Source: Arenicellales bacterium | Lineage (GTDB): Bacteria > Pseudomonadota > Gammaproteobacteria > Arenicellales > JAJDZL01 | DNA: 64,000 bases | Reading direction: 5' to 3' | Assembly (NCBI GenBank): GCA_965116205.1 | Contig: OZ220493.1 | Coordinates: forward strand, 2,485,072 to 2,549,071 | Shown here: one piece after another, positions 1-64,000 of the stretch | Numbering within the stretch: the first letter of the stretch is position 1 | Layout of the letters: the number at the start of each line of letters is the position of its first letter | Program-made: the position numbers and the translations under genes | The notes under the pieces: generated by a model | The model's database searches: none | Seen by the model: the letters and a program-made list of their open reading frames with translations, nothing else | What the model was told of the DNA's origin: nothing

Positions 1-575
1 CGTGGGTCATTACCTTACCGCTGGTGGTGCTTGCGGTGCCATCGGTCATCTTTGGGTATATTTTCGCCGTACCCATACTGTATGGTGAGTTTTACGGAAA
101 CTCAATTTCCGTTTGGGCTGAGCACGATGCGCTGGCGCGGGTGGCGAGTCATCTCGGCGGGGCGGAAGGCAGTATTTCGGCATTGGGCATGATTATTCAT
201 GGTTTTTATTCTCTGCCTTTGTGGTTTACACTGGCAGGTATATTCATCGCCTGGTGGTGTTATATTCAAAAACCTGACTGGCCGGCGCGTTTGAAAACGC
301 GATTTAACCTACTCTGGCTGGTTTTAGATCGCAAATATGGTTTTGACGAATTCAATGAAATCGTCATTGCTGGCGGCACCCGAGGGATGGGTAACCTGCT
401 GTGGAAATTCATGGATGTGCGAGTCATTGATGGCATCATTGTTAACGGACTGGCGAAGTCGGTCAAACAGCTTTCGACGCGCGTTCGTTCGATGCAGAGT
501 GGTTATGTTTATCACTACGCATTTACGATGATTATCGGGCTTTTGGCACTAATGACCTGGTATCTAGCCAGTTAG
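1..575 (+). CDS. nuoL: NADH-quinone oxidoreductase subunit L, C-terminal part (5' end lies outside the window)
   Basis: The frame is open from the window edge to TAG 573-575. The sequence is a membrane protein with a NuoL-type C-terminus (LDRKYGFDEFNE...VIDGIIVNGLAK...YHYAFTMIIG). nuoM follows 21 nt later. Confidence 0.85.
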   Translation, partial: WVITLPLVVLAVPSVIFGYIFAVPILYGEFYGNSISVWAEHDALARVASHLGGAEGSISALGMIIHGFYSLPLWFTLAGIFIAWWCYIQKPDWPARLKTRFNLLWLVLDRKYGFDEFNEIVIAGGTRGMGNLLWKFMDVRVIDGIIVNGLAKSVKQLSTRVRSMQSGYVYHYAFTMIIGLLALMTWYLAS

Positions 576-596
576 TCCATCGCTGAGATCGAAACG

Positions 597-2078
597 ATGT
601 TTCCCTGGTTGAGTTCGCTCATCTGGTTGCCGATCGTCGGTGGCGCTGCGGTGTTAATGGTTGGGCGAATTGAGAGTACGAAAGCAGTTCGTTGGCTGGC
701 TTTGAGTACATCGCTGGTGGCATTTGTGCTGAGTGTTGGTGTTTATGGATTATTTGATACGACAAGTGCAAATTTTCAGTTCGCTGAGCATGCTGAATGG
801 GTGGCAGCGTTTAACATCAACTATGCACTTGGCGTTGATGGCATTTCACTACCCCTGATCCTACTGACGACTTTCCTAACAGTGCTAGTGGTGATTGCCG
901 GGTGGAGAGTGATTCAGTATCGCGTTGCCCATTACCTAGCAGCATTTCTCATACTGGAAGGTTTGATGATCGGTGTTTTCTGTGCGCTAGATGCAGTACT
1001 GTTCTACGTTTTCTGGGAGGGTATGCTGATACCGATGTTTCTGATCATTGGTATCTGGGGTGGTGAGAATCGAGTTTATGCGACGATCAAATTTTTCCTG
1101 TATACGCTACTCGGTTCACTCCTCATGCTGGTGGCTTTGCTTTATCTTTACAACATCAGTGCATCATCATTCAGCATTGTTGACTGGCAAGCATTGCCGA
1201 CGATTGGTTACACTACTCAGATTCTGCTTTTCTTAGCGTTTTTTTCAGCCTTTGCCGTTAAAGTTCCGATGGTGCCGGTCCACACCTGGTTACCGGATGC
1301 GCATGTTGAAGCGCCAACTGGTGGGTCGGTCATCTTGGCCGCCGTGATGTTGAAAATGGGTGCTTATGGATTCTTGCGCTTTGTGTTACCTATTCTTCCT
1401 GATGCATCTCATGCACTGGCTGGCGCGATGATTTTTCTTTCGTTAGTTGCCGTGGTCTACATTGCACTGGTAGCATTGGCACAGACAGATATGAAGAAAC
1501 TGATTGCGTATTCATCCATTTCACACATGGGGTTTGTAACACTTGGTTTTTTTGTCTTCAATGCGCAGGGCATTGAAGGTGGTATTGTACAGATGATTTC
1601 GCATGGATTCGTTTCGGGTGCATTGTTTCTCTGCGTCGGCGTACTTTATGATAGACTGCACTCTAGAAAACTGGAAACTTATGGTGGTGTGGCACATCGC
1701 ATGCCGGTCTTTGCGGCACTGATGATGGTATTTACCTTAGCCAATGTGGGGTTGCCAGGAACATCAGGGTTTGTCGGTGAGGTACTGGTGATTATTGGTG
1801 CATTTCAGGAGAATGCGCTGTATGCTGGTATTGCGGCTTTGACTCTGATTCTCGGTGCGGCATATACACTTCGGTTGTATAAGCGAGTCATTTATGGCAA
1901 AATCGTCAATGAAGCAGTGGCCACACTCACCGACCTTAACCCACAGGAAAAAATAACGCTGGGATTGATTGCGATTTTCGTGTTGCTGCTGGGCGTTTGG
2001 CCATTTCCCCTGCTGGAAATCATGCATCTCTCGGTTGAGAAACTGTTAGAACAGGTAGCCGTTTCAAAGCTGAATTAG
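597..2078 (+). CDS. nuoM: NADH-quinone oxidoreductase subunit M
   Basis: 493-aa polytopic ORF with NuoM/ND4-type motifs (WLPDAHVEAPTGGSVILA, LIAYSSISHMGF). It lies directly after nuoL. Confidence 0.9.
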   Translation: MFPWLSSLIWLPIVGGAAVLMVGRIESTKAVRWLALSTSLVAFVLSVGVYGLFDTTSANFQFAEHAEWVAAFNINYALGVDGISLPLILLTTFLTVLVVIAGWRVIQYRVAHYLAAFLILEGLMIGVFCALDAVLFYVFWEGMLIPMFLIIGIWGGENRVYATIKFFLYTLLGSLLMLVALLYLYNISASSFSIVDWQALPTIGYTTQILLFLAFFSAFAVKVPMVPVHTWLPDAHVEAPTGGSVILAAVMLKMGAYGFLRFVLPILPDASHALAGAMIFLSLVAVVYIALVALAQTDMKKLIAYSSISHMGFVTLGFFVFNAQGIEGGIVQMISHGFVSGALFLCVGVLYDRLHSRKLETYGGVAHRMPVFAALMMVFTLANVGLPGTSGFVGEVLVIIGAFQENALYAGIAALTLILGAAYTLRLYKRVIYGKIVNEAVATLTDLNPQEKITLGLIAIFVLLLGVWPFPLLEIMHLSVEKLLEQVAVSKLN

Positions 2079-2288
2079 GTTGATTGCACGACGCACTGAA
2101 CATGGACTAAAGATTAACGTATCGAAAACTAATTCATCACTTGTCTGGTTGCCTTGATATGTGAGGCGAGGATGTTGAACTTCAGGGATGATAATTCGGG
2201 TGCATTTCTCAGATGTAACTGTTACACAGTTATTGCACCTACGTAATATGGGAAACTAATAAACTATGAAGTTGAACACGTAGAACTT

Positions 2289-3281
2289 ATGGTAGGGAAA
2301 GCTGTTGTGAAAAAAGAAATGAATAATGTTGAGATGAGTTTTTCACCGGTGCCGACTGATGTACTGAGCGCAAGACGAAAAGATGGTCTCACTCCTGAAC
2401 TTAAGGATTGGGGTGTTGATTCGGAATATGGAATGTTGCGCGACGTGTTGCTCGGTTCAGCCGACTGTTTTCGTTGGATGGGTGAAGAAAACTTGCAATA
2501 CAGTTCAATCTGTCGAGCTGCCGACCGGGGAGGTCAGCGATTTGACCGGGATGTTGCATTGCGACAGCATGCCGAGTTGACCGAAGCATACGAGTTAGCC
2601 GGTGTTACGGTTCACAGCTTACCGGCCGATGATTACACACCTTATCAGGTTTTCTCACGCGACTCAAATTTCATGACTCCTTTCGGTGCCGTGGTCTGTC
2701 AATTGGCGAATCCAAGACGGCGGGGGGAATACGCTGCGGTCCTTCAATTTTATCTGTCGAATGACATTCCAGTCTATGACTTGGTGAGCGCGGGTAATTT
2801 TGAGGGTGGTGATTTCAACATTATTGAACCCGATGCGGTATTGATTGGCTACACCGACCATCGCAGTGAGGCGCGCGCCGCCAAACAGGTTGGTGGTTGG
2901 ATGGAAAATGAAGGTTGGGAAGTCAAATATGCTCCCATTGATGAGTTTTATGTACACATTGATATCATGGTTTGTATGGTTGCAGAAAAATGTGCTGCGG
3001 TCTGTCTTGATACGACTCCTGAGGATGTTCAACGCTGGCTCAGGAGTAAAAACATTGAGATGATACCGGTCAGTTTTCCGGATACGATGAATCTCGCCTG
3101 TAATGTTGTTGCATTGGGTAATGATCGAGTGATATCGACCGCGTCGGCCACTGATTTGAATGGAAAACTGCGGGCGATGGGATTCGAGGTATATGCTCCG
3201 GAACTGTCCATGTTTACCGATGCAGGTGGTGGCGTGCACTGTATGGCCCAACCGCTCAGACGAGATCGCGTGAAATCTTGA
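2289..3281 (+). CDS. Amidinotransferase-fold enzyme (arginine deiminase / DDAH-like); start codon uncertain
   Basis: 330 aa. The C-terminal GGGVHCMAQP carries the catalytic-Cys signature of guanidino-group-modifying enzymes. Several in-frame Met codons lie near the 5' end. Confidence 0.6.
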   Translation: MVGKAVVKKEMNNVEMSFSPVPTDVLSARRKDGLTPELKDWGVDSEYGMLRDVLLGSADCFRWMGEENLQYSSICRAADRGGQRFDRDVALRQHAELTEAYELAGVTVHSLPADDYTPYQVFSRDSNFMTPFGAVVCQLANPRRRGEYAAVLQFYLSNDIPVYDLVSAGNFEGGDFNIIEPDAVLIGYTDHRSEARAAKQVGGWMENEGWEVKYAPIDEFYVHIDIMVCMVAEKCAAVCLDTTPEDVQRWLRSKNIEMIPVSFPDTMNLACNVVALGNDRVISTASATDLNGKLRAMGFEVYAPELSMFTDAGGGVHCMAQPLRRDRVKS

Positions 3282-3634
3282 TGCGTCGGAGAAACGACAG
3301 ATTTCCTACATGGCGCTCAGGTATGGGATATTGCGTGATGTTGGCTCTTTCAGACTCCCATGAATTGTTCTGATCTCAACTCGAAATAGTGATTTGTGAT
3401 GCTTGGTGAGAGTATTGGCTACTTCAAGAAGTTCACAAACATTTGATTTCTGTCGATTATTACACGAGTCTGAAAGTAGTCGTCGGTTGACCCTTATTGT
3501 CCAATGTAATGATCGGACTTGATCTGGATTCAGTGAAGGCCTTAGCCGGGGTCAAGTGATGAGTCGAACCGAGTCCATGCGGCGACAGTAGGCGAATGGG
3601 CAACGTGTCAGTTCGAAACTTCCGTCGAATGACA

Positions 3635-4576
3635 TCAATTGTCTGAGCCGACTGTCTCAGATCGATTAGTCATTTTCTGTTCATGTGTTCCTCTGGCTTT
3701 AGAATAACGATCGGATACGTCAATCACGGCAGCACTGAGTATGAGGGTGACACCAATCATTTCTTTCCAACCAAATGGCTCACCCGATAATAGCGCGGCT
3801 GTCGCCACACCAAAAACAATTTCAGTCATTAACAGTATTCCCACCCGTGCCGGCGTGAGTCTCTGTGCGCCCCAGAAAATCATGTACATTGAGGGCAGGT
3901 ATGCGGCGATGAATACCAACAGCCAAAATAGTGCAGCTTTAATGGTCATCATACTGGGTACTGTTGCACGGTCCGCCAGTGGCAGAACAATGAACAGCGC
4001 GGCAAATATCGTGCCACCGATGTAGAAAGCACCAACCTGTTCCCAGACTGCCGCTTGACGATCGACATTAATACGTAGCATTGCAACCGACCAGAGGAGG
4101 CCGGATAGCAGGGCAAGACAATCGCCGAGATTGGAAATTTTTGGCATGCCATCATTGATGCCAAGAATGACGGTGAGCCCGGTCAAGCCGGAAATGACTG
4201 CAATTATTCGATAACGGGATATCCGCTGTTGAAGGAATAGATGGTCAATAAAGGTGCTCCAGACCGGTGTCAGGTAAAACAGCAACACGGTTTTGATTAC
4301 CTCGGTCAGTGTTAATGAGACGGCGTAGAAGATGATGCACATGCCGGTCAACAGGCCGGTGATTATGATATTCCAAGGCAACCGCCTGGTAGCCATCCAC
4401 TGCTTTATGAACAAAATTACAAATATCAACGCGGTCACACCCAAAGCAATAAAGGAGGACCATGCGGCAGTCATACCGATTTCGTCCAGTCGTCGAATCG
4501 GAATCCAGTAAGTGCCCCAGATAGCACCCGCCATGGTGACTGCGATGCTTGGGGCCAGTATTGAATTGGCTCTCAT
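3635..4576 (-). CDS. EamA/DMT-family transporter
   Basis: 313 aa with about 10 hydrophobic helices arranged as a duplicated EamA-like layout, followed by a hydrophilic C-terminal tail. Confidence 0.75.
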   Translation of the reverse strand: MRANSILAPSIAVTMAGAIWGTYWIPIRRLDEIGMTAAWSSFIALGVTALIFVILFIKQWMATRRLPWNIIITGLLTGMCIIFYAVSLTLTEVIKTVLLFYLTPVWSTFIDHLFLQQRISRYRIIAVISGLTGLTVILGINDGMPKISNLGDCLALLSGLLWSVAMLRINVDRQAAVWEQVGAFYIGGTIFAALFIVLPLADRATVPSMMTIKAALFWLLVFIAAYLPSMYMIFWGAQRLTPARVGILLMTEIVFGVATAALLSGEPFGWKEMIGVTLILSAAVIDVSDRYSKARGTHEQKMTNRSETVGSDN

Positions 4577-5173
4577 CTAGGTGGAATTAGTAGGATCTTG
4601 AAATATCATTGATTTGCGATGATAGATGGCTTCAATACAGAAGAATGTCAACATTTTTTGAGCTGAAAATTCTGCCGTATTGCTATCACCGATCACATTA
4701 TCAAAATAAGAAAAATTACGCAAAAACTGATCCGTGCAGATGATCTGACAAAAGTATCAAGCACTTGGTGATAGTTGTGTTCGCTATTTTATTCAGTCTA
4801 GAAATCTGATACGACGATCCGCTCGGCAATGACTGTCAAGGTCAAGTGAAGAGTAGTCGAGATTAAATCCACCTCGCCATCTGCCCAGGGGTTCGGAAAT
4901 ATCTTAAGCTTCGGTATTGATGGGGTACAACTGACTGAAATTTATCTATTCATATTCCAGTTGCTGGCGAACGCTACCACAATACTAGAAGCAACTTTAC
5001 TACTCATTCTACATAGGAAGGAATGCACTCATCGAAATACTCATGGTAGCAGTTTGACGCGCCACATGCTTTCGAATGCACCCTGAATTCAATGATTTCC
5101 AATCACGCAGCTATGTTGATTAGCGGTGATAATGGATTGGGAAGCGAGAGTTGCCTTCCAAGTTCTTGTTGGC

Positions 5174-6736
5174 TCAGTCTGCTTCCACCTGCATCGCCAT
5201 TACGTTGCGATCTTCGCTGTTGAACAACACGGCTAGCAGATGAATCTTCTCCCGGCGATTGCGATACTTGTCTGCATAACGTCCTTGTCGAATTTGTTCG
5301 ATCGCCACCATGGCTTCCGTTTCTACATCTGCTTTCTGTACCATTTTAAACTCCAGTACGAACACCTGACTGTCATGCAACAGCACTAGGTCTGAACGCC
5401 CCAAACTTGATGATTCCTCACCAATGATGTCAAGGCCTATGGCACTGAAACAGGCATAGATCATACCAGCATAGTATCCCTCATAGTGATGCATACCGCT
5501 GTGGGTATACCACTGGTTCGGTATCGCTGAAAAAAATGAGTGCAATTCCATTTCGAACTCATCAAACTCGTTAGTAGCCAAAAATCGCGCCATGTTCCGG
5601 CCCCGTTTCAGGGCGTTAGGTAGGTCACTACTAACTGCATCCACCAACTCTCGGTTAAGACTCAGTCGCACTTCTTGGTTGGGATAATCTAACCGGTAAT
5701 AGATCCCGTCAGGTTGTTCTTTCTGATTCTTAATCGTCAGATAGCCACACTGGAACAGCAATGGATTGAGGCGAATCCTCTCAATTTCGAATCTAGATAG
5801 TTCGGCCCGGCCTATTTCCAAGTTCTCCAGATCTAGGGTGTTGAGTACACCTTCAACCATCATCCGGTAGAGAAAGCGAGGTGTGCCGGTTTCATACCAA
5901 TAGGGTTGGAACAGTCTTTTTTTGAACAGTAGTAGAATGTCGTAGGGGTTGTACACCTTGTCGGAACCCAACCAGTCGTAGCCGTTATACCACCGCTGCA
6001 TATCGCTCCGGTTTAATCCTTCGAGTTCCGGCGCGAACACCGTGTCAATGTCTTTATCCGTATAACCACAGATGGTGGCAAACTCGGGGTCCAAACTGAT
6101 GTCTTCAAGATTGTTCATGCCGGAGAACAGACTCACTTTGGAATACATGCTGATGCCGGTGACGAAAACGAATCGTACGAGATCATCACAGTCTTTAATT
6201 ATTCCGTACAAACCGTGTAGGCATTTTCGGTTGTTCTCTGCCTGTTGCGGGTTTTCAAGCAGGTCCAGTATCGGCTTGTCGTATTCGTCCACCAGTACCA
6301 CTACCTGTTCACCCGTAGCTTCATAAAGGTTGGATATCACTTCCTGTAGGCGTTCATCGCCATCGCCGGAGGATGAAGAAGGTTTGAGGCCGGCAAACTT
6401 TTCCTGTACGGTGAGTTGTCTATTGATGTGACGGTTCAGCTTGTGGGGCTTGTAGTAACTGCCGCCGAAACTGAGCCGTATCACTGGATGTTTTGTACTC
6501 CAGTCCCAGTGGTCGTGAATATACAATCCTTGAAACAGTTCTTCATTCCCTTCAAACAGTTCTTTCAGGGTGGAGAGCAGCAAAGATTTTCCGAACCGTC
6601 GGGGGCGTGACAGGAAATAGTATTTCCCGTCATCAAGCAGCTGTTTTATGTGACGTGTCTTGTCCACATAGTAACAGCCCTTGTTTCGAAGCTCTTTGAA
6701 GGAAGCGAGTCCGGTAGGCAGTTTGCGTTTGCTCAT
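5174..6736 (-). CDS. AAA-ATPase-like protein with C-terminal PD-(D/E)XK nuclease domain (DUF1703-type), copy A
   Basis: The N-terminus FKELRNKGCYYVDKT...YYFLSRPRRFGKSLLLSTLKELF matches the predicted AAA-ATPase family. The C-terminus GRSDLVLL...VFVLEFK has the D...ExK nuclease motif. It is about 60% identical by eye to ORF 36964-38547. Confidence 0.8.
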   Translation of the reverse strand: MSKRKLPTGLASFKELRNKGCYYVDKTRHIKQLLDDGKYYFLSRPRRFGKSLLLSTLKELFEGNEELFQGLYIHDHWDWSTKHPVIRLSFGGSYYKPHKLNRHINRQLTVQEKFAGLKPSSSSGDGDERLQEVISNLYEATGEQVVVLVDEYDKPILDLLENPQQAENNRKCLHGLYGIIKDCDDLVRFVFVTGISMYSKVSLFSGMNNLEDISLDPEFATICGYTDKDIDTVFAPELEGLNRSDMQRWYNGYDWLGSDKVYNPYDILLLFKKRLFQPYWYETGTPRFLYRMMVEGVLNTLDLENLEIGRAELSRFEIERIRLNPLLFQCGYLTIKNQKEQPDGIYYRLDYPNQEVRLSLNRELVDAVSSDLPNALKRGRNMARFLATNEFDEFEMELHSFFSAIPNQWYTHSGMHHYEGYYAGMIYACFSAIGLDIIGEESSSLGRSDLVLLHDSQVFVLEFKMVQKADVETEAMVAIEQIRQGRYADKYRNRREKIHLLAVLFNSEDRNVMAMQVEAD

Positions 6737-7178
6737 TGTTCTTGTTCACTAGGAGCGATACTTCTAACATTGTAATTCAAAGAAGAACTGATACTCTTGT
6801 GTTCATTTCAATATTGGAGAGTTCCTTGTCAATACGAAACTGCTATTCCTACGCATGTGACCATTCTCCAAGGTTGAGAACACCCTCTTGATGTACATGC
6901 CTTTGGGGGCGTAAATCACCTCGAAAATCAAATCTCTATCAATGGCTCGTGAAATGCTGGAATTCTGCATGTTCCCGCGCCACTATTCTCCATTGAGATG
7001 TGATGAGGTAGCCGGCAAAGTCAGCGAAGGTAGGAATTGATTGGTAGGTACGTGTTAGTCTGCACGTGCAAACATGGTGGTAGGATGAAAGCGGTGAGTA
7101 TTGAACTGACCTGCACATAACTCTAATTGAAACATTTTTATCCAACCATATCAGATTGACTTAGACTTAATACCGATT

Positions 7179-7429
7179 TCATTTCACCAGCTTCAATCTA
7201 TGCAAATCTTCTTCACTCCACTCAGTTTGTTCGATTAATTTTTTCAGTAATTTTGCTCCATGGGTTTTTTGTGGATGAAATGTATAGAAATTACTCGGGT
7301 TGGATTTGATTTCTTATACGTTTGTATTGCTCCTCTAGTATTCTGTTGTTTCCATCCATCTTTTTCCAAAGCGTGTATGAGTTGTTTAGCAGTTTTGTTC
7401 TTCAGTTGATCCCATATATTCTTATTCAC
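7179..7429 (-). pseudogene. hicA: HicA-family toxin, frameshifted at an A6 run
   Basis: ORF 7244-7429 (LIHALEKDGW...ISIHFIHKK) stops early. Reading past CACAAAAAACCC (T6 at 7265-7270 on the + strand) with one extra A gives ...HGAKLLKKLIEQTEWSEEDLHRLKLVK* ending at 7179, a typical HicA-like tail. Confidence 0.5.
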
Positions 7430-7439
7430 AGGTTCATTC

Positions 7440-7730
7440 TCAGGCCAGTGTCATTGAGTCTTCTATTACAGACCCCAAGAACTTTCTACCCTGAATTTTG
7501 TAATCTGATTCCGAAAACTGAGGCTTGTCAGCAATAAGTGTCTGGGGAAGTGGTATGTTGTTTCTTAGCATTGTTTCAAGATGAAGTAAGATTGCTTCCC
7601 TTAAGAGTTCTTTAGTTTCTTCCTTGGTATCTCACTCTACAAGAACTCCATCTAATTCAGGACTCCATCCAAAGAAATTGTCATCATCTGGTTCAACGAC
7701 AAGTCTGATTCTAATACTAGATTGCGTCAT
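7440..7730 (-). pseudogene. hicB: HicB-family antitoxin with an in-frame TGA
   Basis: Translation is MTQSSIRIRLVVEPDDDNFFGWSPELDGVLVE*DTKEETKELLREAILLHLETML... The stop (7632-7634) falls where HicB proteins have Gly (GDT.EEA). No ORF of 60 aa or more is called here for that reason. Confidence 0.55.
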
Positions 7731-8127
7731 ATTCTATACCCCTAGAGAAGATTTTGGTTTTTACTTCAATTCAATTTCAATCAGAAAGATGCAATGAAGT
7801 TGGATGTTGAGAGTTAAGTGTTTAAGGATTGAAAAATCGAATAAATTCTCATTTCATGCTTTCAGTATACTGGATTAGTAATATGAATTTGGGGTGTATT
7901 CACTTTGGTTCGTTGCGAGTCTCAATGGATATATTCCCGCGCCGGCATAGCTGGCAAATGGTTCTGCGTCGGAACTATTTATAAGAATTTATGGGGGAAG
8001 TGCTGAACTATCCCATTGTTCGAGTTTCCGATTCATTTCTGGTTTCTAGGTAACCTGACATGAGAAAACCAAACTCAGTGACATGAAAAATATTTGAATG
8101 GTCGTCTCAATTCAACTGACAACAAGT

Positions 8128-9258
8128 TCATTCGATTTGATCTGGTAATCTATAACTCGTACTTCTTCCTCTGCCGGAGTTTTGAATAAAGATGCCACGC
8201 TCTTTCAAGATCTGAATATCACGCAGTGCCGTGTCTTTTGAACATTTTACAAGTCTGGAGTATTTCGAAGTGTTCATATAACCGGTGAAATCATCCGCTA
8301 GCATTCGATTGATGATCAGACGTTGACGTTCATTGATGGAGTATCGATTGATTCTCTGCCAGAGTCGTGCTTTGAAGAGAACACCATCAAGAGTAATTTC
8401 TGCAGTGGATATCGCTCGGTTCAGACAGCTCAAATACCAGTTCAGCCAGTCAGTGATCTGCGGCGAAGCGCGTTGCTGTTTTTCCAGTTGACGGTAATAT
8501 TCCTGACGTTCGGATTCAATCTGTGTCGATAGACTGTAGAAACGGTCTGCCATACCGTCGGCATGCGCCAGCGCCATATCTCCGATGGCTCTGGCGATAC
8601 GGCCATTTCCATCTTCAAATGGATGAATACTCACAAACCACAGGTGAGCAATACCTGATTTAAGCACCGTATCTATGTCTTTGTCATCATTAAACCAATT
8701 TAGAAACAATTGCATTTCCTGTTCTAGCCGGTCTGCACTGGGCGCTTCGAAGTGAATATTTTCACGACCGATAGGGCCGGAGACAACTTGCATGGGTCCG
8801 GCATTCATAGTGCGCCATCCACCAACTGTAATTTGATGCATACCACTGCGTCCCGTCGGAAAGAGTGCCGCATGCCAGTTAAACAACCGTTCGGCGGTCA
8901 GAGACTCCGAAAAATTCTGTGTTATATCAAGCTCTATTTCAACAGCACCATCTACATCAGGACTAGCTGATAAATATTCTGTGCTTTGAATTCCTAATTT
9001 TTTCGAAATAGATGATCGAACTTCAGCAACATTGAGTTTTTCACCTTCAATAGCAAAAGATTTGACAATGTCGTTAGTAAGAGTGATAACACTGGCTTCG
9101 CGTCTGAACTCAAATCCAAGTCCCTCCATTCTTCCGAGCAGACGACCTTGGCGATGACGGACTTCAGCCAATTGAAAGGCAAGGACTTCGGCATCCCATG
9201 TAAAGGCTGGCCAATTTTCGTGTTGGTGTATCCACATGTTAATCACCGCAAAATACAA
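8128..9258 (-). CDS. Fic-family protein (AMPylase-type), class II with N-terminal inhibitory helix; likely true start at 9237
   Basis: Fic motif HPFEDGNGRIARA. The upstream SFAIEG matches the (S/T)xxxE(G/N) auto-inhibition motif. A C-terminal winged-helix-like region is present. Confidence 0.85.
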   Translation of the reverse strand: MYFAVINMWIHQHENWPAFTWDAEVLAFQLAEVRHRQGRLLGRMEGLGFEFRREASVITLTNDIVKSFAIEGEKLNVAEVRSSISKKLGIQSTEYLSASPDVDGAVEIELDITQNFSESLTAERLFNWHAALFPTGRSGMHQITVGGWRTMNAGPMQVVSGPIGRENIHFEAPSADRLEQEMQLFLNWFNDDKDIDTVLKSGIAHLWFVSIHPFEDGNGRIARAIGDMALAHADGMADRFYSLSTQIESERQEYYRQLEKQQRASPQITDWLNWYLSCLNRAISTAEITLDGVLFKARLWQRINRYSINERQRLIINRMLADDFTGYMNTSKYSRLVKCSKDTALRDIQILKERGIFIQNSGRGRSTSYRLPDQIE

Positions 9259-9363
9259 GGTGATTATAGGTTTTATTCACCGCAATTTGAAAAAATCTCG
9301 CTTATACATTTCAGCTATAATAATAAATTCAATGACGACCTCAATTTATCTGAACAATTACAA

Positions 9364-9751
9364 ATGAAATCAGACCTTTCACCGACTGATCTATCCTCCG
9401 CTCTCAGGGATTTGTCGGAAATAGAGCAAGCCGCCATTGAAGAAAATGACAAAATACCATCTAAAATTGCAAGACGAAACGCTTTACGATTACTGCGAGT
9501 GATGTACGATTACTCGCCGCAGTGTTATCAGGTGTATCCGTTGCATGATGGTGAGGTCACCATTGATGCACCTGGAGGTGTACGACAGGTCCGTTGCTGT
9601 GGTGTGTGAATCGAATGGTAGCGTTTTGTGCATGGCAAATTTTTTCGGACGTAGGCGTTATGCTCGATATTCCGATGCCAGCTCTCTACCGGACAAGTTT
9701 ATGTACGAAGCATTGAGTGAACTACGATGGAGGGAGTCTGGTTCGATTTGA
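9364..9751 (+). pseudogene. Hypothetical protein, apparently frameshifted (ORFs 9148-9609 and 9545-9751)
   Basis: Two overlapping ORFs in frames offset by +1 read on from each other (...LHDGEVTIDAPGG / YDRSVAVVCESNGSVLCMANFF...). I recognise no family. Confidence 0.3.
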
Positions 9752-9920
9752 ACCTAACAGAAACCATAAAGCCAAACGAATGCCTTGGCGAGGAGTTTTT
9801 TTCAAATAGAGATACGCAAAAAGGGTGGCAGACTAGTCGAGGCTTGATACGAAACTCCAAATTAGTAAAGTCCAAATCAAACGCACATGAGTGAAATCAA
9901 TCCAGTTGAATTTCTATTCT

Positions 9921-10544
9921 TTAGACTTTTCTATGTAACCACCAATTGGAATTTTCTTCTGCACCCGCACCTTTCCAAATAAACCCGTAATCTACCAGTT
10001 CTAAATCAGAAAAATACTCGTGCCAGAACATCCCAAAGTCACGTTTAAACAACTTATTTTTGTGGCCTCAGTAATCAATCGATTCGGGCCTGTCTGAGAA
10101 ATATTCGTTTGTTACGATGTATTTTGATGTGACACGATGCAATTCACGATACGTTTCAAGTAGATTACTTGGCTCAATATGGATCAACACGCCGCACGAT
10201 ATAGCTAGTTCAACAGATTGGTCTGCAAGTGGAATTTGGTTTCCCACTCCTTCAAATATATTTTTCTCTGGTAATATCCCACTTTTTCTGAGTGTATTTC
10301 TCGCTAAAGTGTTGGGTTCAACTGCGTAAAAAATAGCATCAAGTAGATGGCTGAGAGCATGTAGATTTATTCCCACGTTGGGCCCTATTTCTACACATGA
10401 CGTAGGGAGACAATGTTCCACAGCTCGTAGGATTCGAGACCATTTCCAAGTACTACCCAGGATTCGTGCTCTGGTTAGGTTGCAACGTTGACTATACTCG
10501 TTCCCAAATTCACCACGCCAAAAATCTTCTTGTTCGGTTTTCAT
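9921..10544 (-). pseudogene. Pseudaminic-acid-biosynthesis-associated methylase-like protein with an in-frame TGA
   Basis: The N-terminus TEQEDFWRGEFGNEY and SAM-MTase core resemble the Pse-locus methylase family (from memory). ORF 10068-10544 ends at TGA 10068-10070. The same frame then stays open for 48 more codons (GHKNKLFKRDF...DYGFIWKG...) to TAA 9921-9923, giving about 207 aa. Confidence 0.55.
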
Positions 10545-10752
10545 CTGAATACTATTGTTTTACTTGTCCATATTACATTGAAAAATAACGCATTTTTTAC
10601 TAACTAACCTATTGTGTTTTTTTCTTCATGATCTTAGTATGCATGTGTGGTATGAATGGAATGCTACTGTGGTCAGAGTAAAAATTTTACAGAATTATTG
10701 GTCCAGACCCAAGAAGAGTTCCACACGAGGGATAGTGATATTATAAAATAAA

Positions 10753-10876
10753 GGCTCTATTCTAAAATCGTGCGCGTGTGCATAAAATCAGATACTTAGA
10801 AATCAATAAATATCACTTTATTTCAAAGCTATACAGCTGTTGATGTTCTTTGCGCATACAATTTTAGAATAGAGCC
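10753..10876. repeat. 124-bp element bounded by perfect 16-bp inverted repeats (MITE-like or invertible/regulatory segment)
   Basis: GGCTCTATTCTAAAAT (10753-10768) and its exact reverse complement ATTTTAGAATAGAGCC (10861-10876). AAATAAA occurs just outside both ends (10746-10752 and 10878-10884). Confidence 0.6.
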
Positions 10877-11156
10877 CAAATAAAATCATCCTTGTAAGTG
10901 TAAAGGCGCCATTTCAGGAAAAAATACTGTAGAAAACCCACGCCGGAGAGAATATGGGCTTGAACTCATTTGTAAACTCAAAATCGGCGAAATGCGATAC
11001 ACTCGAAATGACAATATGAAGAATCTGTACTCTATATCAGTGGTCTTATTAACCACTAGCAAGAATCGCGAAGTACTCCTCATTGAAGTCTAAACTGAAG
11101 ATGTGTGAGGCAAAGAGAAACCGGCTCATTTCCAGACGTTAAGAAAAATTCAGAAG

Positions 11157-12483
11157 ATGAAAGTTACACATCTACAAAGTTCTACTCAAATCATCAACTT
11201 AGGCGACCTAAAAGTGCTGACTGATCCATGGTTGACTGATGGTGAGTACTACGGCAGTTGGTATCATTATCCGCCTTTTGGGGAAGAAAATATAGACAAT
11301 TTAAATTATGACTTTATTTACGTTTCCCACATTCATCCAGATCATTTGAGTGAGAAAACGTTTCGAAAACTTCCACTCAAGAAGCCCGTACTGATTCACA
11401 ATTATGACTCTAAGTTTGTAAAGCACAAACTGGAAATATTGGGTTACGAAGTTATTGAGTGTGATCATGGTAAGACTTTTGAATTCGAAAACGGTGGTTC
11501 AATAACTATCTATGCAGCTGACAATTGCAATCCAGAGCTTTGTGGGAAATTCTTGGGCTGCGCGAATCTAGAAGCTAAATTTGGAAGCACGCAGATTGAT
11601 ACGCTAGCTGTGTTTAAGCATCAAGGCGAAACCATCGTTAACGTTAACGATTGCCCTTTTGAGTTGGCGGAGAAAACTATTATAGCTAATATGCCTGAAA
11701 TTTTCTGGGGGGGGGGTGAACTTACTTCTAGTTGGCTATGCCGGTGCCGGACCGTACCCCCAGTGTTTTCACTTTGATAATATAGGTGATAAGCAGAAAG
11801 CAGCCGAGCAGAAAGAAAAACAATTTTTGCAGCAGGCAGCAAACTATATCAATCTGCTAAAACCGGATGCCTATGCTCCTTTTGCTGGCACCTATGTTCT
11901 GGGTTCTAAATTAGTAGGGTTGACCAAATTCAGAGGGGTGCCATTAATTTCAGATGCGCTGAACATGCTGAAAAATTATATATTGAATGATAGTAGCGGA
12001 GTTCTTCTCAACAAGCTGGATGTGTACGATGTGACCACTCAGCGACTATTCAAACATGAAGATGTGCCGAATCGCACCTATGACGAATTCTTACATGAGA
12101 TTGCAAACAAAAAACTTGAATATGAAGATGATGACTGGAATGATGCGGGTCTTTCGACACTCATGAATAAGTCTTACGAGCGATTCACCACTAAGGCCAG
12201 GGAGATTGGCTTTAAATCAACTACTTCATTGGTTGTGCAGAGTGATCGGGTTGCTTATCGGCTAAGTACGAGTGTCCCACCTGTTGAAGTTCCCGTCAAT
12301 AGTCGCTGTTCTGAGCCACTTCTGCGCATAACTGTTGATCATAATTTGCTTCATCGTTTACTCAGAGGGCCTAGATTTGCCCATTGGAATAATGCAGAAA
12401 TCGGTAGCCACCTACAGTACTTTCGCCAGCCAAATACCTATGAAAGAGGTCTGCATCATTGCATCTGTTTTTTGCATCAGTAA
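11157..12483 (+). pseudogene. MBL-fold metallo-hydrolase split by a poly-G frameshift (phase-variation candidate)
   Basis: ORF 11157-11777 carries HxHxDH (VSHIHPDH). ORF 11716-12483 continues in the +1-offset frame right after the G10 tract. Removing one G gives a single 441-aa ORF. Confidence 0.7.
11707..11716 (+). repeat. Homopolymeric G10 tract inside a coding sequence
   Basis: Counted directly: ttttct GGGGGGGGGG tgaac. Confidence 0.95.
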
Positions 12484-12686
12484 ATAAATTTACATGCAAA
12501 TGGTAGGAATATTAAAAGCAGCTTTGCATGACCGGCAGGGTAATAATTCGTTACTTTGAGACCGGCGAGCATCATATCTCTAGTAACTTCTAGTAAGACA
12601 AAACGATTTTTGATTGGATACGCGTTTTGGTTTATCTTTCGATTGTTTTTCTTGTATAAGAATTGAAGAAAGTTCGACGCAGGCGA

Positions 12687-13490
12687 TCATTTGATTTCTT
12701 TTTTCATCCGCTGTCTAAATGCCAATCTTTTCGGTATGCCTTGAGTAAGGAGTAGGTGAATCCTATATCTCAGTGTCTTTCTGTTCTTGTGTGGTAAAGT
12801 TTTTGCACTTAACCTTGGTCCGTAACTTTCCTCATTATAAGAGTGGTGTATTTCACTTGGTTCACCGTGATAAACCACTTGAGGTGAAATCGTGTAAGTT
12901 CTTAACCCATTTTTCCACCATGCATGTAAGTGCAAAACAAAATCAACCAAATCAACCATTATGGGATATTCTTTCAATAAAATTTTGATGGCTTGAAGAG
13001 TGATTACGTAGCCTACTGCTCCCATTGAATTACACTTGACTATACCAAGTGTGAACTTATCATTGATCTTATAAACAGGGAGGAAAGGATTTCTTGTTTT
13101 TCCGTTGTATAAGAAAACAATATCGAATTGATGCCCTTCGTTTTGAAATATACTTTCAATTGCAACTAATGCTGACTTCGTCTCTTTGGCAAGCTGGCAG
13201 TCATCTTCAAATACGGCAATCAGCTCTTCTTCATTTGCTAATGCGGTCCGCCAAACCTTCCGGTGACTTAACCAACAAGCTAAACCGCCATGTACAGGTG
13301 GTCGCTTGAATTTTCTTTCATTCGCAAGATACTGCGAGTCAACGTTGTCTTCAATGTCTTGGTCAGTCAAGTCGCGCCAATCTACACCTGATACGAACTC
13401 AAACTCAATCTCGGTGTTCTGAAACTCATTAATGCACGTTTCCTTTCGATCTGTCGCCCGTTCTAAGTGAATCACATAGCATTTCATCAA
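12687..13490 (-). CDS. Glycosyltransferase family 25 (LOS/LPS-type), copy A
   Basis: MKCYVIHLERATDR N-terminus and VFEDDC motif. It has a basic C-terminal tail (GIPKRLAFRQRMKKE) shared with ORF 35760-36608. Confidence 0.8.
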   Translation of the reverse strand: MMKCYVIHLERATDRKETCINEFQNTEIEFEFVSGVDWRDLTDQDIEDNVDSQYLANERKFKRPPVHGGLACWLSHRKVWRTALANEEELIAVFEDDCQLAKETKSALVAIESIFQNEGHQFDIVFLYNGKTRNPFLPVYKINDKFTLGIVKCNSMGAVGYVITLQAIKILLKEYPIMVDLVDFVLHLHAWWKNGLRTYTISPQVVYHGEPSEIHHSYNEESYGPRLSAKTLPHKNRKTLRYRIHLLLTQGIPKRLAFRQRMKKEIK

Positions 13491-13732
13491 ATTTGTTCCG
13501 GAAGTTGAACCACTCGCTTGATCACTTTAATAATGATTTTCCACTTTTCTGATGGTATTGAGCATTTTTCGCTGATTAGTCGAGGTGTTTTTAGCAGTTG
13601 AAAAATAGTAATACAGAAAATTACGCTATCGTTGTTGGCGGGCGTGAAACACTGAGCTAATTCAGGATAAGTCTCATTGAACGAGTATTCCAGTTTGACA
13701 ACTGGCTCGCAGAAATCACTCTGCCCGGTCAA
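13487..13732 (-). CDS. Hypothetical small protein (81 aa), doubtful
   Basis: The ORF bridges the gap between the ATPase and GT25 genes, overlapping both ends (stop overlaps the GT25 ATG). I recognise no motifs and the paralogous region has no counterpart. Confidence 0.2.
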   Translation of the reverse strand: MTGQSDFCEPVVKLEYSFNETYPELAQCFTPANNDSVIFCITIFQLLKTPRLISEKCSIPSEKWKIIIKVIKRVVQLPEQI

Positions 13733-15038
13733 TGAGATACTGTCGAAACGACGGAATTGGGATGATCAGATTTGTGTCCACACGATGCACCATCCCAGCA
13801 AAAACCATCTCCTCGATGAAATCTATTGGCTTCATGTTTTCAAGCATTACACTCTCTGAATCAGGGGCAGTTTCCCATGCTCTACCTCTGAGAAAAGATA
13901 CAAGTTTTAATCTAGAACAACCCTCGGGCCCGATCAACCGTGCGACATCTGCGAGTAATTGTTTGCAGTCGCTGATGGGTGAGTGATCCAATCGGTCTCT
14001 GTAATACTGCAGGCGACACCTATCGCCAAACGAACGTACTGTGGCCTCATCCACGCTTGCTAGATCAAGGTGGTTGATTTTGAGCTGATTGGCTAACCCC
14101 ACCATGTAGTGAAACAGATGTTGCGGCCAACCATTGGACCATTCGTTTATCTTGTCAGGTAAGTCGGAATTGTCTCTGTCTTTGATTTGGTAGCCATCTA
14201 ACATGGCACGCACCGATTCAGCCGCCTCACCAGTTTCCAATACCCCTAACGTCTGTACATGACTTTGTCCATTACTAGTAGCAAAGCGCGAGATTCTCTC
14301 CGCCGCTAATTTTGATTTGGAGTAGGCGAGTCCATAAAGAACCGCCAAAATCGGTAAACCATGCGTACCGTTGTGCAATTTGAATAGCAACGCCACATCC
14401 TCTGGCTTGAAAATCTGCACCTCATCAATCATCACCACAATAGGCCGTAGTTTTGGTGGTTTAATTGAACTTCCTTTTATGACCCTCTTGAAGATAGCTG
14501 CAGTTTTTTTACTGTAGAGCTTTGCTAGATCTTGCAAAACTAATTGAGATGACTGCTCACTATCGGTCACTTTTCCTCCACCCTTGATAAACATGTTAAA
14601 ACCGAGGTCTCTTTCAACAGTGCGAACAGAGTCAAGTATTTCCGCACCATAGTCTGGTACGATGCAGTTAGCAATTGTGCGCGTGACTTCAGACTCATTG
14701 CGCAGTTCAACCGGCTCAATTCTCACCACCACGGGTCCGTTAGACTTTGCCATCCATCTGTTCTGCAAATGACTAAGTAATGCCGATTTGCCGGCGCCGG
14801 GTGCCCCTTGAATTAGCCAAGTCTCTTGGTTAGATAACACCATTCCAGGCTGCAAACCTGCGTTAGGGGTTTCATACTTGATTCTGTTTTCGATTTCGGC
14901 AACTGTGGATTCGATGCCAGTGATGATATCTTTGCGTCCAACGAAGAATATGGCCTTATTCTTGTCGCTCCTTTGTCCGAATTTTTCCAAGGAAATTGGG
15001 GGTTCGATATACATTTGCGATGTCTCAGTTTTCAGCAT
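13716..15038 (-). CDS. STAND/AAA_16-like NTPase with C-terminal winged-helix-like region, copy A
   Basis: FFVGRKD...(FVGRxxE-type lead-in), Walker A QGAPGAGKSALL, Walker B VVMIDEVQ, and a SNGWPQHL helical-arm-like motif. It is paralogous to ORF 43766-45058. Confidence 0.65.
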   Translation of the reverse strand: MLKTETSQMYIEPPISLEKFGQRSDKNKAIFFVGRKDIITGIESTVAEIENRIKYETPNAGLQPGMVLSNQETWLIQGAPGAGKSALLSHLQNRWMAKSNGPVVVRIEPVELRNESEVTRTIANCIVPDYGAEILDSVRTVERDLGFNMFIKGGGKVTDSEQSSQLVLQDLAKLYSKKTAAIFKRVIKGSSIKPPKLRPIVVMIDEVQIFKPEDVALLFKLHNGTHGLPILAVLYGLAYSKSKLAAERISRFATSNGQSHVQTLGVLETGEAAESVRAMLDGYQIKDRDNSDLPDKINEWSNGWPQHLFHYMVGLANQLKINHLDLASVDEATVRSFGDRCRLQYYRDRLDHSPISDCKQLLADVARLIGPEGCSRLKLVSFLRGRAWETAPDSESVMLENMKPIDFIEEMVFAGMVHRVDTNLIIPIPSFRQYLIDRAE

Positions 15039-15323
15039 GCTCTACATCAATCATAACATGTTACATCAGACGGTGAATCATATTAAATTGGAACAGTTTG
15101 GGGTGTATTCAGGATGAATCTCAGCTAATGCATTATTATTAACATCTCTATGGTTATAATATTCACCTAACATCCAGCACCATAATGGATTGAAGCCACT
15201 GAGTTGAAAGTTAGTGCCCCTTTTTCAGCCGAATTATATGGTGGTACCACCGACCTTTGTTCCTGCGAATTTTTTAGGTGAGGTGTTTGCGCACACCTAA
15301 CCATAAGATATGATACACAGAGA

Positions 15324-16001
15324 ATGATAGTTACAATTCACCAGCCGGCATTTCTTCCTTGGCTAGGTTATTTTGACAAAATCCTTCACAGCGATACCTA
15401 TGTGTTCTTAGATTCAGTCCAATTTCGGAAGGGTGGCTATTCCAATCGAAATAGAATAAAGGGGGCTAACGGAGTGATATGGTTAACCATACCGGTCAAG
15501 CTAAAGGGTCACAAATCCAGCACCATCGGAGATATACCAATTGATTACTCACAGAAATGGAAAAGACAACATTTAAATTCTATCTTTTTCAACTATCGAA
15601 AGGCGAAGTTCTTCGATCTCCTGTTCCCAAAGTTAGAAACTCTCTATGCGGAAAAGCATGAGCTATTGTCAGAACTTGTCTATGCTCAATTGTTATTTTG
15701 GATGAGTGAGCTAGGCATTGAAACCGAAGTCGTTAAATCTAGTGATATTCCCACTCAGTGCAAGAAATCTGATTTGGTTTTGGAGTTGTGTATAAAACTT
15801 GGTGCACATCAATATCTTGCCAGTCCAAATAGTACAATTTACTTAGAGGAGACTGGTTTCCATGATCATTCGATTCGTATTGACTACCGAGGCTACGAAC
15901 ATCCAGTGTATCCACAACTTTTTGGTGAGTTTGTTCCAAATCTATCAATCGTTGATTATTGGATGAACGCGCACAAATCAATTTTCGTTCGAGAGGAATA
16001 A
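15324..16001 (+). CDS. WbqC-family protein, copy 1
   Basis: The N-terminus IHQPAFLPWLGYFDKI is typical of the WbqC-like family. 225 aa. Confidence 0.75.
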   Translation: MIVTIHQPAFLPWLGYFDKILHSDTYVFLDSVQFRKGGYSNRNRIKGANGVIWLTIPVKLKGHKSSTIGDIPIDYSQKWKRQHLNSIFFNYRKAKFFDLLFPKLETLYAEKHELLSELVYAQLLFWMSELGIETEVVKSSDIPTQCKKSDLVLELCIKLGAHQYLASPNSTIYLEETGFHDHSIRIDYRGYEHPVYPQLFGEFVPNLSIVDYWMNAHKSIFVREE

Positions 16002-16004
16002 TTG

Positions 16005-16676
16005 ATGCCCGAATTGAGCCAAAGTGACATCTGGAATAAAGTTTATAGCCACCACAAGCGACATGCAATTTGGCCTTGGACGGATCTCGTTAAACTCGTC
16101 ATGCGTCATGCATCTCCACCTTACCGGAAAGGTTTCAAAGTACTCGAATTAGGCTGTGGTGCCGGCGCTAATATTCCATTTTTTGCATCGCTGGGGGTGA
16201 GTTATTTTTCCGTAGAATCAAGTGAGGTCATTGTCTCCCAGTTGCATGAAACTTATCCACAATTCTGTGATTCTATAGTCGCCGGAGATTTCACAAGAGA
16301 GTTGCCTGATGAGGAGTTTGATTTGATTGTAGATCGAGCAGCGCTCATTCATAATAAATCTGCAACCATTGAACTGTGTATGCAGCATTGCCATGAGAAA
16401 CTGAAATCAGGTGGTAAATTTATCGGTGTTGATTGGTATTCAACCCGATGCAGTTCCTTTGCACACACTGAGGCGGAAGATGAATGGACGCGAGTCAATT
16501 TTGCAAGTGGTCCTTTTGTTCCCGTATACCGAGTTCATTTCACCAACAAGACACGTTTACTGGAGATATTATCAAATTTTGAATTAGAGGTATTGGAACA
16601 TAAAACGATTGAATCGGAGTCGGACAAAGAAAACGCGACCCTTGCAAGTTGGAACTTCGTAGCAACAAAATCATGA
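16005..16676 (+). CDS. Class I SAM-dependent methyltransferase, copy 1
   Basis: VLELGCGAGAN motif I. It starts 3 nt after the wbqC-1 stop. Its 5' ~260 nt are about 94% identical to copy 2. Confidence 0.8.
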   Translation: MPELSQSDIWNKVYSHHKRHAIWPWTDLVKLVMRHASPPYRKGFKVLELGCGAGANIPFFASLGVSYFSVESSEVIVSQLHETYPQFCDSIVAGDFTRELPDEEFDLIVDRAALIHNKSATIELCMQHCHEKLKSGGKFIGVDWYSTRCSSFAHTEAEDEWTRVNFASGPFVPVYRVHFTNKTRLLEILSNFELEVLEHKTIESESDKENATLASWNFVATKS

Positions 16677-16784
16677 TGGGCAATGCGGTGAGATGGAAAT
16701 GTTGGCCAGAGGCGGTGGAGCGGAGCCTCCACTAAACCACTTCGATTCACTTATTTTTACGCAACATGAAAGCGTTACCATAAA

Positions 16785-17462
16785 ATGGTTGTCTCAGTCC
16801 ATCAGCCGGCATTTCTACCATGGCTAGGTTACTTCAACAAAATTATTCGTAGCGATAAATTTGTCTTTCTTGATACGGTTCAATTTGAGAAGGGGAGTTT
16901 TGTTAACCGAAATCGGATCAAAGGTAACAACGGAGTGATATGGTTGACGGTGCCTATTAAAATAAAAGGACACATGACCAATACCATCAAGAATATTTTG
17001 ATTGATAATACTCAGAAGTGGCAAAGAAGGCATCTGAATTCAATTTTTTTCAACTATCGAAAAGCGAAGTATTTTGATCGTTTGTATCCGCAGTTAGAAC
17101 AGCTGTATCAGGAACGGTATGATTTTCTGTCTGACCTCACCTATTCACAGTTGAAATTTTGGCTGGATGAACTGAACATCAATACCAAAGTCATTAAGTC
17201 GGAAGATTTGTCCACTCAACGTAGGAAATCTGATCTTATCTTGGAATTATGTCTACGGCTGGGTGCCGATCAATATCTAGCAGGTTCGCTCAGTAAGAAT
17301 TATCTTGATGAATCAGCGTTTCGTCAGCAGTCAATTGATATCGAATACCAAAACTACCAAGGTCCGAAATATCCACAACTTTTTAGTGGATTCATTCCTA
17401 ATCTATCCATTGTTGATTATTGGATGAACACTCACAATACCATTTTCATTCGCGAGGAATAG
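16785..17462 (+). CDS. WbqC-family protein, copy 2
   Basis: VHQPAFLPWLGYFNKI N-terminus. It has the same length as copy 1 (225 aa) and is about 70% identical. Confidence 0.75.
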   Translation: MVVSVHQPAFLPWLGYFNKIIRSDKFVFLDTVQFEKGSFVNRNRIKGNNGVIWLTVPIKIKGHMTNTIKNILIDNTQKWQRRHLNSIFFNYRKAKYFDRLYPQLEQLYQERYDFLSDLTYSQLKFWLDELNINTKVIKSEDLSTQRRKSDLILELCLRLGADQYLAGSLSKNYLDESAFRQQSIDIEYQNYQGPKYPQLFSGFIPNLSIVDYWMNTHNTIFIREE

Positions 17463-17464
17463 TT

Positions 17465-18145
17465 ATGCCCGAATTGAGCCAAAGTGACATCTGGAATAAA
17501 ATTTATACCCACCACAAGCGCCATGCAATTTGGCCTTGGACGGATCTCGTTCAACTAGTTATGCGTTATGCATCTCCACCCTACCAGAAGGGTTTCAAAG
17601 TACTTGAATTAGGCTGTGGTGCCGGCGCTAATATTCCCTTTTTTGCATCGCTAGAGGGGGGGGGGGTGAGTTATTTTTCCGTAGAATCAAGTGAGGTCAT
17701 TGTCTCCCAGTTGCATGAAACTTATCCGCAGTTTCGCGATTCAATAGAGGTTGGTGACTTCACAACAGAACTGCCTAATGAACAATTTGATCTGATTGTC
17801 GATCGAGGGGCAATGATTTGTAACAAATCCAAAGCTATTGCACGATGTATTCAGCGTTGTTATGCACAACTCAATTCTGGTGGAAAATTTATTGGTGTCG
17901 ACTGGTACTCTACCCAATGCAGTTCATTTGCGCAAGCTCAGGTGGAGGATGAATGGACCCGAGTGAATTTTGTAAATGGCCCCTTTGTACCTGTGCATAG
18001 AATACATTTTAGCGATAAAGAGCATCTGCTGGATTTGTTTTCCAATTTTGAAATCGAAGCACTTGAGCATAAAACCATTAACAATGAATATAACGAAAAT
18101 CACCCTACCTTGGCCAGCTGGAATTTTGTGGCGGTAAAAGTATGA
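17465..18145 (+). CDS. Class I SAM-dependent methyltransferase, copy 2 (contains an in-frame G11 tract)
   Basis: MPELSQSDIWNK start is homologous to copy 1, so the 17420 start in the ORF track is probably an upstream extension. VLELGCGAGAN motif. It has an extra EGG relative to copy 1, encoded by the poly-G tract. Confidence 0.8.
   Translation: MPELSQSDIWNKIYTHHKRHAIWPWTDLVQLVMRYASPPYQKGFKVLELGCGAGANIPFFASLEGGGVSYFSVESSEVIVSQLHETYPQFRDSIEVGDFTTELPNEQFDLIVDRGAMICNKSKAIARCIQRCYAQLNSGGKFIGVDWYSTQCSSFAQAQVEDEWTRVNFVNGPFVPVHRIHFSDKEHLLDLFSNFEIEALEHKTINNEYNENHPTLASWNFVAVKV
17656..17666 (+). repeat. Homopolymeric G11 tract inside a coding sequence (in frame)
   Basis: Counted directly: ctaga GGGGGGGGGGG tgag. 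The homologous site in copy 1 (16193-16197) is G5. Confidence 0.95.
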
Positions 18146-18820
18146 AAAATGTTCTTGTCGTTGCGGCGCATCCCGATGATGAAATTCTAGGTTGTGGTGG
18201 GGCCATGGCCCGCCATGTTGAGCACGGTGATGATGTTCATGTTCTATTTGTTGCGGATGGCGTGAGTTCAAGAGGCGGTGATTTCAGCATTGATGAACAT
18301 CGCCAAATGAGTATTCGCGCCAATGAAGAAGTTGGTACCCATTCACCGCGATTTTTGGATTTCCCAGATAATCAGCTGGATAGCGTTCCTTTGCTTCAAA
18401 TTGTTCAGGGGATAGAGCCCCATATTGAAGATATTTCTCCAAGAATCATCTATACACATTTCTCCGGTGATTTAAATATCGATCACTCCATTGTGAATCG
18501 CGCGGTGATGACAGCCTGCCGACCACAACCGAATTTTCCCGTTCAAGAAATTTACGCATTTGAAGTTCCGTCGAGCACGGGCTGGCTTCCAAATGGGGGG
18601 GGGGGTGAACTCCTTTGAGCCTAATGTCTTTGTTAACATTACAAAAACGTTTTCCAAAAAGTTGGCTGCACTTGAGTTTTATGGAAATGAAATGCGACCA
18701 TTTCCACACAGCAGGAGTTTTGAAGGAGTTGAACATTTAGCCTGTTTTCGCGGTACATCTGTAGGATTGGAGATGGCTGAAGGATTTGTTGCGGAACGCA
18801 TTCTTCAGGTTGACCGTTGA
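18142..18820 (+). pseudogene. PIG-L/LmbE-family deacetylase split by a poly-G frameshift (phase-variation candidate)
   Basis: VVAAHPDDEILGCGG N-terminal motif in ORF 18142-18618. ORF 18560-18820 (FEPNVFVNIT...PHSRS...) continues in the +1-offset frame after the G11 tract. Removing one G gives a 225-aa ORF. Confidence 0.75.
18595..18605 (+). repeat. Homopolymeric G11 tract inside a coding sequence
   Basis: Counted directly: ccaaat GGGGGGGGGGG tgaac. Confidence 0.95.
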
Positions 18821-18835
18821 GAACTGAAAACCTGA

Positions 18836-19438
18836 ATGGAACAACTCAGCAAATGTCATGGAGATGGTCAAAAGATACTGTTTCTAGGCTTTGATCGAAA
18901 TAAAACGAGTTTGATTGATTATTTAATTTCAAAAGGACATGAAGTTTGGCATACCGAAAAAACCATCTCTGCCGTGACTGATTTCCAATTTGTCATCAGT
19001 TTTGGCTATATGCACATGATCACACGTGAAGTGCTTCGAGATCACAAGTGCCTGTTCATCAACTTACATATTTCCTATCTGCCGTTTAACCGAGGATCTA
19101 ATCCAAATTTTTGGGCTTTCTACGATCAAACGCCCAGTGGGGTAACTATTCATAAGATTGATGCTGGAACTGACACCGGTGACATTATTTGTCAAAAGCA
19201 GGTAAAGTTTGATCAAGGGGAAACAACTTTTGTTCAGACCTACAACAGACTGATTATTGAGACCGAAGAATTATTCAAAAATTGGTGGAACTTGATTGCT
19301 ACCCATCAATTTACCGCGACTCCTCAAGATGTAAAAGCGGGTACCTATCATAGAGATTCAGATCTGCCGAAAGAGATATCCACCTGGGACGTAGAGATTA
19401 CCTCAGAAATTAATCGCCTCAGAGAGTTGTTGAGTTAA
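18836..19438 (+). CDS. Sugar N-formyltransferase-like protein (formyl-transferase N-terminal domain only)
   Basis: NLHISYLPFNRGSNPNFWA matches the HxSxLPxxRG formyltransferase motif. 200 aa. Confidence 0.7.
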   Translation: MEQLSKCHGDGQKILFLGFDRNKTSLIDYLISKGHEVWHTEKTISAVTDFQFVISFGYMHMITREVLRDHKCLFINLHISYLPFNRGSNPNFWAFYDQTPSGVTIHKIDAGTDTGDIICQKQVKFDQGETTFVQTYNRLIIETEELFKNWWNLIATHQFTATPQDVKAGTYHRDSDLPKEISTWDVEITSEINRLRELLS

Positions 19439-19522
19439 GAATGAAATGCTAACGCCATACTTGAAATTGAAAATTCGGAAGATTTATCCCAACCTATTCT
19501 CACCTGACATCTACAAATCTCT

Positions 19523-20515
19523 ATGTTACAGAAATCGTCAATCCTGTTAACCGGTGGCACCGGTTCTTTTGGTTCTCGTTTTGTTCCATTAGCACTGGAA
19601 AAATACGATCCTTCCCGTCTGGTCATTTATTCTCGCGATGAAATGAAACAATGGGAGATGTCGAAGGCATTCCAGAATGATCCGCGGGTTAGATTTTTTC
19701 TGGGCGATGTGCGTGATAAAGAACGCCTCTACAGAGCGATGGATGGAGTTGACTATGTAGTTCATGCTGCTGCACTCAAAATCATACCCATCGCTGAGTA
19801 CAATCCGTTTGAATGCATCAAGACCAATATCAATGGCGCGATGAATGTCATTGATGCCTGTCTGGACGTTGGAGTCAAAAGATGCATCGCTCTTTCTACT
19901 GACAAGGCGTCCAGTCCGGTGAATCTCTATGGGGCGACCAAGTTGGCGGCGGAAAAATTGTTTGTCGCCGCCAATGCTTACTCTGGAAACTCCCGTTGTC
20001 GCTTTGCTGTGGTTCGGTACGGAAACGTGATGGGATCGAGGGGGTCGGTGATTCCTTATTTTCTATCATTGGATAAGCAAGGCGAATTACCGATTACGGA
20101 TGTTCGTATGACTCGCTTTATGATCAAACTCGAGCAGGCAGTAGACTTGGTTTTTCATGCTTTTTCTGAGATGGTAGGGGGCGAGATTTACATTCGTAAG
20201 GTGCCATCCATGAATATTATGGACATCGCTAAAGCCTGCGTTCCAAATTCGAAACACAAAATTATTGGTATTCGCCCCGGTGAAAAGTTAAGCGAACAGC
20301 TCGTCGGTGAAGATGAATCAGCCTTTACCTATGAATACGATGAGTATTTCAAGATCATGCCGGCAATCCAAACCTTCTCAGAGCAACCCAAACCCGATGG
20401 TCAATTGGTTGCCAGCGGGTTCAAATACGCGTCAGATTCAAACGATTCATGGATGGAAATTCAAGAACTATCGGAATGGATCGACAACAACCGCGACATC
20501 ATTGGTTACTTCTAA
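19523..20515 (+). CDS. pseB: UDP-N-acetylglucosamine 4,6-dehydratase (inverting), PseB/FlaA1-type
   Basis: LLTGGTGSFG Rossmann motif and YGATKLAAEK (YxxxK). 330 aa, immediately followed by a PseC-type aminotransferase. Confidence 0.85.
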   Translation: MLQKSSILLTGGTGSFGSRFVPLALEKYDPSRLVIYSRDEMKQWEMSKAFQNDPRVRFFLGDVRDKERLYRAMDGVDYVVHAAALKIIPIAEYNPFECIKTNINGAMNVIDACLDVGVKRCIALSTDKASSPVNLYGATKLAAEKLFVAANAYSGNSRCRFAVVRYGNVMGSRGSVIPYFLSLDKQGELPITDVRMTRFMIKLEQAVDLVFHAFSEMVGGEIYIRKVPSMNIMDIAKACVPNSKHKIIGIRPGEKLSEQLVGEDESAFTYEYDEYFKIMPAIQTFSEQPKPDGQLVASGFKYASDSNDSWMEIQELSEWIDNNRDIIGYF

Positions 20516-21670
20516 TTGATTCAATATGCCCGCCAAAACATCACGAAAGGTGATGTTGAAGCAGTCGTTGCGGCACTGAGTTCGAATTTTTTGACACAGG
20601 GTCCGCTGGTGCCTGAATTTGAACAGGCGGTCGCACAACAGGTAGCGGCGAAATATGCCGTTGCAACTAACTCGGCAACCTCTGCGCTACACACAGCCTG
20701 TTTAGCTCTAGGACTGTGTTCTGATGATTTACTTTGGACCGTTCCCAATTCGTTTGTGGCATCGGCAAATTGTGGATTACTTTGTGGGGCTGAAGTAGAT
20801 TTTGTTGATATTGATTCAACAAGTTACTGTATGGACGTAGATGCATTAGCCAGCAAATTAAAAACAGCTGAACTGGCCGGACGACTACCCAAGGTCTTAG
20901 TCGTTGTACATTACGCCGGGCATAGTGCAGAGATGCTGTCGATTAGAAAACTCGCCAATCAATATGGAATCCATGTCATTGAAGATGCTGCCCACGCTAT
21001 AGGTGGTAGTTATCGGGGAAAGTTGATTGGCTCCTGCGAATTTAGCGATGTTACTGTTTTCAGTTTTCATCCGGTCAAAATCATGACGACAGCCGAAGGC
21101 GGAATGGCTGTTACCAACGATGCGCAAATTGCTTCACGTATGGCGAGACTCCGAACTCATGGAGTGACCCGAAATCAGGCTGAAATGCAGAACAAAAATC
21201 CTCATCCATGGGAATTTGAGCAACTCGAACTTGGCTTGAATTATCGAATGACTGAGTTGCAGGCGGCGTTGGGAATATCGCAATTGGGGCGGCTTGATGC
21301 TTTTGTATCTCGTCGTCGTCAACTGGCTCATCAATATGACGCACAACTTCGTAAATTACCTTTAATTCTACCTAATCTACAATCATCGAATGAGTGTGCT
21401 TGGCATCTGTATCCAGTGTTGATCGACTCAAGGCAGACGACATTGACACGGGAACAGGTCTATTATTCACTGCTGGACAGAGGAATCAAATCAAACGTAC
21501 ATTTCATTCCCATCCATACGCAACCATACTTTAAGGAAATGGGCTTCGCAGTCGGCGACTTTCCAGTGTCCGAGTGGTTTTATGCCCATGAACTCAGTTT
21601 ACCGATGTATTATGATTTGACTGATTCAGAGCAACAGAGCGTGATAGATGCGATGTTTGCAGTGTTTTGA
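20516..21670 (+). CDS. pseC: UDP-4-amino-4,6-dideoxy-N-acetyl-beta-L-altrosamine transaminase-like (DegT/PseC family); TTG start
   Basis: The N-terminus IQYARQNITKGDVEAVVAALSSNFLTQGPLVPEFE is PseC-like. SFHPVKIMTTAEGG carries the PLP-lysine context. Confidence 0.8.
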   Translation: MIQYARQNITKGDVEAVVAALSSNFLTQGPLVPEFEQAVAQQVAAKYAVATNSATSALHTACLALGLCSDDLLWTVPNSFVASANCGLLCGAEVDFVDIDSTSYCMDVDALASKLKTAELAGRLPKVLVVVHYAGHSAEMLSIRKLANQYGIHVIEDAAHAIGGSYRGKLIGSCEFSDVTVFSFHPVKIMTTAEGGMAVTNDAQIASRMARLRTHGVTRNQAEMQNKNPHPWEFEQLELGLNYRMTELQAALGISQLGRLDAFVSRRRQLAHQYDAQLRKLPLILPNLQSSNECAWHLYPVLIDSRQTTLTREQVYYSLLDRGIKSNVHFIPIHTQPYFKEMGFAVGDFPVSEWFYAHELSLPMYYDLTDSEQQSVIDAMFAVF

Positions 21671-21740
21671 ATCTCTTGGTTTATTTCCATCCGTTCAGGA
21701 AATGGATTTCGCAATGATAACTGACCCAATGTCGATGAAA

Positions 21741-23237
21741 CTATGATGAGAAGGTCGTACTGATTCTGTTTTGAATCAAATCAACAATGGTATTGGCGAC
21801 TCGTTTGGCATTTTTTTCTAGATCGTGTTTGCCACCGGACCTCCGTCTTTTCAGTGGTTGAATACGGCCGCCATGGGCACGGGCAAAAAGTTGACGGACT
21901 GCTTGTTGCAGATGCTCTGGATCAATCTTGAAATCACAGATACGGTCATAAGTGAGGTCATCTTGATACTTGAATATTCCCGGTAAATTCAGATACCAAG
22001 GCGATCCAAAAATCAGTGCTTTTTTGCCATTGCAGATGGCTTCCCAAGCTGCAGTTCCGGTAATCGCCGCAACAAACTGAGCGTGTTCAATCAATTGGTG
22101 GGTATTGGCATAAGAGGGTACCCAACGAATGTTGCTCAGGTGACTGAGTCGATGAAAAAATTGCGCACCACGCATACACCCACCTTGCTTTGGATTTTCC
22201 TTGAGATAAATCAGACAGTCATCAGGCAGCAATTGACACAGTTGCTCCAATGCCAGAATCTGGTCGGCATAAATGCCTCCAAGTGTGGAGGTTGTCATTT
22301 CAGGTTGGAGCTGTAGCGGAAAATAGACGAATTTACAGTGGAAATCAATCTCAGTCGTTTCGAATTGTAGCAGTGTTTCAAAGTAATCCAGATGACGGAT
22401 ATCAAAATACCTGGAGAATGGATACCGCCATTTAGGCAACAAAGATGCAATACGACTCATTCGCCGCAGAAAATTGGCCAAGTGAAAAGGTTGTAATAGG
22501 GTTGCTGGCCGTACCGTAAGTAAATGTACCAATAGCATCAGTATCCCCAGTCCATTGAGTTTTCCCAATTTGCCTTGCTGCTGCTCCGTACCTTTCATGT
22601 AATCCCATTCTAGTGTTTCGGTCAATTCGGCGAACCGATGATCATCTTGCAGAGTGGGAGTTGGTGACCATTTTCCATAATCATTGATATCACGAAGGGA
22701 AAAAAAGTACTCGGGGTATATCGTTGGTGAGAGCATTAAGGTATTGATTTGTCGAGACTTCGCGATCTGGTAGGCCAAGGTGTCTACGAACAAGTGCGGA
22801 AGCTCGAAAAACAGTATCAAATCAATTCTTTGCTGTGTCAAATAATGAGCAATAAGATCGGTGATGATGCGATAGTAGTGCTTCTCATCCATAATGGAAT
22901 TCAGTTCATGATGCCGCCAGACAAAACTAGCAGATTTCCGTTCTAAGTGGTCTAGAGCCATGAGTGTCGCTGCATTTGATTGTGCGCTCAACAGCAGTTC
23001 TAATCCATGACCAGAAAACTGATCATTTTGCAAGATTTCTGCGATAGCTCCTGATCTTTTTTCCATTCTTACCAAGTTGGTTAAACCGATATCCTGTTGG
23101 TTGCCGACCACGATCAATCTTGATGTAGAGGGTAACAGACAGTTCAGCTGACGGACTATGGCTTGCATGAGAATGTCAGCCGCGCCAAAGACTAAGATAG
23201 TTTGTGGAGTCAAGTTGAGTTGGGTAGTTTGCGTCAT
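21741..23237 (-). CDS. Capsule-polysaccharide-biosynthesis-family protein (KpsS/KpsC/LpsZ-like), paralogue 1
   Basis: 498 aa. YFPLQLQPEMTTS motif and C-terminal ...VAAITGTAAWEAICNGKKALIFG. Family assignment is from memory and unverified. Confidence 0.55.
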   Translation of the reverse strand: MTQTTQLNLTPQTILVFGAADILMQAIVRQLNCLLPSTSRLIVVGNQQDIGLTNLVRMEKRSGAIAEILQNDQFSGHGLELLLSAQSNAATLMALDHLERKSASFVWRHHELNSIMDEKHYYRIITDLIAHYLTQQRIDLILFFELPHLFVDTLAYQIAKSRQINTLMLSPTIYPEYFFSLRDINDYGKWSPTPTLQDDHRFAELTETLEWDYMKGTEQQQGKLGKLNGLGILMLLVHLLTVRPATLLQPFHLANFLRRMSRIASLLPKWRYPFSRYFDIRHLDYFETLLQFETTEIDFHCKFVYFPLQLQPEMTTSTLGGIYADQILALEQLCQLLPDDCLIYLKENPKQGGCMRGAQFFHRLSHLSNIRWVPSYANTHQLIEHAQFVAAITGTAAWEAICNGKKALIFGSPWYLNLPGIFKYQDDLTYDRICDFKIDPEHLQQAVRQLFARAHGGRIQPLKRRRSGGKHDLEKNAKRVANTIVDLIQNRISTTFSS

Positions 23238-23281
23238 CTACTTGGAGATGAGGAATGCCTGGTTACGAGAATTTTGCCCAT

Positions 23282-24766
23282 TTAGAGACTCGTCTGCGAG
23301 GAGGCCATTCGCTCTGATGAGCGAAAGCTGGTATCCGCGCGGTTGAAAATGAGCTTGATTATTTGGTTGGCAACGATTTCTGCGTTTTTTTCAATGCCAA
23401 TGGCATGAGTCTGCGCTGATGATTGCATGTCATCTGGGTGAAGATTACCATCATGTGATTTCGAGAATAGAATATTAATTTGATCATTAACTTCTAGATT
23501 AGTGAAATGAGATTCAACAACTTCTTCATAAGAAAGTTCATTTTTAAAGATGTGGACTCCAGGAAATTTCCAGTACCAAGGTTTGCCAAAAACGAGTACT
23601 TTTTTATCCAAATTGAGCGCATTCCACCCCAGTTGACTGTTCACAGTGGCAAATATTTCACAATTCTCCAGGAGTTGTTGAGTGTTCATGCAACGAGGTA
23701 TATGGACTACGTTTGAGATTCGTCTGAGCCGATGGAAAAACATCGGAGTCAGGTAGTCTGAGTGTTCGACATCGCTATCCTTAACCATGATCTTGTAATG
23801 GCTTGGAATGAATCTCGACAGTTGTTCAATGGCGAGTAATTGGTCCGAAAATTGATTGAGCAATATTTCCGAGTAGAGTTCTCTTAACGGCTGTAAAGGA
23901 AAATAAACGTACTTGTGCTGTAGCTGAGATGTGATATCACAATCTTGAGTGATAAATTCAAAATAAGCATGTTTTTTTTGAAAGAAGAACTTGGCAAATG
24001 GATCACGCCAGTCGTTTCTGTTGGGTGGTGCGTCATGTAAGTGTCTTGCCCGGCTCAGGACAAAGACCGGGTCAAACAACTTGATTGATCGAATCTCCAA
24101 GAGAAACAACACGACTTTGATGGCATTTGCGAGCGTTAATCGGCTGGTTGATTTCTGCTGAGTCATATCCGCCGGTATGGTGTTGCCTTTCAAATGAGAA
24201 ATTTCTTGTTTTGTTACCTCGACAAAGGTTTCATAGTCACCGAAGTCATGCAATGACCGCAATGAAAAAAAACGTTTTGGAAAAATAGCGGGAGTCAGTA
24301 TCAGGGTTTCTATTCGTAGTGCTTTCGCCACTTGGTATAACAGAAGGTCGACTAATGCAGTGGGCCAATTGAAGAATACGATCAAGTCAATTTTCTGTTC
24401 CACCAAGTGATTCTGCAGTAGATTCCATAGCATCTGATTAGCATGTAGATTGTCGTGGAACAGGAGAATATTCCCATCTTTGCCGCGCTCATATTCTTGA
24501 ACCAAGGCGTTTGCCAATTGACTGCCCGGGTCGGTGTTGAAAGTGAGCGGGTAATTGCAGTGGGAAGGTTCCACAACACTTGAATAATGAGAATAGTTGT
24601 GATGCGGATAAGTGGAATCATAGATTTTTTCAATCGCCAAGTCACTTTGATCAAATACCAGCACTTGGGCAGAATGATGCAGTGATTCCTTTTTCAACTG
24701 CCGCAATATTTCCGCATTGTCGTCAGATTTCCCGACGATGAGAATGCGCGGAGCTGTTTTTTTCAT
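23282..24766 (-). CDS. Capsule-polysaccharide-biosynthesis-family protein, paralogue 2 (most divergent); start probably at 24766
   Basis: YFPLQPLRELYSE motif. Alignment with paralogues 1 and 3 starts at MKKTAPRILIVGK. The ORF track extends it to 24874. Confidence 0.55.
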   Translation of the reverse strand: MKKTAPRILIVGKSDDNAEILRQLKKESLHHSAQVLVFDQSDLAIEKIYDSTYPHHNYSHYSSVVEPSHCNYPLTFNTDPGSQLANALVQEYERGKDGNILLFHDNLHANQMLWNLLQNHLVEQKIDLIVFFNWPTALVDLLLYQVAKALRIETLILTPAIFPKRFFSLRSLHDFGDYETFVEVTKQEISHLKGNTIPADMTQQKSTSRLTLANAIKVVLFLLEIRSIKLFDPVFVLSRARHLHDAPPNRNDWRDPFAKFFFQKKHAYFEFITQDCDITSQLQHKYVYFPLQPLRELYSEILLNQFSDQLLAIEQLSRFIPSHYKIMVKDSDVEHSDYLTPMFFHRLRRISNVVHIPRCMNTQQLLENCEIFATVNSQLGWNALNLDKKVLVFGKPWYWKFPGVHIFKNELSYEEVVESHFTNLEVNDQINILFSKSHDGNLHPDDMQSSAQTHAIGIEKNAEIVANQIIKLIFNRADTSFRSSERMASSQTSL

Positions 24767-24874
24767 ATTGAGAAAATACCAATCTTTTCCAAGAGTTGAA
24801 TCAGCAGATAAAACAACGAGTGACTTGACTAATCGAGCTATCCAATTGGCAAGGTTAACGAGAAAATAGCTCAA

Positions 24875-26386
24875 TTACCCTTCATTGTTCAAAAATGTCG
24901 GCTCAACTTTATGTTCAATCAGGTCCAGTATGGTTCGCGCGACGGTTTTTGCATTGGCGACTAGTGCAATTGCATGGTCTTGATCTTTCTGTTTTGCAAT
25001 ATACAACGCGCCTTCGTGAGTGCGAGACAACAATAGTCCAGCCTTTTGTTCTAACTCGGCATGGTTGATCTCAGAAGAAATAATTTCGTCATAAGTCATG
25101 CCATAACGAAATGGAATGGCACCGTCTAAATCTCGATACCAAGGATTGCCAAAGAAAAGAACCGCCTTGCCTTTGCAAATCGCTTCCCAACCGACTGTTC
25201 CGGTAACGGTGGCTACAAATTGTGAGTGGTCGAGCAATTCCTGCGTGTTGGCATAGGAAGGGACCAATCGCACCTGACGAATGCGAAACAGTCGGTTGAA
25301 GAACTGTGCACCCCGCATCGCGCCGGTTTGTTTGGGATTTTCCTTTACGAAAATTAAGCAGTCAGCGGGAATTATCTCCGCGAGTTTCTCAATGGCCAGC
25401 AACTGATCATAATAGTCTCCACCGATTGTCGATGTAGATAATTCCGGTTGTAGATGTAAAGGAAAATAAACGAACTTACAGTGCCAATCAATTTCAGACT
25501 TTTCAAAATCCAGTAGTGTTTCGAAATATGCGAGATGACGGATATGGAAAAATTTCGCAAATGGGTAACGCCACTTGGGAAGGGTGCTTGCTATGTGCCG
25601 CATTCGATTGATGCAATTAACCAAATATCGAGGATTAAATAGTTTGACCGGCGTAGAAGTTAACAGGTGACAGAACAGCGCGATGATGCCGCGTCCATCC
25701 AAAGAACCCAGTTGGCCCTGATACTGCTTAACACTAGACATATATCCCCACTCAATGGTTAGATTTTTGTCAATGGTGAGTGGCGCCACTGGTGGCTGAT
25801 CCGAATGTTCTCGTAGGCGGCCAAATTGGTCAAGGTCTCGAAGTGAAAAAAAGCGATTGATAAAAGGTGAAAAAGTGAGGATGATGGTTTGAATGCGCTT
25901 GGCTTTGGCAATGTGATAGGCGATGGTATCGTAGTAAAGGTGAGGAATATCGAAGAACAATACGACATTGATATGGTTACGTACCATATGGTCAGCCATG
26001 ATATCCACTACCAAATGGTAGTATTGCACCGCATCGTAGAACGTGTTGAGGTTGTTGTGTGACCACGCAAAGTTTTCCGTTCTTCGCTGTAGATGATCCA
26101 GACCCATCAGCACGGCTTCACTCAGCGCTTTGCTGTTCACCCAGTGTAACTCTCCCCCGGAGTACATTGAATCTTTTATGTTCAGACTTTTTTTTGTTTT
26201 TCGACGTTTAATCCGAGTTAACCCACTCATCACAATGTCAGCACCTCGTTTTCCAGCAACGTCAAATTGCGCTGATTTGGGCAGTTGATTTCTTAACTGC
26301 GAAACGATGGTTTGTAGCGTTTCATTGCTAGTACTGAATGCCAGAATGCACAATGCTCCGTCAGTCAACTCTGTTGTCGATTGCAT
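24875..26386 (-). CDS. Capsule-polysaccharide-biosynthesis-family protein, paralogue 3
   Basis: 503 aa with YFPLHLQPELSTS motif. It is collinear with paralogue 1 along its whole length. Confidence 0.55.
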   Translation of the reverse strand: MQSTTELTDGALCILAFSTSNETLQTIVSQLRNQLPKSAQFDVAGKRGADIVMSGLTRIKRRKTKKSLNIKDSMYSGGELHWVNSKALSEAVLMGLDHLQRRTENFAWSHNNLNTFYDAVQYYHLVVDIMADHMVRNHINVVLFFDIPHLYYDTIAYHIAKAKRIQTIILTFSPFINRFFSLRDLDQFGRLREHSDQPPVAPLTIDKNLTIEWGYMSSVKQYQGQLGSLDGRGIIALFCHLLTSTPVKLFNPRYLVNCINRMRHIASTLPKWRYPFAKFFHIRHLAYFETLLDFEKSEIDWHCKFVYFPLHLQPELSTSTIGGDYYDQLLAIEKLAEIIPADCLIFVKENPKQTGAMRGAQFFNRLFRIRQVRLVPSYANTQELLDHSQFVATVTGTVGWEAICKGKAVLFFGNPWYRDLDGAIPFRYGMTYDEIISSEINHAELEQKAGLLLSRTHEGALYIAKQKDQDHAIALVANAKTVARTILDLIEHKVEPTFLNNEG

Positions 26387-26552
26387 TTACGATACTTGTT
26401 TAGTTCTATTGCATGGCCACGCAGATCATTAACATCGGTCTGCAATCCGACCTGATCGCGCTGCCGGCTACTGATTTATAATTGATTGCAACTAAATCTC
26501 CAATGAGAACCTATCTCGCCTCTCGCCTTGAAACACCAAATGCTCAAGGCCA

Positions 26553-28955
26553 TTGAATGATTGTTGTATGTTAAAGTCTTCTAGTACCGATAAGTCAAAA
26601 AGAGCAGCTCTGGCGACCGGCATCATCGGCATTATTATGCTGTGGATTGCCGCCGGATGGTTAATGTTGGCATTCGTTACCTATTCGCCGCTTGACCCTG
26701 GCATCAGTTGGCGTTCCACCGCAGCAGAAATTGACATAGTCAATCTTGGTGGTCGGCCGGGCGCGTTAGTCGCCGATGTCGCGTATTCTGCATTTGGATT
26801 CACCTGTTTTCTTATTCCGGTTATCATCGCTTTCGCGGGGTGGAAATGGTTGCGCCTACTACTGAAAAATGAAGCCGCGAGAAACTACGCCTTTATTGTT
26901 TTCGTACTCGGTATTTTACTCACTCTGCTAAGCGGAAGTGGGCTTGAAAATTTATATGGCACTTACCATGAGGATAATCATCTACGTGGTGGTATTGCCG
27001 GGTATGAGGTGTCGCGTATGCTGACAGATTTTCTTGTCTTTCAGCAGGCGGCCGTGTTACTGGTTAGTGTTTTCGTTTTAGGTTCGGCATTATGTAGCCT
27101 TATTCCCTGGGTCAAGATTTTCGACATCACGGGAAAATCAGTATTTTCTGCCGTGTTGATGGTATTCAGTAGATTCGAAGCACGACCGAAACCGGCGCAG
27201 AAAGTAAGAACCGAGAAGACAATCTCAGGGATACTGATGCGTTCGGTCGCGAAAGTGGTTAACAGAAAACTGGATGCCGCGGTCGGTGGAGTCACCAAGA
27301 AGACCAAAAAGTCGTCGCCGATAGCTCATTCTAAATCAATGGTTTCACAACGTACAGAACCGCGGATCACACCCATTGACGCAGTCGACAATTCTGCCAT
27401 TGCCGCCACGAAATCGAGAGTTAAGACTAGGAAACAGGTAAAAGTCAAACTGCCAAATCAGTCAGACGCTCAATCGACAGTCGCAATGGATGCTGGTTTT
27501 CCAGATACGGCGATGTTGGACCCGTCCGAAGCTTCCGCCTATGCCTACTCCCAGGATGAGATTGTTCAAATGGGTGAAAAAATCAAGATGATGCTCAGTC
27601 AGTTCAATGTGGATGTGAACGTTCGTAATGCACAGGTCGGTCCCGTGATCACACAGTTTGAAATTGAACCTGCAGCCGGTGTCAAGGCCAATCAGATCAT
27701 CAACCTGACTAACGATCTGGCACGTACTTTAACAGTTCAGAGCGTGCGAGTCGTTGATAATATTCCGGGCACTTCATACGTTGGTTTGGAGGTCCCCAAT
27801 AAATTCCGAGAAACGGTACGATTGGTGGATGGGCTTGAGTCAGAGGCGTATCGGGAGTCAGCTCACCCGTTGACCATCGTATTGGGGAAAGACATTCGTG
27901 GATACACAGTCGTTACCAATCTGGCATCCATGCCACATCTACTGATTGCCGGAACAACGGGGGCCGGAAAATCAGTCTGTCTGAATGCGATATTACTCAG
28001 CTTTCTATTCAAATCCACTCCCGACCAACTTCGACTAATCATGGTCGACCCTAAAATGTTGGAATTTTCGGTGTATGAAGGAATTCCGCATCTGCTGGCC
28101 CCTGTCATTACGGATTTGAATCAGACGAACAATGCGTTGCACTGGTGCATTTCGGAGATGGAAAGAAGATTTGCGCTGATGGCCAGTCTTGGCGTTAGAA
28201 ACATGGAAAATTACAATGACTACATTACCAACGCCGGTGCTCCAGTACTGAATCCCACAGCGAATGATCCTGATACCGCCGAGCCTTTGAAATTATTTCC
28301 TTACATTGTATTCGTCATTGATGAATTGTCTGACTTGATTATGGTGATGGGAAAAAAGGCTGAAGAACTGATTATTCGTATTGCGCAAAGAGCCCGCGCT
28401 GCTGGTATTCATTTGATTGTCGCCACTCAACGGCCATCGACAGATGTGATTCGCGGTGTACTAAAAGCCAATATTCCGACCAGAATCGCTTTTCGAGTGG
28501 CATCCAATGCAGATTCGAGAACCATCTTGGATCAGGTTGGCGCCGAACACCTACTGGGTAAGGGCGACATGTTGTTCATTCCGCCGGGCAGTTCCACCGT
28601 CGTGCGAGTGCATGGCGCGTTTGTTTCAGATGATGAAGTCAAGCGAGTGGTGGACCATCTTAAAACGGCTAGTCAACCCAATTATGACGAAGAGGTGACG
28701 CAGGCGCTCAGTGGAGACTCGGTGAGTGGGCAGTTTGATGGGAATGATAATGGCGATGTGGACGAAATGTATGAGCAGGCGCTTGACGTGGTCAGTCGAT
28801 CAAAAACAACCTCAATATCGAAAATCCAACGTGAATTGCGCATCGGCTATAACCGTGCCGCACGAATTATTGAAGCAATGGAATCTGATGGTGTAATCAG
28901 TTCACCACAAAGCGGTGGAACACGGACGGTCTTGATTTATTCACCGGAACATTAA
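26553..28955 (+). CDS. ftsK: DNA translocase FtsK (start may be ATG 26568)
   Basis: N-terminal transmembrane helices, Walker A GTTGAGKS, Walker B VIDELSDL, and the C-terminal gamma domain SISKIQRELRIGYNRAARIIEAME. Confidence 0.93.
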   Translation: MNDCCMLKSSSTDKSKRAALATGIIGIIMLWIAAGWLMLAFVTYSPLDPGISWRSTAAEIDIVNLGGRPGALVADVAYSAFGFTCFLIPVIIAFAGWKWLRLLLKNEAARNYAFIVFVLGILLTLLSGSGLENLYGTYHEDNHLRGGIAGYEVSRMLTDFLVFQQAAVLLVSVFVLGSALCSLIPWVKIFDITGKSVFSAVLMVFSRFEARPKPAQKVRTEKTISGILMRSVAKVVNRKLDAAVGGVTKKTKKSSPIAHSKSMVSQRTEPRITPIDAVDNSAIAATKSRVKTRKQVKVKLPNQSDAQSTVAMDAGFPDTAMLDPSEASAYAYSQDEIVQMGEKIKMMLSQFNVDVNVRNAQVGPVITQFEIEPAAGVKANQIINLTNDLARTLTVQSVRVVDNIPGTSYVGLEVPNKFRETVRLVDGLESEAYRESAHPLTIVLGKDIRGYTVVTNLASMPHLLIAGTTGAGKSVCLNAILLSFLFKSTPDQLRLIMVDPKMLEFSVYEGIPHLLAPVITDLNQTNNALHWCISEMERRFALMASLGVRNMENYNDYITNAGAPVLNPTANDPDTAEPLKLFPYIVFVIDELSDLIMVMGKKAEELIIRIAQRARAAGIHLIVATQRPSTDVIRGVLKANIPTRIAFRVASNADSRTILDQVGAEHLLGKGDMLFIPPGSSTVVRVHGAFVSDDEVKRVVDHLKTASQPNYDEEVTQALSGDSVSGQFDGNDNGDVDEMYEQALDVVSRSKTTSISKIQRELRIGYNRAARIIEAMESDGVISSPQSGGTRTVLIYSPEH

Positions 28956-28956
28956 T

Positions 28957-29625
28957 ATGGCAATCAACTTGCTGAGAGTGCGAAGATACACGATACTCGC
29001 GTTCTGCCTCTGCTGGTGTCCCGCTGCTGTTGCATCGGCCGCCACGGCGGTCGAGCGCATGTCCAACTTTTTCGCTAACCAAAGCACCTATTTCGCCGAG
29101 TTCAAGCAGACTATTCTAGATGAAGGACTCAATATCATTGAAGAAAGTGTCGGACTCATGTGGTTGTCGCGTCCGAATCGTTTTCGATGGGAGTACTACG
29201 AACCCTTTGCGCAGACCATTGTCAGTGATGGCATCAATGTCTGGATTTATGACACTGAACTGGAACAGGCCAGTGTCAGATACCTATCTGAAGTCATTGA
29301 CCAAAGCGCGGCTGAAATTCTGTCAGGCACCGGCAACATTGATGATCGCTACGTGGTTGCTGATCTTGGTACTCAAGGAAGGTTGGCCTGGGTTTTGATT
29401 GAGCCTTTGGATCAGGAATCGTCGCAGTTCGAATCCATGCGACTTGGCTTTGATGACGTTACTTTGAGAACTCTGGAAATTCTGGATGCACTCGGAGATA
29501 CGACTCGCATTCAAATGGATGAGGTAGTGCTTGGCCATGAATTTCAAGACAAAGTGTTTGAGTTCGTCATTCCAAAAGGCGTTGATCTGATTGATTCTAG
29601 AGAAATAAATGACGTTGCAAATTAA
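28957..29625 (+). CDS. lolA: Outer-membrane lipoprotein carrier protein LolA
   Basis: 222 aa with a signal peptide and LolA-like sequence (F.Q......G.......G.MWLSRPNRFRWEY). It sits in the conserved ftsK-lolA-rarA position. Confidence 0.8.
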   Translation: MAINLLRVRRYTILAFCLCWCPAAVASAATAVERMSNFFANQSTYFAEFKQTILDEGLNIIEESVGLMWLSRPNRFRWEYYEPFAQTIVSDGINVWIYDTELEQASVRYLSEVIDQSAAEILSGTGNIDDRYVVADLGTQGRLAWVLIEPLDQESSQFESMRLGFDDVTLRTLEILDALGDTTRIQMDEVVLGHEFQDKVFEFVIPKGVDLIDSREINDVAN

Positions 29626-29653
29626 CGCCAATCATAGCAGGAAGTGACTGTTT

Positions 29654-30973
29654 TTGGATGCTTCTAGTACCCAACGGTATGTCGCGCTCACACCATTGGC
29701 GGAGTTGATGCGGCCTACATGTCTTGATGACGTTTTTGGTCAGGAGCACATTCTGGCACCGGGAAAATCACTGCGCGAAGCCGTCGCCAATAAAATTCTC
29801 CATTCCATGGTGTTTTGGGGGCCGCCCGGTAGTGGAAAAACCACCTTGGCGCGCATTATTGCTCGGGAATTTGATGCCCAATTACTGACATTGTCGGCGG
29901 TCGACAGCGGTATTAAGGACATTCGACATGCCGTTGCCGAAGCACAAAAAAGGAGACAAGATGGCCAGGCTACGGTACTATTTGTTGATGAAGTCCACCG
30001 CTTCAATAAAAGCCAGCAAGATGCATTCTTGCCGCACATTGAACGTGGTGACTTGACATTCATCGGGGCTACCACAGAGAATCCTAGTTTTGAACTGAAT
30101 GGTGCGTTACTGTCTAGACTGCGCGTGTATGTACTGAAGCAGTTGGGTGCGGATGATTTGCGCCAGGTCATCCGTCGCGGTAGGCAGCTTAAGTTTGCTG
30201 GATTGCCGCCGGAATTCAACATTTCCGAGATGGCACAAGATATTTTCATTCAACACTCGGGTGGAGATGCGCGTCGATTGCTGAATCTTCTAGAAGTGGC
30301 TGTCGGTCTGATGCAGATGCAGGGAGCGAATGACATATCAGAGCAACTGGCAGTAGAAGTTGTCGGACAACCCATGTCAAGATTTGATAAGCGAGGAGAT
30401 GTGTTCTTCGAACTGATTTCAGCACTGCACAAGTCTGTTCGCGGGTCAGACCCGGATGCTTCTCTCTATTGGCTCGCCCGCATGCTCACTGGTGGTTGTG
30501 ACCCGCTGTATATTGCGAGACGCGTCGTCAGAATCGCTAGTGAAGACATCGGCAACGCCGATCCAAACGCATTGAACGTGGCGTTGAATGCTTGGGAAAT
30601 TTATCAGCGGTTAGGAACGCCGGAGGGAGAACTGGCGATTGCCCAAGCGGTTGTGTATCTGGCCTGTTGTCCGAAGAGTAATGCGGTTTATACGGCGTTT
30701 AATGAGGCGTGGGAAGATGCGCAGCGACATGGTAGCTTAGAGGTGCCGATGCACTTGAGGAATGCTCCGACGCAGTTGATGAAGAACTTGGGGTATGGGA
30801 AGAACTATCGCTATGCGCACGATGAAACGGCGGGCTACGTATTTGGAGAACATTATTTTCCTAAACACATGAAACCTAGAACATATTATCGACCCGTTCC
30901 CCGCGGCGTAGAAAAACGGATCAAAGAGTATCTGGAAAAACTACGTCAGGCTACCGGTCCTGAAACAAGATAA
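29654..30973 (+). CDS. rarA: Replication-associated recombination protein A (MgsA/RarA); TTG start
   Basis: GPPGSGKTTLARII Walker A and VLFVDEVHRFNK Walker B, followed by the MgsA C-terminal region. Confidence 0.9.
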   Translation: MDASSTQRYVALTPLAELMRPTCLDDVFGQEHILAPGKSLREAVANKILHSMVFWGPPGSGKTTLARIIAREFDAQLLTLSAVDSGIKDIRHAVAEAQKRRQDGQATVLFVDEVHRFNKSQQDAFLPHIERGDLTFIGATTENPSFELNGALLSRLRVYVLKQLGADDLRQVIRRGRQLKFAGLPPEFNISEMAQDIFIQHSGGDARRLLNLLEVAVGLMQMQGANDISEQLAVEVVGQPMSRFDKRGDVFFELISALHKSVRGSDPDASLYWLARMLTGGCDPLYIARRVVRIASEDIGNADPNALNVALNAWEIYQRLGTPEGELAIAQAVVYLACCPKSNAVYTAFNEAWEDAQRHGSLEVPMHLRNAPTQLMKNLGYGKNYRYAHDETAGYVFGEHYFPKHMKPRTYYRPVPRGVEKRIKEYLEKLRQATGPETR

Positions 30974-31223
30974 AGAAAACATGGAAGGAGGGATGGTTTG
31001 AATCTATAGTGCATCAACAACCGACAGAAGATCGTTTTCGCAGATCCAAGTGTTGAGGTTGTGCGACTGCCATCGTATGGGTGAAGCCCTCACCAATGAC
31101 TGAGCACACGGATTGGCATTGAGTCGAGCAGACCATTTATAATCGACAGCCACCGATTCAGTTCATGTTAACTGATCTTGAAATCAGCAAACTGAGCAGT
31201 CTAATCCAAATGTAGAGGAAATT

Positions 31224-32504
31224 ATGCTTGATCAACATTTTCTGCGCGCCGAATACAAAACCATTGCAGAACAACTGACCGCAAGAGGTTATGACTTCGA
31301 CGTCCCATATTATGAGAGTCTTGAATCGCGCCGTCGATCCGTTCAATCCAGTACTGAGGCGGCAAGGAATCAGAAAAACAGATTGTCCAAGCTGATCGGC
31401 CAGCTGAAATCAAAAGGTGAAAGTACCACGGCTGTCTTTGCCGAAGTTGAACAGGTGGACTTACAGTTGAAAGATTTGGAGGTTCAATTTGCCGCCATTC
31501 AGAGTGAGTTTCATGATTTTCTGTCCGAGATTCCAAATCTAGCGCATGAAAGCGTACCCATTGGTAGCGCAGAAGAAGATAACTTAGAAATTCGTCGATA
31601 CGGCACTCCCAAGTCGTTTGATTTTGCACCCAAAGACCATGTGGCTTTGGGGGAGGGTTTAGGTCTGCTTGATTTTGAATTAGCCAGCAAACTTTCCGGT
31701 GCCCGATTTGTCGTCATGCGACACAAACTAGCTGCGCTACATCGTGCCATTGCGCAACTGATGCTTGACACACACACAAAAGAGCATGGGTACGAAGAAA
31801 TTAATCTGCCATTTATCGTCAATTCAGAAATTCTTTACGGCACCGGTCAGCTCCCAAAGTTTCAGGATGATCAATTTCATCTGGAAGATGACCGTGATTT
31901 CTACCTAATTCCGACTGCTGAAGTACCCTTGACGAATATCGTCAAAGACTGTATCGTTGAAGAAAGTGAGTTGCCCATGAAGTTTGTTGCTCACACTCCT
32001 TGTTTCAGAAAGGAAGCGGGTTCGTATGGTAAAGATACCCGCGGCATGATTCGACAGCATCAGTTCGAAAAAGTCGAACTGGTACACATTGCCAACCCGG
32101 CCGACTCCTATCAGATATTGGAAGAATTAACGGCTAATGCCGAAAAGATACTGCAGATGCTGGACTTGCCCTATCGTGTTATTGTGCTCTGTACTGGGGA
32201 CATGGGATTCAGTGCGGCAAAAACCTACGATATTGAAGTCTGGCTTCCGGGTCAGCAGAAATATCGAGAAATCTCTTCGTGTAGCAATTGTGAAGGTTTC
32301 CAAGCCAGAAGAATGAAAGCCCGCATGCGCAGTAAGCAGACCAGAAAGCTGGAGCCTTTACACACCCTAAATGGCTCCGGACTTGCCGTCGGTCGAACAT
32401 TGATCGCGGTATTGGAAAACTACCAATGTGAAGATGGTAGTATTCAAATTCCTGAAGTTCTACGTCCTTATATGAATGGATTGTCTGACATTCAGAAGCA
32501 CTGA
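31224..32504 (+). CDS. serS: Serine--tRNA ligase
   Basis: 426 aa with an N-terminal coiled-coil arm and class II core (TAEVPLTN, FRKEAGSYGKDTRGMIRQHQFEKVE). Confidence 0.93.
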   Translation: MLDQHFLRAEYKTIAEQLTARGYDFDVPYYESLESRRRSVQSSTEAARNQKNRLSKLIGQLKSKGESTTAVFAEVEQVDLQLKDLEVQFAAIQSEFHDFLSEIPNLAHESVPIGSAEEDNLEIRRYGTPKSFDFAPKDHVALGEGLGLLDFELASKLSGARFVVMRHKLAALHRAIAQLMLDTHTKEHGYEEINLPFIVNSEILYGTGQLPKFQDDQFHLEDDRDFYLIPTAEVPLTNIVKDCIVEESELPMKFVAHTPCFRKEAGSYGKDTRGMIRQHQFEKVELVHIANPADSYQILEELTANAEKILQMLDLPYRVIVLCTGDMGFSAAKTYDIEVWLPGQQKYREISSCSNCEGFQARRMKARMRSKQTRKLEPLHTLNGSGLAVGRTLIAVLENYQCEDGSIQIPEVLRPYMNGLSDIQKH

Positions 32505-32530
32505 ATTCACCGGTAATCGTTGACTGTCTA

Positions 32531-33955
32531 TTACCGTCCTTTGGAACGAGTTTTCTTCGGCATATACAAGTCTGTAATAGTGCCTTCGTAAGCCTCGGCG
32601 GCGAACCCCATCGTTTCCGATAACGTCGGATGAGGGTGGATTGTTAGTGCCAAGTCAGTGGCATCTGCGCCCATTTCAATCGCTAGCGCCGCCTCGGCAA
32701 TCAGTTCACCCGCATTTGCCCCCACGACTCCCGCCCCGAGCAGTCGTTTGGTCTTTGGGTCGAAAAGGAGTTTCGTCAAACCTTCAGAACGCGACATTGA
32801 CAGTGCTCGACCACTCGCCTGCCAGGGAAAGATACCCTTTTCGATAGGGATGTGATTGCGCTTCGCTTCATTTTCCGTCAATCCGACCCAGGCAACTTCA
32901 GGGTCGGTATAGGCCACTGATGGGATGAGTGAGGTGTCAAATCCAGACTTCATTCCAGCAATCACTTCGGCGGCTACTTTACCTTGGTGGGTTGCTTTGT
33001 GAGCCAGCATAGGTTGACCGGTGATATCGCCAATCGCATAAATGCCCTCTACGTTGGTGCGCTGTTGTCGATCAACGGTAATGAAACCGTGATCATCGAC
33101 TTGAACACCTGCTGAACTCGCGTTAATCAGACTACCATTAGGTGTCCGACCGACGGCAGTTAGAATCATGTCGAATTCTTCTTTCGTTGTACCCTCGTCA
33201 CCTACTAATTCGACAGTCAGTTTATCTTTATCGGCACTGACGGAGTTCACGCGGGTTTTCAGAAGTATTTGTTCATACTGTTTGTTAATTCTCTGTATGA
33301 GGGGTTTTGTCAAATCAGCATCGGCTTCGGCGATGAGATGGTCCAAAACCTCGACGACAGTAATGGCTGTACCGAGTTCGTGATAGACGGCACCAAGTTC
33401 CAAGCCGATGATGCCGCCCCCTATGATCAGCAAACGTTCAGGGATTTTGGCTAGGGACAGTGCACCTGTTGAATCGACAATTCTTGGGTCGTCCGGTAAA
33501 AAGGGTAGCGTGGTCGGGCGTGAACCGGCGGCGATAATTACATCTCGAAACGAAATCTGCATGACCTTTTCATCTTGCACGACCCGCAGTGTTTCTGCAT
33601 CTAGGAATTGTGCATGTCCGTTGACGACCTGCACCCCACGCTGTTTTGCCAGTACTTTCAGACCACCGGTCAACCGTCGAACTACTTTATCCGTCCACCG
33701 TCTCAGTTGGTCAGTATTCACATCAGGTTCCTGAAACACGACACCGCACTGCTTGAGTTCATTGGCTTCAAATATGACTTTAGCAACATGGAGCAATGCT
33801 TTTGAGGGGATGCATCCGACATTCAGACACACACCTCCTAACGTTGGATACCGTTCAATCAGTACTGTCTGTTTGCCCAGATCAGCTGCCCGAAATGCAG
33901 CCGTATAACCGCCCGGACCGGAACCCAATACAGCGACTTCAGTATCAATTTGCAT
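32531..33955 (-). CDS. lpdA: Dihydrolipoyl dehydrogenase (E3)
   Basis: GSGPGGYTAAFRAADLG FAD motif and the CLNVGCIPSK redox-active disulfide. 474 aa, downstream of aceF. Confidence 0.93.
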   Translation of the reverse strand: MQIDTEVAVLGSGPGGYTAAFRAADLGKQTVLIERYPTLGGVCLNVGCIPSKALLHVAKVIFEANELKQCGVVFQEPDVNTDQLRRWTDKVVRRLTGGLKVLAKQRGVQVVNGHAQFLDAETLRVVQDEKVMQISFRDVIIAAGSRPTTLPFLPDDPRIVDSTGALSLAKIPERLLIIGGGIIGLELGAVYHELGTAITVVEVLDHLIAEADADLTKPLIQRINKQYEQILLKTRVNSVSADKDKLTVELVGDEGTTKEEFDMILTAVGRTPNGSLINASSAGVQVDDHGFITVDRQQRTNVEGIYAIGDITGQPMLAHKATHQGKVAAEVIAGMKSGFDTSLIPSVAYTDPEVAWVGLTENEAKRNHIPIEKGIFPWQASGRALSMSRSEGLTKLLFDPKTKRLLGAGVVGANAGELIAEAALAIEMGADATDLALTIHPHPTLSETMGFAAEAYEGTITDLYMPKKTRSKGR

Positions 33956-34012
33956 TTTGGTTTTGGAGTCCTTAACTCCGTTCAGAGAACTGTGAACACA
34001 GTGAAACAGCTG

Positions 34013-35698
34013 TTAGAGCAGAATCCGCCGGGAATCGTACAGCAGTTCACAGACAAATTTCAAAAATCGTGCGGCTTCGGCGCCATCAATGACTCGGTGA
34101 TCATAAGACAGGGAAAGAGGGAGCATTTTTTTCCAAACAAACTCGTCGTTCCTGTCGGGAAAGAGTTGAAGTTGATGACGGCTGACTCCTAGAATGGCCA
34201 CCTCAGGTGGGTTGATGATCGGGGTAAAAAAGCGTCCACCAATGCCGCCAAGGCTTGAAATGGTGAAGCACCCACCTTGGAAATCAGTCGGTGTGAGTTT
34301 GCCTTCTCTGGCAGCCGAGCTCATTTGCTGTAGAACTTTTGCAATATCCAGGACTCCTAGATTCTGGATATTTTTTATGACCGGGACAACGAGTCCATTA
34401 GCCGTGTCAACGGCGACACCAATGTTGATGTACTTCTTAACAATCAGGCTTTGAGTATCGGTTGAGAGCGAAGAATTGAAGGTTGGATATTGCTGCAGTG
34501 CGTTGACGATCGCCTTACAAATGAAGGATAGAATGGTTACGCGCGTTCCGGTTGCTCTTTGTTCAGTATCAATTTCTTTTCTGAAATTATCCAGTTCTGT
34601 AATGTCGGCTTCATCATGATTGGTAACATGTGGAATGTCAAGCCAGGACCGGTGGAGGCGATCACCAGTCAACTTTCTGATTTTATTGAGTTTGACTGTT
34701 TCGAATTCGCCAAACTTAGAAAAATCAACTTCCGGAATTGGCGGCGGACCGAAATTCTGTCCCCCTTGAGATAATGAGGCATCGTCCAGTACTCCTTTGA
34801 TGTATTTAACGACATCGTCTTTAAGGATTCTGCCCTTTGCTCCAGTACCGCGAATTTGAGATAAATCAGCACCCAATTCTCTGGCGAAACGCCGCACTGA
34901 TGGACTGGCATGGAGTGTCATTCCCTTGGATCGTTCAACCGGCGGCGGTAGTGTTGGTGGAGGAGTCGGTGAGTGTTTCGCGCGGGTCACATGAACAAAG
35001 TCTCGAGCGTTTTCCTCAACGGAAGCTGGTGGAATTGATTCCACTGTAACCGATTCATTGCGCGGTGCCTGCGGGTAACCCTCGGTATCGGATTCATCCA
35101 ATTCGACAGTCAGCAGGTAATCATCTTTTGAAATCTCATCACCCAGTTTGACGCCCAACTCAGTAACTTTACCAGTGACCGGAGAAGGCACGTCCATGGT
35201 TGCTTTATCGCTTTCCAGCGTCAGTATCGAATCTTCAACGGCCAATACATCCCCGACTGCCACATGTACTTCGATGACTTCGACATCAGTAAAGTCACCA
35301 ATGTCTGGCAATCGTACTCGATGAAAATGATTGCTAGTGCTTTCCGCCTCAGTTTGATTGAGTCTGCTTGATTGCTGTCCGGTTATTTGACTGTCTAAAC
35401 TTTGTTCTGTCGATTCGTCAACTTGAGTCTCTCCTGAACTGCTGGGTACGATATCAACCGAAATCAGGTGGTCACCTTTTGAAATTTCATCACCAATTGA
35501 TACAACCATCTCTGCTACGGTACCTGAGACAGGTGAGGGTACATCCATCGTCGCCTTATCACTTTCAAGTGTGAGAATCGAATCTTCTGCCGCAATGGTA
35601 TCGCCAACACCGACGTGAATTTCAATGATTTCTACATTGAAAAAGTCACCGATGTCCGGGAGAAGCACTTTCTCTTGATGATGTGTCATAGAAGTCAA
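34013..35698 (-). CDS. aceF: Pyruvate dehydrogenase E2, dihydrolipoamide acetyltransferase (two lipoyl domains)
   Basis: Two repeats contain LESDKATMDVPSP (lipoyl-Lys). It also has a peripheral subunit-binding domain and the catalytic DHRVIDGA motif. Confidence 0.92.
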   Translation of the reverse strand: MTSMTHHQEKVLLPDIGDFFNVEIIEIHVGVGDTIAAEDSILTLESDKATMDVPSPVSGTVAEMVVSIGDEISKGDHLISVDIVPSSSGETQVDESTEQSLDSQITGQQSSRLNQTEAESTSNHFHRVRLPDIGDFTDVEVIEVHVAVGDVLAVEDSILTLESDKATMDVPSPVTGKVTELGVKLGDEISKDDYLLTVELDESDTEGYPQAPRNESVTVESIPPASVEENARDFVHVTRAKHSPTPPPTLPPPVERSKGMTLHASPSVRRFARELGADLSQIRGTGAKGRILKDDVVKYIKGVLDDASLSQGGQNFGPPPIPEVDFSKFGEFETVKLNKIRKLTGDRLHRSWLDIPHVTNHDEADITELDNFRKEIDTEQRATGTRVTILSFICKAIVNALQQYPTFNSSLSTDTQSLIVKKYINIGVAVDTANGLVVPVIKNIQNLGVLDIAKVLQQMSSAAREGKLTPTDFQGGCFTISSLGGIGGRFFTPIINPPEVAILGVSRHQLQLFPDRNDEFVWKKMLPLSLSYDHRVIDGAEAARFLKFVCELLYDSRRILL

Positions 35699-35759
35699 TG
35701 CGTTAATTTAATCAGGCGAGTTACTGTAAGTATAACTATCCACATAGTTGAACCCTAAC

Positions 35760-36608
35760 TCATGCCGGCATGCTGGGTTCATTTTTCATTCGCTTTCGGA
35801 ATGCCAATCGCTTAGGTATGCCTTGTGAAAGCAAAATATGTAACTTTTGTCCTAACATTTTGTTTTTGCCATGCCGCAGGTTCTGGTAGCCCATTTGCTT
35901 GATGTAATGATTATCAAAGGGCTCGTCGCCGAATGAATGATGCCTGCTACGCACGTACCGGAGGCCAGTGGGCGTCTGTGTGGGAGTGGTAGTAGTGCCG
36001 TGAAAAACCACTTGTGGTGATAGCATGTAAGTTTTTAACCCATTCATCCACCACGAATGCATGACCGTATCAACGACTTCGTTCATCAGTGGAAAATGGC
36101 TCAACAGACTTTTCATTGCCTCGGCAGTAATCACATAGCCTACGGCGCCGATTGAATCGTATCGGATGACACCGAGTATAAATTCTTCATTGAGTCTGTA
36201 TACAGGAATGATCGGATTTCTTGTTTTTCCGTTGTACAAAAAGACGATGTCAAAATCAAACATTCCTACGCTACGATCTAGGTTGTCGATGACGGATTGA
36301 GTCTCCTCTGCAAGACTACAGTCGTCTTCGAATACTGCAATGATACTTTCATTGTTCTGCAGTGCGGTCTGCCAGACTTTACGATGACTTAACCAACACG
36401 CCAATCCACCATGTACCAGCGGACGTTTCCATTTCCTTTGATTAGCTAGATACTTCGGGCAGACGTTATCTTGAATATCCTGATCACTAAGATCGCACCA
36501 GTCTATGCCTTTTGCAAACTCGAATTCAATCCCGGCCTTTGCGAATTGGCTGATCATCGTTTTTCGTCGTTCTGTGGCACGGTCTAGATTGATGACATAG
36601 CATTTCAA
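35760..36608 (-). CDS. Glycosyltransferase family 25, copy B (61 nt upstream of aceF, same strand)
   Basis: MKCYVINLDRATER and VFEDDC motifs, with tail GIPKRLAFRKRMKNE. It is about 60% identical to ORF 12687-13490. Confidence 0.8.
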   Translation of the reverse strand: MKCYVINLDRATERRKTMISQFAKAGIEFEFAKGIDWCDLSDQDIQDNVCPKYLANQRKWKRPLVHGGLACWLSHRKVWQTALQNNESIIAVFEDDCSLAEETQSVIDNLDRSVGMFDFDIVFLYNGKTRNPIIPVYRLNEEFILGVIRYDSIGAVGYVITAEAMKSLLSHFPLMNEVVDTVMHSWWMNGLKTYMLSPQVVFHGTTTTPTQTPTGLRYVRSRHHSFGDEPFDNHYIKQMGYQNLRHGKNKMLGQKLHILLSQGIPKRLAFRKRMKNEPSMPA

Positions 36609-36963
36609 TTTTCAGTCCTGTCTAGGTTAACCAACACTAGATATTCAGCAGGTAAATAAAACTCACTTATTCTGTTCCGAGAGATTTACAGTCAAAGCAT
36701 TACACCCAATCGAATAGAGTAGTTTTGACAGAAGTTTATTGAACGCTTCGAAAGAGTCAAGATTTTTCTAGGGGGTTGTTATTTCGACCAGTTCTAATGT
36801 TAAATATTAACTCGACATTTTAATCTGAACCATCTCTAGATTTTCCTGCATCTTTTCCTGCCGTTCGGATTCAGTTCAGTGTGGCATCTGTGAATACCTT
36901 AGCCGTCCTTAGTTATGGGAGTTCTGATTTATGTTAAAATTGAAATCGTTCAGTTGCTAATCC

Positions 36964-38547
36964 ATGCCAATGACCCGTCGTAAACTTCCGATCGGCACTG
37001 CCGCCTTCCGAAACATTCGAAGCCGAGGTTTCTATTATGTGGACAAGACACCACACATATGGAAACTAGTTGACGAAAGTGAATACTACTTTTTGTCCCG
37101 TCCGCGGCGGTTCGGCAAGTCGTTGCTGGTTTCCACATTAAAAGAACTGTTTGAGGGTAATGAGGTGCTGTTCCGTGGCCTCTACATCCACGACCGTTGG
37201 GACTGGGAGGTCAAACATCCGGTAGTGCGGTTGAGTTTTGGTGGCCGATTCAGCAAGTCGGGAAATCTCGACAGTAGCATCGTCAGTCAACTGGCAGACA
37301 TTGAAGAATTTGCCGGCATTGAACCGCCACCTGTGGCTCAAGCTGGACCAGATCGTCTGCGGAGACTCGTTCGACGATTGTATCGAAGCACCGGTCAGCA
37401 GGTAGTAATTCTGGTAGATGAATATGATCGTCCCATTCTGGATGTCATTGAGAACGAAGCGATGTCCCTTGAGAACCGAGACGGTCTACAGGGCTTGTAT
37501 AGCATCATCAAGGACTGTGCCGAGCAGCTGCGTTTCGTGTTCGTCACCGGGGTGAGCATGTTTTCCAAGGTCAGTCTGTTTTCGGGACTCAACAATCTTG
37601 AAGATATCAGTCTGGATCCTCAGTATGCCACCATCTGTGGCTATACGGATGACGACATCGACACGGTATTCGTCCCGGAACTGGAGGGGCTGGACCGGAG
37701 CAAGGTTCGTCAGTGGTACAACGGTTACAACTGGCGGGGCGAGAACGAGGACCGGGATAAGGTCTACAATCCGTACGACATTCTGTTGCTGTTCAAAAAG
37801 AAAAAGTTCGAATCTTACTGGTACAAGACCGGCACTCCGAAGTTCTTATTCCGGAAACTGCTGCAGTCAGAGACCAGTCTACATGAACTGGAACGGTGCA
37901 TCATCACCGAGCACGAGGTGTCGAAGTTGGATGTGGGTGAAGTGGGTCTGGAGGCACTGTTATTTCAAACCGGTTATCTGACCATCGTGTCAGAGGAACA
38001 GGTGGGTTTTAAAACCCTGTACACCTTGGACTATCCCAATGACGAGGTGCGCCAGAGTCTGAGCGATGGTCTGCTGGGGCACTTGGGACAGTCCGGGGGT
38101 GAGTCGACTGAATGGGGTCTGAAACTGTGTGAACTGCTCCGGTGCAATCAGTTTGATAAATTTGCCGAACACCTGCACTCCCATCTGTCGGGCATTCCGT
38201 ATCATTGGCGTAACAGCATCGCGCTGGCACGTTTTGAGGCGTGGTATGCGGGTCTGACGTATATGCTTTTCCAGGCAGTCGGTGTGGAGGTCAGGGCGGA
38301 AGAGGCATCCAGTCGGGGGCGTTCGGATCTGGTGATTCTGTATGGTGAACAGGTATTCGTGCTGGAGTTGAAGGTGGCGACGCGCGAAGGGCAAGTGGAG
38401 AAGAAGTTGAATCAGGCGCTGGTGCAGATACGCAAGCGCGGTGATGCGGACAAGTATCGACACCGGGAGAAGCCGATCCACCATCTGGCCGTGGTGTTCG
38501 GTTGGAAAGAACTGAATCGGGTAGCGATTAGAACAGAAAAAGCCTGA
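36964..38547 (+). CDS. AAA-ATPase-like protein with C-terminal PD-(D/E)XK nuclease domain (DUF1703-type), copy B
   Basis: FYYVDKT...YYFLSRPRRFGKSLLVSTLKELF N-terminus and GRSDLVIL...VFVLELK C-terminus. It is visibly more GC-rich than copy A. Confidence 0.8.
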   Translation: MPMTRRKLPIGTAAFRNIRSRGFYYVDKTPHIWKLVDESEYYFLSRPRRFGKSLLVSTLKELFEGNEVLFRGLYIHDRWDWEVKHPVVRLSFGGRFSKSGNLDSSIVSQLADIEEFAGIEPPPVAQAGPDRLRRLVRRLYRSTGQQVVILVDEYDRPILDVIENEAMSLENRDGLQGLYSIIKDCAEQLRFVFVTGVSMFSKVSLFSGLNNLEDISLDPQYATICGYTDDDIDTVFVPELEGLDRSKVRQWYNGYNWRGENEDRDKVYNPYDILLLFKKKKFESYWYKTGTPKFLFRKLLQSETSLHELERCIITEHEVSKLDVGEVGLEALLFQTGYLTIVSEEQVGFKTLYTLDYPNDEVRQSLSDGLLGHLGQSGGESTEWGLKLCELLRCNQFDKFAEHLHSHLSGIPYHWRNSIALARFEAWYAGLTYMLFQAVGVEVRAEEASSRGRSDLVILYGEQVFVLELKVATREGQVEKKLNQALVQIRKRGDADKYRHREKPIHHLAVVFGWKELNRVAIRTEKA

Positions 38548-38701
38548 ATCTTTCAAATGGTGTGGTCAAGAAAGGATTCAAGGAGTATCTCATTTTCCCA
38601 CTACAGAAGTATTTTTAATACCTGTCTACTAGACTTCTGCATTTACCTGTTGCAGAATACTCTTCAGCAAACAAATGTTGGACAGTATTTTTTGGAGCTG
38701 A

Positions 38702-40555
38702 TCAATCAATTTGAGGTTCATGATTAATGCAGTCTTTCAAAGTGGTGAAAATATCGCTGAAGTTAAGGAAGTCTTCTTTTGCACCATTTTTACACAGCCA
38801 ATCGCAGAGATTTCTTTTTTCATCTTTGTTTACTGCCCAAGTTTCTTTAATTTGTTTTTCCTCTCCTCTTTCTATCATAGGATGTTTCGGAGTGATATCA
38901 AAAAATTTCGAATTTTGTTCTTTGGCTTTTTCTAATGTTTCACAATTGAACAAATTTTCAATTCCTTTCACAATTGGGTTTTCATTGAAGTGAGGCATTT
39001 TCCGCTTGTAAATATTTTTATCATAACCATCGGTAAATTTGCTTTCTGGATCATGCAAAACAACAATAATCTGTTTAGCAGTCATAGAGATGTATTTACG
39101 ATTATTCCAAACTTTGTCGAGGGTACCTTTACCATTTGCCACCTGCACTTTATACTTTTCAAGGATATTTCTTTTATCAAGCAAATTCGCTGCGCACTTC
39201 AAGTAATCTTGGTCTATATCTCCTTCGACAAAAAGAATTGGACAGAGTGATTTCTCCGCTTCTGTTCTGACCCGACTTAAGAATTCATTAGTCTTTTCCA
39301 GCGCACTAAATGCCTGCCCAATTTCAGAAAACTGTTCTGGATTGATACGAGAACCATCTGGGAAATTATAAACCTCGAAACCTTCAATTCCGCACTCATT
39401 AACCATTCCGAGAACAAATGATGGTGAGTGCGTGGTCAAGATGAACTGGACCTTGGGAAACATGTGAATTAGGTTCGGAAGTATATGGTATTGATGATGG
39501 GAATGAAGGTGCAGGTCCACTTCATCAACAACTACAAGCCCTGATACGTCATCGGTAGAATTAAAAGTCACATTACGGCTTTCTCGTAAATCAAAATCTC
39601 TGAGTATGGATAGAAATAGTGTCAATAGTGTTATCTCGCCACTCGACAATTGGAAGAGATTAGGAACTATCTGATCGTTATCCGACATCAACGATATTCT
39701 ACGGTCGTGTCTTCCACCAATACCAAATCGAAATTTTCTCTTTGTGACAAGTGTCGACATGACAGCCTGCAAGACGGCTAATGCTGATTCGTATATATTG
39801 GTGGCAACACCCTGATATCCAAGAAATAAAGGTAATGCTATTGATTTATTTTCATCAATATTTTGTTTCATTTGGAAAGTGTTGAGTTCAAAAGCCATCT
39901 TGTCGAATACAACATCATACAACCAATCATGAATATTCTGAAGTGGTGAATAAGTAATTACCTGACGTGGAGTTTCACCATTGAAATGCAGGGTCTCCGT
40001 GTAACGAGGTTTTGCACGTAGATTATCTTTATTCAACCATGCGGGTTCCTCTCCACGGTTTGCAGGGAAATAGAGCAGGCAGTTGGCTGATACTAAGTTT
40101 GTTAATTCTTCGAGACGTGATGAATCATTGAAGTTGGAATCGAAATAGTCCATGTCGTTGTTGCTAAATGTCGCTTCCCAAACATCAAAATCATAGCCTT
40201 TTAGTCCGATTGGTGGCTGTTTATACATATACTTGGGTTGTTTCAGGCGAATTTCCCGTGTGTAAAACTCCGATTGGAAATCACATTGGGCACAATAATA
40301 TTCAGCGTCGTTAGATATATAGGAATTACTGCGTAATTTAAATACTCTCTCGTTATCCAATTCACGGGATTCTTGATAAACTGAATCCTTAGCCAAAACC
40401 ATGCCATTTACTATGTGAGAAAGAGCTAGAGTTTTCCCAGACCCGTTCTTTCCGACAAATAAAACAGGTTTGGGGCATTCATTCTCGAAAGGAAATTCAA
40501 TTTTCAGGTTTTGGAGCACTCCATAATTCTTGATTTGAAGTCGTTCTAAATACAT
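38702..40555 (-). CDS. ABC/SMC-type ATPase with C-terminal Toprim-like domain (OLD-family / fused PARIS-like candidate)
   Basis: Walker A GKNGSGKT, signature-like LSSGEITLL, Walker B LVVVDEVDLHLH and H-loop TTHSP. The C-terminal ILFVEGDIDQDYL resembles the Toprim/DUF4435 acidic motif. The gene is very AT-rich. Confidence 0.55.
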   Translation of the reverse strand: MYLERLQIKNYGVLQNLKIEFPFENECPKPVLFVGKNGSGKTLALSHIVNGMVLAKDSVYQESRELDNERVFKLRSNSYISNDAEYYCAQCDFQSEFYTREIRLKQPKYMYKQPPIGLKGYDFDVWEATFSNNDMDYFDSNFNDSSRLEELTNLVSANCLLYFPANRGEEPAWLNKDNLRAKPRYTETLHFNGETPRQVITYSPLQNIHDWLYDVVFDKMAFELNTFQMKQNIDENKSIALPLFLGYQGVATNIYESALAVLQAVMSTLVTKRKFRFGIGGRHDRRISLMSDNDQIVPNLFQLSSGEITLLTLFLSILRDFDLRESRNVTFNSTDDVSGLVVVDEVDLHLHSHHQYHILPNLIHMFPKVQFILTTHSPSFVLGMVNECGIEGFEVYNFPDGSRINPEQFSEIGQAFSALEKTNEFLSRVRTEAEKSLCPILFVEGDIDQDYLKCAANLLDKRNILEKYKVQVANGKGTLDKVWNNRKYISMTAKQIIVVLHDPESKFTDGYDKNIYKRKMPHFNENPIVKGIENLFNCETLEKAKEQNSKFFDITPKHPMIERGEEKQIKETWAVNKDEKRNLCDWLCKNGAKEDFLNFSDIFTTLKDCINHEPQID

Positions 40556-40749
40556 GTAACCAAATTCTCTAGATTTTTAGATTATCGTTATTGCTTTATT
40601 GAGCATCTTGGTGGCTACGGAATGTACTTACTTTGTCAAAACGGGTGCTTTCTACTGACATCATCCACTTCAAAGATGACCACGTTACGACTCTCATTCT
40701 TTCCTTTCAAGAGTATCTTATCAATAGAAGACTAAGTAATTGAATTTCT

Positions 40750-43416
40750 TTATGTGGTCAATGGGTCTGGCTTTTCCGGATCAATGTCTAGTTTTTGTAT
40801 GGCCTGCTTCACTTTATTGGCAGCTATCTTCCCCTCCTCCTTTAGAGCATGTAAGGCCGTTGCTACGATGTGATTTCGATTGACTTCGAAGAATTGACGC
40901 AGATTGGCTCGCGTGTCAGATCGCCCAAATCCATCCGTGCCCAGAACATGGTAGTTTCTCGGCACGAATCCGCGAATCTGATCGGCATAAACCTGCATGT
41001 AATCGGTAACCGCAATGACGGGTCCGACTGTATCTTCCAAGCACTTCTCAACATAACTTTTGCGCCGCGTAGCAGTGGGATGCAGACGATTCCAGCGACT
41101 GGCGGAGTGTCCCTCACGGGCCAGTTCATTGAAACTCGTCGCGCTCCATACATCGGCCGCTACGGCATATTCTGATTCAAGAATACCTGCCGCCACAATC
41201 ACTTCCCGCAGAATGGTACCACTACCCAATAGCTGTACGCGAAGTTTCCGTTTCGAAGGGGACTTCTGAAGCAGATACAGACCCTGCAAAATTCCTTCTT
41301 CGACACCCTTGAGCATGGGTGGATGAGCATAGTTTTCATTCATACAGGTAATGTAGTAGTAGATTGCTTCATCCTGTTGGTACATACGCCGCAGACCATC
41401 GTGAATGATGACCGCCAGCTCATAAATGAAAGTTGGGTCGTACGCAACACAGGTCGGAATCGTGGACGCCAGTACGTGGCTGTGCCCATCCTGGTGTTGT
41501 AGTCCTTCACCCGCAAGCGTGGTTCGACCAGCGGTGCCACCGATCAGAAAACCACGTGCCAAGATATCCGCCGCGGCCCAAGTCAAGTCTCCAACTCGTT
41601 GAAAACCAAACATGGAGTAGAAGATATAAAATGGAATCATACGAATACCGTGATTGCTACCCGCAGTGCCAGCCGCAATCCAAGAGCAGACCGCCCCGGC
41701 TTCATTAATACCTTCCTGCAATACCTGTCCTTCTTTGGATTCTCGATAAAACATGAGTTGATCTGAATCTTCAGGTTGATATAGTTGCCCAAATGGGGAG
41801 TAGATTCCCAATTGCCGAAACATGCCTTCCATGCCAAAGGTACGACTTTCATCAGGAACAATTGGTACGATATTGCGGCCGATTGCCTTGTCTCGAATGA
41901 GCGCTGTCAGGATTCTGACAAAACCCATCGTTGTCGAAACTTCGCGGCCATCGGTGCCTTTGAGTTGTGCCGCAAAAATATCAAGATCTGGAATTTTGAG
42001 TGTACCGGGAATCTTTCGTCGTGCCGGCAGAGCACCCCCTAGTTTCTGGCGCTGTTTCAGCAGATATTGAATTTCCGGACTGTCTTCGGGTGGTCGATAA
42101 AATGGTGCCGAGGCCACTTCCTCATCAGTCAGTGGGATTCTGAAGCGGTCACGAAACGAGATCAGTGCCTCTTCGCCGATTTTTTTCTGTTGATGAGTGA
42201 TGTTCTGCCCTTCACCGGCTTCTCCCATGCCGTAGCCTTTCACCGTTTTGGCTAAAATGACGGTAGGTTGATCGGTGTGTTTTACCGCGGCTGCGTAAGC
42301 CGCATAGATTTTGTGTGGGTCGTGGCCCCCTCGATTCAACCGCCAAATATCCTCATCCGTCATGTTCGAAACCATTTCACGCAGCTCATCATACTTGCCA
42401 AAAAAGTGTTCTCGAGTGTAGGCGCCGCCTTTGGCTTTGAATGCCTGGTACTCACCATCCACAGCTTCTTCCATCCGCCGTTTCAACAGTCCTTTCGTGT
42501 CGCGCATCAATAGAGGGTCCCAGTAAGAACCCCAAATCAGTTTAATCACATTCCAACCGGCGCCACGGAACTCGCCTTCCAGTTCTTGGATGATTTTGCC
42601 GTTACCTCGAACTGGACCGTCTAGGCGCTGTAAGTTGCAGTTCACGACAAAAATCAGATTGTCCAATTTTTCCCGCCCGGCGAGCGATAGGGCTCCCATG
42701 GATTCCGGTTCGTCCATTTCACCATCCCCCACAAAGACCCACACTTTACGATTGGAAGTGTCACAGAAACCACGGTTATGTAAATATTTCATAAACCGGG
42801 CCTGATAGATCGCCATGATGGGTCCCAGTCCCATAGAAACGGTGGGAAATTGCCAAAACTCCGGTTTGAGTCGAGGATGGGGATAGGAGGGCAGGCCATT
42901 ACCATCCGTTTCACGTCTGAAATTATCCAGGTCATTTTCGCTTAGACGCCCTTCCAGAAACGCCCGTGCGTAAACTCCCGGCGCTGAGTGTCCCTGAAAG
43001 AAGATCAGGTCACCGCCATGGGATTCACTCGCCACGTGCCAGAAGTGATGAAATCCAACATCGTATAGGGTGGCTGACGAGGCAAAACTAGCGATATGTC
43101 CGCCTAGTTCACTGGAAGTGCGATTGGCTCGTACCACCATCGCTAGGGCGTTCCAGCGAATCAGTGAACGGATGCGCCACTCAAGGGCGTGGTCACCGTT
43201 ACTTCTTTCTTCCTGAGTCAGACCAATGGTATTCAGATACGCAGTAGTGGGGCGATGAGGGATATGAACACCGGAGCGGCGCGCACTATCAATCAGTTTT
43301 TCAATGAGAAAGTGAGCCCGCTCATGGCCTTCTCGTTCAATGACACTGGCAAGGGCATCAAGCCACTCTTCCGTCTCGAACGGATCAACATCGCGTAAAG
43401 TCTTATCATCAGGCAT
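40750..43416 (-). CDS. aceE: Pyruvate dehydrogenase E1 component (homodimeric type)
   Basis: 888 aa and collinear with AceE (DPFETEEWLDAL..., GHIASF, GDGEMDEPES ThDP motif). Confidence 0.93.
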   Translation of the reverse strand: MPDDKTLRDVDPFETEEWLDALASVIEREGHERAHFLIEKLIDSARRSGVHIPHRPTTAYLNTIGLTQEERSNGDHALEWRIRSLIRWNALAMVVRANRTSSELGGHIASFASSATLYDVGFHHFWHVASESHGGDLIFFQGHSAPGVYARAFLEGRLSENDLDNFRRETDGNGLPSYPHPRLKPEFWQFPTVSMGLGPIMAIYQARFMKYLHNRGFCDTSNRKVWVFVGDGEMDEPESMGALSLAGREKLDNLIFVVNCNLQRLDGPVRGNGKIIQELEGEFRGAGWNVIKLIWGSYWDPLLMRDTKGLLKRRMEEAVDGEYQAFKAKGGAYTREHFFGKYDELREMVSNMTDEDIWRLNRGGHDPHKIYAAYAAAVKHTDQPTVILAKTVKGYGMGEAGEGQNITHQQKKIGEEALISFRDRFRIPLTDEEVASAPFYRPPEDSPEIQYLLKQRQKLGGALPARRKIPGTLKIPDLDIFAAQLKGTDGREVSTTMGFVRILTALIRDKAIGRNIVPIVPDESRTFGMEGMFRQLGIYSPFGQLYQPEDSDQLMFYRESKEGQVLQEGINEAGAVCSWIAAGTAGSNHGIRMIPFYIFYSMFGFQRVGDLTWAAADILARGFLIGGTAGRTTLAGEGLQHQDGHSHVLASTIPTCVAYDPTFIYELAVIIHDGLRRMYQQDEAIYYYITCMNENYAHPPMLKGVEEGILQGLYLLQKSPSKRKLRVQLLGSGTILREVIVAAGILESEYAVAADVWSATSFNELAREGHSASRWNRLHPTATRRKSYVEKCLEDTVGPVIAVTDYMQVYADQIRGFVPRNYHVLGTDGFGRSDTRANLRQFFEVNRNHIVATALHALKEEGKIAANKVKQAIQKLDIDPEKPDPLTT

Positions 43417-43765
43417 GATTGTACGAAATATGAAGTGATCAAATATCTTAATGTTATATGAGAAACCGCACCATGACGATGCTGTTTTTTAATGTTAAAT
43501 AACGAAACGGGTGATTCTAGGCCATGACTTTCCAATGGTGACCATATAACTGAAACTCGGCGATCAGTACAATGCTGTAACGCTCCGCTAATTTCTGTAC
43601 CGTTTTGGTCCAGTTCACTCAAACGTCAACGTTTCTTGCGATCCAAATTTTACTGGAGCGAAGTAACTATGGCATGCATTTCAGTTTATACTGATGACCT
43701 GTGCTACCGGAATGTAAGTTGCCGGAGAAAATAACCGAAAACAGATCTGATGGAGTGGTCAATTC

Positions 43766-45058
43766 ATGTTGAGTGAACAGGCGCGACAGAGTCTGCAACA
43801 ATTTGTGGATCGTTCTGACAAGGAATACGCGCTGTACTTCGTCGGCCGGCATGACGTCATTGCCGGAATTGAGAAAACGGTCGAGCAAATGCAACAGTTG
43901 ATTGCCGGTCGGAATGTCACTGAGCTAATCGAATCCGCGGCCATCCTGTCGGATCAGCGCACCTGGCTGGTGCAGGGGGCACCGGGAGCCGGTAAGACGG
44001 CTTTACAGAGTCATCTGCGACAGATGTGGGAAAAGCGACCAGATGGACCGATTACCATCGGTTTGGCACCCGGTGAACTGGAAGACGAGACTGCACTTGA
44101 GCAAAAGATCGCATACATCATTAGGAAGCAGTATGAAGTTCCGGCGGATCGATTCTGGAAAGCTGCATTGGCAAGCGCATTGAAGTCACTGGGCAGCAGT
44201 TTAGGGTTCAAGATGCGGCAAACCAAACGGCGAGGCACGCTCATAAATCTGTGGCAGTTGTTCGACCATGGTTGGTTCAATTTCATTCTAGAACGTCTGC
44301 CTGCAAAATTCAATGCCAAGCCACGACAACTGCGTCCGATCGTTTTTATGATTGATGAGATACAGAGTCTACAACCGCCGAGTGAAAAGCTGTTAATGCA
44401 ATTACATCTTGGCCAGACTGGATTGCCGATTGTTATGGTGCTGGCTGGTCTCGCCTGGTCGGAGTCGCGTCTATCCAAAGCGGGGATCTCCAGATTCAGC
44501 CACGGACACGTGCAGACGCTGGCGCCGCTGACCAAAGCGGAGGCGGCCGAGGCGGTGCATCGCCTGCTGCAGGAGCATGACATCGAAGGATACCAAGACG
44601 CTGACATTGTCGTAAAGATCGCGGTGTGGTCGAATGGTTGGCCACAACATCTACACAACTACATGCGTGCGCTGGCGGCGGAGCTGCTGCGTACGGACGG
44701 GGACTTACCTCAAGTCGACGAAGTCAGAGTTCACGAGATGGGTGATGCAGATAGAAAAGATTACTATACGAGACGATTGAACCATTCCAAAATCAGTGTT
44801 TGTAAAAATCTGCTAGCCGATGTCGCTGAAATGATTGGCGAACATGGAGTCGATGAATCGGAGCTGCTGTATCTGCTTCGTGATCGATCTTGGGATAAAC
44901 GCAGCTATCCGACAGATACCATGCCTCAAAGCATGAAACCGCAGGAATTTATTGATGAAATGATCAAAAATGGCATGACCCACAAGGTAGACAGTTACAT
45001 TACCATACCAATTCCGTCATTCCGCCAGCATCTGGTTGATAGACGATTGAACCGCTGA
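43766..45058 (+). CDS. STAND/AAA_16-like NTPase with C-terminal winged-helix-like region, copy B
   Basis: YFVGRHD, Walker A QGAPGAGKTALQ, Walker B VFMIDEIQ, SNGWPQHL, and C-terminal ITIPIPSFRQHLVDR. It is collinear with ORF 13716-15038. Confidence 0.65.
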   Translation: MLSEQARQSLQQFVDRSDKEYALYFVGRHDVIAGIEKTVEQMQQLIAGRNVTELIESAAILSDQRTWLVQGAPGAGKTALQSHLRQMWEKRPDGPITIGLAPGELEDETALEQKIAYIIRKQYEVPADRFWKAALASALKSLGSSLGFKMRQTKRRGTLINLWQLFDHGWFNFILERLPAKFNAKPRQLRPIVFMIDEIQSLQPPSEKLLMQLHLGQTGLPIVMVLAGLAWSESRLSKAGISRFSHGHVQTLAPLTKAEAAEAVHRLLQEHDIEGYQDADIVVKIAVWSNGWPQHLHNYMRALAAELLRTDGDLPQVDEVRVHEMGDADRKDYYTRRLNHSKISVCKNLLADVAEMIGEHGVDESELLYLLRDRSWDKRSYPTDTMPQSMKPQEFIDEMIKNGMTHKVDSYITIPIPSFRQHLVDRRLNR

Positions 45059-45305
45059 ATCGGGTGCATCAGGGGTTCCGGCTGGTCTACTACCAACAGA
45101 TGGTCGCTGAACCAGACTTGGATTGTTTGTAGATGATGCAAAAATAGACAGTCGCATCAGCTATCCTGACTTTAAACAAGATCATCAAGGAAAAATCTGA
45201 CTCGTCGTGTAGAAAACCCCATTTAGTCCAACAGACGATTGGGGTGAACAAGTCAGCGGGTCTGAATTTACCGTGACTCCTTGATTCACTGTTGGTAAGT
45301 TCGTT

Positions 45306-48164
45306 TCAGGCAACGTTTGCTTCAGGTACAGCCAAAATTTTGGATAAGCAGCGTCCGGTATGTGAAGCATCATTTCCCGCTACGGCTTCAGGGGTACCTG
45401 CGGCGACAATATAACCACCTTCTTCACCACCTTCCGGTCCCAAATCTATGATCCAGTCGGCGGATTTGATGATTTCCATGTTGTGTTCAATTACAATGAC
45501 CGTATTGCCGCGGTTGCGTAATTCAAGGAGTACGGACAACAGTTGTTTGATGTCTTCAAAATGCAGACCGGTGGTTGGTTCATCAAGTAAGTAAAGGGTA
45601 TTGCCAGTATCCTTTTTTGACAGTTCTAACGACAGTTTAATACGTTGAGCCTCACCACCGGATAAAGTCGTGGCACTCTGACCGAGTTGAATGTAGTCAA
45701 GTCCCACTTCTTTGAGTGTTTGAAGTCGACGGGCGATGGGTGTGATTGATTCGAAAAGTTCCAAAGCTTCACTGATCGAGAGGTTCAGAATTTCAGAAAT
45801 GTTATATCCCCTATAGGTGATCTCGAGTGTTTCTCGATTGAAACGAGTGCCATTACACACTTTGCACCGCACAAACATATCCGGCAAGAAATGCATTTCA
45901 ACCCTGACCATACCATCTCCTTTACATGATTCACAACGTCCGCCAGGCACATTGAATGAAAAACGACCGGGTTTGTAGCCGCGCGACCGGGCCTCAACCG
46001 TTTTCGCAAAAAGGCTCCGTAGGTTACCGAACAGTCCGGTATAGGTGGCTGGATTAGAGCGCGGTGTACGTCCAATCGGCTGTTGATCAATCCGAATGAT
46101 CTTATCAATCAGTTCAAGACCTTGAATGCTGTCATATTCGGCAGCATTTTGCTTGGCGCGGTTCAGTTTGGAGGCAACGGCCTTGTACACCGTTTCATTG
46201 ATCAGCGTGGATTTACCGGAGCCGGATACGCCGGTTACACAGCAGAACAGTCCGAGTGGAATATTGACATTCAATCGCTTCAGATTATTTCCGCGTACAC
46301 CTTCGATCCTTAACAGGTGAGTTGGGTCGTAAGCCACTCGGGTCTGGGGGATGGGTATTTCTTTTCTGCCACTGAGGTACGCACCGGTCAATGAACTTGA
46401 TGATTTTTCAACGTCTTTTGGGGTACCGGCCGCCACAACATGCCCACCATTCGCACCGGCGCCGGGCCCTAAATCAACGACATAGTCGGCATTTCGTATC
46501 GTATGTTCATCGTGTTCGACTACTACCAGTGTGTTACCCATGTCCCGTAGACGATGCAACGTGTTGAGCAGCCTTTGGTTGTCCCGGTCGTGTAGACCGA
46601 TGGAAGGTTCGTCAAGTACATAAGTCACGCCAACCAATCCCGAGCCCACTTGCGAAGCCAGCCGGATACGTTGCAACTCACCACCGGAGAGTGTATTGGT
46701 GGCGCGGTCCAACGTTACATAGGTTAAGCCGACACTGGCGAGAAACTGTAATCGCGTTTGAATGTCACGAATAATTCGCTCGGCTACGGTATTGGCATGT
46801 TCGACGTAGGCAATGGATAGAAACCAGTTCAACACTTGGCTGACATTCATGCGAGTGATGTAATGAATCGGTTTTCCATGAATGAACACGTTTCTTGAAC
46901 TCATGGATAATCGACTGCCGTCGCATACTTCACAGGGTTGAGTCTGTAGGTACTTTGATAGGCTTTCGCGTACTGCATCGGAAGTTGATTCCTGTATACG
47001 CCGTTTAAAGTTGGGAATGACGCCTTCAAAGGGCCGCATGCTCCGGTAGGTTTTACCGCTGTCGCTGAGATATCGCATTGAAATTTTCTGTTGACCGCTG
47101 CCATACAGTACGACCTCCTGTATTTTTTCCGGTAATTTTTCAAATGGTTGTTCCAGATCGAACTGATAGAATTTAGCGACTGATTCCAACATGCTGTAGT
47201 AGTAGCGGTGGCGCACGTTCCATTCCGCGAGTGCACCCATTGCAATACTAAGTTTTGGATTGACGACAATGCGTTCTTCGTCGAATTGCGAGGTGTAACC
47301 AAGACCGTTGCAGTTTGAACAGGCACCCTTAGGATTGTTGAAGGAAAAAATGCGAGGTTCCATCTCATCAAGAGTATAGCCGCAGTAGGGACAGCCATAT
47401 TGGGTGCTATACACTTCACCTTCATGAGCAATCGCACCGTCCTGAGTGACTTGACAGCAGGTTACCAAGCCGTTCGATAATTGGGTTGCGCTCTGAATCG
47501 AATCCGCCAAACGCTGCCGCACTGCCGGTTTGATGACGAGTCGGTCAACCACGACATCGATGGTATGAATGGTATTTTTGTCTAACTTTGGCACTGATTC
47601 GATTTCGTAAATTTCTGAATCAATGCGAACTCTGACATAGCCCTGTCTTCTGAGGTCGGCAATGATCTGCTCGTGTTCACCTTTGCGGCTGCGAATGATA
47701 GGGGCGATCAACGCAATTCGGGATCCCTCTGGCTTAGCTAGAATCAGATCGACAATTTCTGAAATGGGTTTTGCCATCAGCGCGACTTTATGTTCAGGAC
47801 AACGTGGTTCACCGACACGCGCGTAGAGCAGCCGAAGATAGTCGTAAATTTCGGTGACCGTACCGACCGTCGAACGAGGACTGAAACGTGTCGTTTTCTG
47901 GTGAATGCTGATGGCTGGCGATAAACCCTCGATCGAATCGACGTCAGGCTTGTCCATTAACGATAGAAACTGTCTGGCGTATGAGGAAAGCGATTCGACA
48001 TATCGACGTTGTCCTTCGGCATAAATCGTGTCATAAGCGAGCGACGATTTTCCTGAACCTGAAAGGCCGGTAACGACATTCATGCAGTTACGGGGAAGTT
48101 CTACAGAGACATTTTTGAGGTTGTGCGTGCGTGCGCCTCTGACTGTAATCTTGTCCGTGTTCAC
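45306..48164 (-). CDS. uvrA: Excinuclease ABC subunit A
   Basis: 952 aa with two ABC modules ([18 protein letters not shown]) and CxxC zinc modules. Confidence 0.95.
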
Positions 48165-48885
48165 GAGTTTTATCGTAAGAAGTAAAAACTCAATATGTTA
48201 ACTTCTATCGAACAGACTAGGGAGTATATTTTCGTTGTTAAATTAACGTCGGTGTTCACCATTGACGAGGTATTTTTTCCTTCGCAAATGTCATTTTAGG
48301 TGGACTCCATTGATGCTTCACGCGCATCAATCGAGTGCGATGTCATTCTAAAGCAGTGAATATCGTCTCCGTCGATCGGCTTGACGGTGTAATCATGCTA
48401 TGAATAAGAAAATTTGATGTCGGCGCAATTCGGACCAGCAGAATATGGATTGGCCATCTGTGAGTTCGTATTGAAATTTCTCTAGTAACAATTAAGGTCT
48501 TTAGATCACTTCAATTTCGATTTCCCCCAATGATGCAACAGCAGCTGTATTGTCTACCCAGCTATTTCGACCGGCGCGGCCAAGTGTTCTCAGTTCAGCA
48601 GACCTCAGTTACCGAGGACGGCGATTGACACGGTTATGACCCGGCCAACTTCTCTCAATTTGGTGATCGACCGCACCGGTTGCTGAATTGAATTAAAATA
48701 TCAAGCCTGACTGACCGAGCAGTTCGAGCTTCTGGTTCGACAAAAAATAAATAAATGGTCATCGTGCTGATTGATTCTGGAGAGGAAGATCAGCTGCCTT
48801 ACTCCTCCATTTTTCCGTGTTCACATAAAGATGCGATAATCTCCGGCATGACTCGTCAGAAAATTCGTAGGATAGTATTCAATTC

Positions 48886-50103
48886 ATGTCTGAACACCAA
48901 TTTACCAATCTAGAGAAAAAAACTCTCGCTACGCTTGCCACAGTGGTGGGGCTGCGGATGCTTGGCCTATTCATGGTCTTACCTATTCTTGCACTCTACA
49001 CGGATGAATTCATTCATGCGACACCTTATTTGATCGGTCTTGCACTAGGTATTTATGGTTTCACACAGGCGATCTTTCAGGTGCCATTCGGGGCCGCATC
49101 CGATCGTTGGGGGCGGCGGCCCCTCATTATTCTGGGATTGCTCATTTTTATAGTCGGCAGCATCATCGCCGCGCTATCCACCTCGATCTTCGGCATCATT
49201 CTTGGCCGTGCACTGCAGGGTGCCGGAACCATCTCCGCGGTTGCCCTAGCGATGCTCGGTGAGCGCATGCGTGAATCACAACGTCCCAAATCAATGGCTA
49301 TCATCGGTGTAACCATTGGCATGGCATTCACATTGTCGTTGATGCTAGGCCCGATACTCGACCGATGGATCGGTATTCAAGGAATTTTTTGGTTGGCGGC
49401 GACCCTAGCCATCGTTGGCATGGTTGTGGTGTGGACTTTATTACCCAAGACTACCCAAGAGCCTGCCATTGGTCCCGGTCGACTGAAAGAGAAATGGCCA
49501 CTTGTGTTTACCACAAGATTATTCATCCTGTACATCGGCACAATGGCGACTCATATGGTGATGACTGCCTTATTTCTAGCATTTCCACTTCAATTGATTG
49601 AAATTTCCGCTTTTCAGCGCGATGATCTTTGGCAAGTGATGGTGCCGGCACTCCTGATTTCTTTGGTAGTCCTGGTCCCATTGCTCCGCTATAGCTCGAG
49701 AACGAAACGCATCACCGGGGTGATGCTGGTTGCCGGTTTGCTACTACTCGGCGCACAGGGCGTACTCGGCTACGGATCAATCGCCGAATCTGTGGTGATG
49801 CTGGTCGCAGGACTGTGTCTGTTTTTTATGGGTTTTAACACGTTGGAAGCACTATTACCGTCGACGACGGTAACTCGAGCCCCAGAAAATGCCCGCGGGA
49901 CGGTGATGGGAATCTTCAATGCCAGTACATTCATCGGCGCTTTTTTAGGCGGAGTGTTCGGTGGATTGGTATTTACCCGATATGAAGCGACGGGTGTATT
50001 TCTATTTGCCGGAATTGTTATACTGATATGGCTAGCTGTCACAGTCATGGCACAACGTTATCTTGGCTTGAAATCTGGCAGATGGAACCATTCGATCAAT
50101 TAA
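48886..50103 (+). CDS. MFS transporter
   Basis: 405 aa with 12 predicted helices and a [11 protein letters not shown] loop motif. It occupies the uvrA-MFS-ssb position seen in other gammaproteobacteria. Confidence 0.85.
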
Positions 50104-50134
50104 CCTCAATAATTTAGTGAAGAGAGAAACGATA

Positions 50135-50608
50135 ATGGCAGGTCCAGGACTTAATAAAGTAACCCTGATTGGAAATTTAGGCGCGGACCCAGAACGCCGC
50201 CGCACACAAACTGGTTTGCTGATTACAAACCTTAATATCGCAACCAATGAAATTTGGTTTGATAAAGACACGCAGGAGAAAAAAGAACGCACCGAATGGC
50301 ATCGTGTGGTTTTCTTTGGGAAGACCGCGGAGCTGATTCTAGACAGCAGTCTACATAAAGGCAGTAAAGCCTATGTTGAAGGTCGTTTACAGACGCGAAA
50401 GTGGCAGGACCAAGAGGGTAACGATCGGTACACGACTGAGATTATCGGTCGGGATTTCATATTTTTAGATCGAGTTGAGGGTGGTAGAGCGCCCGAGCAG
50501 CATTCCGATCCCTTCGAGTCCGAGCCGGCGCGAGCAGTTGCAGAAAAAACGACATCGCCGGAAACGATATCACCGGATTCAGACTTGGACGACGACATTC
50601 CTTGGTAG
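50135..50608 (+). CDS. ssb: Single-stranded DNA-binding protein
   Basis: OB fold ([26 protein letters not shown]) and acidic tail [11 protein letters not shown] 50135 is preferred over GTG 50117. Confidence 0.92.
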
Positions 50609-50625
50609 TTTATCAGACTTGGATG

Positions 50626-51111
50626 TTAGTTTATCTCGGTGGTTGGTGCCACCTCAAGCGCCTTACGGGCGCGCAGTTTCGCCGCAATGTACTCCGATTG
50701 GGGAATGTGTAACAGTCCTTTAATTTTCCGCATCAGATGTTGCTCATTCGGGTCAATATGTTGATCGACAAGGACGACTTTCCACATGGCTTCAAGCAAC
50801 TTCAGTTTGCTTACGAAATCCCATTCGTCATTAATGATGGATGTCATCTCATGAAGACAGGTGGCTTCATTCAGTTCTTCCTGTACCGTAATCAGATGCT
50901 GTTTGATCTGCCGAGTGTCAGTGTTCAGCACGTTGATCAAGGTTTGTTCGATTGCAGTCCATTCTGATTCATCGAAACACTGATCTGCCCGTGCCACCTC
51001 GATTAATAGCGCGGTCGCAGCTGATTCTGGATTCCAGACTCGGTTGTGATTTGCGGTGGAGTCCGCCATCATGAGTATTGACGTCAAACTCTGCTTTAGT
51101 TTGAATAGCAT
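50626..51111 (-). CDS. TerB-like (tellurite-resistance TerB family) protein
   Basis: 161 aa, helical, with an acidic ADQCFDESEW...D.HIDPNEQHLM pattern reminiscent of TerB/DjlA-N domains. Confidence 0.45.
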   Translation of the reverse strand: MLFKLKQSLTSILMMADSTANHNRVWNPESAATALLIEVARADQCFDESEWTAIEQTLINVLNTDTRQIKQHLITVQEELNEATCLHEMTSIINDEWDFVSKLKLLEAMWKVVLVDQHIDPNEQHLMRKIKGLLHIPQSEYIAAKLRARKALEVAPTTEIN

Positions 51112-51220
51112 GGCAAAGTCGTTGGTGGATAGAATATTTCACTTAAAATACGCAAGCAATTTTATCTGAACATAGCGCGGTAGGAATGGAAACTGAGGCG
51201 TTGCTTTTGCAAGAGTACGC

Positions 51221-52159
51221 GTGACTGAAAAACTGAGAATCGGCGTCGTCGGTGTGGGTTACATGGGCCGGTTACATGCTCAGCATTTCGCCAACAATGA
51301 ACGGGTGGAACTGCTCGGTGTGGTGGATACTGACATCTCCCGAGTTAACCCGTTAGCCGAATCGTTGCGTTGTCGCGCTTATACTGATGCGACGGAACTG
51401 CTGGGACAGGTCGATGCAGTCAGCATCGCGGTTCCGTCGAGCCGGCATCGTGCAGTGGCTGAAATCTTTTTACCGGAAGGAGTGCACGTCCTAATGGAAA
51501 AACCACTCGCTTCGACGGTAGATGATGCACAGTTCGTGGTTGATCTAGCCCGGCACCATCAGGCCAAACTATTGGTAGGGCATCAGGAAAGGTTCAATGC
51601 TGCGATTATGAAAATTGCGCATCGCGTTGATAAACCCAAATTCATAGAAGCAACTCGCCAGGGTCAGTTTGTCGGTCGAGGAGGGGACGTTGACGTCATC
51701 ACCGATCTGATGATTCATGACATTGATCTTGTCTTGGCCATGACCCGGATGGCGGTGACATCAGTATCGGCGCTAGGTGCCTCGGTAATTACGTCGCATG
51801 TGGATATCGCCAATGCCCGACTTGAGTTCACCAATGGTGCGGTCGCGAATGTGACCGCGTCACGTGTCGCCACTGATAAAGTACGAAACTTTAAAATATA
51901 CATGTGCAATGAGTTGATGGATTTGGACCTGCTGGATCAGTCGGTATGGCTGGAAAAACAGACAACGAATGCAGTTGGCATCTCATCAGATCTGACGAGG
52001 GAAGCGATTGATACGGTACCCACGATCACCCTGAAAAATGAAATTGATCATTTTGTTGAAATTGTCCTCAATGGTGGGACCCCATTCGTTTCTGGCGAAG
52101 ATGCCGTATCGGCACTGCGAGTGGCGCAGTTGGTGCGTGAAAAAATCGACCAAAGCTAA
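51221..52159 (+). CDS. Gfo/Idh/MocA-family oxidoreductase (sugar-nucleotide 3-dehydrogenase-like, GnnA/WbpB-type); GTG start
   Basis: LRIGVVGVGYMGRLHA Rossmann N-terminus and EKPLA motif. Its stop overlaps the start of the following aminotransferase (TAATG). Confidence 0.7.
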   Translation: MTEKLRIGVVGVGYMGRLHAQHFANNERVELLGVVDTDISRVNPLAESLRCRAYTDATELLGQVDAVSIAVPSSRHRAVAEIFLPEGVHVLMEKPLASTVDDAQFVVDLARHHQAKLLVGHQERFNAAIMKIAHRVDKPKFIEATRQGQFVGRGGDVDVITDLMIHDIDLVLAMTRMAVTSVSALGASVITSHVDIANARLEFTNGAVANVTASRVATDKVRNFKIYMCNELMDLDLLDQSVWLEKQTTNAVGISSDLTREAIDTVPTITLKNEIDHFVEIVLNGGTPFVSGEDAVSALRVAQLVREKIDQS

Positions 52160-53271
52160 TGTTGAGTGAAGTTGACATTCCATACTTTGACTTGACTCGA
52201 CAGTTTGCTTCCTATCAAGAAGCATGGTTGAACGAGATTGCACGACTCGGCGAGCAAGGAAATTTCATTCTCGGTGATGCGATCCATGAAATTGAAGCCG
52301 AACTTGCAGAATTTCTGGATGTTCAGCATGCGATTACGGTGGCCAGTGGTACCGACGCCATTGTTTTGGCTCTGAAAGCGGCTGGTGTCGGTCCTGGCGA
52401 CGCAGTTATCGTGCCCAATTTTACTTTCTACGCATCGGTAGAGGCAGTTTCACTGGTCGGTGCAACACCCCGTCTGGTTGATATTGATCTGAGTGACTTT
52501 AACATGAAACCGGTGCACGTCAGGGCTGCCATTGATGAGCACGTCAAGGCAATTATTCCGGTCCATTTATTTGGTTTGCCAGCACAACTACCCGAAATTC
52601 TAGCCATTGGTAAAACAAACGACATTCCAGTGATTGAAGATGCTGCACAGGCATTTGGCAGTCAAATCAATCACCGCTACTGTGGAACCCTGGGCGATTA
52701 TGGCTGTTTTAGTTTTTACCCAACAAAAATTCTAGGCGCTTATGGTGATGGCGGCATGATCACCACCAATTCGGCTGAATCAGCGGAACAACTCAAACTG
52801 CTGCGCAATCACGGTGCAGTGGTTGCCAATCGACATCAACTCATCGGTTGTACTAGTCGGCTGGACACGGTGCAAGCCGCGATTTTGCGGTTAAAACTCA
52901 AAACCGTCCATGCTGCCATTCAAAGACGGCGAGAACTGGCGGCACGTTACCGGCAGCAGTTGCCGACCGACGTCATTGTGCTACCGACTGATCGGTCTGC
53001 GCGATGGCACGTTTTCAATATCTTTACCATCCGTGTGCTGGATCGACGGCGGTTGGCAGCGGCCTTGAAGTCCGCCAATATCGGCTACCAGATCTATTAT
53101 CCCATCCCCATCCATAGGCAACTTCCGTATCAGAATCTTGGTTACTCAGACGATGATTTTCCAAACTCAGTGCGTGCTTCGAGTGAAGTCATTTCATTGC
53201 CACTTTATCCAGAAATGAAGGATACAGATGTTGATCAGGTCTGCGCCATTGTTCGTGACACCTTGGTTTAA
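52159..53271 (+). CDS. DegT/DnrJ/EryC1/StrS-family aminotransferase (GnnB/WbpE-like)
   Basis: 370 aa. FSFYPTKILGAYGDGG carries the PLP-lysine context and the N-terminus is DegT-type. Confidence 0.8.
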   Translation: MLSEVDIPYFDLTRQFASYQEAWLNEIARLGEQGNFILGDAIHEIEAELAEFLDVQHAITVASGTDAIVLALKAAGVGPGDAVIVPNFTFYASVEAVSLVGATPRLVDIDLSDFNMKPVHVRAAIDEHVKAIIPVHLFGLPAQLPEILAIGKTNDIPVIEDAAQAFGSQINHRYCGTLGDYGCFSFYPTKILGAYGDGGMITTNSAESAEQLKLLRNHGAVVANRHQLIGCTSRLDTVQAAILRLKLKTVHAAIQRRRELAARYRQQLPTDVIVLPTDRSARWHVFNIFTIRVLDRRRLAAALKSANIGYQIYYPIPIHRQLPYQNLGYSDDDFPNSVRASSEVISLPLYPEMKDTDVDQVCAIVRDTLV

Positions 53272-53761
53272 AGGCAGCGCCTTAGCGCTGGTCTTTTTGT
53301 TGGTCGTGCTTAGCGTCGGTAAAACTGTTGATGCAGCAGAATGTAAACTGTCGACTCGTGATTGGCAGCAAATGCATCACCGGAACATCGCGCTCATTCC
53401 TGATGACGGCCGACTGGTTGAACTGCGAGTACGGATTGCCGATGAACCTAACGAAAGATCGGCGGGCTTTCAGCACATCTGTCCGGAAATCGCTACGCTG
53501 AATGCCATTCTCTTCGTCTATAAACAACCGGAACATCGCGGTTTTCACATGAACAATGTCCATACTGATCTTGATATCGGTTTTTTTGATGCCGAGGGCA
53601 AACTGTTTCAGATTATCCGCATGCACCCAGCTGCGGCGCCGACTTCCCAGCGAGATTCCTATCAAGCCGACGCGGCTTTCCAATATGCATTGGAAACAAG
53701 AGCAGATTTCTTTGTTGAAAATGACCTGCGAGTGGGAGTGACTCGCTTGAGTTTTCAATGA
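53228..53761 (+). CDS. DUF192-family protein (secreted?); start uncertain
   Basis: Signal-like N-terminus, then ADEPNERSAGFQH...ILFVY...FHMNNVHTDLDIGFFD...ALE, which matches the DUF192 pattern. Confidence 0.6.
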   Translation: MLIRSAPLFVTPWFKGSALALVFLLVVLSVGKTVDAAECKLSTRDWQQMHHRNIALIPDDGRLVELRVRIADEPNERSAGFQHICPEIATLNAILFVYKQPEHRGFHMNNVHTDLDIGFFDAEGKLFQIIRMHPAAAPTSQRDSYQADAAFQYALETRADFFVENDLRVGVTRLSFQ

Positions 53762-53762
53762 T

Positions 53763-54287
53763 TCAAGCAGACTCAAGATTAATTGCGAAGCCGAGCTTCT
53801 GCAGTTGCGCCAGGGTTTGGTCAGCATGAGTGTGTAAGATGGCAATGCCTCCAGCCGATTGCCACTCACGGACGTTTTTTATGTAATCGTCAATCAACAC
53901 ATTGGGATTGCCTTGAAAAACTGCATATTCCTGTTTCGCATTTCGTCGTTTGACAAGATGAATTCGATCGAAGTCCGTCAACTGAATGTTATTTCGTAGC
54001 CACCTACGTTTGCCGGATTCGCTATTTGGGTCGGAATAAGGTAGCGAAGAGAGAATGTGCCCGTTGTACAAATCAACGATTTCCCAGAGTGCTTGACCAC
54101 CATCTGCCCAAGCCAAATCGGACCAGAAATTTTGCTTGGTCCGACTCAGTTTCCACATCTGACTGACCGACATTAATTCAATCGGCTTATCGGTCAACTG
54201 GGTCATTCCAGCCATGAAATCACATAGCACGCCATCCATGTCGCAGTAGATTGTGGGTTGGACTGACATATTTGGGTTACCGGTCAA
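53763..54287 (-). CDS. HAD-superfamily 5'(3')-deoxyribonucleotidase-like protein
   Basis: IYCDMDGVLCDF matches the DxDxV HAD motif I. 174 aa, typical NT5C size. Confidence 0.6.
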   Translation of the reverse strand: MTGNPNMSVQPTIYCDMDGVLCDFMAGMTQLTDKPIELMSVSQMWKLSRTKQNFWSDLAWADGGQALWEIVDLYNGHILSSLPYSDPNSESGKRRWLRNNIQLTDFDRIHLVKRRNAKQEYAVFQGNPNVLIDDYIKNVREWQSAGGIAILHTHADQTLAQLQKLGFAINLESA

Positions 54288-54928
54288 TTGGCTACGAATA
54301 AAGTGTCAGTAATGATATTGCAACATGTGCACTGCTGAAGTGTGTGAATATTCAGTCATTAAGTGTTGTGTGAACTATGGTCGTTCGGTCATGGATTCAG
54401 TCGCATTTTACCTTGTCACTCCCTGTCTGGCTCGTCGTCCGACATGAAAAAACACTGCCCAACGATAACAGTCAAAAAGACGATGAAGATTCTGCGGAGA
54501 ATTCTAGCATCATGACCTGCAGAAATCGCTTGATGTTGCCGAGATGATTGATGAAGGTGGAGATGCATAATCGAAGTAAACGACAAGCTACTTGACAAAG
54601 AGGTTTAGAATGGCAAAACCGGGAATTGATAGACAAAAAGCATCATCTCTGAAATCAAATACAACAACATTCTCATATTTTCTTTTCACTAGCTTTGGCA
54701 CCATCGAAAGCTCGTTGACCGAAGCCACAGCGCATCAGTCTTGAAGCTTAAAGCCGGTGAGCGCAGTGACTCCAATCATGGCGTTCCCACACATCTGAAC
54801 CGATGCGAATGCCGACAGTTTATGATAAAATTAACGCCTTGAAACTTCATTGAAAGAGCGGCTAATTCCCGAAATCATGGCGGCGCTTTTTCAATATCTA
54901 TCGTTTTTGTTACTGAGTGTCTTGACCT

Positions 54929-57541
54929 GTGTCCCAAATCATTGCCAAAAAAACTCTGACCACTGACCTGGAAAATGAAATGCGTCAATCCTACCTGGAT
55001 TACGCGATGAGTGTTCTGCTAGGGCGCGCGTTACCCGATGTCCGAGATGGTCTTAAACCCGTTCATCGTCGCATTCTGTATGCGATGTTGAGACTCGGCA
55101 ATTCCTATGACAAGCCGTACAAGAAATCCGCGCGGGTGACCGGTGATGTCATCGGTAAATATCATCCACATGGTGACGCCGCAATCTATGATGCGATCGT
55201 CCGTATGGCACAGGATTTTTCGATGCGCTACCCGCTGGTGGATGGTCAGGGAAACTTTGGGTCAGTCGATGGTGATCGACCGGCGGCAATGCGCTACACC
55301 GAAGTGCGACTGTCGAAAATTGCCCATGAATTGCTTGCCGATATCGACAAGGAGACCATTGATTTTATTCCCAATTACGATGAAACGGAACTTCAGCCGA
55401 TCGTCCTGCCGACGCAGCTGCCCAACCTGCTGTTGAATGGCTCAGAGGGAATCGCCGTTGGTATGTCCACCAAGATTCCACCCCACAATCTCACCGAAAC
55501 CTTGACGGCCTGTCTAGCACTGATAGAAAATCCTGAACTGCCAGCCTACGAATTGCTCCAGTGCATGCCCGGCCCCGATTTTCCGACGGGCGGCATTATC
55601 AATGGTCGGATGGGCATTCTACAGGCTTACAGTACCGGCACCGGTTCAATTCGTCTGCGTGGCAGAGTTGCAGTTGAGTCAAATGACAAAGACAAATTTG
55701 AGTCTCTGATCATTACGGAGCTGCCGTATCAGGTCAAAAAGGCCGCTTGGATTGAACATATTGCCCAGTTGGTCAAGGATGGTCAACTTGAAGATATCAA
55801 AATGGTGCGAGACGAAACGGATAAGTCAGGCCTGCGCGTCGTTGTGGAACTGAAGAAAAATGCCAACGCTGAGTTAATTGAGAACATGCTGTACAGTCGA
55901 ACCAATTTGGAAGTCAGTTTTGGGATCAATCTGGTAGTGATTGAAAACAATCGACCGCGTCGCATCACGCTCCGGGAAATTCTCAATTCCTTCCTGCAAC
56001 ACCGCCGAGAGGTGGTGACCCGACGACTGGAGTTCGAACTGCGAAAAGCTCAATTACGGGCTGAAATCCTGGAAGGTCTTGCCGTAGCGCTATCCAATAT
56101 TGATCGGATGATTGCGATGATCCGTGCTGCGCAAGATCGAAAAGCCGCGAAGAACGACCTGATGGCGACGGGATGGGATCCGAAGATGGTACAACAGCTC
56201 CTTACCGAAAGTCAGGTTGACGTTGCTCAGGATGCCTCAGTAACTGATGCTTCCGAAAGATTTGCGGAGGGATATCGACTGTCAGAAAAACAGACTGATG
56301 AAATTCTGAAGATGCCACTGCAGAACCTGGCCGGATTGGAGCAGGAAAAAGTGTTTAAAGAATTTCGAGAGATCTTAGCTGATATTGCCCGCACGAAGTT
56401 TACTTTAGCTTCACCGGAGCGAGTGATGCAGAAGGTTGCTGATGAGTTGCAGGCACTCAAAGATCAATACGGGAAAAAAGATCAGCGCCGCACTGAGATT
56501 GTTGAAAATGAGCTCAATATCAACAATGAAGATCTGATTGCACGCGAGGAAGTGGTGATAACCATCTCCCATGAAGGTTATGCTAAGCAACAGCCGGTGC
56601 AGGAATATCGCGCACAGAATCGGGGTGGCAAAGGAAAAATAGCCACGGCTCACAAGACCGATGATTTTGTCAGTAAGATGTTCACTGCGAACACCCACGA
56701 CACACTCCTTTGTTTTACCAATCTCGGTAAAGTGTATTGGACCAAAGTTTACCGTCTTGAGCGGGCTGGCCGCACGGCGCGCGGGCGGCCGCTAGTCAAC
56801 GTGTTTCCAGTCTTGGCGAAAGAAGAGAAGGTCACGGCGGTACTTCCTAGCCAAAATGAGGCCGGGCAGTTTCTGTTCATGGTCACGCGTCAGGGGCTGG
56901 TGAAAAAATGTCGCGTCGAGCAGTTTTCCCGGCCACGGTCCAACGGACTGCGAGCCATTCGACTTCGAGACGGTGACGAACTGGTCAACGTGGGATTTAC
57001 CAGTGGCGATGCCGACATCATTCTGATCAGCAATTTCGGTCGATTGGTTCGTTTTGCCGAAACGAAAGTGCGTGCTTCCGGACGAACGTCCATGGGTGTG
57101 AAGGGTATAAAACTGGCTGAAAACCAGTCGGTTATTTCTATGATTCGGGTGGAGCCTGAACAATTTGCCAGCACCGCTCTGCTGGTCAGTGACGACGGGT
57201 GTGGTAAACGCACCCGGATTGTCGAATTTCCTCGTAAAGGAAGAGCAACCATCGGTTTATTTATCCTGCCGGCGAACAAGCGTCAGCACGTCGAAATGAT
57301 TGATGCGCAACTGGTTGAAGATGATGAGCAAGTCATGCTGATCACCAACGGTGGAACACTGATTCGAACGGAAGTTGCCAGTATCTCGATGTATTCAAGA
57401 ACCGCAGGTGGGGTACGGTTAATTGATTTGGGCGATAATGATCGGCTGGTCGGGGTGGCGACGGTCAGAGAGAAAGAAACCTCTCCAGCGATACTGCCTG
57501 ATGGGGAAGATGGTGAGACGTCTGCAGATCGTGACGCATAA
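54929..57541 (+). CDS. gyrA: DNA gyrase subunit A; GTG start
   Basis: [13 protein letters not shown], and [10 protein letters not shown] containing the active-site Tyr. The C-terminal beta-pinwheel repeats are present. Confidence 0.95.
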
Positions 57542-58611
57542 TGAACTTAGCTGAACTAAGAGTAAAAATTGATGCAATTGATCTCAAATTGCAGCAGTTA
57601 ATTGAACAGCGCGTTGAGCTCGGAAAAGAAGTTGCCAAAGTCAAACGCGCTCAGAACAAATCTCGGATCGTCGTGCTGGAGCGTGAAGCGCAAATACTGG
57701 AAAAAATACGCGCACGTAATCAAAGTGACATTTCAAACGACAGCATCACCAGAATTTTTCGGGAAATCATTGCCGTCACCCGATCAGTTGAAGACACGCT
57801 GAGAATCTCAATTTTGGGGCCCGAGGGCACGTTTACCCATGCCGCGGCACTGCAGCAGTTCGGTCACGAGTTTGTCGCAGTGTTTCGTCCGACTATCAAT
57901 GAGGTTTTTTCGGCGGTTGAAGCCGGCCGCTCGCAGTATGGAGTGGTGCCAGTGGAAAATTCCAATCAGGGGGTGGTTGATAGTACGCTCGATTGCCTGT
58001 TGGACTCTGAACTTCGATTGTGTGGGGAGATCGAGCTGACCGTACATCACGCATTGGTGAGCAATGCTCTTGACATCACTCAGGTACAACGAGTACTGGC
58101 GCATGAACAGGCCTTGGCACAGTGTCGCAAGTGGTTGGCACGCAATCTTCCACAGGCTAAGCTGGAAAATGCGTTAAGCAATGCTGATGCACTCGTTAAA
58201 GTCCGGAATGATGTTACGCAAGCTGCCATTGCCAGTGAAGATGCGGCGAAACTGTATGGCATGAACGTGCTGTGTGCAAACATTGAAGATTTTGTTGCCA
58301 ATGCCACTCGCTTCCTGATCATCGGTCGCGATCGACTTGCCGCCACCGGTCATGATAAGACCAGTATTCTACTGTCCAAGAAAAGTGTTCCTGGTTCACT
58401 GTTGAAACTGCTTGAACCTTTTGCCCGTCATGGCATCAACATGACCAAAATTGAATCACACCCCAGTCGGAAAGGTAATTGGGAGTATGTATTTTTCATT
58501 GATTTTGATGGGCATGCCGATGATCCGACTGTGAGTCTGTTGTTTGAGGAACTGAAAGAGGAAGCGCCGTTGTTCAAAATGCTCGGCTCGTATCCGAAAA
58601 GCGCAGTTTGA
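57541..58611 (+). CDS. pheA: Bifunctional chorismate mutase / prephenate dehydratase
   Basis: CM domain (LRVKIDAIDLKLQQLIEQR), PDT domain, and ACT domain with ESHPSR...WEYVFFIDFDGH. Confidence 0.9.
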   Translation: MNLAELRVKIDAIDLKLQQLIEQRVELGKEVAKVKRAQNKSRIVVLEREAQILEKIRARNQSDISNDSITRIFREIIAVTRSVEDTLRISILGPEGTFTHAAALQQFGHEFVAVFRPTINEVFSAVEAGRSQYGVVPVENSNQGVVDSTLDCLLDSELRLCGEIELTVHHALVSNALDITQVQRVLAHEQALAQCRKWLARNLPQAKLENALSNADALVKVRNDVTQAAIASEDAAKLYGMNVLCANIEDFVANATRFLIIGRDRLAATGHDKTSILLSKKSVPGSLLKLLEPFARHGINMTKIESHPSRKGNWEYVFFIDFDGHADDPTVSLLFEELKEEAPLFKMLGSYPKSAV

Positions 58612-59729
58612 TGTCTTCCGCATTTGATGCACAGCAACTAGCGGTCGCCGGCATCCGTCAGCTGTCACCGTACGACCCGGGGTTGCCGATTGAAGAGCTG
58701 GAAAGACGGTTCAATATTCGAGATGTCGTTAAGCTGGCTTCCAACGAAAACCCATTGGGGGCGTCGGCGCGCGTGCAACAGCTGATACGCACTTATCTAC
58801 CAGATATACATCGCTATCCCGACGGTTCCGGTTACGAACTGAAATCGGCGATTGCCGATCGCCATGGTGTGGAGATGAATCAAATCTGTTTGGGTAACGG
58901 CTCGAATGACGTGCTGGACCTACTGGCCCGCGTTTTTGTAGGTCCCGGTCAGAAGGGGGTTATTTCAGAATTTTCATTCGTGGTCTATCGCCTTGCTCTG
59001 ATCTATGTACACGCACAGATTGTAACCGTCGATGCAGCGGGCTTTGGACATGATCTGGAGGCACTCGCGAAAGCAGTGGATGCGGATACGCGAATCCTGT
59101 ATATCGCCAATCCCAACAATCCAACGGGCACCTGGTCAACGGCAACCGAACTTAGGCTACTGCTTGATCGAGTGCCACGCTCATGCATTGTCGTGGTCGA
59201 CGAAGCGTACGCCGAGTATGTTGAGCAGCCTGACTACCCCGACTGTACCTGCTGGCTCAATGATTATCCAAACCTTGTGGTGACGCGAACTTTTTCAAAA
59301 ATATTCGGCTTGGCCGGATTACGCGTGGGTTATGCGCTATCAAGTCCACAGATCTGTGGTTTGTTGAATCGTGCCCGTCAGCCCTTCAACTGCAACAGCC
59401 TTGCTTTGCACGCGGCAGTTGAAGCGTTGCACGATGAAGCGCATTGTGAACGGTCGCGTCGGATGAACAGCGACCAGCGGTCCGTGTTGCGGCGGGGTTT
59501 CGACGCACTTGGACTCGCCTCGATTGAATCGGTCGGTAATTTCATTAGTGTTGACATGGGTGCGTCGGCGGCACCGATTCATGAACAGCTGCTGCGCCGA
59601 GGGATCATTTGTCGTCCCATTGATAATTATGGGTTGCCGAATCATCTGCGCATTTCGATCGGTTTGCCGGCGGAAAACTCGCGCTTGCTCACCGAACTGG
59701 AACGACTCATGAAACCGAGAGACATGTGA
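58608..59729 (+). CDS. hisC: Histidinol-phosphate aminotransferase (HisC family)
   Basis: LASNENPLG and TFSKIFGLAGLRVGY (PLP-Lys). It overlaps pheA by 4 nt. Confidence 0.85.
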   Translation: MMSSAFDAQQLAVAGIRQLSPYDPGLPIEELERRFNIRDVVKLASNENPLGASARVQQLIRTYLPDIHRYPDGSGYELKSAIADRHGVEMNQICLGNGSNDVLDLLARVFVGPGQKGVISEFSFVVYRLALIYVHAQIVTVDAAGFGHDLEALAKAVDADTRILYIANPNNPTGTWSTATELRLLLDRVPRSCIVVVDEAYAEYVEQPDYPDCTCWLNDYPNLVVTRTFSKIFGLAGLRVGYALSSPQICGLLNRARQPFNCNSLALHAAVEALHDEAHCERSRRMNSDQRSVLRRGFDALGLASIESVGNFISVDMGASAAPIHEQLLRRGIICRPIDNYGLPNHLRISIGLPAENSRLLTELERLMKPRDM

Positions 59730-60607
59730 TGGGGTTGGTAGTCGAACGTCTGCTGGTCATCGGTTTGGGTATGATCGGTGGTTCCGTGGCCCTGGCGCTT
59801 CGCCGTGCCGGCATCGTCAAGGAAATTGTCGGCGCTGGACGTTCGCTAACCAATTTACAGAAAGGCGTCGAATTGAATGTGATTGACCGTTATACGGAGG
59901 ATTTCACTCAAGAAGTCGCACACAGCAACGTCATTCTCGTCGCCGCACCGGTACTGGCGATGGAGCCCATCTTTGCGAAAATAGCGGCGTGTGACTATCG
60001 CGATTGCATCATTACTGATGTAGGTAGCGTTAAAGGTAGTATTGTCGCCGCCGCGGAGCGACACTTTGCTCAAGATTTTACTGGTTTTGTGGCGGCTCAT
60101 CCAATTGCCGGGCGCGAATATTCCGGCGTTGCGGCAGCTAGTGACATACTTTTTGCTGGCAAGAGTACTATCCTCACTCCTAGTAGTCAGAGTGGTAATG
60201 ATGCCTTGGTATTGGCGCGCAGACTTTGGCAGTCAACCGGCGCCATCGTCACTGAAATGCCAGCACCGCTGCACGACGAGCTGGTTTCAGCGAGCAGTCA
60301 TCTGCCGCATTTGGTGGCCTTTGGTCTAGTGAATTATATTGCCGGACATGCCAAAAGTGAAAAATGTTTTGAACTCGCGGCCTCCGGTTTCTATGACTTT
60401 ACCAGAATTGCGTCCAGTGATCCCATCATGTGGCGCGATATCTGTTTGGCCAACTCAGATGCAATCGCTCGCGAACTGTCGGCGTACATCAAGACTTTGG
60501 AACTGCTGAATACGGAAATTGTGCATGGGAATGGCATTGCCATTGAAGAAATGATGAACGTTGCTAAATCATCACGCGATCATTACCTAAGTCAGCGGCA
60601 GACGTAA
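59726..60607 (+). CDS. tyrA: Prephenate dehydrogenase
   Basis: GLGMIGGS Rossmann motif and HPIAG motif. It lies between hisC and aroA. Confidence 0.85.
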   Translation: MMGLVVERLLVIGLGMIGGSVALALRRAGIVKEIVGAGRSLTNLQKGVELNVIDRYTEDFTQEVAHSNVILVAAPVLAMEPIFAKIAACDYRDCIITDVGSVKGSIVAAAERHFAQDFTGFVAAHPIAGREYSGVAAASDILFAGKSTILTPSSQSGNDALVLARRLWQSTGAIVTEMPAPLHDELVSASSHLPHLVAFGLVNYIAGHAKSEKCFELAASGFYDFTRIASSDPIMWRDICLANSDAIARELSAYIKTLELLNTEIVHGNGIAIEEMMNVAKSSRDHYLSQRQT

Positions 60608-60632
60608 ACGGTTTTACGGTACAACAGAACCC

Positions 60633-61958
60633 TTGACTCGTTTCAGTATTCGAAAAAGTGGCCCGTTGTGCGGACGGATTACCGTTCCGGGTGACAAGTC
60701 AATGTCACATCGAGCTGTGATGTTGGGCGCGATTGCTCAGGGCACCACGGTTATTTCCGGCCTCCTGCGCGGTGATGATGTCAAACGCACCATCCATGCT
60801 TTGCAAAGTTGTGATGTGAAGATTGCTGAGCAGCACGATTGTCTGGTGATCGAAGGTGTGGGATTGTATGGTCTTCAGGCTCCGAAGTCGGCATTGTATT
60901 TGGGTAATTCGGGCACCAGCATGCGACTGTTAACCGGAATATTTGCCGGGCAGCAGTTTGTAACGCGCTGCACGGGTGATGCTTCGCTGTCAGCTCGTCC
61001 GATGAGACGGGTGGTCGATCCATTGCGGTCTATGGGTGCAGACATTTCACTGTCGGATGACAATACGCCGCCGGTGCTGATTCGACCGGTTAACGAACTG
61101 AATTCAATTGAATGGGTGTCAACCGTAGCCAGTGCCCAGGTCCATTCTGCCATATTACTGGCGGCATTGTACGCTGAAGGACAAACTTATATATTGGAGC
61201 CCAAACCAACCCGCAATCACACCGAAAATATGTTGAAGTCATTTGGCTGTCAGGTTGATCGAGTGCAGAATCTGCTCTCGATTCGTGGGAAGCTAGACCT
61301 TAACGGCCAGCAGCTAGACATTCCGGCAGATTTTTCGTCGGCCGCCTTCTTTATCGTCGCCGCATTAGTGACTCCCGAATCCGAAATTCTATTGGAAAAA
61401 GTTGGGGTGAATGAGACCCGAACCGGACTTCTCGTTGCACTGCGGATGATGGGCGCTAAGATTCGGTTCGAAAATGAACGGATGATCGGTCGAGAACGGG
61501 TTGCTGACCTTCGAGTGTATGCGGAAGATCGATTGCATGGTATTGATTTACCGGTCAGTCTGGTATCACTGATGATTGATGAGATGCCTATCATGGCAGT
61601 TGCCGCTGCGGTGGCGCGCGGTACAACCGTCATTCGCGGCTGTGAAGAACTGCGGGTTAAGGAAAGTGATCGAATTAAAACGATTACCACCGGGTTACAG
61701 TCATTGGGCATTGCTGTTGAAGAGCTGCCGGATGGCATGATCATTCATGGCGGTAAATTCAGTGGTGGACGGGTGGACAGTTGCGGTGATCATCGAATTG
61801 CCATGGCCTGTGCGGTAGCCGGTTCGATTGCTGAAGAAGAAGTGGAGATCGTGAACTGTGATTGCGTGAAAACTTCATTCCCCGGCTTCGCATCCGTTGC
61901 GCGACAGGTTGGAATGGACTTGCGGACCGACTCCGTAGAATGCTTGAACGCGTCTTGA
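60633..61958 (+). CDS. aroA: 3-phosphoshikimate 1-carboxyvinyltransferase; TTG start
   Basis: VPGDKSMSHRA, LGNSGTSMRLL, ELRVKESDRI. Confidence 0.92.
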   Translation: MTRFSIRKSGPLCGRITVPGDKSMSHRAVMLGAIAQGTTVISGLLRGDDVKRTIHALQSCDVKIAEQHDCLVIEGVGLYGLQAPKSALYLGNSGTSMRLLTGIFAGQQFVTRCTGDASLSARPMRRVVDPLRSMGADISLSDDNTPPVLIRPVNELNSIEWVSTVASAQVHSAILLAALYAEGQTYILEPKPTRNHTENMLKSFGCQVDRVQNLLSIRGKLDLNGQQLDIPADFSSAAFFIVAALVTPESEILLEKVGVNETRTGLLVALRMMGAKIRFENERMIGRERVADLRVYAEDRLHGIDLPVSLVSLMIDEMPIMAVAAAVARGTTVIRGCEELRVKESDRIKTITTGLQSLGIAVEELPDGMIIHGGKFSGGRVDSCGDHRIAMACAVAGSIAEEEVEIVNCDCVKTSFPGFASVARQVGMDLRTDSVECLNAS

Positions 61959-62638
61959 CGATTGACGGTCCGGCTGGCTCAGGCAAGGGTACGGTCGGGC
62001 AACAGCTAGCGCTTCGCTTGGGTTGGCGTTTTCTTGATAGTGGCGCGCTGTATCGTGCCTGCGCTTACCTGGCAGAACAGAACAACCTTGCATTGACCGA
62101 TACGCATGCCCTGCTTGGGGCAATGGAACGAGTTGAATTTCAGTCCGTTCCATCAGCGCAAGGAGGGGAAGCCAAAGTGCTATTGAATGGTCAGGACATC
62201 AGCGCGGAGATTCGTACGGTAGCTTGTGGTCAAAGAGCATCTAAGCTGGCAGTTAATGAACTGTTGCGGCGCCGACTGCTGTGGATACAGCGTCATTATT
62301 ACCGGCCTCCCGGACTGGTTGCTGATGGTCGCGACATGGGCACCGTCGTATTTCCCAATGCCTTGCTGAAAGTCTATCTGACTGCCACTGTGGCCATTCG
62401 CGCGCAACGAAAATTCAATCAATTGAAAGTACTGGATGTTACTTTAAACTATGATAAGATATATAAGGAAATTGAGAATCGGGACAGGCGAGATGCAACT
62501 CGCCGTCACGCCCCTTTGGTAACACCCGATGGTGCACTGGTTGTTGATACGTCGTCGCTGACTGTCGATGAAGTGTTGCGATGTGTACTGAACGATGTCA
62601 ATTCAAAACTAACCTTTTTTGAATCGGAGGCTCAATAA
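61940..62638 (+). CDS. cmk: Cytidylate kinase (start at ATG 61940, overlapping the aroA end)
   Basis: LTIDGPAGSGKGT P-loop directly after Met 61940. The ORF-track start 61862 is an upstream extension inside aroA. Confidence 0.88.
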   Translation: MLERVLTIDGPAGSGKGTVGQQLALRLGWRFLDSGALYRACAYLAEQNNLALTDTHALLGAMERVEFQSVPSAQGGEAKVLLNGQDISAEIRTVACGQRASKLAVNELLRRRLLWIQRHYYRPPGLVADGRDMGTVVFPNALLKVYLTATVAIRAQRKFNQLKVLDVTLNYDKIYKEIENRDRRDATRRHAPLVTPDGALVVDTSSLTVDEVLRCVLNDVNSKLTFFESEAQ

Positions 62639-62689
62639 TATGGTATTTACACACTAACTAACTGACAATTGGACAATTGATTAACTAAT

Positions 62690-64000
62690 ATGACTGAATC
62701 ATTCACGGAACTTTTTGAGGAGAGCATCAAGAGCACTGAAATGCGCGTTGGCGAGGTGGTGCTTGGCAAAGTGATGCAGATTGGCAATGAAAGCGTTGTT
62801 GTGAGCGCGGGACTGAAATCTGAAGCTGAGATTCCACTTTGGCAATTCAAAGACATGCTGGGCAACTGTGACATCAACGTTGGCGATGAAGTTGAGGTCG
62901 AAATCGAAACCATTGAGGATGGGTATGGTAGAACCCGACTTTCTAGAGAAAAAGCCTGTCGGCTCAGAGCTTGGGAAAAAATTGAAATGGCATTCCAAGA
63001 ACAGGCGGCGATTGAAGGGGTTATTACGAGTCGTGTCAAAGGTGGTTTCTCTGTCTCGATTGACAATGTGCGGGCGTTTCTGCCGGGGTCGCTCTACGGT
63101 GCTCGGGTGCCGCCGGGTGATGAGGATTTTGAATATGAAAAAGCACCGATTGACTTCAAAATCATCAAACTGGATCGCGCGCGAAATAATGTTGTTATTT
63201 CCCGCAAAGCCGTGCTTGACAAAGAACTCAATCAAGAACGGGAGAAATTGATGGCTAGTCTTGAAGTGGGACAGCTGATTGAGGGAGTGGTCAAGAATAT
63301 TACCGACTATGGCGCCTTTATCAATCTTGGCGGGGTTGATGGTCTGTTGCATATTACTGATCTGGCATGGCACCGAATCAAACATCCGTCCGAAGTGCTG
63401 GAGATGGGAGAGACTGTCACTGTCAAAGTATTGAAATGTGACAAAGAACGCGCGCGAATTTCTCTGGGATTGAAACAATTGACTGAGGATCCCTGGTTGA
63501 GTGTTGACCGGCGTTACAAGCGGGGCGATCGACTGGTGGGTAAGGTTGCTAGCCTGACTGAATATGGTGCATTTGTTGAACTCGAAGAAGGCATCAAGGG
63601 ATTGGTTCATGTTTCGGAGATGGACTGGGTGGCGAGAAACATTCATCCCGCGCAGATCTGTAAAATTGGTGATGAAGTCGAGGTAATGATTCTGTCGATC
63701 GATGTTGAGCGACATCGAGTTTCCTTAGGCATCAAGCAATGCATGCCCAACCCATGGATTGAGTTTGCAGTCAACCATAAGAAAGGAGAACGAATCATCG
63801 GCCAGGTCAAGTCGCTAACCGACTTCGGCATATTTGTATCACTGGAAAATGGGATTGATGGCCTGGTACATCTCAATGACATTTCTTGGCATGCTAATGG
63901 TGAAGACGAAATTAAAAATTTCAATAAAGGTGAAGATGTTGAAGTTGAAATTTTGACGATTGACGCAGAGCGTGAACGAATTTCTTTAGGCATCAAGCAG
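62690..64000 (+). CDS. rpsA: 30S ribosomal protein S1, N-terminal ~437 codons (3' end lies outside the window)
   Basis: ATG at 62690, then MTESFTELFEESIKSTEMRVGEVVLGKV... The frame stays open to the window end and shows repeated S1 motifs (GxV..I..FGAFV.L..G..GL.H.S). It is absent from the ORF track because it has no stop in the window. Confidence 0.92.
   Translation, partial: MTESFTELFEESIKSTEMRVGEVVLGKVMQIGNESVVVSAGLKSEAEIPLWQFKDMLGNCDINVGDEVEVEIETIEDGYGRTRLSREKACRLRAWEKIEMAFQEQAAIEGVITSRVKGGFSVSIDNVRAFLPGSLYGARVPPGDEDFEYEKAPIDFKIIKLDRARNNVVISRKAVLDKELNQEREKLMASLEVGQLIEGVVKNITDYGAFINLGGVDGLLHITDLAWHRIKHPSEVLEMGETVTVKVLKCDKERARISLGLKQLTEDPWLSVDRRYKRGDRLVGKVASLTEYGAFVELEEGIKGLVHVSEMDWVARNIHPAQICKIGDEVEVMILSIDVERHRVSLGIKQCMPNPWIEFAVNHKKGERIIGQVKSLTDFGIFVSLENGIDGLVHLNDISWHANGEDEIKNFNKGEDVEVEILTIDAERERISLGIKQ

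What the first reader, a model, noticed from the sequence alone, without database searches (positions are those of the whole stretch)
38702..40555. Stand-alone ABC-ATPase with a Toprim-like C-terminus: OLD-family or fused PARIS-like defence candidate
The 617-aa protein has an SMC/ABC-type ATPase head: MYLERLQIKNYG start, GKNGSGKT, LSSGE, VVVDEVDLHLH and TTHSP. After residue ~430 comes a region beginning ILFVEGDIDQDYL, with a later VVLHDPE. This resembles the acidic Toprim/DUF4435 motifs of OLD nucleases, GajA and AriB. There is no UvrD-like partner (so not classical Gabija) and no separate AriB. The gene is strikingly AT-rich (17 G+C in the 60-nt line at 38881) and sits in the inserted block inside the PDH operon.
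Basis: inference. Interest (0 to 1): 0.55.

Follow-up and report, generated by a model that had tools for sequence, protein, structure and literature searches.

The report
Stand-alone ABC-ATPase–Toprim nuclease, OLD-like
This gene encodes a single protein that joins a Septu/PtuA-like ATPase to an OLD-type Toprim nuclease, most likely a horizontally acquired one-gene anti-phage system from a known kind of defence but an uncharacterised subfamily.

Summary
ORF 38702-40555 (-) encodes 617 aa with every quoted motif and only 37.8% G+C.

Residues 1-395 form an ABC ATPase closest to PtuA of Septu and type I-A retrons. Residues 436-617 form a Toprim nuclease domain. Direct profile searches with the window copy miss it, but several other lines support it:
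- 17 of 27 relatives hit Pfam OLD-like_TOPRIM.
- 23 of 27 hit retron I-C RT-Toprim models.
- A distant homolog passes Pfam's cutoff.
- The top five PDB fold hits are OLD Toprim regions.
- The family aligns colinearly with P2 Old and with the validated defence protein HEC-04.

The catalytic set (E444, D448, D502, E/D504, E533, K580) and the ATPase motifs are conserved.

It is not PARIS (no DUF4435), not Gabija (no helicase), not Septu (no HNH partner) and not a retron effector (no RT gene; no Rfam RNA-family match).

No neighbour is conserved across 21 loci. The gene lies in a variable hotspot between aceE and aceF and is absent from four relatives.

Verdict: a divergent Class-1-OLD-like, single-gene ATP-regulated nuclease. 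Defence is probable but untested. Moderate interest.

The parts
38702..40555 (-). Complete gene for the 617-aa ABC-ATPase–Toprim fusion protein (end coordinate includes the stop codon)
   Evidence: ORF list. Translation and motifs. More than 100 full-length homologs at 43-61% identity.
39371..40555 (-). ABC ATPase head, residues 1-395, PtuA-like, including the inserted region between Walker A and the signature motif
   Evidence: Pfam AAA_21 (50.1 bits) and AAA_15 (48.6 bits), both above cutoff. A PADLOC PtuA model matches residues 1-387 in one stretch at E=2.8e-30. PDB sequence hits are to PtuA, E=3e-15. Foldseek top 50 are all PtuA, E about 1e-14.
40430..40453 (-). Walker A / P-loop, GKNGSGKT (residues 35-42, K41)
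   Evidence: Coordinates verified by translation. K41 is invariant in 50 of 50 family members.
39635..39649 (-). ABC signature motif LSSGE (residues 303-307)
   Evidence: Q302, G306 and E307 are invariant.
39515..39535 (-). Walker B, VVVDEVD (residues 341-347; D344, catalytic E345)
   Evidence: D344 and E345 are invariant in 50 of 50.
39422..39436 (-). H-loop, TTHSP (residues 374-378, H376)
   Evidence: H376 is invariant.
39251..39340 (-). Long linker helix (residues 406-435) joining the ATPase head to the Toprim domain. It sits where PtuA has its C-terminal extension.
   Evidence: AF2 models predict helix 406-435. The PtuA C-terminal extension is the PtuB docking site (PMC12819146).
38705..39250 (-). 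Toprim nuclease domain, residues 436-617: a four-stranded Toprim core, a beta-meander insert, and two C-terminal helices
   Evidence: AF2 model pLDDT 89.9. Foldseek top five are OLD C-terminal Toprim regions. 17 of 27 relatives hit PF20469. 23 of 27 hit RT-Toprim_I-C. Homolog P0262 passes the PF20469 cutoff. hhalign links to P2 Old and HEC-04.
39212..39238 (-). Toprim motif 1, ILFVEGDID. E444 is the invariant Toprim glutamate (metal A); G445; D448 is the +4 acidic residue (metal B).
   Evidence: Aligns with 'LLVEGKTE' of P2 Old, E319 of HEC-04 and 'VILVEGKND' of 1T6T. Invariant across all architectures. 47 of 50 have E and 48 of 50 have D.
39044..39064 (-). Toprim motif 2, VVLHDPE: D502-x-E504, the equivalent of the DxD motif (metal A)
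   Evidence: Aligns with the 'DCD' of P2 Old and D375/D377 of HEC-04. D502 is 50 of 50; position 504 is E in 26 and D in 24.
38948..38965 (-). GIENLF motif: E533 is the candidate second metal-B ligand (equivalent of BpOLD E508 / Eco2 E515)
   Evidence: G531, E533 and N534 are invariant across all architectures. The equivalence is inferred from order and spacing relative to PMC6755086 and PMC12405507. It was not verified by superposition.
38792..38824 (-). DEKRNLCDWLC helix: K580 is the candidate catalytic lysine (equivalent of K562 in BpOLD and Eco2)
   Evidence: K580 is invariant in 50 of 50 and across all architectures. C584 and C588 are conserved only within the ATPase-fused subfamily. The equivalence is inferred.
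35699..40749 (.). Variable cargo block between aceF (34013-35698) and aceE (40750-43416), holding GT25, the AAA-ATPase_like/PDDEXK_9 gene and the ABC-Toprim gene
   Evidence: Synteny with relative L083 ends at window 40756. Relatives carry other cargo here: a PIN/RHH toxin-antitoxin pair, HTH+GT25, six metabolic genes, or an MTase with a PDDEXK-ATPase.

Best explanation
[quoted passage not shown] It most likely acts as a one-gene anti-phage or anti-mobile-element system.

Shown:
- The head carries a complete, invariant set of ABC catalytic motifs and is closest to PtuA.
- The tail is a Toprim domain with a complete, invariant two-metal set (E444, D502, E/D504 for metal A; D448, E533 for metal B) plus K580.
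- The nuclease sits where PtuA has the C-terminal extension that docks the HNH nuclease PtuB.
- No partner gene is conserved.
- The gene is accessory, low in G+C, and lies in a variable hotspot.

Inferred:
- Two heads dimerise around ATP, as in other ABC, PtuA and OLD proteins.
- The ATPase senses or gates (phage cue, nucleotide state, or nucleic-acid ends) and licenses the cis-linked Toprim to cut nucleic acid by two-metal catalysis.
- This stops phage replication directly or by abortive infection.
- By analogy with HEC-04, P2 Old and Vc OLD, both K41 and the Toprim acidic residues should be needed.

The substrate is undecided. It could be DNA nicking or degradation, as in OLD and GajA. It could be RNA or tRNA, as in the retron Eco2 Toprim, which gives the best C-terminal profile matches in PADLOC, and in AriB.
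For: ATPase head:
- Pfam AAA_21 and AAA_15 above cutoff.
- PADLOC PtuA E=9e-31, including one model matched over residues 1-387.
- PDB PtuA chains E=3e-15.
- Foldseek top 50 are all PtuA.
- NCBIfam PtuA hits 50 of 50 members.
- All ATPase motifs invariant.

Toprim tail:
- Confident model, pLDDT 89.9, with beta-alpha Toprim topology.
- Top five PDB fold hits are OLD Toprim regions; retron Eco8 is at rank 7.
- PF20469 hit in 17 of 27 relatives.
- A homolog at E=7e-40 to the domain profile passes the PF20469 gathering score, 33.3 against 23.2 bits.
- RT-Toprim_I-C hit in 23 of 27, best 1e-7, and GajA in 7 of 27.
- NCBIfam retron Eco8 effector hit in 43 of 50 and Ec67 fusion in 14 of 50.
- hhalign is colinear with P2 Old at E=3.6e-4.
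- hhalign with validated HEC-04 gives probability 88.8%, E=2.5e-6, with E319/D375/D377 aligned to E444/D502/E504.
- Catalytic residues are invariant across all architectures and match the BpOLD and Eco2 sets in order and spacing.

Stand-alone status:
- No conserved neighbour in 21 loci.

Accessory and defence context:
- Absent from four relatives, in a hotspot that elsewhere holds a toxin-antitoxin pair or a methyltransferase.
- One homolog directly follows an Hma system (HmaB E=1.6e-86).
- About two other loci carry Type I R-M neighbours.
- A plasmid copy lies among IS elements next to a DUF262 gene.
- The same Toprim module is fused to SEFIR/TIR and to receiver domains.

Precedent: HEC-04 defence needs Walker A and the Toprim E/D/D residues. 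Class 1 OLDs defend alone.
Against: - No profile or PDB sequence search detects a Toprim directly in the window protein.
- Fold-search scores are marginal: E about 0.008, TM 0.28-0.39, no hit below 1e-3.
- The hhalign probability to P2 Old is only 37%.
- I could not inspect model coordinates, so spatial clustering of the six catalytic residues is unverified.
- Most homolog loci have ordinary metabolic neighbours, so defence-island enrichment is weak.
- The family is not found on phage or viral contigs.
- The related two-gene HEC-01 gave no protection in assays.
- No experiment exists for this family. Trigger and substrate are unknown.
Confidence: 0.72

Rival explanations
1. It is a fused PARIS system (AriA-AriB in one polypeptide). 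The ATPase would sense phage anti-restriction proteins, and a DUF4435 Toprim would cleave host tRNA.
For: The architecture, ABC ATPase followed by Toprim, is the same. The closest characterised Toprim, Eco2, is an RNase, so an RNA target is possible.
Against: None of 27 members hit DUF4435 in Pfam even at E<=10. No AriB model hits in PADLOC at E<=1. AriA chains match the head only at E=0.22, against 3e-15 for PtuA. The top 25 PADLOC head hits are all PtuA or ATPase_I-A.
Confidence: 0.04
2. It is a Septu or retron type I effector that has lost or is separated from its partners, so it needs PtuB, an RT or msDNA encoded elsewhere.
For: The head is PtuA-like. The tail resembles retron Eco8 and Ec67/Eco2 Toprims.
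Against: No HNH, RT or any other gene is conserved next to it in 21 loci. No Rfam family reaches threshold anywhere in the 64-kb window. The PtuA C-terminal extension that docks PtuB is replaced by the Toprim. The NCBIfam PtuA score is 88 bits against a cutoff of 500.
Confidence: 0.05
3. It is not an immune gene. It would be a sporadically distributed DNA-repair or RNA-processing enzyme (RecF/SbcC-like head with an RNase M5- or DnaG-like Toprim), or a selfish addiction module of mobile DNA.
For: Most homolog loci lie among metabolic genes. [quoted passage not shown] There is no phage-challenge data.
Against: It is absent from four close relatives and has atypical G+C, so it is not core. It has a patchy distribution across many phyla at 35-61% identity. 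It is associated with Hma, R-M, IS and DUF262 genes in several loci. The module is fused to TIR/SEFIR. Its nearest characterised homologs are all defence proteins.
Confidence: 0.15
4. The C-terminal domain is a catalytically dead or purely regulatory Toprim-like fold, and the protein works as an ATPase only.
For: The window copy is below detection for every Toprim profile. Its DxD is D-P-E rather than D-x-D.
Against: E444, D448, D502, E533 and K580 are invariant or nearly so. Position 504 is always D or E across 50 full-length members and across other architectures. That pattern indicates selection on an active site.
Confidence: 0.04

Closest known systems
HEC-04 (Hma-embedded candidate 04, E. 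coli WP_044502283.1; Payne et al., bioRxiv 10.1101/2024.01.29.577857)
   Same: A single polypeptide with an ABC ATPase followed by a Toprim, and no partner gene. hhalign is colinear from the signature motif to the DxD (probability 88.8%, E=2.5e-6). HEC-04's defence-essential residues E319/D375/D377 align with E444/D502/E504 here. One homolog of the window protein is likewise adjacent to an Hma system.
   Different: HEC-04 is about 490 aa with a much shorter head (Toprim Glu at 319, against 444 here). Its motif is VEDEF, not VEGxxD. No HEC-04 model appears among the C-terminal PADLOC hits or the top 25 full-length hits. It is a different subfamily.
Class 1 OLD family nucleases (P2 Old, Thermus scotoductus OLD 6P74, Vibrio cholerae Vc OLD)
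   Same: N-terminal ABC ATPase plus C-terminal Toprim, of similar length (586 against 617 aa). A single gene without conserved neighbours. Colinear hhalign with P2 Old. The tail's top fold hits are OLD Toprim regions. The same catalytic residue pattern, including the lysine.
   Different: Sequence similarity is marginal: TsOLD E=0.34 and P2 Old hhalign probability 37%. The head is closer to PtuA. The +4 residue is D, not E. The window copy does not reach the PF20469 threshold. The Toprim carries a beta-meander insert and a distinct C-terminal helical pair.
PtuA of Septu and of type I-A retrons (Ec78/Eco7, Ec83)
   Same: The best sequence, profile and structural match for residues 1-395, including the insert.
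   Different: PtuA works with a separate HNH nuclease, PtuB, docked on its C-terminal extension. Here there is no PtuB, and the extension is replaced by a linker helix and a Toprim. The score is far below NCBIfam's PtuA cutoff (88 against 500 bits).
Retron Eco2 (Ec67, type I-C) RT-Toprim and retron Eco8 (type I-B, Class 3 OLD) effector
   Same: The best profile matches for the Toprim tail: RT-Toprim_I-C in 23 of 27 members at 1e-7, retron_eff_Eco8 in 43 of 50 and retron_Ec67_fus in 14 of 50. Eco2 has the same E-x-x-x-D, DxD, S/x-E and K pattern.
   Different: There is no reverse transcriptase gene in the neighbourhood and no Rfam RNA-family match in the window. In Eco2 the Toprim is fused to an RT, not to an ATPase.
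PARIS (AriA/AriB) and Gabija (GajA/GajB)
   Same: The general ABC ATPase plus Toprim logic.
   Different: No DUF4435 or AriB signal. No UvrD-like GajB neighbour. GajA models hit only 7 of 27 tails weakly.

Membership tests
OLD family nuclease, Class 1 | N-terminal ABC-type ATPase domain with intact Walker A, signature, Walker B and H-loop motifs | tested here: met
   Pfam AAA_15 and AAA_21 above cutoff. All motifs invariant in 50 of 50.
OLD family nuclease, Class 1 | C-terminal Toprim domain recognisable as OLD-type (Pfam PF20469 at or above the gathering score) | tested here: inconclusive
   The window copy has no hit at E<=10. 17 of 27 relatives hit below threshold. Homolog P0262 passes, 33.3 against 23.2 bits. 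Fold hits to OLD Toprims are marginal, E about 0.008, TM 0.38.
OLD family nuclease, Class 1 | Catalytic set: Toprim Glu, +4 acidic residue, DxD, second metal-B Glu, catalytic Lys | tested here: met
   E444, D448, D502-x-E/D504, E533 and K580 are invariant. They align with P2 Old and HEC-04 motifs, and their order and spacing match BpOLD and Eco2. Spatial clustering was not checked.
OLD family nuclease, Class 1 | Single gene with no conserved helicase, retron or AriB-type neighbour | tested here: met
   All-vs-all BLASTP of flanking ORFs in 21 loci finds no conserved neighbour.
OLD family nuclease, Class 1 | ATPase head of the OLD lineage, closer to OLD/GajA than to other ABC clades | tested here: not met
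   PtuA chains match at E=3e-15 and TsOLD at E=0.34. The top 50 fold hits are all PtuA. The top 25 PADLOC hits are PtuA or ATPase_I-A.
Septu (PtuA/PtuB) | PtuA-type ATPase | tested here: inconclusive
   The head is homologous over residues 1-387. The NCBIfam PtuA score is only 88 bits against a cutoff of 500.
Septu (PtuA/PtuB) | Adjacent HNH nuclease PtuB, and a PtuA C-terminal extension that docks it | tested here: not met
   No HNH gene is adjacent in the window or conserved in 21 loci. The extension is replaced by the Toprim.
PARIS (including the fused form) | DUF4435-type Toprim (AriB) | tested here: not met
   None of 27 members hit DUF4435 at E<=10. No AriB model hits at E<=1.
PARIS (including the fused form) | AriA-type ATPase | tested here: not met
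   AriA chains 8ux9 and 8v45 match at only E=0.22.
Gabija | [quoted passage not shown] | tested here: not met
   The window neighbours are aceE and a PDDEXK-ATPase. No helicase is conserved across loci.
Retron type I-B / I-C effector (Class 3 OLD, RT-Toprim) | Adjacent reverse transcriptase and msr/msd ncRNA | tested here: not met
   No RT among the neighbours. No Rfam hit in the window. An uncurated ncRNA cannot be excluded.
HEC-04 | Match to the HEC-04 family model; same head size and motifs | tested here: not met
   Homologous by hhalign. However, no HEC-04 model appears among the tail hits or the top full-length hits. The head is about 125 residues longer, and the Toprim motif differs.
Any of the above | Anti-phage protection that depends on the ATPase and nuclease active sites | not testable with these tools
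   This needs heterologous expression and phage challenge.

The most novel reading that the evidence does not exclude
This family may be a distinct, widespread but unnamed class of one-gene immune nucleases. In it, a Septu-type sensor ATPase has captured, in cis, a portable Toprim effector of the retron Eco2 type. That same effector module is also wired to SEFIR/TIR, receiver and unknown N-terminal domains, and like Eco2 and AriB it may cut RNA or tRNA rather than DNA. If so, it would be an evolutionary bridge between Septu, OLD and retron effectors, and a new RNA-targeting abortive-infection system.
Probability: 0.25. Interest if true: 0.55.

Novelty: new variant of a known kind. Interest (0 to 1): 0.4.

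Why it matters
ABC-ATPase–Toprim nucleases (OLD, Gabija, PARIS, retron Eco8, HEC-04) are a major theme in bacterial immunity. How the ATPase gates the nuclease, and what decides between DNA and RNA targeting, are still open questions.

This family is sizeable:
- 808 clusters at 50% identity carry the tail domain.
- More than 1600 clusters at 90% identity match the whole protein.
- It spans Proteobacteria, Chloroflexota, Nitrospirota, Acidobacteriota, Spirochaetes and Cyanobacteria.

It is not captured by a dedicated model in Pfam, NCBIfam or PADLOC 2.0, so annotation pipelines label it only 'AAA family ATPase'.

It combines a PtuA-like head with a cis Toprim in the position of PtuA's nuclease-docking extension. 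That gives a natural single-chain system for studying ATPase-to-nuclease coupling. The alternative partners of the tail (TIR/SEFIR, receiver domain) mark it as a reusable effector module.

For this genome, it also documents the aceE–aceF gap as an integration hotspot that splits the PDH operon.

Tried and rejected
Direct detection of the tail gave nothing usable:
- Pfam at E<=10 found nothing.
- PADLOC gave only HEC-01B at E=0.02.
- The family profile against PDB sequences gave only 1T6T at E=0.1.
- The broader profile found nothing, so HMM-versus-sequence searches do not reach solved Toprims.

The BFVD viral fold search had no significant hit.

PARIS/DUF4435 was rejected.

A zinc site from C584/C588 was rejected, because the cysteines are not conserved in other architectures.

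A retron ncRNA was rejected: Rfam found no hits in the window.

Insertion scars were rejected. Only short, chance-level direct and inverted repeats occur in 35500-41000.

The promoter and terminator scan is at or below shuffle expectation and is uninformative.

A phage-borne origin was rejected. There are no full-length homologs in IMG/VR or GenBank phages.

The source contig could not be retrieved by exact protein look-up, so the organism is placed only as an uncultured gammaproteobacterium through AceE relatives.

I considered reading RNA specificity from the E-x-x-x-D variant. I dropped it as weak, because from my own knowledge DnaG primases share that spacing.
Full report
**1. Observation**

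The ORF at 38702-40555 on the minus strand encodes 617 aa. The 60-nt line at 38881 has 17 G+C. The gene's G+C is 0.378, against 0.46 for the window and 0.47-0.52 for aceF, aceE, lpd and uvrA. It is a real gene. More than 1600 database clusters match it, and over 100 of them are full-length (about 605-660 aa) at 43-61% identity.

**2. The N-terminal 395 residues: an ABC ATPase closest to PtuA**

- Pfam AAA_21 (50.1 bits) and AAA_15 (48.6 bits) pass their cutoffs.
- The 25 best PADLOC hits are all PtuA or the retron I-A ATPase, with a best E of 9e-31. One PtuA model matches residues 1-387 in a single stretch.
- PDB sequence hits are to PtuA of retrons Ec83 and Ec78 and of Septu (E=3e-15 to 1e-7). 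AriA matches at E=0.22 and T. scotoductus OLD at E=0.34.
- The full-length AF2 model (pLDDT 81.4) finds only PtuA chains in its top 50 PDB fold hits, at E about 1e-14.
- All 50 aligned family members hit NCBIfam PtuA. The scores are far below the equivalog cutoff: 88 bits against 500 for the window copy.
- K41, Q302, G306, E307, D344, E345 and H376 are invariant in 50 of 50 members. An active ATPase is therefore expected.

**3. The C-terminal ~180 residues: a Toprim nuclease domain**

Direct searches with the window sequence fail. Pfam finds nothing at E<=10. PADLOC gives only HEC-01B at E=0.02. Profile-versus-PDB sequence searches give only 1T6T at E=0.1. [quoted passage not shown]

Five independent family-level lines agree that it is a Toprim:

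(a) The domain model is confident (pLDDT 89.9, pTM 0.80). It has the order strand–Glu, helix, strand, helix, strand–DxE, strand. Its top five PDB fold hits are the C-terminal Toprim regions of Xanthomonas and Burkholderia OLD, and retron Eco8 is at rank 7. The scores are marginal, though: E=0.008-0.04 and TM 0.28-0.39.

(b) Scanning 27 relatives one by one, 17 hit Pfam OLD-like_TOPRIM. Five hit DUF3226 and one hits RloB, which I recall being Toprim-clan families.

(c) An exhaustive profile search finds 808 clusters with the domain. One of them, P0262 (E=7e-40 to the profile), passes the PF20469 gathering score at 33.3 against 23.2 bits.

(d) PADLOC retron I-C RT-Toprim models hit 23 of 27 relatives (best 1e-7) and GajA models hit 7. 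NCBIfam retron Eco8 effector hits 43 of 50 and the Ec67/Eco2 RT-endonuclease hits 14 of 50.

(e) hhalign of the family against P2 Old is colinear from Walker B to the DxD (E=3.6e-4). Against the experimentally validated HEC-04 it gives 88.8% probability and E=2.5e-6.

**4. Active site**

| System | Catalytic residues | Source |
|---|---|---|
| BpOLD | E400, D455, D457 (metal A); E404, T506, E508 (metal B); K562 | PMC6755086, |
| Retron Eco2 | E374, D460, D462; D378, S513, E515; K562 | PMC12405507, |
| Window protein | E444, D502, E504; D448, E533; K580 | |

The order and spacing are the same in all three. E444/G445, D448, D502, G531/E533/N534 and K580 are invariant across every architecture that carries the domain, and position 504 is always D or E. 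HEC-04's defence-essential E319, D375 and D377 align with E444, D502 and E504.

The E533 and K580 equivalences are inferred from order, not from a superposition, because I could not inspect the coordinates. C584 and C588 are not conserved outside the ATPase-fused subfamily, so they are not a metal site.

**5. Stand-alone status and context**

All-vs-all comparison of flanking ORFs in 21 full-length loci finds no conserved neighbour. No RT, HNH, helicase or AriB-like gene flanks the gene in the window. Rfam finds nothing in the 64 kb.

The gene lies between aceE and aceF. Synteny with a relative (AceE in the same 90%-identity cluster) stops exactly at the aceE stop codon. In four relatives the same gap holds different cargo:
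- a PIN/RHH toxin-antitoxin pair
- an HTH protein plus GT25
- six metabolic and transport genes
- a methyltransferase with a PDDEXK-ATPase and a HATPase_c_3 protein

This is a variable hotspot, and the ABC-Toprim gene is a recent, low-G+C arrival.

Elsewhere the picture is mixed. One homolog directly follows an Hma system (HmaB E=1.6e-86). About two loci carry Type I R-M genes. A plasmid copy sits among IS elements beside a DUF262 gene. Most other loci are metabolic. That pattern resembles what is reported for Class 1 OLDs (PMC10568477). The family is absent from viral collections. The host is an uncultured gammaproteobacterium.

**6. Modularity**

The same Toprim module is also fused to:
- a SEFIR/TIR domain (P0262)
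- a response-regulator receiver domain (P0205)
- an unannotated ~200-aa N-terminal domain in a recurrent group of ~390-aa proteins

This is the behaviour of a portable effector domain.

**7. Mechanism**

In Septu and type I-A retrons, a pair of PtuA C-terminal extensions clamps the HNH nuclease PtuB (PMC12819146). Here that position holds a long helix (406-435) and the Toprim. The nuclease is therefore attached in cis.

The most likely mechanism is an ATP-gated, dimerising ABC head that licenses two-metal cleavage by the Toprim, giving single-gene immunity as in HEC-04, P2 Old and Vc OLD.

The substrate is open. OLD and GajA cut DNA. The nearest characterised tail relatives cut RNA: the Eco2 Toprim and AriB, which cleaves tRNA.

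**8. Classification**

| Candidate family | Result | Reason |
|---|---|---|
| PARIS | not a member | no DUF4435 or AriB signal; AriA match only E=0.22 |
| Gabija | not a member | no GajB helicase |
| Septu | not a member | no PtuB; score below cutoff |
| Retron effector | not a member | no RT gene nearby; no Rfam RNA-family match |
| HEC-04 | not a member | homologous, but a different subfamily |
| Class 1 OLD | peripheral at best | fits by architecture, context and catalytic residues; the head is PtuA-like and the tail is below the PF20469 threshold |

I therefore call it a new variant of a known kind.

**9. Score**

Interest is 0.4. The architecture and likely role are expected by specialists, and close functional analogues are already validated. 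However, the subfamily is large, unnamed and untested, and it links the Septu, OLD and retron effector lineages.

Noticed in passing
window 36964-38547 (+); a second copy near window 5654-6679; L083:15462-17150: A 527-aa AAA-ATPase_like (PF09820) plus PD-(D/E)XK (PDDEXK_9) protein lies convergent to the ABC-Toprim gene. A paralogous copy exists elsewhere in the window (68% nucleotide identity to the copy in a relative). The relative L083 also has one downstream of aceE. The gene may be multi-copy and possibly mobile or defence-related.
   Followed up: partly
window 43766-45058 (+): A 430-aa P-loop NTPase sits between aceE and uvrA. It gives weak AAA_16, AAA_22, NACHT, mad8 and Sll1717-family hits. 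It is absent from all four relatives examined, where uvrA directly abuts aceE. This is a second accessory insertion and possibly a STAND-like defence gene.
   Followed up: partly
window 35699-40749, and L083, L087, L088, L089 downstream of aceE: The aceE-aceF intergenic gap is a lineage-wide integration hotspot that splits the PDH operon. Its cargo differs in every genome: a PIN/RHH toxin-antitoxin pair; an HTH protein plus GT25; six metabolic and transport genes (FA_hydroxylase, DctP, DctM and others); or an N6/N4 MTase with HATPase_c_3 and Metallophos. No att-like repeats were found.
   Followed up: partly
window 35760-36608 (-): A GT25 glycosyltransferase lies immediately upstream of aceF (61-bp gap). 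Relative L088 has one in the same position, so it is an older resident of the hotspot than the ABC-Toprim gene.
   Followed up: no
proteins P0262, P0205, and P0233/P0235/P0237/P0241/P0264 (not in the window): The same Toprim module occurs fused to a SEFIR/TIR domain, to a response-regulator receiver domain, and to a conserved unannotated ~200-aa N-terminal domain (starting MELTFPFKN...) in a group of ~390-aa proteins. These are other candidate effector architectures.
   Followed up: partly
L001:1-7968: Upstream of the homolog P0015 lies a dense defence island: a GajA-like OLD protein, a UvrD-like helicase (a Gabija-like pair), then an HmaB methylase and a DUF499 ATPase (Hma). This fits the 'embedded/adjacent defence gene' pattern of Payne et al..
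   Followed up: partly
L090 (Acetobacter vaccinii plasmid NZ_CP043508.1, 17310-19211): A full-length homolog (38% identity) lies on a mobilizable plasmid. It is flanked by IS66, IS3, IS5 and IS1182 transposases, a DUF262 protein, a RelA/SpoT-domain protein and two dynamin-family genes.
   Followed up: no
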